A stretch of 64,000 bases of DNA, taken from contig OX597828.1 of assembly GCA_951406725.2 (NCBI GenBank), positions 64,232,001 through 64,296,000 on the forward strand, read 5' to 3'. Every line of letters starts with the position of its first letter. Within the stretch, counting starts at the first letter, position 1. Made by a program: the position numbers and the translations under genes. The notes beneath the pieces are model-generated. The model saw nothing but the letters and a program-made list of their open reading frames with translations. It was not told the DNA's origin and searched no databases. Shown here piece by piece: positions 1 through 64,000 of this stretch. The stretch is from Octopus vulgaris. Taxonomy: Eukaryota.

Positions 1-50
1 TGAACCCAGAGTCAAGTGGCAGCTAAGCAAGCTTCTTACCACACAGCCAC
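1..50 (-). mobile_element. 5' head of tRNA-derived SINE family A (cut by window edge)
   Basis: Reverse complement reads GTGGCTGTGTGGTAAGAAGCTTGCTT...GGGTTCA, matching the heads at 8804 and 61320. Confidence 0.8.
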
Positions 51-109
51 GCTTTGTGTGTATATGTATCTATGTGCACACACATATTCTACACTCGCAT
101 AAATGTAGA

Positions 110-1222
110 CTCCTATTTCCAATAGCATTGTCAGTCTTTGTGGAGAAGTTGCATAAAATTCTGTAATTATTATTCCCTACCGCAGGCTCTGATTGTGTTC
201 GTACCCCTTTGCTCTCATTTTATCCACGCCCTTGTCTCACATTACTATGCACTCTTTTACTGACACAATCATGGATGTGCTTTTACTCCTTTCATGCTGG
301 CTTACTACTTAAATGTAGCAAAATTTGGCGAATACCTTCGTCCTCTTTTCTACAGATTCTGCGTTGGCTCTCAGACTGAGTCCTATCAATCTTTGTCTTT
401 ATCAAATTATTTCTAATGGATCGTTCCCGTGCAGCAATAATTAGCAGTTGAATTTCTCGTTTGCGGTTTCCATGTCAGCCACAACTAGCGATCTTCATTT
501 CCATTATTTTCGGGTTTTTTCTCTTTTTTTGCATGAATTGCCCCTTCACTTCATACTCTTATTTGTCCTGTCACCTTTCTGTTCTTGAATTATCCTACTA
601 ATTCAGTGCAGTTTTGGATATTTTTGGCTGGAAACAGTATTGTTTTGTTGTTCTTTTTCACTACGCACAACACGGTATTTTTAAACACCAGATCGCAGTA
701 TTAACGGTGTCTTCTGCGTTTAACAAACTGCTTCCCTCATGTCTTGGAGCCTGTCAATATTACTTTTAGGGTGGAGTGTGTCGTGCGTTGTGAACCGATT
801 CTTAGTTCTTCTCCCTAATTCTTGGAGCTCTGTCATTCTCCATTTTACACAAAGAGCAGACTATCTCAGATCTATCTTGGCCAATCCATCGAATGTCTTG
901 TTAACATGACATCCAGTTAGATTTATTCCAAGTACCTTCCTAATCCTTCTATTGTACTCTTTGGGGGGTCTTTCTAATTTCTCTTTCCATTACCTTATCG
1001 CTCTGTAGTACAACCCTTCATTATTTCTCTGTGATCTAATATCATCACGGGATATCTTTATATCATCAAAGTTAATTTTTCGATTTCCTTTCATAATTAA
1101 CTTTACACAATCATGAACTTCAAAGTACACACCGCTTCCCTTGCTAAACGTTCTTACTCTTTGGACAGGAGAATTCAGGTCCAGTAAGGGATTTCGTTTT
1201 TTATACAGTTTCTGGTCATCTA
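110..1222 (-). mobile_element. Decayed R4/Dong-type RLE LINE (RT C-terminus to zinc knuckle)
   Basis: Broken frames give LDDQKLY (YMDD-like), VQRVRTFSKG, LHPKSNIDRL and LIIAAR...KTKIDRTQSESQRRICRKEDE; many stops and frameshifts. Confidence 0.8.
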
Positions 1223-1269
1223 ATATATATATATATATGCAGTTGACCATTTAACATACTACTGTCATG

Positions 1270-1569
1270 GAACTCCTACATTCTTCTTCTTCTTCTTCTT
1301 CTCCTCCCCCTCCTCCTCCTCCCCTACCAAGAATTCACAACGACCTCGAACCCACAAGAGTAAACAAGAGAGACAGAGATAGGCAGAAACAAGGAAAATG
1401 CCACTTGTATTTGAACACGATGCAAATATTCTTTTAAAAAAGCTTTTCTTTTAATTTTTCAAAAATTTAATTGTCTTCCATACTTAGAGTTGAAAAAGTC
1501 TCAATGACTGGAACCGGCACTGAAATGTTTTTTATAAAATTATTTTAGTATTTTCTATCTTGACATTTT

Positions 1570-1572
<3 letters not shown>
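1270..1572 (+). mobile_element. Solo pLTR of the Penelope-like family at 41478-44240
   Basis: Near-identical to 43890-44207 (CCCTACCAAGAATTCACAACGACCTCGAACCCACAAGAG...); (TA)n tracts on both sides; HHR-like motif at 1487-1522. Confidence 0.85.
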
Positions 1573-1621
<49 letters not shown>

Positions 1622-1718
1622 ACAAGAAATTTATTATCACTGCCCTCACCTTTTTTTTTAGAAAGCTCATAGGCAGACCTGGATTTTCTCAATACAGTTC
1701 TTAGAAAGAGATTAAGAC

Positions 1719-1808
<90 letters not shown>

Positions 1809-1809
<1 letters not shown>

Positions 1810-2251
1810 TATGTTTGACTTTTGCTTTATGTCTGTACAAGTTGGCTCCAAGTCTCACCCAGAGACCTCAAGAGACAACAGGCTGGAAGTTCACGTTGTT
1901 GTTATGAATAGTGTGCCATATATTTGGGGGGTTTTTTGGTGTTGTACTAGTGAATGTCTAATACATAAATTTAAAAAAAAATGTTTGTTTTAAACCTTGG
2001 GATTACATAGAGAGTATTTTGCGTAGGATATGAGCAGTTCCCATGAGCACTATCTTCCATTTTGGGGTTTCCTGGTATCTGAGCTAGGTAGCAATCAGCC
2101 CCTTTCGCTATCATTCCCAGGGCACCTATGACAACAGGTATTGTTTTAGTCTTTAGGTTCCACATTTTGCTGATTTCTATTTCAAAATCTTTATATTTGC
2201 TCAGTTTTTTGTAGGTCTTGACAGATACGTTTATATCGATTGGGACAGTCA

Positions 2252-2252
<1 letters not shown>
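1809..2252 (-). mobile_element. 5'-truncated R4/Dong-type LINE: RLE domain plus 3' UTR, inside (TAA)n
   Basis: KLSKYKDFEIEISKMWNLKTKTIPVVIGALGMI is an RLE C-terminal signature; (TAA/TTA)n flanks at 1721-1808 and 2252-2310. Confidence 0.85.
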
Positions 2253-2296
<44 letters not shown>

Positions 2297-2497
2297 CATT
2301 ATTATTATTGTCGTTGTTGTTGTAGACCGATTCTGTGATAATGAAAAAAAAGTGATGTGTTGACATCAACGATATTTCGTTACTCAAACTTTTAGAATCG
2401 ATATTCTGTACCTGAAGAGAACTTCTTGAAGTGGATGGAAACGTAGCCGTAGAGGTGGAAGAAAGAGATGAAGGAAGGAAAGAAACAAGGAAGGAAG

Positions 2498-2538
<41 letters not shown>

Positions 2539-3723
2539 GAGAGAGGGGGGAGAGAGTGAGAGAGAGTGAGAGAAAGAGAGAGAAATAAAGGAAGATATGA
2601 AATGAAGATAGAAGAGGAAGAAGCGGGTGTGTTTGTTTCGAAAGGTATAAAAATGTTTTTGGTTTTGATGTCCAAGATGAGAGACTTGATACGCGAATGG
2701 ATTGTGTATCAAGTATTAAGAATAAGATGTGGTCGGGGAGGAGTGAGGATGAGTGTGGTATAAGGAGAGTGGGAGTGAAGGTGTTGAGTATGAGGAACTT
2801 GAAGTGTGATGTATTGAGTAGTGTAACTGGAATGTGGAGTGTAAAGAGTAAGGAATGTTAAGTGAGGCGTATTGAGTGGAGTGAGGGAGAGTGTGGTATC
2901 AAAGGGGGGAGAGAGTGTGAGTATAGTGCGTGAAAAAGAATGTGGGTGGGGTGTCTCAAGTAGGACTGACAAGTGAAGTATAGCATGTGAAGTGTGAGGA
3001 GTAATGCGATGAGAGTGGAGCTTAAGAGAGTGGAGTGCAGAGTGTGGGGGTGAAGGTAAAGAGAGTGGGGTCCAGAATATGGTGAGCAAAACTGCTGCAG
3101 ACAGACCTAGCCCTAACGAGAACAGCATGGAACTACGGTGTCTGTGCAACAGGCAGACTTACCAGCATCAAAGGGAAAAAAGGTATTCTGTCGGCCATAG
3201 TTGTTAGTGATATCACTGTAGCAAATAGTTGGATCAAGAGTTGTTATGACGACACCATCACCCTGCTGTTCATTCTGCTGCTACTGCTACTGCTGCTGCT
3301 GCTGCTGCTGAAGACATCCTAGATTCAATGGTACCGTCTAAAAATCTCTCTCTGTGTAGCAGCTATATTCGCATTACATCACCACCATCCCCGTCACCGC
3401 TATCACCTTTACTAACTTCAACAACACTGTCGTCAAAAAGGAGCAGCGAAATGCTAGAAATACTAGTAACAGCTCTCGTAAATAGCTCCATGCAAGGTTT
3501 AAAACAGAAAGATGCCATTGAATGATATATTCTCAAAAATAGTATGTCTGAAATTATATAGATAGCAAAGTCATGGCTGGAACGACTTTGGCCACAAGTT
3601 TGCCTGATTTACTTAGATCGGGTGCAACTCGACGTTCTAAATTCAACAACACAAGAAATCGTACAGAGAAAACGAAGAGGACACGTTGACAACATGCGTG
3701 ACCAGTTATTTCTCTCAGCTCAT

Positions 3724-3763
<40 letters not shown>

Positions 3764-4355
3764 TGTGTGTGTGTGTTTATACACACACACACATACTCAT
3801 ATATTGGTATACGCACGCAATATGAATTACATGTACATTCTTAATGCGATCCGGCTGAGTCGAATGGGAATGTATTAATCGTTGTTGTATTTTGTCATTA
3901 GAGAACAACCTCTTTCAGTGCAAACTCGATTCGTTTGCTTAAGGAGTCTTTGGAACAGTCAGTGTTTCGATGTCGTTTTGTCGCCTCAGTCAGAGCCATC
4001 GAGGAAATAATGAATTTAACAAGAGTTTGTGCCCTCATTTATAAATTGAACAAACATGCCTGTTGATCATAAATCAACCAATAATAAATTGTCGTTTGCA
4101 CAGTGAACTGGCAAAATCAAAACAATGACTTACGTATAGTCTTCAGTACATTCCAACGGATTCGAACGTGAATATGCTAATCGCTGTTATGCTTCCTCAT
4201 TACAGAACTTCTTCATTCAGAAGAATGCGTGTTCATAGCTAGCACGCACATATGTACACATGCGTATATTAGGTAACAGGTTGACTTATTTCCTCATAAT
4301 TCCTAACGTTTCACTGACATTAACACGCGTCCATTTCTTCAGACATTCGGAAGCA

Positions 4356-4357
<2 letters not shown>

Positions 4358-4447
<90 letters not shown>

Positions 4448-4458
4448 CATCCATCAAT

Positions 4459-4511
<53 letters not shown>
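4358..4511. repeat. Compound (TATC)n-(TA)n microsatellite
   Basis: Seen directly. Confidence 0.95.
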
Positions 4512-4516
<5 letters not shown>

Positions 4517-4781
4517 TTCAGGGATCGAGGTGCAGGAAGTTAGCTTAATGGATATAAAATAGTAGTAAAAAAAAAAACTTTCAGGGACAATAATAGTTTG
4601 AGACGGAAGGTTGAGGATTTTTTTTTGTATCAAAGAGCGATAAGCTGAAAAACCTGTCTTTTTACATTCCACGGTGTATTCCATTCCATAACTCTTGTAT
4701 ATATGTGTGTGTGTGTAGAAAGAGAGAGAGAGAGAGGGGTGAATTTGGATGGATGGTTTGATAGATAAGTGTACACATATA

Positions 4782-4846
<65 letters not shown>

Positions 4847-4978
4847 GGGTTTATCATCGTTCTATATATGTATCTTTATACGTATCAGAAAAGCTATATA
4901 TTTATGTGGAATGTATATATTCCCCTGCATTTATATACATATTTTCATATATATGTATGTGAGTGTACTAATATATTG

Positions 4979-5035
<57 letters not shown>

Positions 5036-5234
5036 GCAACGTGAACTAAGAAAACTAATACCGAAATACATTAATTCTAACATAAACACAGAGACACGAA
5101 AGATGTAACGAGGTATATACAGAAACGAACGCATGTTTGGGTGTATATGGATATATCTGTATGTATGCATACATATATGCATGTATGGAAGTATATATAT
5201 ATATATATATACACACATATATATATACACACAC

Positions 5235-5276
<42 letters not shown>

Positions 5277-5541
5277 CAACTACAGTTGCACTGTGCAGGA
5301 ACAGTTCTGCATTCTTAGAAAAAAGTGGTGCACACATCTCAAGAACATGTAAGTTATAATAATAATAATGATGATGATGATGATAATAATAATAATCACC
5401 GTTATCGTCATCATCATTATTATTTTAAACAACAGACCTCTCTATAAACTGATTGAAATGTGCATATATATGATTATATCTATATCTATCTATCTATCTA
5501 TCTATCTATATATATATATATATATATATATACGCATATAT

Positions 5542-5602
<61 letters not shown>

Positions 5603-6233
5603 GATATGTATATACATATGATGTGTATATATAATATGTATTTACATTAATATATATATATATATATATATACATATATATGTAGGTCCCGGGTTGAGTC
5701 GGGGTTAACCACAGTAAATAAGGTACTCAATACATAGCAGAGTAAATTAATATAAAATAAATATATACATATATATATATATTTCATATTCATACATATG
5801 AGAGACACCAGGCAGCTGCAGAAGGCATTAAGCCTGTCCATGTAGTATTAAGCAGTAATATGAAAGTATGTAGGAGATTAGGCAAATGTGTCAGGTAGAC
5901 TAAGAAGAGGCAAATTAATTAACGCTCAAAGCATTAAGGTAGCTTTAGAGGCTGAAACCTGAGAATTAAAACAGGAGTAGCGAATACCTTGGAGTAAATG
6001 AAACCAATACGATATAATATACAGAAATGAAGAAGAACTTTAGAGTACTGATGGAGAAGCATACTAATATTAAAAGTGTTACCAATGCCAGAGCTAATGT
6101 GTGTAACTATACTAGCTCTACACGTCATTTTTACAGCTTCGGCATACTTGGAAGAAGTGAAATTAACTGAAGAACCTAGATTGAATGCCACTCACTGCAT
6201 TTAGAAGTTATCGTCCTAAATTTGGCATGGTGT

Positions 6234-6285
<52 letters not shown>

Positions 6286-6299
6286 ATTATAACTTAGAT

Positions 6300-6890
6300 A
6301 TGTTTCGACCAAAGATTGGTCAAGGCCGTGTCTAATGTAATAGCATCACCTGATAGGATTAGCTAAATCCTTTTTGAATCATGGTTTTTGGTATCATGGT
6401 TCATTCGAGTTAGGAGTTCTTGTTGAGAGAGTTCTATCCAGGTATAGGTGGCTTATCTGGTATTCCTTGAAGAAATTTGTCCAGATTTCGTTTAAAGGTG
6501 ATAGGGTTCTTTTCCTATGACCTGTTTCGGGACAATGTTAAATAGGGCAGGGCCTGTTGAGGAAAAGAAATTGTGTTGCAGTGTATTTATGTGTTGCGAT
6601 CCCGAATTGGGTAGGGGACGTATGACTCATGGTCCTAGCGTTGGATGAATTCCGAAACTAATATTGCGGTCGCTTGGACAATGCTGGTGGTATATTCTCC
6701 ACATCGTGCAAATGATGTATCGCTCACAACGGCGCTGGAGAGAATAGAGTTTCAATGCTTTTAAGGCTGTCCCAATAATCGAGATCAGTCATACCTCTAA
6801 TATTTTTTTGGTGAATGATCTCTGGGGGGATTCAATTTTCGTAGTGTTTTGTTTTGTATGGGGAGACCATAGGGGGCAGCAGTATTCGAA
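6300..6890 (-). mobile_element. 3' fragment of a CR1/Jockey-group LINE
   Basis: EYCCPLWSPHTKQNTTKIESPQRSFTK...LYSLQRRCERYII...GPALFNIVPK, with frameshifts. Confidence 0.75.
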
Positions 6891-6981
6891 AAAGAACACA
6901 CAGACAGACAGATACACACACAGACGCGCATATATGCATTTATGTGTGAGCGTATATATATATGTTTCATTCCATAACGGA

Positions 6982-7061
6982 TACCTCTGAAGAGCAGAGA
7001 TACATAGACAGACTGTTACCTAACACTTCGTTAAACCCGTAGTGCGAAACCGGTTAAGATG
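6982..7061 (+). ncRNA. Degenerate hammerhead-like motif in a short element between (TA)n tracts
   Basis: CTGAAGA-GCA...TGC-GAAAC-CG-GTT; stem I pairs poorly. Confidence 0.4.
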
Positions 7062-7093
7062 GGCCGCAATGAATATATAATACTGTACATTTC

Positions 7094-7142
<49 letters not shown>

Positions 7143-8656
7143 TGAGCTCTACGAGATAGAAGTCGGAAATGGGTTCTATTACAAAAAGCTATGATCGTGA
7201 AATGCTTTCTTTTCAGGCAAAGAATAAAGACCATTGAACACCTATTCAGCCAAATATGTAAAATTTAGAATACTGCTGTGCACGGTTGCTGAAGTATTGT
7301 TTCCTTGTTATTGTTCCCAGGCTGGGACTGGTGCAAGCATTGTCACGTACCGAGATAATCGTTGGAGTCACGCCTCTTTATCTTAATCCCTGTCGTCATC
7401 ATGATACGAAACCACTAAACTGCATACTGGTTATTCGGATTACCTACAAACCCTAACGGAAGTAAGAATATCTCTCAAAACTTGTAGAATGTTCAGTCCT
7501 AGCTTTTACTTCGCAACAGAGCAGGGTTTGCCCCTACCAATACATAATACTGATGCGATCGAGGTGTTCTAATTTACAGGTTATTCCGTAAGGCAACGGA
7601 CACTTGTCCCCTGTAATTGGATTCCCAAGAGTGAGTTTCCAGCCAACATGAGTCCCGTGTTTGGGTGGTATTTGAATCCACTCGGCAAAAAGTTCAGCAA
7701 ATAAAACATTTTGTCTAACATCCGCCGATCCGTCACCCAAGTACCTTGGAACTTGAATTTATTGGCCCCAATAGAAATAAAGTGCTGAGTTGGCCCCAGC
7801 TGGATTTGAACTTAGTGCGTAGACTACCGGAATAAATACTGCATGGCTTTTCTCCCTGACAGCCGAACAAATTTGCCAATGTGCTGCCGTTCCTTTATCA
7901 TGTAGATTGGAGATATAAAGTCAAGGTTTTAAAGTCAATATAAAACATCATGTAAGGGTATATTCTTCAAATTTAATCTGTAAGTGGAAGAGTGTAAGAT
8001 TTTTCTAAAACCTGATCACGTGTCTCTGTTGTTTTTCATGTATAAATTATAATTATGGTAAATAGTAAACGATTTTATCTAAATTTTAACAAACAGGTCG
8101 TTGGTTCTAAAAGAAGGTGGATTCGAGATAATCCTGAGAAAAGATTTCAAACAGTTTCATTCTTTAATAAGGAACATATATATGGTTGCCTGACCTGCAA
8201 GAGATAGCAGCCAAAAGTTCTCGAAATCATATTGACTCAAAGGCATAAAATGTCTTTGATCTTAGGTTTTTTAAAGCAAGGTTGCCCTGGGGTTTAACAA
8301 GAACTAGAACAATAATAAACAAAGAAATAAAGAAACTCATAACCACACATATAGATATCAGCCTAAACATACACGCACATGCACAAAAGGATGTATACAC
8401 ATATACACACCAAAGCATACATACACGTATTCATATATACAGATGTACATACATTCATACAAGTACATCCAGATACATGCATTCATGCACACGCAAAAAT
8501 TTGCTGCTCTGCGGATGTAAATCAGCCGCCATTAACATTTCTCAAATGTCACTAAAGAAATAATATAAATATTTACACCTTTCATTCTCTTTCCTCAAAC
8601 CAGTCCTCTTACGAAATCCGCTATTTCACCCCCACTCCGTCTGTGTGCTCTTTAAG

Positions 8657-8760
<104 letters not shown>

Positions 8761-8803
8761 TCCCTATTAGGGAATGAGACTGAAATGTTTTGTCAGGATT
8801 TAT

Positions 8804-8969
8804 GTGTGGCTGTGTGGTAAGAAACTTGCTTCTCAACGACATGGTTTACGGTTCAGTCCCACTGCGTGGTACCTTGGGCAAGTATCTTCTTCTATAGCCT
8901 CGAGCCGACCAAAACCTTGTAAGTGGATTTGGCAGACGGAAACTGAAAGAAGTATGTCGTATATATGAG

Positions 8970-9021
<52 letters not shown>

Positions 9022-9279
9022 CGTGCCTTTGTGTATGTGTGTGTGTGTGTGTGCGTGCGTATGTATATGTTTCGGTGTCTGTGTTTGTCCTGCCACCATC
9101 GCTTGACAACCGATGTTGGTGTGTTTACGTCCACGTAACTTAGCGATTCGGCCAAAGAGTTTACTAGAATAAGTATCAAGCTTACAAAGAGTAAGTCCTG
9201 GGGATCAATTTGTTTGACTAAAGGCAGTGCTCCAGCATGGCCGCAGTTAAATGACTGAAACAAGTAAAACAATAAAAGA

Positions 9280-9280
<1 letters not shown>
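8804..9280 (+). mobile_element. Full-length tRNA-derived SINE family A (CORE-like middle, internal (TG)n)
   Basis: A-box TGGCTGTGTGG, B-box GGTTCAGTCCC, CCTTGGGCAAGT core, A-rich tail; colinear with 61320-61734 and 45592-45982. Confidence 0.85.
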
Positions 9281-9310
<30 letters not shown>

Positions 9311-9366
9311 CGCGTGTATGTGCATTCATATATTTAAGTATTGTGTGCGTGTCTGTATATTGTATC

Positions 9367-9430
<64 letters not shown>

Positions 9431-9437
<7 letters not shown>

Positions 9438-9785
9438 AGTGAATTGAAGAAATGGAGTTGAACGAAGATTGAACAGAAATCGTTTTATTTCATTCTACAC
9501 GTGTTTCGAAAGGCACAATTTACCAAATTCGGAATTTGGTAAATTGTGCCTTTCGAAACACGCGTAGAATGAAATAAAACGATTTCTGTTCAATCTTCGT
9601 TCAACTCCATTTCTTCAATTCACTAATAATATTAAAATTCAATTATCCGCACCAACGCACGGTTGCAACACCATATGGTTGTACCTCCAACCGTGCTGTC
9701 TTCTGCTGTGATTTTTGCTACCAAGGTATCGGTTAAACTTTTGATTAATCTGCAACAAGATTATTCATCTTTCTATTTCACATAA
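9431..9785 (+). mobile_element. Fold-back element: 100-bp-arm palindrome plus ~150-bp tail, in (TA)n; Penelope-pLTR-like
   Basis: 9431-9530 is the reverse complement of 9532-9631 (one mismatch); carries the 3' half of an HHR (GAAAC-ACGC-GTA); related to 29086-29360. Confidence 0.75.
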
Positions 9786-9908
9786 TATATATATATATAT
9801 ATATAAAGTTAATCCAAACAAGAAAGCACAAAAAAAAACCTTAACAACGCGAGGACGTGGAACAAATATAGTATTATTGGACGCTCAGGAAAGAAGGAAA
9901 GAAGGAGG

Positions 9909-9943
9909 GTTTAACGTTTCGAGCGGAGCTCTTCGTCGGAAAC
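9909..9943 (-). ncRNA. Minimal hammerhead-like motif (CCGACGA core)
   Basis: Minus strand: GTTT-CCGACGA-A-GAGC-tcc-GCTC-GAAACGTT-AAAC; stems I and II perfect; lies in a short element 9805-10010. Confidence 0.6.
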
Positions 9944-10037
9944 ATAGGAGAAGGAAAGATCCAGAGAAGGGAAGACAGAGGAAAAAAAATTGCCAACGGT
10001 ACACACGGTGTGTGTTATGGTTTTCTCTAATTACTTT

Positions 10038-10092
10038 TATCGTCTGATGATTATTTAGGCCTCAATGAAATATGAAACTTGAAGTAACGATA
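10038..10092 (+). ncRNA. Type I hammerhead ribozyme, canonical core
   Basis: TATCGT-CTGATGA-tTATTT...AAATAt-GAAAC-TTGAA-GTA-ACGATA; 6-bp perfect stem I; GUA cleavage triplet at 10084-10086. Confidence 0.7.
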
Positions 10093-10227
10093 TCTTAATC
10101 CATAATGAACAAAATTGTTTCACAGCATATGAATACATAGGAAGGTAGATATTGATATGTATGCGTGCATGAATATATATGAATATAGACGCTCATATAT
10201 ACGTGTGTGTGTGTGTATGTATGTATG

Positions 10228-10267
<40 letters not shown>

Positions 10268-10629
10268 TATATACATATATATATATACGTGTGTGTGTGT
10301 GCTAATACACAAGGACAAACATATTTAACTATCTCTCTGCAGACTCTGCTATTAATTTCATCATTCCATCACCATTACCAAAGCACTAACACTCATACCT
10401 CCACACACCACCTCTACTTTAACCACCACCGCCAATAATAAGGACCACAACAACCACAATACCAACTATGACACGCCATGTATTTGGTCACTTTTAGCCA
10501 TTTTAAACCAAAAAGGAAACGGGAGGACACGAGTGGAACGCCTTTAATCGTAGGTACGTTGGGATACGGTATAGGGTTAACCTGTGGTCTAGTAATGATA
10601 ACGATGATAATGATAAAAATAACAATAAT

Positions 10630-11008
10630 AATAAGTTTCAAATTTTGACACAAGGCCAGAAATAATATTTTTCAACTGGTATGTTCTTTTATCGACCCCG
10701 AAAGAGGGAAAAGCAAAGCCAACCTCGGTGGAATTTGAACTCAGAGTGTAAATACAGACGAAATGCTGATAAGAGATCTGTCCGGTGCGCCAACGGTGGC
10801 GTCTGACAGAATCGATAGCACGCCGGACAAAATGCATATCGGCATTTCGTCCGTCTTTACGTCCCAAATTCGAAGTCGGCTTTGCTTTTCATCCTCTCTG
10901 GCTCGATAGAATAAGTACTGGTGAAGTACAGAGCTCGGTCTTATCGTATCGTTCCTTCCACCAAAATTTCAAGTTTTGTGTCTCTGGTAGAAAGGTATAT
11001 TATTATTG
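10630..11008. mobile_element. Two divergent (head-to-head) copies of SINE family B (Nin/Deu-domain-like, (TTA)n tail)
   Basis: Minus copy ~10630-10790 and plus copy ~10793-11008; both carry GAAATGC...TTTGCTTTTCATCCT...TCGATA...AGTAC. Confidence 0.7.
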
Positions 11009-11404
11009 AGTGAGATAGCAACACATGCAATCAAAGTGACCCTGGAGTACTAATGTACGAAGTCCAATATACCCCCCATAACTACCCGTATGATAAGCGT
11101 AGAGCAGTTACATGCGTCATAACCGTATGTGTGCTACATGGTGACCTTATATCAAGATAAACAGCGCATGACTTTGCAGGTGGGGCCCAGTTAGAATCTT
11201 ATTCAGGACGAGTAGTCCATTCCGCTCAAAAGGTCCGAGTAAGGGTTGTTTAAGGAGGATGAACGAAATACCCATCTTTCAGGATGTGAATTCGTAAAAC
11301 CCCAAAGAATTCCTCTCAACTGGTCAAGGGCAAGGAACTGCACAAGCAAATCTGCTGCATTGAGTAGAATATTTGCTGTAGGCCATCTTTTATACCAACG
11401 CCTG

Positions 11405-11579
11405 CACACCGGGCAAAAGGCTTAACGGCATTTCACGTTCTGAGTTCAAATTCCGCCGAGATCAACTTTGCCTCTCATCCTTTCGTGGTCGATAAATTAA
11501 GTACCAGCTACGCACTGGGGTAATCGACTAGTTCCTTACCCCAAAATTTCAGGACTTGTGCCTATAGTAGAAATGATCA

Positions 11580-11610
<31 letters not shown>
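11405..11610 (+). mobile_element. SINE family B with (TTA)n tail
   Basis: GTTCTGAGTTCAAATTCCGCCGAG (B-box), CTTTGCCTCTCATCCTTTCGTGGTCGATAAATTAAGTACCAG, then GTGCCTATAGTAGAAA and (TTA)n. Confidence 0.8.
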
Positions 11611-11614
<4 letters not shown>

Positions 11615-11667
11615 GTTGTTGTTGTTGTTGTTGTTGCTGTTGTTGTTGTTGTTCTTGTTGTTGTTGT

Positions 11668-12790
11668 AATACCGATTTTTGCAATACACCTAGATTGTAG
11701 GGTATTTCTAAAGTTTTCAGATGTTTCTTCAGGTTGGGTGGTATTGAGCCTAATACTCCGGTGACAATAGGGACAACCTTTATATTTGACTCTCGTAGTT
11801 GCCACATCTTGGCAATCTCAATTCTCAGGTCTCCATATTTATCAATCTTTTCTCTTTCATGACAATATGTTGATCTCCTGGTACTGCCACGTCGATTATT
11901 AGGCACTCTTGTTTGTCCCTCCTAAAGGTTACTATATCTGGCTTTCGGTGCTCTAACGCCTTATCTTTCTGGAAGTCAAAGTCCCAGAGAATTTTTGCCT
12001 TCCCCTTTTCGTCCATTACCTTTTCGAGTGTATGTTGGTATCAAACACTCGTTACTTTATATCCATCCTTCCTGGATTATAGCCATTGTAGGTTTTGGGC
12101 TAACTTGTCGTGTCTGCGCTTGTAATCTTTCTGCGCAAGACTTTCACAAGCACTAACAATGTGAGTCACGCTTTCGACCCTCTTCCCACACATTCTGCAG
12201 AGATTCGTTGCACTTGTGTGGTATATATATATCTTTTCACTGAGTTGGTGTTCTGTGCCTGATCCTAGGCAGCGATGATGAGGCTTTCAGTATTCTTTTC
12301 TAGGTCACCCTTGCTGAGCCTCCATGATGCTTCCCGGTCTTTTAATTTGTTAGTTTCATGGAACTGACCCATGCAATTCCATGCGGAGTAGAGTTTCTTC
12401 TCTCTCGCTAGCAATTCGTGATCGGAATTCATTAGCCCCCTCAACTCCACTGTTGGTAAATCCTTCTGCACTAGCAGCATACTGTAGCAGGTCTTGTTTG
12501 CTGTTTACCAAATATTCTGCCATGTTTTCTTTTTCTTTCACTGTTAATGCACTCCCGTACACTAATCAGCCAACGTCCACCTTTACACTTCTTCATGTGG
12601 AGCCTGTGTATGTTCCCCTTGGAGTAGAGGGCACCATGCATTGTCATTGTCTTTCGGGTTGTGCGATTGAATTGGCTAATCTTTCTCGGCTAATGGCGTA
12701 CATTGACTGATAATATGCCATACGGTCATCCATAGCCATCTTTTTTCTCTGTCTGTCTCATCTTCAACATCCCTATGAAATTGACCATGA
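11668..12790 (-). mobile_element. Decayed R4/Dong-type RLE LINE (zinc knuckle plus PD-(D/E)xK endonuclease)
   Basis: NTESLIIAA; KILWDFDFQKDKALEHRKPDIV...LIIDVAVPGD; EKIDKYGDLRIEIAKMW...KVVPIVTGVLGSIP; (TTA/TTG)n flanks on both sides. Confidence 0.9.
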
Positions 12791-13346
12791 TTATTATTAT
12801 TACTATTATTGTTACTGTTGTTGTTTTTGTTGTTCTTATTTAACAACAGTTTGATTCGCCTCTATGCGTCTTAAAGTTTCGTAGTCTCTTTATACGAACC
12901 TAGCTCGTCAGGCTTAGAAGACTGAGCTACATATAATCCATGCTTATGCTTACTAGAATTATGTTCACAAGTATTTAGATTAGCAGGCTCATAGAAAACA
13001 AACTGAAAATGTTTTAGTGTGTAGGTATGAACATAATAGATTTACAATTTAACAGCACGATAGACACACTGACAGACGAACAGATATATAGGAAGGAATA
13101 AAGTCTTCTGTTGGTATAAATAGTCCTTTTCTGACAACTGACAGCGCACGATCTTTCAACACCGAAAGAGATAAGCATTTTTGTTTCTGCAAAAATATAA
13201 AATGGCTCATGATAACGTTGCTTTATAACAATACTGGTGATACTTATACACATATATTTATGTGTGTGTGTATGTATGTATGTATGTATGTATGTATGTA
13301 TGTATGTATGTATGTATGTATGTATGTATGTATGTATGTATGTATG

Positions 13347-13394
<48 letters not shown>

Positions 13395-13797
13395 TCTCAA
13401 AGAGAGAAAAAAGACATTAAATGTATCTCGAACACTTTGGATATAATAATAATAATAATAAATAATAATAATAAAAATATTAATAATAATAATAATAATG
13501 ATAATAATAATAATAATAATTTCTTAAGTAATAAGAAAATGGATTTGATATTAATGTTTATTTTGTACAACGGTCGTTTCGACCCATCTTGCTACTGTCC
13601 CCTTATGGATGGGACTCCTTTCAACATGTGTTGCATCAATTTTGCAGTCTGAGTCTCACCAGCTACATCCACACAGAAAGGTTTGAGTCTCGCTAAAGAT
13701 CCTGAGTTTTGACTGCCATGTTCTTATAAGCTTGTCTGGTTAGGGAGTGAAGCAGCACTACAATTTTCAACACTTCAATACACTAATCGACATAGAC

Positions 13798-13799
<2 letters not shown>

Positions 13800-13832
<33 letters not shown>

Positions 13833-13852
13833 TGTGTGTGTGTGTGCGCGCA

Positions 13853-13884
<32 letters not shown>

Positions 13885-13903
13885 CATGTGTGTGTGTGCG
13901 CGC

Positions 13904-13991
<88 letters not shown>
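13800..13991. repeat. (TG)n microsatellite with CG interruptions
   Basis: Seen directly. Confidence 0.95.
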
Positions 13992-13994
<3 letters not shown>

Positions 13995-14626
13995 CAAGAT
14001 TCAGTTGAATAAAGTATTTAAAGATGAGTCACCCAGTTTGGTCAGAGCAAAATACACAGACAACAATTTTTAGATGAATACTAACATTGGTATTGAAATA
14101 CTGGCAAAATGATATTCGGGTCATTTATGCTGTTAATTGGATCCAAACGAGTATATAACCCTCTCTTGCGTTATTCAGACACGGACATTTTATTCATTAC
14201 ATAGTCCATCGTATACTTCAGAACACGAGAGGAGCAGGCTCCAAGATGCTTCTGAAACTAGTGTCAGAAGTGTTGAACATGTTGCCGTGGATTTTAAATT
14301 ATTTCTTAAAGATTATTTTAAACGTCCTTGATTGTAAAGTTCATGTATTCCTCTGAAGAAAACAGTTTCTTTATAATGATATAATGTACCCTCTAATCAA
14401 AAAATTCGTTAGAAATGGCCGTAAGGAATTGACACCTCTTTCAATTGTTCTGTTTGTATGCATGTATGTTTCTCTTTCTCTCTCTCTGTACCCACACACA
14501 TACACACAAATATATATATATAGATATATATAAGGGTAAATAACTATTAATTTTAAAATTAATAATTATTACGAAGTAGTTTCGGTATAGAAAGAGAAAC
14601 ATTATCGGTAGGAACTTTTACAAAAA

Positions 14627-14669
<43 letters not shown>

Positions 14670-16859
14670 CAGTACGTTGTTCGGGTAAGGACATCCATAC
14701 TAAAGCAGACAATATGAAACATGAATTCATCCCCCCACTCCCACCACGCGACACTTGTGAACGTCCTCACATTTCCTATATTTTTGAAATACCTGTCCTG
14801 ACAGGTGACTGGCAGATACCTGTCTTAGCTAACGTCTACACAGGTAAACTATTGCATCATACATTCACATGATATGCACAAATAGAAAATACAGATGAGA
14901 AGATCAAGTGATAATTCCTCGCGAGACGTAAATAACAAACACAGATTCCTCAGAGAAACGATTATAAAAATAACCTCCGTCTTGTCGCGTATTTTAGGCC
15001 CCAACCATATGCGACAGATACAAAAATAAACTCTGTGTTAATTGAGATTTTTGGAGAGAAATACGTGTTCGTCTTAAACGAAGGAAATGAAATTATGACG
15101 TCATAGCATCTGAAATGCTTCTGTTTGTCATGTCTTAACGAGGGAGTTCCTAGATTTCACGATAGGGCTTCTATACAGTCAATCGTTCGGCTAGAAATAA
15201 CAACCGAATTCCCACAAATTAGATCCGTACTGTCTTATTTGAAAACAGGAATAAATTTTTTCAAATTAAAACGGAAAGGTGAGTCTGAAAGTACAAAATG
15301 GTCTCTGTGAAAAGAAGAGGAAATTTATTGGAGAACAGACAGATTAGTCTAAAGAATGGAATCTCTGCGATGTAGAATGTGTTTTCTGTAAACATTCCGA
15401 AAGACGATATGGAATGTAATAACTGAAAACTAATATCGAAAAATCTATTAAAACTAAGAACTTGTTAAAAGGAATTGAGAGGCTTGAAATATGAACTGAC
15501 GATAATTAGGCAAAGAGATATATGGTTCTTAATAATTGTGAAAAATATACACAGGGACGCCGTTGGTAAGAAAAAATAACGGTCGAGTTAGATTCATCAA
15601 ATCTTATGCATGCATAAATTTAATCTTGTATCTTCAGGAGCTCCAAGATTAGTGGGGATTGGGGGAGAGGGAGAATGAGGGGTAGAAAAGGAAGGGGGGT
15701 TGTCCGCAAACCGGAAACCCTGTCCGATTACTTGCAGCATTGGGAACTGTGTTGAATGTCCCCAACAACCAGGTTATGGCGTTAAATCGAGAGACGGATT
15801 AAATCTTCCACCCAAGCAGGTTAGCAGGCGAGAAAGCAATTTGAAATCAAAACGGAAGGAGTTGGAATAAATGTAAGGACCACTGATGGTCAGTGTTGAC
15901 CCTTAGACCTATGTAAGACTGTTTTGAAGAGTGGAAGCTGTCTGAGCGTGAGGAGGCCACATTTCTATGTCCTCAAAGCAAAAGGCCATCGATTTAAGCC
16001 AGAACAGCTTGTCACCAATGTTGTTGTTACAGACACTGCTGTCAGAAGACAAAGAACCAGAATAAATACCACAAGACACCTTGTGTAATACCCCGCCCCC
16101 CACAGAGTCTATCAATCCAATGCACCACCATGGACGCGTACTATTTTATTCACCCCATAAAGATAAAACACAATGTTGACTTGGGCAGGATTTGAACTCA
16201 GAAAACGCAGAAGAATCAGAACAAATATTACAAAGCAGTAGCATAGGATGGGTGGGGGTGATCCGCCCTGGGGAACTGTTTCGTGGCGATGATACGTTTA
16301 AAACTGTTGCATACGACTGTACAGTGGGCAGGGCCGTGGCACAGAAAAACTTAGAAGCGACTCCAGGCGGCACGCACTGCTGATCCGCCACTGCGGCAAG
16401 CGTACCCAGCACTAATGATTCTCTCACATAAACACAACAACCTTCTTTGACATAAAGTTACACATTACACAAGAGATTTATGTCAGTCTTAAGAATATTT
16501 AAAATAGGATAATATTGTAAAACTAACAACAATTATGCAGGGAGTAATTTAAAAAAAACTTATTAATTAGTTTTTAAAGTTTCTGGTAAGTATGAGACAA
16601 GTTTAAACATGTTTAAACATTTCACTGTTGTTTGGAATGTTCCTTTCTACCTCCTTTTCCTTCTACCCTTAAGTAAATTGTAAAAAAAATACATATTCTT
16701 ATGTACCAGTCATGCCCGGAGGCTTTGGATTTAATCTACTATAATTCCAGTCACTGCATAAATTCTTGACCATGTGCCAATCTATGGTGGTGGAGGCAGT
16801 GGGGTGTTGGGGAAACAGCAACTGGTCAAAAACCTGCTAATAACGGTGCCACTACGTGA

Positions 16860-17060
16860 ACGATTCAACTGCTAGACATAGCAAAGAAATTTCTCCCAGG
16901 TCACACATTATCTTTTAAAAAAAGGCAAAGACGCATGAGACAATGTAATCCTAACGGTATAAAAAGACAAGGTGGTCATGATTGGAGTTACTCCGATCAA
17001 AGCTGAGTAGAGGTTAAGCACAACAACAAGAACAACTACAAAAACAACAACTGTCAGAAC
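16860..17060 (+). mobile_element. Old interspersed repeat with (AAC)n tail (related pieces at ~8180, 15180, 52420, 54245, 54430)
   Basis: Recurring diverged blocks CTGCTAGAnATAGCA, ATAATGTAGT, GGTCATGxxTGGA, followed by (AAC)n. Confidence 0.45.
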
Positions 17061-20000
17061 AACAAATGTGAAAAGAATTTCTTATTTTTTCTTTCTTTGG
17101 TTTATTTCGACTTTGATTAGATTGGAGGTAGAGGGCAAGGATGGAGGGCGAGAAGATGGTGGAGAACAAGGGTGGAGGGTGAGGGCGGTGAAGTTAGAAT
17201 GGTGGGCGATGGTGAAGGAAAAGAGTGGAGGGCAAGGATGGAGGGGGAAGTAGTTACACCTCAAGGTGGTATTTATGAGCAGCAGTTTGTCTTAAACATA
17301 CCATCCAGTTGGTAATTAGTAATTTCCTCTTGCTGCCTACCATCACCACCACCACCACCACCACCACCGTCATCATAACCAAAGCCACCACAACTTCCAA
17401 AAAAACACATCCACCATCTCCATCACCACAATCACAACTATCATCACTCCATCACACCTCGCCATTGTCACCACCACCACAAGCAATGCAACCTTCATAA
17501 CTGCTACCAATAACACAATCATCAACACCTAGGTGGAATTTGAACTTAGAAAGCGATGGAATTGGTCATCCAAGACATTTTTTCTGAAGCCGTGATATTT
17601 GAAACATTTCAACGCTCTGCGTGTGTGATTTATTTATTTATTGACCTTGGATTGACGGAAAGGAAAGTTAGTGTTGGTCGTATCTGAACACAGACTACTT
17701 CGACCTGGAACTAATACAACCAAGTATTCTGTTTGGCGCTCTAACAATCCTTGTAAATCTCCAGCCTGTGAGAAATGTTAGTAAAGCAGAACGAATATCT
17801 CCATATAAAAGGGTATGTTGGAAAAAAACTGATCGGGTTATAAAAAGAATTAGATGGCAAGCGATAAATTCACAGACTGAGAGATCATATATTCAGTTGT
17901 AGACTCCCTCACGAGAACTTTGAAAAATTTGAATTTAGTTCACAATTTTCAAAATACTCCAAACGAATCAATTTCGCAATTCAAAAATAAATGGTAAAAA
18001 AAAATGAAGATTATAGAAAAAATATTACACAGGGCCAGGCAAACCACATGATGAGAAAATATTACAGAACCTACCACAAGACATGGTACATTAAAGGACA
18101 AAGGGAAAAACTTTGTAGAAGGACTCAATACGGATGATCAGCGAATAGAGTGTCTCGCTCCGTGATAAACTTATTTAATATTAAAGGACGATAAAGAACA
18201 ATTTCATATCCACCCCAACGAGCAGACCAGAAAGTCTCTCAAAATTATCAATGATATATTAAATAATATAAACTCTAATACTAAACAAACGATACGTTTA
18301 TTCTGAGGAGTTGTGGTTTTGTTGTAGGCAAACTGTTTAGTTCCGCTGAAAAGTCATTTGGCTGCAGATTTACTCAGATCAACATGGCGGAAGAGTCATT
18401 GGTTTCCAACAGTTTATCTTAAAACGATTATAATTCAAAGAAGCCTTAATCACTATAACTGTCAGTGACATTAGCATAATCAAGGTAACGACAAGAGTCG
18501 CTCGCTCCTGACGAAGAAAACCATTTTGGTGAAGAAACGAAAATGTTTTCCTCCATGGATTGTTTCGATGGAATTGAACTGTCGCACTAATGTGAGTTAT
18601 ATAATAATGTACGAATATGAGTGTTACACACACACACACATGTGCGCGCACACACACACACATGTGCGCACACACACACACACATGTGCGCACACACACA
18701 CACACACACACATGTGCGCACACACACACAACACACATTTATACTGGAAATTCTGCAAAGATAAATGAAAGTCAACTAACGTATCGCCTTATAAGGGTGA
18801 GGTCTGTAACATAAATAAGTTTACAGAAATTCTGATCTGATCAACGTATTAAAATAATTCGACCAAAGAATAACGATAACCATTCATATCAGCCAAGTAA
18901 AGTTCCTACATTTCATACAAGACTCTGTTTTTTTTCTCTGTGTGTGTGTGTGTGTGTGTTTTAACAGTTTGACTCAGCACCGTATGGCCTAATGTTTTGT
19001 GGGCACGTAGGACAGACCCACATCATCAGACATCTCGAAAGCTTGTGCGTGGAGCTGAGTGGTGTGTAATATAAGCATGTTCGTATACATACATACATAC
19101 ATACATACATACATACATACATACATACATACAAACAAACAAAATCATTTGAAGTGAAATCATCGAAGAGTTGCTTCTTCAAGATTCCCATTTCCATTTA
19201 TCCACTCAACAAATTATATTCAGGAACGAATAGAAAAAGAAATTTGAAAATCATTAAAAATGCCTTACAACGATGGAACACAATTTGAATGCGACTAACT
19301 GAGACTGGAACGAGTAAAGATTTTAGCCTACAACCTTGTAAATTACTAATGAAGCATATTCCAGTATTATACGATATCCCGTCCCTTTCCAATAACTTTT
19401 CAATAATTATCTATCTTGAAATCGTTAATCATTATCCGTAAGACTTCAGATATTTTCGGCCAATGAAGTTGGATAATGTTTTACTAGATATTTAAAATAA
19501 CGATTCTGTTGCGGTGTATGCACTTTTCTTTTAAATATACTCTCACTTATTCCGATATAACATTTTTCATGTGACATCTCCAAGACAATTTTTAGCACGA
19601 TAAACTAATTGTTTGGGGAGGCACCTGTCTTTGAGGATACAGCTTCGTGTGTCATTGTTCTTACACTGATGCTGACGATGTTGCGAAATTGTGCCAACAA
19701 GAATGCTTCTGCTGACTTTGGCAATTCAAGTAGCGAGATTTTCGGTAGTGCTATAACCGACTTCTTTGTTGTTTGTGTCGAAGTTATTATCATATCTCTG
19801 GCCCGTAGAGGAAATGTTTTGTAAATATAGAAAATTCTTTACATTGTTAGGAATGACATTCAAATTAAGACGCGAGTTAAGACATAATGTTTTATTTTTT
19901 TACCTTTTCATTTTTATTAATACGTATTTCCTTTTGGTGTTGAAGATGATGCCTTGTCCTTCAAACGGCTTTCATTCACTGCATTACTATTATAAAATGG

Positions 20001-20481
20001 GCGCAGATTTTTCTTTGACAAGATATATCCGGGATAATGTTGTCATAGCTGTCACTTCGACGTCCATAGCATGTTTCGCCAACTGTTTTAAAGGCCAGTA
20101 TAGTCATATGTAGATATGATAACCCTCAAGATATCGTATAATTATCCAGCAGAACATCCAGGGTGACGGAGAAAAAGGTTGCCTTGGGACTGGTTCGAGA
20201 GTAATTTCCATAAGATTGGTGTAAAATGAAACATTATCCAAGGACACAAAGCGCCGTCTGGTCAAAGGATTGAACTTACGATCTTGTGATCTCAGCATTC
20301 TAATCACAAAAACATCACTTCTAGTCACATACTACAAAATACTTAACAATAAAAGGTTGATTAGTGAGACCCAAGCAGACTCATTGTATCTTCAACATTT
20401 CTCACAAAATATATATTTATAACATCCAATAATATTTCTGATAAACAATTCTTTTAATAATTCGAAGGTAGAATAAGGACG

Positions 20482-20515
<34 letters not shown>

Positions 20516-20970
20516 ACACACACAAACACCCCCACACACGTATGTATAAAGTATGGTAGCCCGTTAAAATATCTCTTTAAGAAATGTAAGCTGTAACTCT
20601 ACTAAAAAGTAATGCTTTGTGGCCACTTCAACATGGCCGTTACGTACGGAACGAGGTCACTACTCTTTTTTAATGCCAGGTGTATACCTCTTCCAGCTCG
20701 TTAACGACTCAACCTGTGTCCGATATACTGCGATCAGGGAAGCGAACCCCTACCATCTAACGATTTGACAGGACCAGTAGACCAGCTGGGTTTCGGGATA
20801 CTTGCCATTCCTCAGTACAGGACACCTGGCCGCTAGACATGGCAGTCAGTCGCTCACGTTATATAGAAAAATAAGCGACAACCAGTTGCTGATTTTGCAA
20901 TAAGCAAAGTAGCTCAAAAATGAGTAGCAACGTTGTTCCATACAGAACAGTCATGTCGAAGTGTGTGTGC

Positions 20971-21024
<54 letters not shown>

Positions 21025-21527
21025 GTGTGTGTGTGCGCGTACTGTATTTTTTTGTAATTGTATTTTTATTTTGTATTTTATTTTGTAATTTTATTTGTAT
21101 CGTTTTAACGTCCTGTTTTTGTCACATTTTTTTTCTTTCCTTGTTTTTACCCCTCTGCAAAGGAATTTTATTTAATTCTTTCGCAGGAAGGGCTATTTCG
21201 ACGAGTCGTGTTCTATCCTCACCTTCGAAACACGCATGGAGTCGTACTAGGGACCGTTTCTCGTTGAGTTCTACGTCTATTTGTGGTGTCCTGTACTTAC
21301 GTATATATATTTATATATGCATGTATATATACATGTAGATGTAGGTACGTACATATATGTATGAATGTATGCATATATTTTATTTATTACACTATTGTAT
21401 GACTGAGCGCGCTCGCGTCGTTTCGTTTCGTTTCCTCCAAGTAAGTTTATATATATATATATATATATATACTTATATATAATATTTATATAATATAATA
21501 TAAATACTTGCATATAGTACTTATATA

Positions 21528-21826
21528 AAATATGGATTCAAATTCATACCAATAATAATTGGAGCATTAGGTTTTGTTAATAAATGCTTAAAGGAGAATC
21601 TGGATAAACTGGGATTTTCAGAAAGAGAAATTGACCGGTTGATTCGTACAAGTGCAATCTGTGAGTGGAATAGTAAAAATATGCAAGACTTTTCTCAAGT
21701 TCTAAATGTGAATGTATCTGTTTTAACTACATCGCAAAGTTGGAGCCTTATATTTTTGTTGGGAACCGGATCCCTCCTCAGTGGAAGATTGCTAATAATT
21801 AAAAAATAGAGACATACATACATACA
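21528..21826 (+). mobile_element. 3' end of an RLE LINE (second family) ending in (CATA)n
   Basis: KYGFKFIPIIIGALGFVNKCLKENLDKLGF...SVSGIVKICKTFLKF* (one frameshift); homologous to 61907-62107. Confidence 0.75.
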
Positions 21827-22262
21827 TATCTGTGTGTGTGTATGTATGTATGTATGTATGAGTGTTACGCATAGTACTTGATCCTGTGTGTTCTTCACTG
21901 CCCACGTCTCACCGTTTGTTTTAGAGTAATGTTCCCCATAGAGACACGTTGTATATTTTCCGCTGTTCGTTGTTTATTTTGACAAGATTCTTTATATTTT
22001 CCGTTTCGTATTTTTAGAAATAGTTACCAACGAGTACATCATAAAACTGATTAGGACACGAATGAATATGCTGCATGTGTGGAGATATATAGTAATATAG
22101 ACATATTCGCCAGTACATACAAATGCACACACACACACACACATATATATACATACACACACGTACGCATATAACACATATATAAGAAAGAATGTATGTA
22201 CACATGCATGTATCTATATGTATATATGTTATATGAATCATCTCTCTCTCTCTCTCTCTATC

Positions 22263-22361
<99 letters not shown>

Positions 22362-22367
22362 CTATTT

Positions 22368-22398
<31 letters not shown>

Positions 22399-22768
22399 AA
22401 GATGCTGCGTGCTTGTGTCGAAACCTCTTTGAGCATAATCCTGTAAATCGAAAAGAGAGAGAGAGAGAGCACTTTGCTCTCATGTGTTTATTTCCTCCCT
22501 GCCTGGGGTTACCGTGGTCTTTTCTGTAGACTTTCCTTTCCACGGATAAACCTAATCTTGCTTCTTACATTTTAAAAATTTCTTGTGAAACACGATCCCT
22601 TTTGATCGCCTTTTTTTCCCCCGACTCCTTTTGATCCGAATTTTACTTTTTTCTCTTTTTTTCCCCTTTTTCATTTCCGAAAAGAAAAGCTCTACATTTG
22701 CATTTTTCCCCTCTGTGTTCAGCCCTGTGTGGCCAATAAAGAAAGTTATCTGTCTGTCCCTCTGTCTA

Positions 22769-24019
22769 TTGGGTAATCCCATAAGTAATGCGGTTTTTCT
22801 GACACTTCTTTTAATTTTCAAAATTAAGATAAACAAAGGGTTTCTTTTTTTTTTTTAATCTAAAATATACTCTCCTTCATTTTCTACAATGCTCTTCCAT
22901 CTATCTGGTAGACGTGCAAGGCCCCTCTTCCAAAATTCAGTTGTCTGTGATGAAAACACTCTTCCATTACTGTTCTCATCTCGTCTAGAGAATTCATATT
23001 TTTTCCGTCCAAACGATTTTGAAGACTCCGGAATAAATGATAATCAGATGGGGCAATGTCCAGCAAATATGGTGGGTGGGGCATCGTTTCCCATTCAAAC
23101 TGCTCCAGGCTTTCGAATGTCATCCTCGCTGCATGTGGCCGAGCATTATCCTGATGGAAAAAATACCTTTCGTCTTCAAACCAAAGATGGTCGTTTTTCG
23201 TCTAGCGCTGACTTAAGCCGCTCAAGTTGCTCACAGTAGATATCCTTTGTTATCATTTGGTTTGGGTTTAAAAGTTCAAAGTGGACTAAACCTTTCATAT
23301 CTCAAAAAAACTTATAACAACATCTTACGTGGATGAAAACCTTCTTTAGTCTGGAGTCTTGGTTTTTCTCATTTCTCTACCCACCGTCTTTGGCCCTTGA
23401 CATTTTTATATAGAACCCATTATTCGTCACCAGTCTCTACTAGGTCTAAAAATAAGGTTCATTCGTGCAATTAGACTCGGAAAGTTCGTGAGGAACCTAT
23501 TGACCCAATATGCTGACTTTTCCGATGGCACGCAGGTATCAATGAATGGTTGAATGACCAAATCCAAACTTCTCTTCAGGTTCATCAACAGTTATGATGG
23601 GATTTTGTTCCACCAAAGTTTGCAAGATGACCTCATCGAGCTCTTAAGATCTTCCTGCACAGGGCTCGTCTTCTAGGCTGTATTTTACGGCTCGGAATTT
23701 TTAGAACCATCGTTGACACTGGTTTACGCTTATTGTCCGATCCCTATATCCTGCATTAATATTCCTCGCACTTTCTGTTGCGTTGTTGCCTTTATTGAAC
23801 TCAAAGCAAAATATGCTGAATATGCTCCTTTGTCACTTCCATTATAGCTTTGAAAAAAATAACTTAAAATCGAACTGCACCCTTCAAAACTTGCACTATG
23901 AATAAGTAGGAGGTAGAATTACTACCTGCTTTTATAGCAAGTTGATTCAGGCAGTTTATCCTTCCCCCACTCCGACTTTTAGTTCATACAATTGAAAAAA
24001 CCGCATTATTTATGCGATG

Positions 24020-24025
<6 letters not shown>
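22769..24025 (-). mobile_element. Full-length decayed mariner transposon (~1.26 kb)
   Basis: TIRs TTGGGTAATCCCATAAGTAATGCGGTTTTT / AAAAACCGCATTATTTATGCGATGACCCTA with TA flanks; start MEVTKEHIQHILL at 23842; HPPYLLDIAPSDYHLFRSLQN (YSPDLAPSD-like). Confidence 0.92.
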
Positions 24026-24050
<25 letters not shown>

Positions 24051-24085
24051 GCATACATACTTGCATGCATACATGCATACACACA

Positions 24086-24123
<38 letters not shown>

Positions 24124-25516
24124 TAATCTTTTCATCCCCTGTGCTCCACTCGACACATCGGTTCTAACCATCTTCCGTGATCCATTGACATTCTAAATCT
24201 AAAATCAGCTTAATTGGCAGACATTAATTGGCAGACATTCGAACAAGCGAAGGAGCTTTCACGAGGTCACCTGGACTAAAAAAGAAAAAAAAAATCAATC
24301 GATTCTCCCTCAAAATATTGTACATCTTTTGATAATGGAACTATTGTGTCTAAGTGCTTAGGTGCAACACAACCCATCAAAGGTGCGTGTACAAGAGTCA
24401 GTGTAAGGGTCATGATATACATGTATGGAGGGGGGATATTAGGTGTAGTGTTGGCACGGAAGTTTTAAAGGTTACAATGCCAGATATTCAATGATAACGC
24501 AGGCTTTAATTTGCTATAAGACGAGATGATCATGGATGGAACGACTTGTATCTTTCAAAGATTTTTTGCTGATCTTTACGTTCCAGTTACAAATTCATGC
24601 TTCATTCTCACCCCACGTTTCAAGGGAAATAACTCTTCCCTTGATATAGCGTATTTGAGGGAGTTATTTCCCCTGTATTGTTACTGTAACGTCATTGTTA
24701 CTTAATGAATTTTTTTTCCCCTTAAGTTACAAATATAAAAAATTTATGTTTAATTAATTTACCAAATTACTTGCTGCTTTCTCTCTAGCTAATTAAAATA
24801 AAATTAAAAATTATATAGGGTCATGATCACAAAAATCCCCATAGTGTTCATATATCAATAACATTTTACTTTTTCTCTTGTTTTTTTCGGAACTCAAAAG
24901 GTTTGAAATTTTGGTAAAAGGCCAAATTGACCCCGAAGAGATGAGACGCACAGTCGACCTCTGCGAAATTTGAATGCAGAACGTAAAGACGGGCAAAATG
25001 CTAGACTGTCACCGATTCTGCCAGTTCGTCCTTATAAATGTATCTTATTAACTCATATGAATTCCTATGTATTTCCTACGCTTGAACAGTTTTGCGTTAG
25101 GTTCATTATGCGTCCATGTTTATACAAATCATTCTCCGAATCTGGATGTTTCTATGGTTTCTCACCCGCAAATTGTGTCGCATTTCTCATGCATGTTTAT
25201 GGCTTCGAAGCTAAACATTTCTCTGTAATTCGATGCTTTGCCAAATAAAGATACACTTCATTTTAATAACTCCGAAGGAGCTGTCAGGTGACGCACAAGC
25301 ACTCAATTCTGAGCACACTGCTTCTTAGTGCTGAAACAACTGTAAACCAATGATGCTGATTATGTAATTCTTGTTCTCTTGTCATTTGTTTAATCCCTAA
25401 ATTTAAGATTTCAAAAATCAGTTTTATGTCACAATGTTATGTCAAAGTTCCAGTCCTTGTATCTGTAGTAGTGAGGATTATCATTATTGTTATTATCAAT
25501 TTATTATTATTATTAA

Positions 25517-25562
<46 letters not shown>

Positions 25563-25566
25563 GCTC

Positions 25567-25598
<32 letters not shown>

Positions 25599-25874
25599 GC
25601 TCGTATATCTAAATTAGAAACACAATCTGCCTATCTGCCTTTCTGCCTAGCAGTCTGTCTTTCTAGAAGTCTGTCTGTTTGTCTTTCTTTCTGTCTTTCT
25701 GTCTGTCTAGCAGTCAGTCAGTCTTTCTGCCTATCTGTCTTTCTGTCTGTATCTTTCTCTGTGTATTCACACGAAAGATTTCCGGACAATAGACATGAGT
25801 TTTTAAAAAAACAGTAAATAAGAACGGTAATAAACGAGTGAAGAACAAATATATACTGCGTGTGTTTATTTGGC

Positions 25875-25905
<31 letters not shown>

Positions 25906-25963
25906 TCACGAAATACAACAATATGTGTTTCAACACAGGGTTTCATATCAGGAATCTTGCAAG

Positions 25964-26006
<43 letters not shown>

Positions 26007-26129
26007 AAAATACAAAACACGAAGGCAGGTGTGTGCGTGTGGTGTATGTACACAAACCGATATTCATATATACGTCTATATCTACAATCAAATATAGATA
26101 TAGCGAACCGGATTTGTAATTTAGACAAA

Positions 26130-26425
26130 CGAGGAACGAGTTTTAGCTGAAAGGATAGAGATTGAGAAAAGTTTGCAGCAATCCCATGAAACTGAGGAAA
26201 CAGGTAAAGAGGCCCGGGTTACATCCACATCAAAGAATATGTCAGGCTAGCTATAGATGAGGTAGATAGAAACTCAGCTGCTGGTCCCGATAGATTCCCG
26301 GCAATCCTTTTCAAATTTTCCTTCCAAGTTGTAAGCTTTAAATGAAACTGAAGGAAGGAATAATATGTCCTATCCATGAAGGAGGAAGCAGAGAAGAAGC
26401 TAAAAGCTTTACTCCTATATCTCTG
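26130..26425 (+). mobile_element. Internal LINE RT fragment (CR1/Jockey group)
   Basis: VRLAIDEVDRNSAAGPDRFPAIL and KLKEGIICPIHEGGSREEAKSFTPISL (NYRPISL-like). Confidence 0.7.
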
Positions 26426-27750
26426 GCCTGCTCGTAGTGCTTTGGCAACGCAACTGTCGGTAACTTTATTCCATGAATTCTTCCCCCAATGCACGACTTC
26501 TTGGAGGTTGAGCTTGACAAAGTTTCCACGCTGATTTTTCTCCATTCTATGTTCGATCTATTTATTCACTTCCATCCGCAAATAATCTTTGAAGGGATTG
26601 TTTATTACAAGATCTAATGTTTGTAGATATGAAGTCATTCCCACGAGAATCATTATGTGGTCAATTCTTCTTTCAGAAAGGAAAGGTTTTCATATCTTTT
26701 GCGCGATGAGCACTGGCCGAATCCCAAACTAAAAGACCCCTTTGAGAACCACTTAAAACAAGTGGTATAGTTAAATCAACCCATTTTCTTATAACAGCTT
26801 GTGTGCACCAAGCCTTTTCCATTTCGAGAACATAAATGCCCGAAACACATTCTATTTTCTCTTTTTTTTTTTACCCTTTGTGATGATAAGCAGTGGGACT
26901 TTTGTTCCGTCCAGACGAACTTCTAAAATACAAGTAACCCTTGAACTTTTATAACCCATTGAGGCAGCGTAGATTGGCGAGGCCCCTGTCTGTTCAATTG
27001 TCGTTTTAGATGCTTGGCCCAGAAATACTGCAGTTTCATCCATAGCAATTATATTGGCGAGATTGTATTTAGAAAAGTCGATGCCATCAACAAAGGACTT
27101 GAATGCAAGTGCAGTTTGAATCACTTCAGCATCCTCCAGCTTGAACAGTGTTGTCGATCTTCTTAGAGAGAGCTCATATCGCCGAAGGAAATTATCCAAC
27201 CAATGAGGTGATGTTTTGAATATCTCTGGGGGTATATCCAACTGAGGTGCCATTGCAAGAGAAAATTCTTGAATATCAGCCCTGCGTACCACTAAAGCTG
27301 TCAGCAATCCATCCCGAGGTGATATCTTCCAGCTCCGAAAATAACGATTGTCGACCTGATCCGCACTTGCGCTTCTTAGCACTTCCCTCATCCACCAGTC
27401 TGCTGAAATTATCGGACTCTGCTCACCATTTTCGAACCATTCGGAGACCCAACATCATCTTCTTACAGAAAACCGGAAGATTCTTGTTATGTGACTCTTT
27501 CACAATTCCTTTCTTGTACTCGACGGAATAACTCTTTCTTTTTGCACTCATCTTGCCTGGGGTGGGCTTAGCGCAGACTTTAGCCAAGCTGCGGTAGTTG
27601 GTTTATTTTTCAAACAGTACATGGTCTTGTTAACAAGGTGATGCATTTTTGACTACGTCTTATTTTCGATGTAGGGTTTATATTAAAAAACATCCTGAAG
27701 AATCATGATAGCGCTAATTTTCGGAGTAGGTCTTATTTTCGGGGAAACAC

Positions 27751-27752
<2 letters not shown>
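26426..27752 (-). mobile_element. pogo/Tigger-like transposon remnant (HTH, CENP-B HTH, DDE_1), 3' end missing
   Basis: Terminus TA|CCGTGTTTCCCCGAAAATAAGA; MSAKRKSYSVEYKK from 27551; SPHWLDNFLRRYELSLRRSTT; IIAMDETAV; DGTKVPLLII. Confidence 0.88.
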
Positions 27753-27789
<37 letters not shown>

Positions 27790-27904
27790 GAATATACGAA
27801 TATACATATGAATATATACAGGGTGCGTCAGTTTATTTTTTTTATGACACCTCTTTCAAGAGGTCTATCTTTCTCCTAACATTTTTGTTTTTCTTACTTC
27901 GTAG

Positions 27905-28030
27905 ATAAATAATCCTTTCTAAAATAAGCACAAGGGCTGAAATTTGGGGGAGGGGACCAGTCTACCCCTAGTGTTTCGCTGGTACTTATTTCATCGACCC
28001 CGAAAGGATGAAAGGCAAAGTCGATCCTTA
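27905..28030 (-). mobile_element. 3' half of SINE family B
   Basis: Reverse complement contains GACTTTGCCTTTCATCCTTTCGGGGTCGATGAAATAAGTACCAG. Confidence 0.75.
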
Positions 28031-29027
28031 AAAGCGCAGCATAGTCATAGAGAAATATATCCGTCATAATCAGCACTATGTCCAAAATTCATAAAGATCG
28101 CCTGATTCGGCTATTTGATTTGATTCGGCAATTTGAACGAATGTATTAGAGTAGCCATTGAATTGGTGTAATAAAAGGATACCTAAGATTATTTGTACAA
28201 ATTTGTTCTAAAATGCAGCTTTTCTTTGATGACTTATATGTCTTTTTCTAAATTCATACAAATCACACACTGAGCCTACTCACGTAAATACAATTGAGCT
28301 ACGGCATAATGAACAGACTACACTTCAGAATCTATCATGGCAGGTTATAATACCAAACTCTGATATAAATAGTAAATAGTTTCATTATATAGTCATAGGC
28401 AATAAATGTATTCAGCAGATTTCACTCTTTACAAATAGCAGAATCACTAGTTTAATGAAGCTATGACAATTGATAAATACGAATTCGGAAGAAAAAATGA
28501 ATACAATAAAGTAAAGTAAAAACAATAATATCAAACAATAAAAAATAAAATAAAAAGGAATAAGTTTTTTCAAAAAGATTTGCGTTCTAAAGATTTAGCT
28601 GAGCATCCATCAGTATTTAGATGAATAAATCTTATGACAAAAATAAAGAAGAGAAAATGCTGAGTAAAAGAATAAACAAATAGAATAAAAAGAATGGGGA
28701 GAATGAGGGAAAAAAAAGGATTTTAAGACTGAAACAGGATTGCAGGTTTGTTAAAGACAATGCTTTTGATTTAGTCGAGTTGCATAGGGAGAGCGACCTC
28801 ATCTGTTGGAATGCCACGCACGGCCGAGGAGCAGAAACGGCATTCGAAGATCACTGATAACAGAACCAACTTATACACACATACCAGATGAATATTTATG
28901 CATAAAACCTTCACATACACGCGCTCACTCACAAATACCAGTTCGTAGACAAAATACTAAGCAGGAATTTCATAAGTAGTAGAAGTTCATCTTCTTTAAG
29001 TGATCAAATCAATTCATATCATGATTC

Positions 29028-29088
<61 letters not shown>

Positions 29089-29235
29089 AGTAGTTGAATG
29101 AATTATCCTAGTATGGATAATTCGGTTAACCGATACTCGGGTAGCAAATTCACGTCAGAAAAACACGGTTGGACACCGTGTGGGCAGTCATCTAAAAGTT
29201 TTTGTTCATCATGATGCTGACATAAGTTCCTTGTC

Positions 29236-29314
29236 TTTCCTGATGAGAAGGCGGCATAATGCACCCCTTATTCCTTCGAAATTAGGAATATGCAGTCTTC
29301 GAAACATGTCGAGA
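29236..29314 (+). ncRNA. Type I hammerhead ribozyme, canonical core, long stem II
   Basis: TTTC-CTGATGA-GAAGGCgGCATA...TATGCaGTCTTC-GAAAC-AT-GTC-GAGA, inside a ~275-bp element (29086-29360) between (TA)n tracts. Confidence 0.7.
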
Positions 29315-29369
29315 ATAAAGGAATTTTGTTAAATCATCGTTCAACTCCATTCTTTCATTTATATATATA

Positions 29370-29440
<71 letters not shown>

Positions 29441-29444
<4 letters not shown>

Positions 29445-30091
29445 GAAATATGTTACAAAAAGAAAATATAAAATACACGTGGAAATGTAAGGGTAAATTA
29501 TGAAAAATCAACGAAAATGCACATTGCAAATAAAAAAAAAGCTATTTATGACAGGTAACGACAAATATATACATTTAGATGGTAGTAATAAGAGTCATAA
29601 AAGTCATTATTATGAGATGATTATAAGGTGATAATAAAGTAAGAGAACAAAGCGAACCATGGTTTCGGCAAAAAGCTATTCATCGCTTTGAAAACACCGG
29701 CTAATACACGGTGTCAGGTCTAATGGTTCCTGAGAAAAATGGTTATTTGTAAGGGAGGTAAGTAGTTCTGGATTTAGAGATGTGAGTGGTGTAGGAAGTG
29801 TATAGGGGTTAGTGGTTTCAATTGAAGAGTTAGTGGTGTTCTGTATTGAGTTGTATGTTCATATTTAGTTGGGGGAGAAATTTATTGATGAAAAATGCCT
29901 CTTTATTCAACCCCATGGTTCGCTTTGTTCTCTTACTTTATTATCACCTTATAATCATCTCATAATAATGACTTTTATGACTCTTATTACTACCTCAGTC
30001 CATCTAAATGTATATATTTGTCGTTACCTGTCATAAATAGCCTTTTTTTATTTGCAATGTGCATTTTCGTTGATTTTTCATAATTTACCCC
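29441..30091 (-). mobile_element. Heavily 5'-truncated Penelope-like element with inverted pLTR
   Basis: IR arms 29491-29662 and 29913-30090; spacer encodes LNKEAFFINKFLPQLN (GIY-YIG ORF C-terminus); damaged HHR at 29648-29690; (TA)n flanks. Confidence 0.8.
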
Positions 30092-30193
30092 ATATATATA
30101 TATATATGTTCAGAGATCGCCATGTTGATTCGTTAGTTACTGCACGCATTTTTTTTTCTCTCCTTCTTTCTGTGTTTTTTTTCTCTCTGTGTA

Positions 30194-30231
30194 TCTTTCT
30201 GTTGAAGAGCGTAGGCTCGAAACGTTAAAGA
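30194..30231 (+). ncRNA. Minimal hammerhead-like motif (CTGTTGA core)
   Basis: TCTTT-CTGTTGA-A-GAGC-gtag-GCTC-GAAACGTT-AAAGA; same architecture as 9909-9943. Confidence 0.5.
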
Positions 30232-30597
30232 CTTGTTTTATTTATATTTCCTGAGCGCCATACTAATACAATTGTTTGTTTGTTTTCCACCTGCCTTCGT
30301 CTTTTGTCTATTTTCATAAAGCTTCCCGTTATATATATGTTCACACGCATACATATACAAATCATATTCACACACATACAATAATTCATACACTATCAAG
30401 CTACCCTACTATCAATCCTAAGAGTTAGGATACACAATACTGAAATTAAGGGTACATATTCCCTAAAGGGCAACGACATTTCCAAAAGCGAGGAATCAGA
30501 TATAATCAAATAAAACACAGGAAGCATAAATCTAAAAGTAAAAATAAGGGAGCAACATTTAATCGTCAACTATGAAGGATTATCAGCGCACCTGAAG

Positions 30598-30785
30598 ACG
30601 GCGAACTGGTAGCCTCCTTACCGCGCCGGATAAAATGCCTTCCAAATTTACGTTCTGAATTCAAGTGCCACCGGGGTCGACTTTGCCTTTCATAGTTTGG
30701 GGGTTGATAAAAGAAGTACAAGATGAACACTGGGGTCAACGTGTTCAACTTATAACCTCCCCACGAAATTGTTGGCCTTGAGTCA
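30598..30785 (+). mobile_element. SINE family B
   Basis: GGCGAACTGGTAG head, TTTACGTTCTGAATTCAAGTGCCACCGGGGTCGACTTTGCCTTTCAT. Confidence 0.7.
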
Positions 30786-30867
30786 GAATTCGAAATCCTT
30801 GTTAGCGTACTCAAGTTCGCACCAACAGTTACACACATAAGTATACGTACGTACACACACACACACG

Positions 30868-30899
<32 letters not shown>

Positions 30900-31113
30900 T
30901 ATATACTTATATATATACTTATATATATACATACATATATTTATATATACATATATATATACATATATATATACATATATATACATATATACATACATAT
31001 ATATATACATATATACATACATATATATACATATATATATATACATATATATATACATATATACATACATATATACATACATATATACATACATATATAC
31101 ATACATATATACA

Positions 31114-31172
<59 letters not shown>
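30868..31172. repeat. Compound (TA)n/(TACA)n tract
   Basis: Seen directly. Confidence 0.95.
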
Positions 31173-31174
<2 letters not shown>

Positions 31175-32652
31175 CATCCTCTAAGACAAATGTAAAACTA
31201 TACTATAATCATGTGATTTGTAGAAACGTGCGTGGCGATGCATTAAAGGTTTATAAATTCCTAGCAAGGATTATTATTGCTATATTTATTCTACATTGCA
31301 TCGGTATAATTCAATGCCCCCGGCATTATGTAATCATTTTAATAGCAAACTATATCTTTTAATATTTTTTAATTGTAAGTTTTGTATTTTATCATATAAA
31401 CCTTAACATGACTATGTTACTTCAATGATAAGCTTCTAACTTCTATAATTATATAAATTCCCTATTCTGTTGTTATTCTCTCTCCCTCCATCTTTGTATT
31501 TTCCTCTCTAAAATAAATCCCGACTTCTGGTATAGAAGCCAACCTAATTAATATTAATTGGAAGCAATTTTTTTTTTGCAAATTACGATATATTGAGCTC
31601 TTTTCTATGCTCTTTGTAGGCTTTGACGTATTCCCATCTTACTTTATTTTATAGTTTTAACCTGAATTATTCTCTTCTTACCACTCTTTGTTCTATTTAT
31701 TTGTTCTCTTTCCGTTATCTAAATTTTCTCCAGGAATGCTGCAATTTTGAAATTTTTGACCAATTGATTTTGTTTACCTTTGTTCAACTCAATATAAATT
31801 TTAGGGGTGCTAGCCTCTATTATCGTACGTATATTTAAGCATTTATTTTATCTTATTTTTTACTTGCCCATTTCTGTATAATATCTGATTCTATCTCTAT
31901 TAAACACCATTGAACTTAATAAACTTCTAAGCGTGACCATATATAATAATCAAAATATATATTAATTAACTTTAACATTAATTCATATAAACTGAAGTTC
32001 TCCCATTACTTCTTTTCGGTTAATTCAAATCTTATCTATTAATTTCGCACAGAACGTTTAGCACGTCTTTTGCATATGATTAATTAATTATATTTTGTGT
32101 ATAGATGTGTGTTCCCTTATGTTTTATGTTTATACTTACATAAAAAGAAATGCTCACTTGTCCACTCAATAACATATTCTATATTTTGTTTCATTATTCT
32201 ATTATTTTAGGCTTCTTGCATTTTTATTTCATCTCTTTTGTATTTTTACCTTATTGTAATGCACCTAAAACAATGCACTCTTATTAGTTCACTACAATAC
32301 TATATTACATTAATTTGGGGATGTCCTGTGGGACGACTTAGATAGGATATATTAATTCTAAATCCTGCTTATCTATAATGTTAATAACCATTTAAAATAT
32401 ACTATCACATTCTTATAACCATCTTCACAATTTCTTTTATTTAATACTCTAGAGAGATATATTGTTTTAATATCATATCCTATTTTTTTATTTTATTTTA
32501 TCATATCTCTATAATAACTTCAATAGATATACTACCTTCCTGCCCCTTTGTACGGTTCATACCATTCTCTTTCTGTATACCATTTATCAGTTAACGGTTT
32601 GGAACCGTCAACACAACAGACCGGAACATGAAAATGTAAGGGTATATCTTTA

Positions 32653-32749
32653 GCCAACTTCGATGAGGTTTAGCTTTAATATGTTTTTATTTATGCTAAT
32701 TAATTTATTTCTAAAGTATTGAATCGAAACAGCTGTCAGAGAAGATGGC
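32653..32749 (+). ncRNA. Damaged hammerhead-like motif near the end of an AT-rich insert (31173-32945)
   Basis: TCGATGA-GGTTTAG...TTGAATC-GAAAC-AGCT-GTC, with outer pairing GCCA.CTT/AAG.TGGC; a second decayed motif at 31173-31242. Confidence 0.45.
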
Positions 32750-32944
32750 CAATTTTATAATTAATAAATAATTAGTAATTCATTTATCTCTTTATTTGCT
32801 TTTTTCTTAAAAAATGATTTATCCAATTTCCTTGCAGTTGAATATTAATTGTAATATTCAATATTTCTTGTAATAGGTAATAAACCAATATATTCATTTA
32901 GTGTTATTGTCCCTTAATGAGATTTGTAACCTTTATTTGAACAT

Positions 32945-32973
32945 TATATATATACATGCATATCTATATATGC

Positions 32974-33020
<47 letters not shown>

Positions 33021-33068
33021 TATATACATATATGTATATATATATATATATATATGTGCATATATACA

Positions 33069-33110
<42 letters not shown>

Positions 33111-33184
33111 TATATACATATATGTATATATATATATATATATGCATATATATATATGTATATATATATATATGCATATATACA

Positions 33185-33245
<61 letters not shown>

Positions 33246-33247
33246 GC

Positions 33248-33327
<80 letters not shown>

Positions 33328-33328
33328 T

Positions 33329-33364
<36 letters not shown>

Positions 33365-33386
33365 CATACATATAAACACACACATA

Positions 33387-33424
<38 letters not shown>

Positions 33425-33428
33425 TATA
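32945..33428. repeat. ~480-bp interrupted (TA)n tract
   Basis: Seen directly. Confidence 0.95.
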
Positions 33429-33452
33429 CCGGAGTAAACACATAAATGTTTT

Positions 33453-33505
33453 AACAAAACTGTCCGACGAACGGGAACGTGAAACTCCGTGTAACAGGTT
33501 TTGTT
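33453..33505 (+). ncRNA. Hammerhead-like motif (CCGACGA core, GGAA-capped stem II) filling a ~100-bp insert in (TA)n
   Basis: AACAAAACTGT-CCGACGA-ACG-GGAA-CGT-GAAAC-TCCGT-GTA-ACAgGTTTTGTT; 11-bp stem I with one bulge. Confidence 0.7.
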
Positions 33506-33582
33506 GAATTTCTGCTGCTTTTAAATAAAGTATATATATATATATATATATACACGTATATATATATGGATATATATATATA

Positions 33583-33616
<34 letters not shown>

Positions 33617-33626
<10 letters not shown>

Positions 33627-33770
33627 TATTAGAGACAAAACCACTATTTTGCAAAACAAACAAGGAAAGACTTAATCAATACATAAAATTTTAATAAATT
33701 TTATGTATTGATTAAGTCTTTCCTTGTTTGTTTTGCAAAATAGTGGTTTTGTCTCTAATAATATTTTATA
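33617..33770. repeat. Perfect palindrome with 75-bp arms and 4-nt loop, plus ~80-bp tail, in (TA)n
   Basis: 33617-33691 is the reverse complement of 33696-33770. Confidence 0.9.
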
Positions 33771-33848
33771 ATATTTTACTATAAAATTGGATTTAATCCT
33801 AAATCTGATTTTTTCCCTGTAAATTTGGATTTATTCCCTAATATTTAT

Positions 33849-33893
<45 letters not shown>

Positions 33894-33895
33894 CA

Positions 33896-33945
<50 letters not shown>

Positions 33946-34117
33946 TGTTTTACGATGAAAGTAAACAAACGAAATTTGCTTTAGAAGCGTTGAGATGTCT
34001 TGGAAAGTTAAAGTGATTTTTAAAAAATTCCCAAACGTAGGATAAGGCTAATGATAAAGCCTGAACAGAATAAACTACTCAGATTTTGCAGAAAAAAAGG
34101 TGTTGGCGGCCAAACCT

Positions 34118-34256
34118 CTTTTAGTTTCCGTCTGCCAAAACCACTCAAAAGGTTTCGGTCGGGCCGGGGCTATAGTAGAAACCCAAGGTGCCACGAAGTG
34201 GGACTGAAACGGTACCATATGATTGGGAAGCAAACTTCTTACCACACTGCCACGCT
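34118..34256 (-). mobile_element. 5' part of SINE family A
   Basis: Reverse complement GTGGCAGTGTGGTAAGAAGTTTGCTTCCCAATCATATGG...TTCAGTCCCACTTCGTGGCACCTTGGG. Confidence 0.8.
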
Positions 34257-34275
34257 TGTGCACACACACAGCCAT

Positions 34276-34344
<69 letters not shown>

Positions 34345-34404
34345 CACACACACCAAATTAATATAAACAGCAGTTAGCAATGTTTCACCAAAAACGAGAA
34401 ATAC

Positions 34405-34915
34405 CAATGTCATTAAATGTGATTAAGGTGTTAAGAAACACGTACATTGCTTGAAATAAGAGCTAAACCGCTCTAATTCACATGAAGGAAAACCCATATA
34501 CTAATATGGACCATAATCATCCGAAATTCTTGATACTGATGCGTCAGTTTCGGCAATTTCCGTTCGCTCATCAGTTAAGTCCGCTCACCTTTTTGGTTCA
34601 TATTAATTTTATATACACACACATTAGCAAATCACTAAATCATCCATTTATTTGGATGAGGAAAGCATAAATACTAATGGCCAAGCGAATGAGGAAAGAG
34701 CCGAACACTCGAGCGGTCTTCATTGACGAGGCAATGAAAAATGCCGAAACTGACGCGTCAGTTTTAAGGATTCTCGATCGTCCCTTTTCGGAGGATTATG
34801 GTCCCTGTTAATGTTTGTGTCTTCATTCATGTGCGGTAACTACTGCACTAGAGCGGCTTAGCTCTTATGTCTTGCAATGTAGATGTTTCCTAACACCATA
34901 GTCACACTTAGTGAT
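34405..34915. mobile_element. Diverged inverted pair of HHR-bearing repeats
   Basis: Arms ~34405-34586 and ~34711-34915; HHR on minus at 34529-34579 (CTGATGA...GAAACTGACGCATCAGTA) and on plus at 34718-34768 (TTGACGA-GGCA...TGCC-GAAACTGACGCGTCAGTT). Confidence 0.7.
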
Positions 34916-34928
34916 ATATATTCATATA

Positions 34929-35030
<102 letters not shown>

Positions 35031-35391
35031 TGTGTGAGTGAGCGCGCGTGTTAATATTTATTGATGAATAATCTGAAATGTGTAAATAGAATTTAAAACT
35101 TGAAGATTTATTTCTCTCCAGATTTATTCAAATGATTTCAACAAGTTTAATCAAACCACTGCATGCGTATGTGATTGTGTATAGGGGTTCTGTGTGTGGA
35201 GATTTCTATGTACCTTTACATACATAAATACATATATGTATATTCAAATATATTCATATATATATATATATGCATATATATTCATATATATATACATATA
35301 TATTCATATATATATATACATATATATTCATATATATATATACATATATATACATATATATATACATATATATGTATATATATATATACAT

Positions 35392-35510
35392 ATCATGTGA
35401 TTACGTGACCGACCAGACCATCAGATGTAGTTACACATCGCTGGTCACAATGCGTTCGCATTGTTTTAGCCTTCGAATGACGCCACCCCGCTGGCTAAGC
35501 GAGCAGGCCG
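35392..35510 (-). mobile_element. 3' fragment of an octopus-type SINE/RTE-derived tail
   Basis: GC-richer 120-bp island in (TA)n; family call rests on recalled octopus SINE sequence only. Confidence 0.45.
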
Positions 35511-35585
35511 ATATATATATACATATATGCATATATATATATACATATATATACATATATGTGCATATTTATGCATGCATACATA

Positions 35586-35664
<79 letters not shown>

Positions 35665-35669
35665 ATATA

Positions 35670-35793
35670 CAGGGAGATTCAAAAGTCACCATATATAGGA
35701 AAATTAATTTTTTTTATAAGAAACAGTTAAATAAAAAAAACTATTTCCTATAAAAAAATAAATTGTTCTTATGGCAACTTTTGAATCACCCTG
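35670..35793. mobile_element. Tc1/mariner-type MITE
   Basis: TIRs CAGGGAGATTCAAAAGTCACCATA / TATGGCAACTTTTGAATCACCCTG with TA on both sides. Confidence 0.85.
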
Positions 35794-35798
35794 TATAT

Positions 35799-35857
<59 letters not shown>

Positions 35858-36598
35858 AAGGTACTATTATTCGTAGGTACCGCACGCTAGGAGGGACTTT
35901 TGCAGTCAAAACTACTAAAATAAACAAATTGTACCGAATGCAAAACTTCAAAGCGAGTCATTTAAAAACAGAATTTAGTTACATATCACCTGTATATGTA
36001 ACATAAATACATATATATATATATATATATATGCATACATGTATATATATTTTCGTAAACGCATTTACAATCACACATACACTCACGCACATATATATAT
36101 ATATATAAATATACATACTCACACGTGTGCGGCTCAGTCTGTCAGGGTAGAAATAAATAAAAGTTTGAAGGAGTTGGTCAGTGAGCGAAAGAATGAGCAA
36201 ATGTCAAGAAGAATTGATGAATAAGTTTAATAACGAAGAAGGAATAATGAATAAGAGAATGAGTAAATATTTGAATACGCGATTGTCTTACGGATTCAAT
36301 GAATGAAAGCGAGGAAGATTCACTGAATGATAGAATGAATGAGTAAATATTTGAATGAGGATGTCAGTGAACGAATAAGGGAATAGGTGAAAATGTGTGT
36401 AAAGAATGAGTGAAGAACACACTGAAAGAGAAGGGGCTCTGTGTATGTCCCTTAGTGTTTGAAAAGGTGTCGCACCTGTAGTCCCCTAATAGGACCCCCT
36501 TGACAACAATGGAGAATGTGATCCCATCAGAAAAGAAAGGGATAAGAGGGCAAAAATGAAACGTTTCCCTTTGTGTTTGTGCATGTGGGTGCATGAAT

Positions 36599-36650
<52 letters not shown>

Positions 36651-37015
36651 ACATGTATATTTGTGTGTGTATGAATGCATGCATACATATTTACATAAAT
36701 ATACACATTTATGTATACAGCTATTTGTAAATGTACACATATGTAGGTGTACACATGTAAAATATACATATATATGCACATATATACATATATATATATA
36801 TAGATATAGATATGATTGCATATATGCATATTATGTATGTATGCATGTATACACTGATTTATGTATATCTGTGTGTGTATATACATTAAAAAATACATAA
36901 ATACACATGAAAATGTATGTATATGTGTGTGCATATATTTACACGCATATATATACACACGTACGTATTATCTATAAACACACGCTTGTGCAAATATACG
37001 CACATTCACACACGG

Positions 37016-37076
<61 letters not shown>

Positions 37077-37420
37077 TAAACATACATACATACATACATA
37101 CATACTTTGTATCATTCACGGAGCAAAATACAACCAGGCAAACGAATGGCCAGCGAGAGACACACAGACACACACACGTATAGGCCGAGCCTTTCATACA
37201 AAATCGCACAAGACACACATACGCAGTTTCAGAAACGATATTCGCATTTCGCTCACACACACACACGCACATCCAGACACACACATCCAGACACGCACGC
37301 ACACACACAAAAGCCACCCAGCACTAGAAGTTCTGGTTAGGGTGGAATAGAAAGGTAAGAGTTGTGAAGCTGCAGGTGGTGCACACTGGGTAGCCAGAGC
37401 TGTCATTAGAAGTGGACCCT

Positions 37421-37451
<31 letters not shown>

Positions 37452-37813
37452 AAGAAGAAGAGGAAAAGATTTCACTGCAATAGCAGTAGTAGCGGTGGTG
37501 GTGGTGGTGGTGGTGCGTTTGTTTTGGGTCTTGACTAACACTGGGGGTGGGTAGTAGTAGGAGATGGAGAGAGAAGAGAAGAGTTATTAGAAGAAGAAGG
37601 AGGAGGAGGGGTGGAGAGATAAGAACGGTCATCGTGTTGTTGATGTTTGAGGTGATTGTGGTGGTGATGGTGGCAGTCCTGGTGGTGGTGCTGCTGATGG
37701 TAGTGACGGTGGTAGTAACGGTGATATAGTAATGGTGATGGTGGTGATTAATGTAGTAATAGAGGCTAATTGCCCACGCGCGCACGCACACACACATACA
37801 TACATACATACAC

Positions 37814-37864
<51 letters not shown>

Positions 37865-38209
37865 ATATGTGTCTTGAATGGCGCAACAGTGCACTTTATT
37901 AACAACTACGGACTATAATAACTTTTTATAATTTAATCATTCATAGTCTGATACGATATTTCAGAATATAGAAATTCCTTCTTCAGATATCCCTAGGAAT
38001 TGATGGAATCACTGCTATAATCGGTTTTCCAGCGATTAAAATTTTTTTTCCGGAAGCGTCTCTGCAGTGGTCTGACGAATCTCCTTCCGGAATTCCTCAT
38101 GAGAATGGCGTGAGGGCAGCCACGTCTCAAACTTGTGTGCTGGCACATCCGTAGCGCTGCTTCGAAGTTACAAACAATACACAATGCTTCAAGCGAACTA
38201 CAATACTCT

Positions 38210-38313
38210 CCAGGTCAGGACAGGCTTATCGATCATTTTGAATAGTTTAATTTTAGTAAATGATTAATTAAATTAAATGACCAAAATGATCTGATAAGCC
38301 TGTCCTGCCCTGG
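38210..38313. mobile_element. ~100-bp hairpin MITE
   Basis: ~31-bp IRs CCAGGTCAGGACAGGCTTATC-GATCATTTTG / CAAAATGATCTGATAAGCCTGTCCTGCCCTGG; no TSD seen. Confidence 0.65.
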
Positions 38314-38741
38314 TTTTGTTCTCCTTTTCCTTTAATTTATACTTGCTGACTCGGAAGCCTGCTACGGATCCCTAGCTCCAGCATCCGTTGTGAACCTGCA
38401 TCCTAATGGATTACCCATTACAGTACTAACGCAGCGTACCTATTGGTTTAGATCATCATTGACGTAAACCTTTCCGATTCTTTTTCATATATCTACATGT
38501 ACACACACACGCGATAAATGGCTGTCGTCTTTTCTGTGTGTGTGTGTGTGTGACTATATTTCTCTTTATATAAAACTTTTTGTCCGTGTGTCTGTCTGTT
38601 CCCTATGCATTCTCAAACGGCTCTAACAAATCAAATCAAATTTTACAAGGTAATAGTATTACACCCCGCGAGTGTCAACATATAATTTTTATCTTCATCT
38701 GGATTGAAACAATTTAACAATTTCTCGAGAATAATATTTCT

Positions 38742-38916
38742 ATATTTTATTATGTCTGGGGAAAGTCATTTTCTTTTAGTGCCTTATTAATTTAACTCAC
38801 TGATTTCCACTCATTTACTTATTTAGTAAAAATAAATTAATAAATGAGTGGAAATCGGTGTGTTGAATTAGTAAGGCACTAAAAGAGACTGATGCTCCCC
38901 AGACACAATAAAATAT
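38742..38916. repeat. Imperfect ~85-bp-arm inverted repeat; a single arm recurs at ~57945-58028
   Basis: TGTCTGGGG...CTTTTAGTGCCTTA...GATTTCCACTCATTTA versus TAAATGAGTGGAAATC...TAAGGCACTAAAAG...CCCCAGACA. Confidence 0.75.
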
Positions 38917-39254
38917 GCTTCAACGCACGAATTTATATAAAGAATTTTGCAAACCAAATCCCAAAACGAAATCTTTCTATAGTCAACTATACTAGCGGAC
39001 ATTTTATACCACGACGCCGACATCACATTTTGTATATGAGTGTGCATGTGTCTGTGAGTGTGTGTGTCTTTGCGCGTTCGTTACGTACGAGATAGTAAAG
39101 GACATTTTATACGACGACGCATCTATCTTTTTTCATTTTGTCAAACATTCTGTCAACCGTTTACCGTTGTAACGATGTCTGGTACCAAAAATATTATTAC
39201 GGCTACTTTCATTGCTTATAATCTTCTGTACCGGTGTATTTGTGTACACCAACA

Positions 39255-39470
39255 CGAGGCAGTCTTAGCATCGTTCAGCAAGACCTTTGTCAGCCGCTCT
39301 CCAGCTGCCTGTTTAGGGCTGTATATGGCCATGGTGCAGCCACACTTGGAATTTGCATCACCAGTCTAGAACCCCGTTCTTGCTCAGGACATTGAGCTCC
39401 TGGAAACTGTTCAGAGACGGGCAAACAAGCGAATACCCTTCATCAGGAATCTACCATACTCTGAAATGTT
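39255..39470 (+). mobile_element. CR1-group LINE C-terminal fragment
   Basis: LYMAMVQPHLEFASPV*NPVLAQDIELLETVQRRANKRIPFIRNLPYSE. Confidence 0.8.
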
Positions 39471-39786
39471 AGAAAGGATGAGGGATCTAACACCCCTACC
39501 CCTTTTTGCGGCGGGTTTGTAACGCATGCATATTTTGAGATACTCGTAAATTTATGCTATGGAATACTGTCTCTGATGAGAGCAGTAGGTAACATATGTC
39601 TTACTTTAAACTTGAAACACGACCTTTTACACAGTTAACTGAACCTTGTTGGTTCATTATTTTTCTTTTGCTTGCCTACAATATAGAGTGTTAGTCTCAG
39701 AGATTTTACAATGGTAATAGGGACTTTAGCGGCTATTTCTTGCAGTGCGTGGTGAGGCGTAAAGCCGATCCCTTGTTATAATTATG

Positions 39787-39825
<39 letters not shown>

Positions 39826-40203
39826 TGTCAATAATATACACACATATGCATTCATATATACACATATGTGTTTTTGTGTATGTGTGTGTGTGTGTTGACC
39901 GCTTCTGTGTGTGCGTGTCAGGTTAACAATATATATTCAAACGTCACTATATATACATAAATTTTTCTGTACGTGTGCACATTTAAATTAATGTATGTTT
40001 AACTGGTACCTTAAGCATACATCCGTACTTTTGTTAATGCGTGTATAAGTCCGTGACTGCAAATGTATATGGATGTGTGCGTGCACAAGTGAATGTATCT
40101 ACGTATGTAAAAAGGTATTATACTTGTGGGCATGTTTATAGATACATGCCTCTTCATGTGTATGTATGTATATATATACATATATATGTGTGTATATATA
40201 TGT

Positions 40204-40266
<63 letters not shown>

Positions 40267-40650
40267 TACATATATATATGTGGGGTATATATATATATAT
40301 GTATATGTATGTATGTATGTATGTATACATGTACGTGTATCATGGTGTGTGCGTGACTGGATCAGTTAACGTAAATATAGAGAATGGGGTGGTTAAACAC
40401 TCGATATACAAACAAATACATAAAAAAATCTGTATAGTCACACACATACACACACACACACACACACACGCACACACACACAGAAAAGACGACAGCCATT
40501 TATCGTTGGTCACAATGGCTGTCCATGTCAGGACACGTGCAGAATGGCTGAAGTAAAACAACCACCATCAGTGCCACCAGCGACACCGACACAACAACCC
40601 AAACAACAGTAACAATACACATACAAATATAGACATAAGCATGTACTTAC

Positions 40651-40731
<81 letters not shown>

Positions 40732-40874
40732 CACAAATGCATAACTCTTCCTCCCTTCCCCTCCTCTACCTCTTCAACAAGCAGTGAAATTAATATCAAT
40801 GATCGTAGCCCAAGGGTTAAACCCTTCAAAAAATATATATACGTGTGTATGTGTGTGTACGTCCCTATTCTTCT

Positions 40875-40915
<41 letters not shown>

Positions 40916-40955
40916 TATGACCCTCTATATTTTTCTCGGGGGGTATGTATGTGTA

Positions 40956-41029
<74 letters not shown>

Positions 41030-41423
41030 TTTTTTTTTTTTCATATATCATGCCAGGTAAGTTCACCGCCATCAATTAACCGTTTTTGTTGTTGTTTTGC
41101 TTTCAATAAAACAGTTTTTAACTATTAATAGTGAGATACTATGGATAGATTTTCTCAGTAAACTTTCCTCGTGGCGAATTTTCCTCATGGTAAACTTTCT
41201 ACATATATTTCTTAGCTAACTGAAGCTCTTGGTTTAATAGTTACGCAACGAGCTATGCCATAGATAACTAATCATCAGGCAGATATTACTTTAATGAAAT
41301 GAAAGTCACATTGTCACTCGGAATTGAGATTAGCTACGTTGACCATTACTCGTTGTACAGCTATTACATCAACGGTTTCAGCTAAGTAGCGTGCATTTTA
41401 GCGTTCCACCCCTCAATTTGGAT

Positions 41424-41470
<47 letters not shown>

Positions 41471-41812
41471 TATATATGAAAAAACAAGTCAGGATAGAAA
41501 ATGCTAAAATAATTTTATAAAGAACATTTCAGTACCTGTTTAAGTCATTGAGACCTTTTCAACTGTAATAATTAAATAATTAAATTTAGAAAAATTAAAA
41601 GAAAAGTTGTTTTTTTAAAAGAATATTTGTATAGTGTTCAAATATAAGTGGCATTTTCCTTGTTTCTGCCTTTCTCTGTCTCTCTTATTTACTCTTGTGG
41701 GTTCGAGGTCGTTGTGAATTCTTGGTAGGGAAGAAGAAGGAGGATGAGGAGGGGAAGGGGAGGAAGAAGACGAAGAATTTGGGAGTGCTTTGATATATGA
41801 CTATATGATTAT

Positions 41813-43470
41813 ATGACCCATTTCACAAGTAAAACCAGCCAAGTCTACGGTATTCCCAACATACACAAAAGTGAGAAAATAAGTAACGCATGCAAGATAG
41901 CCACAGACAAAATAATTAAAGTCCCTAATCCTAATGATCTCAAATTGAGACCTATAATAGCAGGTCCCACATGCGAAACCCACCGCCTCTGTAACTTTTT
42001 AGATACCCTCTTAAAACCACTCCTCAAACATGTCAAAAGCTATATCAGGGACGACCTGGATATGCTCAATCACCTGCCTAAAACAATAAACAAAAACACC
42101 CTACTAATATCCTTCGATGTAGTCAACCTCTATTCCAATATCCCCCACAACCTAGGAATAGAGGCAATTCAATTCTGGCTAGAGAATAACGCCAACGAAC
42201 TCCCACATCGCATCAAAAAAAGAATTCGTGAGGTTAAATTCATCCTGGAAAATAACTACTTCGCCTTCAAAGACAACTTCTACCGACAAAAATCGGGGAC
42301 TGCGATGTGTACGCGAATGGCCCCCTCCTTTGCCAACCTAGTCTTGGGATATCTAGAAATCAGTCTGTAACGTAAGGTTCTAGAAAGATATGGCAGCCCT
42401 TTCTCCCTCTACATAGAAAACAACTGGAAGAGATACCTAGATGACTGTTTCATTCTTTGGCATGAAAATATAGAGAAACCCAAAGAATTCCAAGCAATTT
42501 TAAATGGACTGGACATAATCATTCAATTCACGATGGAATATAGCCAGCAACAACTCCCCTTCCTCGACATCCTCATTAAGAAATCTAATAATGTAATAGA
42601 AACAGATATATACTATAAGCCTACGGATTCTAAGCAATATCTTCCTTTCAATTCATGCCACCCCAGACATACCAGAATGAATATCTCCTTCAATCTAGCA
42701 AAAAGGATATGTACTATAGTTTCTAATGCAAACACCAGAGACACACGACTACATGAACTAAAAGATACCCTCATCACCAGGAACTACCCACCTTCACTAA
42801 TTGACATATGCATTCAACTCAACATCCAGGAACTCAGACATCCCAAATTAAAGAAAAAATTACGACCAAAAGCCTTACCATACATTTCCACACACAACCC
42901 TCGCAACAATGAAGCCTTCGACACCATCCTCCAAAACATACCCCTGCTAAAAAAGGACCACAGAATGAACTTAATCCTCCAAAAACACACAAGATCATAA
43001 AAAGCAAGAGACAGCCCAAATCTATGAAAAGTTTCCTAACACAAGCCCGAATACGCTCATCAACACAGAAGCCGACAGTAAAAAATATGGCAGACCCAAT
43101 TGTGGGATATGCGATTATTTAATTGAGGGATCAGAGTTCTCCTTCAAAAGGGACAACGTTTCACAGTGAAAAGCAACTTCACATGTGCTTCGGAGAACCT
43201 GATATACACACTAACCTGCTCTGGGTGTCAAGAGCAATACATAGGCCAAACAAAAAATAGTTTACGTAAAAGAATGGCCCTGCACAGATCCCAGATAAAA
43301 ATTCTCCAAAACAGAAAAATAGCATTCAGCCAACACATAGATATTTGCGCCAACAACAAAACTCTAAACTTCAGGATTTTCCCCCTCTACCAATTCAGGG
43401 ACGATACAAACTGGAACCAATGAATTAGTAAAGAAACTCTCTTTATTACAAAATACAGACCCCTTCTGAA
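41813..43470 (+). pseudogene. Penelope-like RT plus GIY-YIG endonuclease, disrupted
   Basis: YGIPNIHK, LRPIIAG, LLISFDVVNLYSNIP, YRQKSGTAM, WKRYLDDCF, LPFLDILI, TDIYYKPTD, linker PNCGIC, CASENLIYTLTCSGCQEQYIGQT; stops and frameshifts. Confidence 0.92.
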
Positions 43471-44119
43471 CGCATCTACGACAAACGATATATCCACCTC
43501 GGCCTTAGAATAACACAAATACACACGCAAATACTACATTCCTAAGAATCCACTAAAAATCAGCCCCAATCACTGCTATAATCCATAACGTGCCAACTTT
43601 AAGTCATCCAACACCTCACTACTTTCACTCATATTCTCCCTTCTCTTTCTTCATCATCATCATCATCATGATCTTCTTCTTCTTCTTCTTCTTCTTCTTC
43701 TTCTTCTTCTTCTTCTTCTTCTTCTTCTCCCCCTTTTCCTTCCTTCTTCCTAACTTTATCACTAATGCTTTTTAGTATAACACCTACGCAAATTCTATAA
43801 ACAAACTTTCAATAGAAATATTTTCATGAATTGAACAGCAACTGCTAGCCTCCACTGACCATTCAAAATACCACAATCAAGGCACTCCCAAATTCTTCGT
43901 CTTCTTCCTCCCCTTCTCTTCCTCCTCCTCCTCCTCCTCCTCCTCCTTATTCTTCTTCCCTACCAAGAATTCACAACGACCTCGAACCCACAAGAGTAAA
44001 CAAGAGAGACAGAGAAAGGCAGAAACAAGGAAAATGCCACTTATATTTGAACACTATACAAATATTCTTTTAAAAAAACTTTTCATTTAATTTTTCTAAA
44101 TTTAATTATTTAATTGTTA

Positions 44120-44155
44120 CAGTTGAAAAGGTCTCAATGACTGAAACCGGTATTG
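44120..44155 (+). ncRNA. Minimal hammerhead in the pLTR with U3-A8 core variant
   Basis: CAG-TTGAAAA-GGTC-tcaat-GACT-GAAAC-CG-GTA-TTG; copies at 1487-1522 and 41530-41565 (minus). Confidence 0.6.
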
Positions 44156-44250
44156 AAATGTTCTTTATAAAATTATTTTAACATTTTCTATCCTGACTTC
44201 TTTTTTCATATATATCAACTCGTGTGTTCCTTTTCATCCATATACATATG

Positions 44251-44334
<84 letters not shown>

Positions 44335-44341
44335 CATACAA

Positions 44342-45382
44342 TGTACTGTACCGTGATAGAAAATTCAACAAAAAATGTACTCCATCAGGTGAGAGATAAA
44401 TATTATTTATTTAAAGGACTCAATACATGTCTTTAAGTGCTACAAAATTTCCATATGTTGAGAAATATTTCAAACATATTCATCAGACACAAACCACATA
44501 TAACAAGCTTGAAAAATTGAAGAAGAGAAGAAACGCGAAAAAACTCAGGAGTCAGCATTTAGAAAACACGAAAGAGTAAAAAAAAGCAACGGAAAACGAA
44601 AACAAAAAAGCTAAAATGTAAAAAGAAAAAAAATGGAAGAAGAGTTATCTTCCTTAAACCTTAAATTACAAGGCTGGAAAGATATCAACAAGTTAGTAAG
44701 GGATAGGCAGAATTTTCCAATTCTTCAAAATATATTTATACATATGCTTGCAACCGCTGAAAATTTCAGGCCTAGACTTCAATAGAGAGTACGGGTTCTT
44801 AGATCTGAACAGGATCTTTCAATCAAACAAATTTATCCAATCCATTCACATAACATGGATTTTTCAATTACTTTGCATTTAATGACATGTGAGTGTTGCG
44901 TTAGATTTCAAACTCCATACGTAGCTAGACAACTTAGTAGCTTTGCTTTTGTCCTTATATCGGAAAGAGGCTATGTGATTGGCATAGCAATTTTTAAATT
45001 CTCCTTCACATAAACCAATATAGGCCTTCTTATCGGTTGTATTATTATTTAGGGTTGCTGTAAATTCTGCCTCAAATATGATAGATTTAATCATACATCG
45101 TTGGTCAAATAGACAGGATCCTGGGTGGAGACTGTTACAACTAGATTTAGTTCTCTTGGTATTGACCTCATGTGACGATACTCTTCATATTGGGACAGCA
45201 ACTATATGGTAATGTCACAGAAAGCCTATTAAATATTTCCCTGTATTTGTGAGTTGCTGGAAAGTGTTTGTCTAGGAGTGACAGGGATCTTTTACCAATG
45301 TTAGCTTTTATATTAAGGGAAAAGGAACAGGCGAACCAAATTATTTTCCTTGGCCTATTTTTAGGCCTATTATTATTATTAC

Positions 45383-45423
<41 letters not shown>

Positions 45424-45545
45424 GAGGGATTATACATTAATTTAATTTATCTTCGAAGCCCCTATTGGTTAGGGCATTGTTAGGAGCTGCTTCCCCAAAA
45501 ATTTATTTAGAGGAAGAGAATTTAGACATTCTGTTACTAATATCA
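44342..45545 (-). mobile_element. 3' part of a Naiad-like Penelope element, decayed
   Basis: RPRKIIWF...NIGKRSLSLLDKHFPATHKYREIFNR...YSCCPNM; AYIGLCEGEFKNCYANHIASF...ATKLSSYVWSLK; SLLKSRPEIFSGCKH. Clade call is from recalled motifs. Confidence 0.8.
44437..44490 (-). ncRNA. Hammerhead motif in the 3' region of the Naiad-like element
   Basis: Minus strand: GTGT-CTGATGA-ATATGTT...AACATATG-GAAA-TTTT-GTA-GCAC. Confidence 0.55.
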
Positions 45546-45591
45546 AATATCACTTTATACACACACACATATATATATATATTCTTATGTT

Positions 45592-45982
45592 CTTTTACTC
45601 TTTGACTTGTTTTAGTTATTAGATTGAGGCATTTCTTTGCAGACTTTTTAGTCGAACGAATTGACCGCAGGGATTATTTCTTGTTAAGCCTGGTACTTAG
45701 TCTATCAGGTCCCTTTTGCCGAAATGCTAAGTTATGGGAACGTAAACACACCGGCTGTCAAGCGGTGAGTGGGTGGAAAAACACAGACACAACGACATAC
45801 ATTTATACATACATGCATACATACGACGGGGTTTTTTCAGTTTCCGACTATCCAAATCCACTCACGCGGCTTTGATCGGTTTGAGTCTATAGTAGAAGAC
45901 ACTTGCGCAATGTGCCACGCAATGGGACTGAACCCGGGACTATGTAGTTGGGAAGCAAGTTTCTTACCACACAGCAACGTGC
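45592..45982 (-). mobile_element. Full-length SINE family A
   Basis: Colinear reverse complement of 8804-9280. Confidence 0.85.
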
Positions 45983-46007
45983 AGACGTGGCCGCGTGGTA
46001 CCAATAT

Positions 46008-46076
46008 ATAGATAGATAGGTAGGTAGATAGACAGATAGACAGGTAGATAGGTAGATAGATAGATAGATAGATAGG

Positions 46077-46159
<83 letters not shown>

Positions 46160-46362
46160 GTAAATAGATAGGTAGGTAGATGTGTAGGTAGGTATGTTTG
46201 TAGGTAGGTAGATATGTATGTATGTATGTATGTATGTAGGTAGGTAGGTAGGTAGGTAGGTAGATCGGTAGGTAGATAGGTAGGAAGGTAGGTAGGTAGG
46301 ATAGGTAGATAGAGATAGATAGATAGATAAGTAGATAGATAGATAAGTAGATAGATAGATAA

Positions 46363-46430
<68 letters not shown>
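46008..46430. repeat. Compound (GATA)n/(GGTA)n microsatellite
   Basis: Seen directly. Confidence 0.95.
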
Positions 46431-46431
<1 letters not shown>

Positions 46432-46544
46432 AATATGCATGTGTGAATAAATACATCACTTTGTCTTGTTCAACTTGCATGAATAACGCATTGACAGGTG
46501 GCGATGGTATCCATGGATAAGAATGAAATATATTTTTAAAATAT

Positions 46545-46962
46545 TGATTTCAAATTTTGGTACAAGTCCAGCAATTCGGTGGGTGGAGGTAAGTGAATCA
46601 CATCGGCCCCAGTAGTCAACTGGTACCTATTTAAATTGGCTCCGAAATAATAAAGCGAAGTCGACTTTGGTGGAATTTGAAATCAGAACGTAAACTTAAC
46701 GAAATGCTGCTAACTATTTTGCCCCTGTACTAACAATTCTGTCAGTTCGCCGTCTTAATATATATCGATAATATTGATCTGACTATAAGGAGGCGATCTG
46801 GCAGATTCGCTAGCTTGCAGCAGCATTTCGTCCATTTTTGCATTCTGAGTTCAAATCCCGACGTTGCCTTTCGGCTCGATAAAATAAATGCCAGTTGAGC
46901 ACTGGGGTCGATGTAATCGACTTTCCCACCCCTGCACGTCTTGGATCAATATTTGAAACTTA
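46545..46962. mobile_element. Second head-to-head pair of SINE family B
   Basis: Minus copy ~46545-46757 and plus copy ~46788-46962. Confidence 0.7.
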
Positions 46963-47065
46963 TATTGATCCTGACTATGACACCAATTTTCGCCTTTAAA
47001 CATTTCTTCAAAAATACAAATATATTAAAGCTGTCAAGACTGTTTCTTTTATAAAATACAGTATT

Positions 47066-47130
<65 letters not shown>

Positions 47131-47217
47131 GTGTAATATATTTACCAATCTACATCCACAAGTATACATGCACATATCACGTATGTATATATCTATCTGT
47201 CTCTCTCTATATATTAT

Positions 47218-47662
47218 ATTAGGGTGAGATGGACAACGAAAACCAATGCAGGACGAGTATTTCAAGTCATATAGAATCATTTAATTAGGGTAACATTGAA
47301 GTCTTACAGTTGTTTCTGAGATATCCCAAGTGATAGGCTAGCATGTCCGTACGCTGGGTATTCCATCATCAGAGTCAAGGTGAGTATGTAAGAAAGTGTA
47401 CGGACATGTTAGCCTATCATTTAGAAATCCCAGAAACAGCTATAACACTCCAAATCTACCCTGATTCTATATGATTTGAGATATTCGTCCTGCCTTGGTT
47501 TTTGTTGTCATTTTCCTCTAATATAAAATATACCTGATAACACAGAAGCCTAATACGGATACCTACCTCCAACCTCAGCTGTGAACTTCGACCAATTATA
47601 GCACTTACTCAGCGTACCTATTAATTTACATTACCAGTGAACTAAACCTCTCATATTCTTTA
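47218..47662. mobile_element. Fold-back pLTR-like element with HHR and 3' tail
   Basis: Diverged arms ~47218-47355 and ~47397-47525; minus-strand CTGATGA-TGG...CA-GAAAC-AACT-GTA-AGAC at 47301-47376; tail resembles 38340-38490. Confidence 0.7.
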
Positions 47663-47665
47663 TAT

Positions 47666-49307
47666 GTTAGTTAGTTAATTTTTTGGCTCAAAAAGCAAAA
47701 TAGCAAGGCCATGTAGGGGGACATGGAGTTATGTACAGGGTGGTGTTCATGTAAAGAGTTCAGGCCACTTGTGGTCAAGGGAGACTTTGAACCGAGCGGT
47801 CGTCAGCATCTTCTCAATCTCGTCCGGCAGCTTAATCCACGGATCCGCAACCCGGACGGAGAAAGCACCTCTCCTTCGATTGAGATGAAATCGTCGCAGA
47901 TAGAGCTTTACGGAATGACCCCGCAGCCGACGCTCTGGAGCAGGAGTGAAGAACAGCTCCTTCGAGAGGTTACACTTTCTGCTTATGATGTTGTGAGCAA
48001 GAATGAGATCACCACGGTGTCGTCGTTTTTCTAGAGAATAAAGGTCGAGCGTCTTCAGCCTTTCTTCATAAGACAAATTCTTGAGACCAAGAACCATGCG
48101 AGTAGCCAGCTTCTGGACTCTTTCGAGATGCTGTATGTCTTTGAGGAGATAAGGAGAAGAGGCTTGAATCCCGTACTCCAATATGGGTCTCACCAGCGTG
48201 ACATAGAGCGGTAGGAATATGGCTGCTGTGAGCATTCCGAATGACCATCGAATCAAGAACAGAACTCCGCGTGCTTTGTTGGCAGCATGGACGCACTGGG
48301 CCGAAGGCGAAAAGGAGGAATCCACCAAGATACCCAGGTCCTTTACCTGATCGGTCCTCTCCAGCAGCAGATGACCCGGCTCGAAATCAAGTTGAGTTGC
48401 AGGAGGAGAGCCAACAGGCAGATGACAGCACTTTGACACGTTCAGACACAGGTCCCATTCGTTAGACCATCTCCAAATTTGGTGGAGGCATCGACGAAGA
48501 TCCTCTGTATCACCGCGAGGAGCGACCAGCTTGACATCGTCGGCAAATAGAAGGGTGTGTTGCGTGAGGTCGTCGGGCAAGTCATTTATGAAGACTAAGA
48601 ACAATAAGGGCCCAAGCACTGAACCTTGAGGCACGCCACTGCTCGCACTGGAGACGTCGGACCGCGAACCATTAACTTGGACTTGGAAGGAGCGATCTGA
48701 GAGGAAGGCACCAACCCATCGTACAATATCCGGATGGAAACTATATGCTTGAAGCTTGACAAGTAATAGGTGGTGGTTTACCGAGTCAAAAGCTTTGGCA
48801 AAGTCCAATAAAACGATGTGAACAGCATCACTATCATCGAGGATGCGCGTCACCAATTCTTCCATTACCAGTAAGTTGGTCAAGCATGATCTCTTCGGCA
48901 CGAAGCCGTGTTGGGAATCAGAGATAGAGGCTGTGTTTTGGAGGTGGAGCATCATACTTTTCTTAAGGATGGTTTCGAACATCTTGCTGATTATTGATGT
49001 AAGGGAAACCGGTCGGTAGTTAAGCGGGTCTTCGCGGCTCCCTTTCTTGAAAATTGGGCAGATTATCGCTGTCTCCAGTCCGCAGGTATAACACCCGTCG
49101 CCAATGACATATTGAATAGACGTGTTAAGGGCTCGCAGATGACCGGAGCCAACGCTTTGATAACCCGTGGGTGTATGCCGTCAGGACCGTGACCCTTGTT
49201 GACATCGAGGCCTTGAATAACGCGTTCGACTTCGTCCCGGGTGATGACCAATCGAAGCATTGGAGGTACCGATCTATCAAATGGAGGGGGTTCACGACCA
49301 TCATCTT
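47666..49307 (-). mobile_element. 5'-truncated young CR1-group LINE with short 3' UTR and (TAAC)n tail
   Basis: Visibly GC-richer than its flanks; GPDGIHPRVIK upstream of one frameshift near 49065; tail TTAACTAACTAAC. Confidence 0.93.
47747..48982 (-). CDS. LINE reverse transcriptase, open frame of 411 aa (N-terminally incomplete)
   Basis: QHGFVPKRSCLTNL, LLDFAKAFDSVNH, SGVPQGSVLGPLLFLVFINDLP, LFADDVKL, RLRGHSVKL. Confidence 0.9.
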   Translation of the reverse strand: MFETILKKSMMLHLQNTASISDSQHGFVPKRSCLTNLLVMEELVTRILDDSDAVHIVLLDFAKAFDSVNHHLLLVKLQAYSFHPDIVRWVGAFLSDRSFQVQVNGSRSDVSSASSGVPQGSVLGPLLFLVFINDLPDDLTQHTLLFADDVKLVAPRGDTEDLRRCLHQIWRWSNEWDLCLNVSKCCHLPVGSPPATQLDFEPGHLLLERTDQVKDLGILVDSSFSPSAQCVHAANKARGVLFLIRWSFGMLTAAIFLPLYVTLVRPILEYGIQASSPYLLKDIQHLERVQKLATRMVLGLKNLSYEERLKTLDLYSLEKRRHRGDLILAHNIISRKCNLSKELFFTPAPERRLRGHSVKLYLRRFHLNRRRGAFSVRVADPWIKLPDEIEKMLTTARFKVSLDHKWPELFT

Positions 49308-49335
49308 TGTATATATATATATATATATATATACA

Positions 49336-49910
49336 CTAGCTGACGTACCCGGTAATTCCCGGGATAGCTGCGCTTATCCCTTGTTTCCATTATTATAATT
49401 GCTTCGCTAATCAGATATGAGATAATAACAATTCAAAGTAAATAACTCTGAAAAGTGCTTTTGGCTTTTGTGCGTTCCCAGAGAATATTACTCTCAGCGG
49501 CGCTAGTGTTGGTATAATCGTGAATAAGTCACTAACCGAAATAAGTGGATCTATTGTTTAGGAAAATACTATTTACTTGTCTAAAGGTTGTACTGGATAA
49601 ATTGCGAAAATAACTTGAATAGTTCAAATACTAAGAAATAAGAATACTCAATTTGATTTATACCAGATGATTGAGGAAAGTGAATGGGTTATTTCCCTTG
49701 GCTGTTACAATGAAATATATTAGATATATATAAGGATCCCTTCCAGGGGCCCTATTATCAATTTTTTCAACTATCTGAGTATGGCGTGACGTTTCTAGGC
49801 ATGAGTTCTACTCACGTATCAAGTTTCATCAAAATCAATAAAACGATGTAGGAGTTAGCTAACAACTCCACAAACTCACCCACAGGCAGAATTTCCCACA
49901 TAGGTAATGT
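49336..49910 (-). mobile_element. Non-autonomous Helitron-like element
   Basis: Minus-strand 3' end CCCGGgaattaCCGGG hairpin, then TACGTCAGCTAG|T; 5' boundary approximate. Confidence 0.6.
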
Positions 49911-50150
49911 ATGTATATATATATATGTGCATATATGTGTGTATACATATATATTGGCGCAAATAGTAAAACAATCTAAAAGATAACAAATGACAATTTA
50001 GCCTGCATCAGCTCACTCACTCTCAATAAGTATTGTAGAAGTTTCGGCTCACAGAAAGACATACATTCACACGCATTTATATATAGACATATACATACAC
50101 ACACATGCATATGTGTGTGCGTGCGTGTGTTCGTGTGTGTGTGTGTCTGT

Positions 50151-51165
50151 GTTAAATAAAACGAGACAACAAAGCCAAGGCAGTGTGAAATTTCTAGGAC
50201 ATTTAGAAAGAGAAAGGTAGTCTTAAAACTGTTTCAGGGATATGAAGGTTATCCCTTTATCGGAGACGATATGAGAACGTGAATGAGAAGGAAATAGCAG
50301 AGTTCAGTGTAAGAAGTCGTTTTGAAAAAGGGAGAGAAATGTAGGAAGCATATAGGGAAATAAGAGAATAAAAGTGTATGTTGGATGTTACAGTTGCAAC
50401 TATGACATCCAGCATACATTTTTATTCTCTTACTAGCAGTATCGCACGGCGTTGCTCGGGTTTGTAAGGGAAATAACTATATAAGCATTTTTAGATAGTT
50501 ATAGCCAAAGAATAGCAAAAAAATGCATTAAAAATGGGAAAAAAATGATGGTAAATTCTTTTTTAAATTGTTGACTCATCGTAGGCATTTTTAGAGAGTT
50601 ACTTCCCTTATATAATAGCGAAAAATGAATTAAAATGGAAAAAAATGATGGTAAATTTTTTTTTAAATCGTAGACTCAACGTAGACGCGCGCTAATACCC
50701 AGAAGGACTCGATATGAATCACGACTATAAGATACCCAGTTTTGGTTAAACTGCACCGCAAAATGTGGGAGTAGTTAGGAATCTAAATCGTAGGAGACAG
50801 GCAGCACACAACCTTACTTTTATATATAAAGATTTCCCTTTACGCTTCCTACATTTCTCTCCCTTTTTCAAAATGACTTCTTACACTGAACTCTGCTATT
50901 TCCTTCTCATTCACTTTCTCATATCGTCTCCGATAAAGGGATAACCTTCATATCCCTGAAACAGTTTTAAGACTGCCTTTCTCTTTCTAAATGTCCTAGA
51001 AATTTCACACTACCTTGGCTTTGTTGTCTCGTTTTATTTAACATTCTCACACACGACCCGCATTAGGCCCCCTCACTCATACTATTATAGAACCGGGAGT
51101 CTAACTATAGTCCTTCCGTATCACTTATATAGCCTTCTTGGTCTTCTGGATACCAAACCCCGCTT
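50151..51165 (+). mobile_element. Fold-back pLTR-like palindrome (~245-bp arms) with mirrored HHR-like motifs, interrupted by a Helitron
   Basis: Centre AGTTGCAACT at 50392-50401; right arm 50397-50432 plus 50833-51042; motifs GTCT-CCGATAA-AGGGATA...TATCCCT-GAAAC-AGTT-TTA-AGAC at 50926-50973 and 50220-50267 (minus). Confidence 0.85.
50433..50832 (-). mobile_element. Non-autonomous Helitron
   Basis: 5' TC, 3' hairpin followed by CTAG, inserted between A and T with no TSD; empty site is shown by the other palindrome arm. Confidence 0.9.
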
Positions 51166-53266
51166 TCTCTCTCTATCTCTCTCTCGGTGGATAGATAGAT
51201 ACACATTCAAAGACGCTAATTAGGATAAAGGATGGTAGAGTTGCGTCCGTTATGGTTGCGGTTTGAGGCGTTGGTGGTAGTGATGGTTGTGTTCGTGTTA
51301 CAGTGTATAGTGTGGGGTGTGGTGATGTGGTGGTGGGGGTGGGGGTGGTGGTAGAGTGCTTCTATCGCTATTAATGATTGAACTGGTGTGGTGTCGTTGT
51401 TGGTTCTATAGTGTTGGTCATATTGTTGGTAGTCATGTTCGACTGGTGTATAATGGGGGTGGGGGAACTAGTTAGATACAGCTGTGATATATTGTCGAGT
51501 GGGCCGATGGTGTGTGAAATGTGTGTGTGTGTGCAATGTGTGTCTAATGTGTGCGATGTGTGTATGAGGTGGCGTTAGATGAAGTGGTTGGTGTTTGATA
51601 ATGGTGTGAGTGGAGGGAGGATGAACACTCGAGAGGGAAAATGGCGACGGTGCTGTTGGTGTTGGTCTTGTGGGGATGGTGGTGGTGGTGATGTTGATAA
51701 TAGTGTGGTGATGGTGATGGTGGTCCTGATATTGGGGCGGCAGCGGCGGTGGTGGTGGTGATGGTAACGATTGTGATGGTGTTGATGATGATGATGATGC
51801 TACTGTTGGTTTTAATGGTGGTGGTGGTGGTGGGATCTTGATGGTTGTTATGGTAGTGATGGTGGTGTGAATGGTAATGTAGTGGTGGTGGTGGTGGTGG
51901 TGGTGGTGAACGTAATTGTTATACCAGTTGTGTTGGTGGAAGTGGATGTGGGTAACGCTGTTAGTAGTTGTGCCTTTGTTGGTGGCGGTGGTGGTGAAGT
52001 GTTAGTTGTATTAGTGGTGGCGGGTGAAGGGGTAGAGGGTGAAGGGGCTGGTAAAGTCGGTGTTAGTTTACCGAGAGGCAGGGGTGGGGGTCAGGGTGTG
52101 TCGAGTTGAGTTATATGGAAAGAGGGCGGCGATTGAGGGGAAGAAGAAGGGGCGGGGTAAGTGGGAGGCAGAAGAGGAATGGACACGGTTTGGTCGTGAC
52201 TCCGATTACTTTGTGGTCAAACCGTGGGAGTGATGGCAATAAATAAATGAATAGCAAAACAATAGAGCAACAACAATAACGATAACAATAACCGGCAGCA
52301 ACAACGTGAACAAGAACAACGTCAGCAGCAGCAATGACAAAAACAATAACACCACCATCACCACCACCACCAACGGCAACTCTGTTACAAAAACGTAACA
52401 AGTCAACAAAGAAGATTCTACTTGGTCCCTCGATCTGATAGATAAAACAGCTAAATCTTCCTAAAATAGAGGATATACCAAATAATGTAGCGCTGTAAAG
52501 CTATAAAAATACGAGAAGGGCATGGTTGGAATGCCTTTGATGGTTTACCTTCGATGAAACACAACAAAAATATAGCCGTCACTCACGAGCGAGTGTGGGT
52601 TGGTAAGCTATACCATGCTTTCACTGATTGTTTTTCGGTAGCTGTCCTAAACAAAGTCCTCTGGACTCTCCCAGCTCGTACTCAGCTGCAAATGAGGGAT
52701 GCAACGGTTGGAGGAGAAAGGGAGTGGCCCCAGGTCTAGGCTGGTACTCAGCCATTGCTGAGCAGACTGGAGCAACGAACTGCGTAGAATGAACTACCTT
52801 CTCCGGAGACATCGTCCCACCTTGCCCCTCTCAGAACCGACGACCTTATAATCGCGAGACCAAGACCCTAACTTTTAGGTCACGTGTCCTTACAATATGA
52901 CTAAGAAATAAAAAAACAACAACAAAAACATCGACAAAGACAACAACAAATACAACCACGTTAACAATAACGTCACTGCGATGGTGACCATGACAACGAT
53001 GATGATGGCGGCGGCGACAAGGACAACGATGTGACAACGACATTAATAGTAACGACGTCGAGTATAAGGACGGCGATGACGACGGTGATGAGGACGATGA
53101 CAAGGAAGACCGTAACGAAAAGGTCGACGATGACGGCCTTAATGATAACAACGACGACAGCAAAGACAGTGACAATGAGAACGACGACAACGAAGACGAC
53201 TCTATACCGAGAGCCTATCAATCCTTAACCAAATATCTGGGGAGAGAACCTCAATATTATTAAGAA

Positions 53267-53663
53267 CTAGCAGTATCGCCCGGCGTTGCTCGGGTTTGTA
53301 AGGGAAATAACTATATAAGCATTTTTAGAGATGTAAAGTATAATAGCCATCTCAATATGGCTAACCACAAAGTGGGGGGTGTTACAGTAGCTTTTTACGT
53401 TCTGAGATTTAATAATAATTTTTTAGAGAGTTACTTCCCTTATATATGCCAAAAATGCATTAAAAATGAGAAAAATTGATGGTAATTTTTTTTTTAAATC
53501 GTAGACTCATCGTAGACGCGCGCTAATACCCAGAAGGGATCGATATGAATCACGACTATAAGATACCCGGTTTTGGTTAAACAGCACCGCAAAATGTGGG
53601 AGTAGTTAGGAATCTAAATCGTAGGAGACAGACAGCACACAACCTCACTTTTATATATAAAGA
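53267..53663 (-). mobile_element. Non-autonomous Helitron, same family as 50433-50832
   Basis: A|TCTTTATATATAAAAG...CCCGAGCAACGCCGGGCGATACTGCTAG|T. Confidence 0.9.
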
Positions 53664-53723
53664 TATAATATGAAATATCTTGTTCTATTATAATGTATTA
53701 TAATATATTATAATATATTATAA

Positions 53724-54105
53724 TCTCTCTATATATAAAGCTGAAGTTGTCTGTGTATGGCTGGTTTGGTAGCCGTCAACTAACATTATCTCCTCCAAGA
53801 CCCTGCGGCACAAGTTGACCAAAATTGGGAGTATGATAGAAGAAGGCTTGCTCTTCCTTCAGTAGCAGAAAAAATTCAAATCGGAGCATGTTAGCACCAA
53901 AAATTATTTACATCAAAAAGGTGCTTTTTTTCTATGAAAATCCCTATCTTTTACGATTTTTTTTACTGCTATGTTGGCATTTTTCGGTGTATTTCAACCA
54001 GAAAAATGTTCACTTATAGAGAATAACAAGCTACATAATGCAAAATATTTACTTTTCAAAAATTCCAATTCTAAAGGGTCGAAACAAACCCGGCGATACT
54101 GCTAG
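53724..54105 (+). mobile_element. Non-autonomous Helitron with different body, shared termini
   Basis: A|TCTCTCTATATATAAAG...AAACCCGGCGATACTGCTAG|T (hairpin partly deleted). Confidence 0.8.
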
Positions 54106-55169
54106 TATATTGTAATATATTGTAGTATTTTACAACAATATAAGCATTAAATATACTTTCAGATACGGAACTCTTCATAGGTAAGGAGTTAATCCACCCA
54201 GAATACTAATATGTTTATTACAAACCAACAATTATTGATGGGAGATCCACTCGAACTGCTAGAAAGAGGAGCGAAATAGCCCACAAATTACACACATCTA
54301 TATTAGCAAAAGGAGAGTCGAATAAAAAGGAAAATATGAGGAATAAACAGGCCAAGAAGGGCTTTGATTATTAGGTCCGCTAGATCAAAACTGACCTGGG
54401 GATGAATTAAAGCTACGACAATATCAGTAAAAGTCTGGCCTAATGCATCAAACCCTGCAATCTATTGTAAAAAAAAAAGAAAAATGTTGCGGCACATTGG
54501 ATAATGTAGTCAGGAATACATCTGAAAAAGCGGCGTGGTCACTGTTGGAATTCTCTTGATAATAGATGTACATTATCAGGATTTATTTGATAGTGATGGT
54601 GGTGTTGGTGTTGGACAATAGCAAAAACAACATCAACAGTAAGAGCAACTAGCATAGCAACAGTTACACTTGTGGTTGTGTGGCTGTGTTTCCCACCCGT
54701 GTTGTTCTGGGTTCATACATATGTGTATATTTACGTATACATGCATACATACATACATACATACATACATACAAATTAAGAAAAATGGAGATATAGCATT
54801 TAATAAAAATTTGTTATCTGCAAAAATCCATCATATTCTCTTACAGTTGTTTCAATTAAGCCTAAAAGATTAAAATAACATTATTAAATCATTATATTAG
54901 CAAAATCTCATGAGAAGGGTAGAAAAAGATATACCGTTAGGTTATTAGTTGTTGTTACCGAATCATCTCAGCAGACCGAATATTATTTTATGGCCAATAT
55001 TGGTATAAACCTGATTGTTTTAGTGGGTCATGGATAATATGTGAATACAATCAGGGTAATAATTGGTAAATAGATAAATGTTTACCTATTCCCTCATTCA
55101 TTTGATACTGTTATTCACTGTAACTCACTCTTACCTTTATTTACTAATTATTACCCTCTAATATATATA

Positions 55170-55557
55170 TGGATGGAAGCACTCCGTCGGTTACGACAAC
55201 GAGGGTTCCGGTTGATCCGAATCAACGGAACAGCCTGCTCATGAAATTAACGTGTAAGTGGCTGAGCACTCCACAGACACGTGTACCCTTAACGTAGTTC
55301 TCGGGGATATTCAGCGTGACACAGAGAGTGACAAGGCCGGCCCTTTGAAATACAGGTACAACAGAAACAGGAAGTAAGAGTGAGAGAAAGTTGTGGTGAA
55401 AGAGTACAGCAGGGATCACCACCATCCCCTGCCGAAGCCTCGTGGAACTTTTAGGTGTTTTCGCTCAATAAACACTCACAACGTCCGGTCTGGGAATCGA
55501 AACCGCGATCCTATGACCGCGAGTCCGCTGCCTAACCACTGGGCCATTGCGCTCCGT
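55170..55557 (-). mobile_element. Full-length tRNA-derived SINE family C (octopus OR-type)
   Basis: Head GGAGCGCAATGGCCCAGTGGTTAGG (A-box)...GGTTTCGATTCCC (B-box); tail ends GGAGTGCTTCCATCCAT; OR assignment is from recall. Confidence 0.8.
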
Positions 55558-55558
55558 A

Positions 55559-55659
<101 letters not shown>

Positions 55660-56314
55660 AATAAAGATTCAAGTTAATTTAAATGAATTAACTTGAATAT
55701 GCCTAACTTAGATGCACAAAAAAAACTATACTGATTTAACAATACAGTAATGTGGGTGATTATAGCGAGAAGAAGCAACAAGAATGGATAGGTTTGTACA
55801 ATGTTTCATACAGGAGCATAAAGTTGCAAAATTCAAACTTGTACTATCAGTAAAATACATGTGAGTTCTCATCCTAGTGTTGAGGCATACCATGAAGTAA
55901 TGTAGATAATTAAGTAACATATATAAACAGATTTCTAAAGTTCATTAGTTCATTAAAGAGATGAAGTCTTATCACAGAATTTAAAAGTTTTAAAGATCAC
56001 AGAGAAGGTGACTAATCCATAGTGCACATATGAATTTCCAGAGATATGATGAGGGATTACATACTCATATCCCTCATCATATTCTGAAATATATGTCACT
56101 GCTTGTGCTATTAACTTTTTAAACTGTAAAACTACATCATCTTTGAACTTTAATGAACTTTGAAACTGTTTATATTATGTTCTATTTCCATTACTTCATG
56201 GTAGCCTCAACATATGCTAGAGAACTCACTATTTGCTGAATGAACGTTTATATGCATTTGCAACTTTTAAGTCTTGATGGTACTACCTATCCATCTGTTG
56301 CTTCTTTCTCGCTC

Positions 56315-56374
<60 letters not shown>

Positions 56375-56664
56375 GAGTGCTCAGCCACTTACCGTTAATT
56401 TTGAGCAGGCGTTCCGTTGATTCGGATCAACGGAACCCTCGTTGTCGTAACCGACGGAGTGCTTCCATCCATATATATTAGAGGGTAATAATTAGTAAAT
56501 AAAGGTAAGATGAGTTACATGAATAACAGTATCAAATGAATGACGGAATAGGTAAACATTTATCTATTTACCAATTATTACCCTGATTTATTCACATATT
56601 ATCCATGACCCACTAAAACAATCAGGTTTATACCAATATTGGCCATAAAATAATATTCGGTCTG

Positions 56665-56717
<53 letters not shown>

Positions 56718-57463
56718 CTTAAACGAGCATGTTATTGATTGTCAATATCTTAAGAAAAATATATTTATACCTTAGAAAAGTATAGGTTAATGTAAAATTG
56801 TTTTTATTATAACTGAACATAAAAACAAGCATTAACATACACATATATATGTATGTATGTACGCATGTATGTTCTCTTTCACTTTTTAATATCATCTTTC
56901 AAATCTTAAGAAGGTCTTGTAGATTTCTATAGCCCTAGGTATCGTGATCGTTGTGGCATACGAATCACTTTTATGTATTTTTAAACATTTCTTTATTCAA
57001 GCTTTTCTTTATTACTTTTTCTCGCCATGTTTATACATTAAATCATCACTTTTTTTCTTCATTTTACAAACTACTTCCGTCATTTTCCGTTTCCGTTTTC
57101 TCTTTACATGCCATTCATTCTACGCTTACTTCCGGCCAATATCCGTTACAATTGTGTGCAGTCATTACCTCAACACGCGTTTTTCCTCCTGTACTATTAG
57201 TGTCAATTTATATTACAAACTAATTAATATATTTACGTTTATTTAATTCGTTAATTATTTATTATTTTTGTATTCACTTCCTTTTTTTATTTTTATCTGT
57301 CTTCTTCTTATAAACAACTTCCGTGTAATTTTCCCGCAGTTTCCGCCATCTTTTTTTCTTTTCGTTTCTTTTTCATTATATAAAACATGTTAAATGTTTC
57401 ATTTGCTCTTTTCTTTATCTTTATTTTATTCTACATTCCCCTAACACATTCACACAAATACAT

Positions 57464-57520
<57 letters not shown>

Positions 57521-58466
57521 CAGAGAACACATGTGTGCATATATTTAAGTGCATGCATGTGTGTGCATATATGTATGTATTTACACTCATGTCGTGTGTG
57601 TATGTGTGTTTGCTCGTGCGTGCGCGTATTTATTTGAAGTACAAATTTCTTTTTTCGCTGCTCCTCATTTTCTTGTTTCCGGTTAATACGGAATCATGGT
57701 TTCTGGTTCCGATGTTTTGTGCGGCACCTTGGTCAAGTGTCACCTAATATAGTTCCAGGCCGACCAATGCTTGGTGAGTAGATTTGACTGTCAGAAACTG
57801 TGGGATAGCTTATCGAATATATGTGTATACATATATGTGTGTGTGTGTGTGTGTGTTTATATATATACTTCGTTTTTGGATTTGGTTTGCAACGACTATT
57901 GAAAAGGTTGCAAGGCGCAACGAATATTTTAGGAAAGATAAATAGGTAAATGAGTGGAAGCTTAACCGGTGCGTGTGTTAAATAATAAGGCACTAAAAGA
58001 GAATGACTCCCTCCAGAGATAATATTTTAAGCGTGTGTGTTATAGTTGGATGCAAATTATGACCAGATCCTGCCATCATACTACAAGAGCAGATGTGCAT
58101 GCATGTACCAATAAGAGAGAAAATTTACCATTTACGGTGAGTGTTTGGTGCTCAGCTGACCCAACCCGCATATTGGTAACTGTATGAAGTGTTTCGGCTC
58201 ATAGTTCAATTAGTGCTCCTTCCGTTTAAACAACAACAATGATGACATTGTCTGTGACATAAAGTAAGACGTCTAGGACGAGAATGGGTGTCAATAATGG
58301 CATGTCCTAAAAAGCATTTGACTGCTATTTTTGTTTGATCGGCCACAACATATTGAAAGATATCAAAGAATGGATGCCTGGCGAGATTTGAAATCAGAAC
58401 TTAAAGAAATATAACAACGTCAGATATTTTGCACATTGTTCCTTTACTACTACTACTACTACTACA

Positions 58467-58501
<35 letters not shown>

Positions 58502-59400
58502 ATGTACTAACTTTTCGCAGGGTGTTGCATATTTGCCCCCTTGTACTCTGCCCTACCCAACCTCTCCGTCCTCTCCCCACACCACTCAAACCTCGCCTTT
58601 TCTTCACCACCACACCACCACCACCACCGCCGCCGCCGTAACCATCACACCCACGTCCCTACGCAATCTACACCCTACCCACCTATTGTCACCACCCTAC
58701 TACGCCACTATCACCTCTGCACTAGCACCACCACCACCACATCCCCCGTTATCACTAACCAAAAACACTTGTACCACTACCACCACCACCACAACCATTT
58801 CACTCACTGATTACCACCACCAACAACAACATCGCTACTGCCACCACCACCACCACCACCAGCACTACCATCACTCTATACTTTACCTTTGACCGTCCTC
58901 CTCATCCCCATCTCCTCACTTCCATTGCGACTTCTCTCTCTCTCTCTCTCTCTCTCTCCTTCTTTCTCCCTTACACTCTCTCAATTTCTCACCCTCTTTT
59001 CCTGTTATTCTCTCTTCTTCTTGTTTAACACCTTACTATCCATCTATCCTCCCCCCTCTCTCTCTCTCCCTCTATCTATCTATTTCCAATCAATCCTCAC
59101 CGTAGCCATAAATTTCACCCTTTCTTTCTCAGTCTCCTTCTCTCTCTCCTCTTTCTTTCCCTTCTTCAGGTCCCTCTTTTCAGTCTCCACCAACCTCCCA
59201 ACCCTCTTCACCTCCTCCCCCCGCTGCAAAACCACCCGCAAGAACCGATCCCCCTCCTTCACCTTCCACCACCACCCCGCACTTGCTTCTGTTCATCCAC
59301 TCCATTGTAAACCACTGGCTGAAAAACAACGGGTAGCCCTTCCTATCATAATTGCCTTTCGGCAGGGGATAAATGACACACACACACACGCACACACACA

Positions 59401-59439
<39 letters not shown>

Positions 59440-59878
59440 CCACAATCACACACACACATGCACTCAGGCATACACAGATACATACACACGCACACTACCA
59501 CGCACTCTGAATACTATGCGTCCACAAACGCAAACATCACACATCAGGCATTACACACAGAAACAAGCATAAACATCGCTTATTACACACACACACACAC
59601 ACACACGTACGTACAATGAGTTCACATATGCGCACACAGAGACACGCGCACATGCACATACGCAGTTAAGTAAAAAAAAATATATCATCGCACACGCATA
59701 AACACAGAACACACACACACACACAGCCAAACGCACACACACACACACACACACAGACGGACACAAACACAAATACATAAAGAAAATACTGATGCCCACA
59801 GACAGAACCATAAACGGATACACACATATACACACAGGTTCACGTATACATACGAACTCTGTTACACTATCTCAGAGA

Positions 59879-59926
<48 letters not shown>

Positions 59927-60445
59927 AAAATGAAATAATTAAATAAGAATAAAACCAAAAATAATTCTAACAAACCCGTAAAAACTATAAAAATATATTA
60001 AAAAAATTAGCCATCCTCCCACCCCTATACACACACGCTCTTCCCCATCCACCCACCCCGTCCACCTCAAACTGAACCCTACCCGCCAGCCTCCCGTCAC
60101 CCCAATCTTGCACGTGCGATGTACGCTCTTGACTATCTAAAGCTCACTGTTGGTGGGTGACGGTGAGAGGTGTGTGTGTGTGTGTGAGATGGTGGAGGGA
60201 GGTACCCAAAGGGGTGGGTGGCATACCACTCCGACCCACCCATTTACCACCCTAACACACCACAGTAAACATAAACTAAACAAACAAACAAAAACATTTT
60301 TTAAAGAATATTGTCTCTCCTCCTCCTCCTCCTCCTCCTCCTACTACTACTACTACAGTATTTCTCCCCCGTCTCTGTTGGTCTCTCTTTCTCTCACCCG
60401 ATACATCAGTTTCATCTCGCCCATTCTATGTAACCTCTTTCCCAG

Positions 60446-60494
<49 letters not shown>

Positions 60495-60565
60495 CCATCT
60501 ATCTATCTAACTATCCATCTATCTATCTAATAATCCATCTATCTATCTAACTATCCATCCATCTA

Positions 60566-60939
60566 TCTCTCTATATATAAACGGCAGTTTGTCTGTGTGT
60601 GTTTCTGTGTGTCTGTTAGGTTGTACCCTCACCCTGACCACGGCTTTCAACCGATTCTGATGAAACTTGACACACACATAGCCCAATGTCATAATTCAAA
60701 ACTAACGCAGCGAAAATTTTGAAAAGTTCCCCCAGTTCTCAAAAAAATCGATAAATTCGACATGGGGTCGAGAATCAGAAACACAAACCACAGATTGTCA
60801 AGGGGGCGCAACTCGACCTTTTTAACTAAAAAAAAATTTACCATAAATTTTTTTTTCCATTTTTTTGGCTATAACTCTCTAAAAATGCTTTATAGTTATT
60901 TCCCTTACAAACCCGAGCAACGCCGGGCGATACTGCTAG
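60566..60939 (+). mobile_element. Non-autonomous Helitron in a (TATC)n tract
   Basis: A|TCTCTCTATATATAAAC...CCCGAGCAACGCCGGGCGATACTGCTAG|T. Confidence 0.88.
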
Positions 60940-60995
60940 TCTATCTATATATCTATCTACCTATCTATCTACCTATCTATCTATCTATCCACCTG

Positions 60996-61041
<46 letters not shown>

Positions 61042-61067
61042 CATCTGTCTATCAATCTATCCACCTG

Positions 61068-61098
<31 letters not shown>

Positions 61099-61319
61099 GT
61101 CTGTCTGTCTACATATATGTGTATGTGTGTGTGTTAGTGTGTATATACACTTGCATGTATGCATGTATGCATGTATAGGTGTATGCATGAATATGTATAT
61201 GTATGTTTATGAATATATGTGCGCGTGTATTCGTGTATGCATACTGTATGTACAAACATATACATGCATATATGTATATATTCTATATATACATGCATGT
61301 ATGCATATATCTATTTACA

Positions 61320-61734
61320 GGAGTGGCTGTGTGGTAAGTAGCTTGCTTACAAACCACACATTGTTCCGGGTTCAGTCCCACTGCGTGGCACCTAGAGCAA
61401 GTGTCTTCTACTATAGCCTCGGGCCGACCAAAGACTTGTGAGTGGATTTGGTAGACGGAAACTGTACGAAGCCCGTCGTATATATGTATATTTATGTATG
61501 TGTGTGTATATGTTTGAGTGTCTGTGTTGCCCCCCCCCCGCCAACATCGCTTGACAACCGATGCTGGTGTGTTTACGTTCCCGTAACTTAGCGGTTCCGC
61601 AAAAGACACCGATAGAATAAGTAATAGGCTTACAAAGAATAAATCCTGGGGTCGATTTGCTCGACAAAAGGCGGTGGTCCAGTATGGCCGCAGTCAAATG
61701 ACAGAAACACGTAAAAGAGTAAGAGTAAAAAGAG
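61320..61734 (+). mobile_element. Full-length SINE family A
   Basis: A/B boxes, body colinear with 8804-9280, tail TAAAAGAGTAAGAG. Confidence 0.88.
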
Positions 61735-61906
61735 TATATGTACATATATATACAAAGGCAAAATTAATAGAGGTCATATATATGTGTGTGTATATATATT
61801 GATATACGTATATATTTACACACACACATGTATAAATATATATACACATACACATATGGCTGATATACATATATACACATAATACATACATAGATACATA
61901 CATGCA

Positions 61907-62360
61907 TTACTCTATCCAGATTACAAGTTCATGTTTATACCTGTAATTATCGAGGCCCTGGGATATGTATCACACTGCCTAAATACCAATCTTCAGAAAC
62001 TAGAATTCGCAAAACGAGGAAGGAAAATGCTAATTCGAAGACTACAGGTCCAATGCATCACTGGAACTGTAAACATCTGTAAAACTTTCCAGAAGTTTAT
62101 CATTTAAGTATATATGAGCATGTCTTGATATGTAACTATATTCCATGAGGAGACATACATAAAACAAAACATACAAATCTGTACGCATACATACATACAT
62201 ACATACATACATACATACATACATACATACATACATACATACATACATACATACATACACTGTTGTTGATGCTGAAATTCCAGTGAATGAGTCTTGGATC
62301 CAGTTTAGAAACCGGCTCTTTATCAGCAAGAAATCTTGAAATAAAACTGAACAGTGACAT
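61907..62360 (+). mobile_element. 3' end of an RLE LINE (second family) in (CATA)n context
   Basis: Open frame 61907-62107: LLYPDYKFMFIPVIIEALGYVSHCLNTNLQKLEF...LIRRLQVQCITGTVNICKTFQKFII*; absent from the ORF track. Confidence 0.78.
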
Positions 62361-62872
62361 GCGTACATATATATATGATGAGTTGTTTTCCGAATTGGGC
62401 TGTAAAGGAGATCACCGGGGATCGAAACCTGATTGCCTCTCTAAGTTAGTCAGTATATTACACACTGCTTCTTGATGTATGGAGTACTTTATTGTAAATA
62501 GAAATCCCATAATCTTACGGACAAACACAAATGTATATTATACGTACTTATATATATATAATTACATACATATTAACAGACAAGCATGCACGTACACACT
62601 GCATCTGCGCATATGCATATAGATACACATACGCATAAATAATGTGTGACTATATATATATATATATACAGTAAGAACTAATATTTGTCTCTTCTAATAG
62701 AAACAAAAGGGTTTATAAGACTGCAAAAGAAGTGCTCAAATATAAATGAGACGAAGATAAAGAAGCATCGGTTATAGAACAAACATTAAATTTGAGCCAA
62801 CGATTTTCTATATAACACCATACCTCAAACATTTAATCATATATATAAAAAAACACCGTGGTTCCCAAACAC

Positions 62873-63300
62873 GGATCTTTTCGGTTTGAACGGCAGTTTA
62901 TTCTAGCGGTTTCATATGAAATTGTCACCCATAATTATGACCCTAGTATCCATTTATTGCATTTCAATCTGTTTTAGGGTTAGGGTTAGTTAGGGTTAGG
63001 GGTGGGGGAAGGGTATCTTTTTTTCTTCACAAATGCAAATAAACCCAATCTGTTTCTTAAACGAGGGACATACTCATACGGTACAGAATGTTTTTTTTAC
63101 CTCAATGGACGTCATTGATTGGTTGAAATTGCAGAAATTGAAGAAAAAAACAACAAATATCTTACAAACTATAGAATTTTCTCAATAAAGCCAAGAGAAA
63201 AAGATGTTTTATAAACACATTCAACCAGTATACGAAGTTTAAAATTTTTTGGTTACCTAGAAATTATGTTAAAAACTGCCGTTCAAACCGAAAAGATTCC
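62873..63300. mobile_element. MITE with ~27-bp TIRs and 7-9-bp TSD (Merlin- or Mutator-like), internal (TTAGGG)n
   Basis: GGATCTTTTCGGTTTGAACGGCAGTTT / AAACTGCCGTTCAAACCGAAAAGATTCC; (CC)CAAACAC duplicated on both sides. Confidence 0.85.
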
Positions 63301-63511
63301 CAAACACATAAAAATAATAAATATACATAAAAATCACAGAAGATAAAAGTATATAATCGAATAAAATACAAATAGAACGGCCAATCAGAAATGTTAAATA
63401 TAACCTGCTAAAAATTCAAAAACTACCAAAATAAACCTAATAGACAAATAGAAAAAAAGTAAATATAAAAATAAAATAAAATAAAATATTTGAAAAAGTC
63501 TTTGACTTCCC

Positions 63512-64000
63512 GGATCTTTTCCTTTTGAACGGCACTTTGTAACATAATTTCTAGGTAACTAAAAAGTTTTATTCTTCGTATACTGATAGAATGTGTTTAT
63601 AAAACATAATTTTTTCTCTTGGCTTTATTGAGAAAATTCTATAGTTTGTAAGATATTTCGTTTTTAATTTCGAGCGTTTCGGCAATTTTAACCAATCGCT
63701 GACGTCCATTTAGGTAAATAACATTCTCTGCATAATGAATGTGTCCCTCGTTTAAGAAACAGATTGGGTTTATTTACATTTGTGAAGAAAAAAAGATACC
63801 CTTCCCCAACCTCTAACCCTAACTCTAACCCTAACTAACCAAATCTAACCCTAAATCTAAAATAGATTGAAATGCAATAGATTCAATACTAGGGCCATAA
63901 TTATGGGTGACATTTTCATTTGACACCGCTAGAAAAAAATCCCATTTTCCGTAGCGGTGTCGTATGAAATTGTCATCCATAATTATAACCCTAGTATCGA
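63512..64000. mobile_element. Second, inverted copy of the same MITE and the start of a third
   Basis: 63512-63938 is the diverged reverse complement of 62873-63300; 63953 onward restarts TAGCGGTGTCGTATGAAATTGTC. Confidence 0.8.

Follow-up and report, generated by a model that had tools for sequence, protein, structure and literature searches.

A fixed U3-A8 hammerhead in the pseudo-LTRs of a young Penelope-like retrotransposon of Octopus vulgaris, with a likely genomic record of its cutting

The motif at positions 44120 to 44155 of the window, which is the whole stretch of 64,000 nucleotides of Octopus vulgaris DNA that was analysed, is very probably the pseudo-LTR hammerhead of a young, high-copy Penelope-like retrotransposon, in which a U3-A8 core is fixed family-wide; in vivo it likely cleaves transcripts of the element behind GUA, though only a minority of them, and probably does so in dimeric form. 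It is also likely, at a lower degree of confidence, that the genome keeps a fossil record of this minimal U3-A8 Penelope hammerhead cutting in vivo, the 5'-OH product being ligated, probably by RtcB, to U6 and to the upstream hammerhead products of other families, and then retrotransposed.

Hammerhead copies in the window

Three copies of the motif are found in the window, each with TTGAAAA in place of CUGANGA, and their remaining lesions differ from copy to copy; on both points reading of the sequence agrees with an earlier note on this DNA, which had proposed that the copies are a functional hammerhead variant. They are named here 1487, 41565 and 44120, and the features to which they belong are the following:

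44120..44155, plus strand: type I minimal hammerhead motif with U3-A8, from sequence and fold
44123-44129: U3-A8 core of the 44120 copy (U3 at 44123, A8 at 44128)
44130-44142: stem II of the 44120 copy, followed by GAAA at 44143-44146
44146-44151: self-complementary stem III strand of the 44120 copy
A44152: base after which the 44120 copy is predicted to be cut
43653..44249, plus strand: 3' UTR and direct pseudo-LTR, which stops within a (TA)n/(CA)n tract, at tail position +97 beyond the predicted cut
41803..43510 (end approximate), plus strand: broken, 5'-truncated frame with RT, CX4CxxC linker and GIY-YIG
41530..41565, minus strand: second hammerhead copy, U3-A8, predicted inactive
41470..41794, minus strand: inverted 5' pseudo-LTR of the same insertion as the 44120 copy, which ends at the +63 position, in (TA)n
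1487..1522, plus strand: third hammerhead copy, U3-A8, with A10.1-U11.1, predicted inactive
1244..1580, plus strand: older fragment of a pseudo-LTR, separate from the insertion above but of this family (82% identical), which holds the 1487 motif

All of the window copies are decayed, and the full core is kept in the 44120 copy only, in which U4 G5 A6 N7 A9, G12 A13 A14, A15.1-U16.1 and H17 are present and C1.1 is replaced by U, forming a G-U wobble. In the 41565 copy U replaces G12 and a C of stem III has become A, while the 1487 copy has A13 changed to G, U16.1 changed to C and one mismatch in stem I.

One 5'-truncated insertion accounts for two of the copies, 41565 as its inverted and 44120 as its direct pseudo-LTR, and they lie around its broken RT-GIY-YIG frame, which is 87% identical to the intact unit of locus L037. 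The three copies are thus not independent, since two of them flank one decayed element, and they represent two insertions. A cis dimer of the 41565 and 44120 copies is rejected because they are on opposite strands. Two broken frames of the window gave no match to Pfam, and in the Rfam search of the whole window the 150 of 340 results listed are microsatellite-driven miRNA matches, with no hammerhead among them.

The window also contains sequences of other kinds. A fragment of a non-LTR retrotransposon, unrelated to the hammerhead, is found on the minus strand at 47747-49180 as an open frame of 477 amino acids (RVT_1, E 3.6e-34). The end of a frame at 1971-2708 (minus strand) is taken by us to resemble the restriction-like endonuclease end of a non-LTR element, and a frame of 200 amino acids at 26852-27454 (minus strand) presumably has likeness to a fragment of a pogo/DDE transposase. 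Long fold-back palindromes are located at 9430-9632, 33612-33774, 35606-35856, 38742-38916 and 47208-47532, the second of which matches the downstream end of a C3-G8 family that is fused to U6 in locus L237.

The U3-A8 core across the genome

Matched exact patterns gave 3,129 genome-wide matches for U3-A8 versus 2 for C3-G8, and the reversed-pattern controls of both searches gave none. A genome-wide consensus of CTGANGA, which had been named beforehand as the result that would speak against the proposed variant, is thus rejected, and the consensus of the family is U3-A8. When positions 3 and 8 were left free, 98 of the first 100 of 736 matches had U3-A8, a Watson-Crick pair as judged from complementarity, and the other two had C3/A8 and U3/G8; the motifs in the best DNA-search matches have U3-A8 in 31/32 cases and U3/G8 in 1/32. 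Positions 3 and 8 form an established Watson-Crick pair in the hammerhead (PMC3884650), which, together with the family consensus, bears out the compensatory swap from C3-G8 to U3-A8 that the earlier note had put forward. Its statement that strict CUGANGA searches miss the variant also stands, as a CTGANGA search with the same stem III class and the GAAAC-SS-GUH end gave 285 matches (282 in the control), compared with 3,129 for this family.

Among 44 copies chosen by DNA or ORF search, each position of U4 G5 A6 N7 A9, G12 A13 A14, A15.1-U16.1 and H17 is conserved in 42-44 copies. The stem II pair 10.1-11.1, judged by eye in the 100 copies listed, is G-C in 66, A-U in 19, G-U in 11 and unpaired in 4, and this covariation corresponds to changes between subfamilies, not to many independent events. 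The family in which U3-A8 is fixed is young and homogeneous, and its frames are intact. Assembled RNA contigs, which cannot show RNA ends or levels, contained no variant of a core position among the 40 matches listed out of 49, from four runs with four organism labels, an observation that is given no weight here.

The Penelope-like element

The protein search scored 150 of 15,743 candidates, and about 37 of these 150 have an open frame of 784-785 amino acids (counted by eye). The tandem arrays that were fetched have units of 4.39-4.43 kb with identical motifs, and the hammerhead, in sense orientation, follows the RT-EN stop at a distance of about 700 nt. In L037 the reverse transcriptase matches RVT_1 with 33.8 bits (cut-off 29.6), and the GIY-YIG domain, at 21.1 bits, is just under its cut-off of 22.6 (E 4e-4), its CCHH residues being read in the sequence. 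The order of RT followed by a C-terminal GIY-YIG with CCHH residues is that of the EN+ Penelope-like elements, and the linker that separates RT from EN, C-x4-C-x2-C, fits the CX2-5CxxC form common to Neptune and Nematis. By the criteria of Craig et al. (2021, PMC8557442), the domains and the linker point to an element of the Neptune or Nematis type, which share with it the RT, the linker, the C-terminal GIY-YIG and the 3' hammerhead, as well as partial tandems, inverted 5' copies, an optional tail of 34 nt and (TA)n targets.

The ends of the insertions are found within (TA)n, at a distance of 63 or 97 nt beyond the predicted cut, and the layout of the pseudo-LTRs, partial tandem or inverted with an optional tail, is the one expected for such elements, in which the tail has 30-40 nt. 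Ordinary copies carry an intact 3' ribozyme, so they were copied from RNA that was uncut at that site. This resembles the PAc Poseidon element of Anolis, in which the reverse transcriptase begins its copy downstream of the hammerhead and works mainly on RNA that has not been cut, although the core of PAc is the canonical C3-G8 (PMC11167929). As nearly all of the octopus insertions came from RNA uncut at the 3' ribozyme, cutting is likely a slow process on which individual jumps need not depend, and it may be dispensable for the element.

Unlike the Neptune and Nematis EN+ elements, for which a single frame is described, the intact octopus unit has two overlapping frames, although the legend of Fig. 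1 of the same source (PMC8557442) allows an ORF1 separated by a frameshift. The frames overlap by 61 nt in L033, L035 and L037; in the intact unit L037:4590-8116, and likewise in L033 and L035, ORF1 has about 411 amino acids and the RT-EN frame lies at -1. ORF1 gave no match to Pfam and no usable match in the atlas. The heptamer U UUU UUA is in phase in 11/13 of the copies seen, 2/13 having one extra T, and no downstream hairpin is predicted at the overlap, which is a candidate site of programmed -1 frameshifting.

Predicted folds and dimeric action

In the predicted monomer of a young copy stems I and II are formed and stem III is open (-9.8 kcal/mol), whereas the predicted homodimer of lowest energy is a double hammerhead joined through ACCGGU (-27.1 versus 2 x -9.8 kcal/mol). 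Stems I and II pair, with a short, self-complementary stem III, in the fold of the young copy, and the predictions are poorer for older copies: in the L011 dimer an alternative pairing is more stable than the hammerhead (-19.8 versus -16.1), and the 44120 copy of the window misfolds in prediction. The Rfam model HH9, which describes a longer form with C3-G8, gives 19.3 bits on 141 nt (E 0.011), below its gathering threshold of 52. Other hammerhead families in the fetched loci, with C3-G8, U3-A8 or U3/G8 cores, have self-complementary stem III strands of 4, 6 or 8 bases, and the folding of the young copy together with these strands in several families suggests that action is probably dimeric.

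A motif that cuts as a monomer, helped by proteins or tertiary contacts, is an unlikely alternative, but it survives better than the others that were weighed. A distance of 4.4 kb separates neighbours on the same strand, the majority of the copies stand alone or in inverted orientation, and stem I can be extended in prediction to about 8 pairs, all of which would suit a monomer. However, stem III of the monomer would consist of one or two pairs over a loop of 2-4 nt and is absent from the predicted fold; its strands are self-complementary in families that differ in sequence and length; and the minimal motifs of Schistosoma cut only as dimers or trimers (PMC4209133). Dimeric cutting is the preferred reading.

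Several other hammerhead families were seen. A second repeat family of 425 candidates has a U3-A8 hammerhead with a stem I of 8-10 bp, often in inverted pairs (L088, minus strand near 1521, L089-L098, L191 and L195), with U3/G8 in L090 and L094. A third family, which has a stem II of 2 bp, is found at L038:1759 (minus strand) and in L254 (minus strand), one copy having U3/G8 and the other U3-A8. A hammerhead-like repeat with C3-G8 has U at position 6 and a palindromic stem III strand of 4 bases (L034:9253 and L041:1690, both on the minus strand, L006, L008 and L127); A6 of the hammerhead is normally conserved. A canonical C3-G8 hammerhead family in tandem arrays of 359-360 bp, which resembles a non-LTR retrozyme, is present among the CTGANGA matches listed, at G000:C1:20002278-20004542 and other places.

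5' junctions at the predicted cut

A first junction search gave 111 matches, from which 40 loci were fetched, and several of the arms begin exactly at the predicted cut; the idea of a record of cutting arose from these starts. A wider search, from -25 to +12, gave 109 matches, of which 100 were listed and classified by script (9 unlisted, 2 merged as duplicates). The 98 distinct matches divide into 49 true junctions, 24 deletions or duplications internal to the copy and 25 copies that read through with indels; 7 of the true junctions, which lie at +11/+12 and adjoin the search anchor, were dropped before the count, leaving 42 in -25..+10. Position 0, the predicted cut, holds 7 of these 42 true 5' junctions, from 100 of the 109 matches (P = 1.5e-4 versus uniform and 2.7e-4 versus simulated chance extension); the 10 nt that precede the cut hold 4 junctions, and the 10 nt that follow it hold 25. 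Among the junctions that had not been seen when the idea arose, 4/15 are at the cut (P = 0.008). In a search admitting (TA)n flanks, judged by eye, about 12-13 of about 60 junctions pile up at +5, more than at any other position, compared with 8 at position 0 and 7 at +1; there is AT microhomology at +5, and this peak demonstrates that the sequence by itself is able to produce one. When the second family was tested in the same way, 1-2 of 14 junctions were placed at the cut, which are too few events to weigh.

Some of these loci have other features. Stem III is deleted between two short flanking repeated words in 8/24 of the internal events (L100, L105, L117, L135, L136, L140, L150 and L177), which is probably slippage during reverse transcription. 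A SINE-like repeat is joined to position 0 in L048 and L144, with break points 5 nt apart, and in L048 the joint is present in both inverted arms. In L139:556-698 (minus strand) the hammerhead is spanned by about 12 A-to-G changes within 85 nt, a pattern that A-to-I editing of the template RNA, ahead of its reverse transcription, would be expected to produce.

U6 fusions and the joint between two hammerheads

Two of the junction loci contain the 3' end of U6 snRNA, identified by Rfam, joined to position 0. A search for U6 3' ends gave 237 matches, of which 100 were listed, 73 being fetched and 27 judged by eye from 27 bases, all continuing into SINE-like sequence. Among 75 ends in 72 fetched loci, the joint of U6 to this family falls at offset 0 and is preceded by five T in 5/5 cases, and no U6 joint elsewhere in the 4.4-kb unit was found among the matches listed. 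The five fusions differ in flanks and in subfamily letters, but three of them share the letters of an old subfamily, so that the independent events number at least two or three.

Joints of a similar kind involve other ribozymes. In L237 U6 is joined at the first four bases past the cut of a C3-G8 family, the subfamily of which differs, and in L255 it is joined directly after a GAAAC-CG-GUA end, the core of which is not recognisable in two siblings. In L051 the 5' part of the hammerhead of the second U3-A8 family, ending in GUC, is joined to position 0 of this family, the joint corresponding to both predicted cuts, within one base of microhomology. The fusions in L227, L241, L251 and L254 look like the ends of other Penelope-like families.

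With regard to U6 itself, most of the listed 3' ends (L203-L272) run within a few bases into the starts of SINE-like repeats, and L212-L218 appear to be a tandem array of U6 genes with a spacing of about 1.1-1.4 kb.

U6 ends in a cyclic phosphate and is joined by RtcB only to a 5'-OH (PMC6789731), and the 3' product of the hammerhead bears a 5'-OH (PMC3884650). The octopus fusions resemble the chimeric U6/LINE-1 pseudogenes of Moldovan et al. (2019, PMC6789731) in having U6 that ends in five T, a sense joint to retroelement RNA and retrotransposition of the product. They differ in that the U6/L1 joints have no preferred site, whereas here 5/5 are on one base, which is the predicted ribozyme cut, and the carrier is Penelope-like. 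The claim of the earlier note that the motif is a functional variant is supported by the 5' junctions and the U6 fusions at the predicted cut, as far as DNA can speak for it.

It is very unlikely that the motif is a dead relic in which U3-A8 is fixed by descent from one master copy and the excess of junctions is due to stalling of the reverse transcriptase at the stem I/II hairpin or to microhomology. The copies do share ancestry, so that the 3,129 matches count as one event; the rise in junctions takes in all of 0..+8, the stretch that forms the 3' strand of the extended stem I; +5 is a microhomology peak; and the ribozyme is dispensable in vitro in Anolis (PMC11167929). Stalling, however, is expected at the edge of the helix (+7/+8) and not at the scissile bond inside it, and a relic would leave unexplained both the 5/5 U6 ends at one base and the L051 joint at two predicted cuts, as well as being at odds with a stem II that covaries across subfamilies. 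Still less probable is a position 0 that is a real RNA 5' end made by transcription start or by a host nuclease, with U6 added by template jumping of the reverse transcriptase: pseudo-LTRs of Penelope-like elements do contain promoters (PMC6765202), host nucleases make 5'-OH ends on L1 RNA (PMC6789731) and DNA alone cannot tell ligation from a template jump, but the end falls on the scissile bond of the hammerhead in this family and in the upstream product of the second family, and approximately also in the U6 fusions L237 and L255, which are unrelated in sequence, while the template jump would not affect the claim of cleavage.

Proposed course of cutting and insertion

In the preferred reading, which is cutting by the hammerhead itself, two motifs would combine into a double hammerhead by base pairing between their ACCGGU strands, which are self-complementary, and the partners could be read-through transcripts of tandem units or two separate transcripts. 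U3-A8 would stand in for C3-G8 in the active core, and a slow cut after GUA would leave a 2',3'-cyclic phosphate and a 5'-OH. The downstream piece with the 5'-OH would sometimes be reverse-copied to its very end and then inserted, or it would first be ligated, likely by RtcB, to U6 or to the upstream product of another ribozyme, and inserted afterwards.

Relation to known hammerheads

The U3-A8 variant, the blind spot of the searches and the idea of a dimer are all already in print. Covariation of C3-G8 to U3-A8 is reported in several natural hammerheads by Perreault et al. (2011, PMC3088659), who cite Przybilski and Hammann (2007) for activity of U3-A8 pairs in vitro; the variants described there are rare examples, while here there are thousands of copies in one retroelement family. 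In the pseudo-LTRs of the Cercyon element of Schistosoma mansoni, which have U3-A8, the first descriptor missed about 1,300 hits (Cervera and de la Pena 2014, PMC4209133). The octopus family is like Cercyon in its type I motif within the pseudo-LTR, its short palindromic helix III, the U3-A8 covariation, the proposed dimer and its many single and opposite-strand copies. It is unlike Cercyon in that U3-A8 is fixed in a young family with intact frames, in the lack of an extra base before stem II and in its Neptune/Nematis-type linker. Cleavage of the minimal hammerheads of Penelope-like elements is low and dimeric according to the same source, whose authors state that they have no evidence in vivo, while the octopus genome has joints at the cut site. 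In Anolis, no RNA-seq reads with a start or an end at the cut of PAc were found by the authors of PMC11167929, and the ribozyme was dispensable there for insertion in vitro.

A literature search for the wording 'C3U/G8A' found nothing. Cercyon is probably of the same lineage as Perere10 of Schistosoma. Perere10 is placed in the Penelope/Poseidon group (PMC3846280), and if Cercyon shares its lineage, U3-A8 arose separately in two clades. A search of the literature, with most subscription papers outside it, found no report of cut-site joints for Penelope-like elements; the genomic record of cutting has no match in the literature searched, and the supplements of the cited papers may list further species with U3-A8.

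Significance

The U3-A8 core matters for annotation only, this family giving about eleven times more matches than the CUGANGA search with the same stem III class. The hammerhead is likely active; its variant type is known, while the family that carries it is new, and the genomic record of its cutting is more interesting than the core, which is ordinary. What is at stake is whether, in the Penelope-like elements of animals, hammerheads as weak as these do any cutting in cells, and the base-exact U6 fusions and the 5' starts at the scissile bond would constitute a readout of cleavage taken from DNA only. If this reading is true, U6 fusions map the cut sites of ribozymes to the base in a genome sequence, and the exchange of pieces between ribozymes by cutting and religation would be a route to new chimeric elements.
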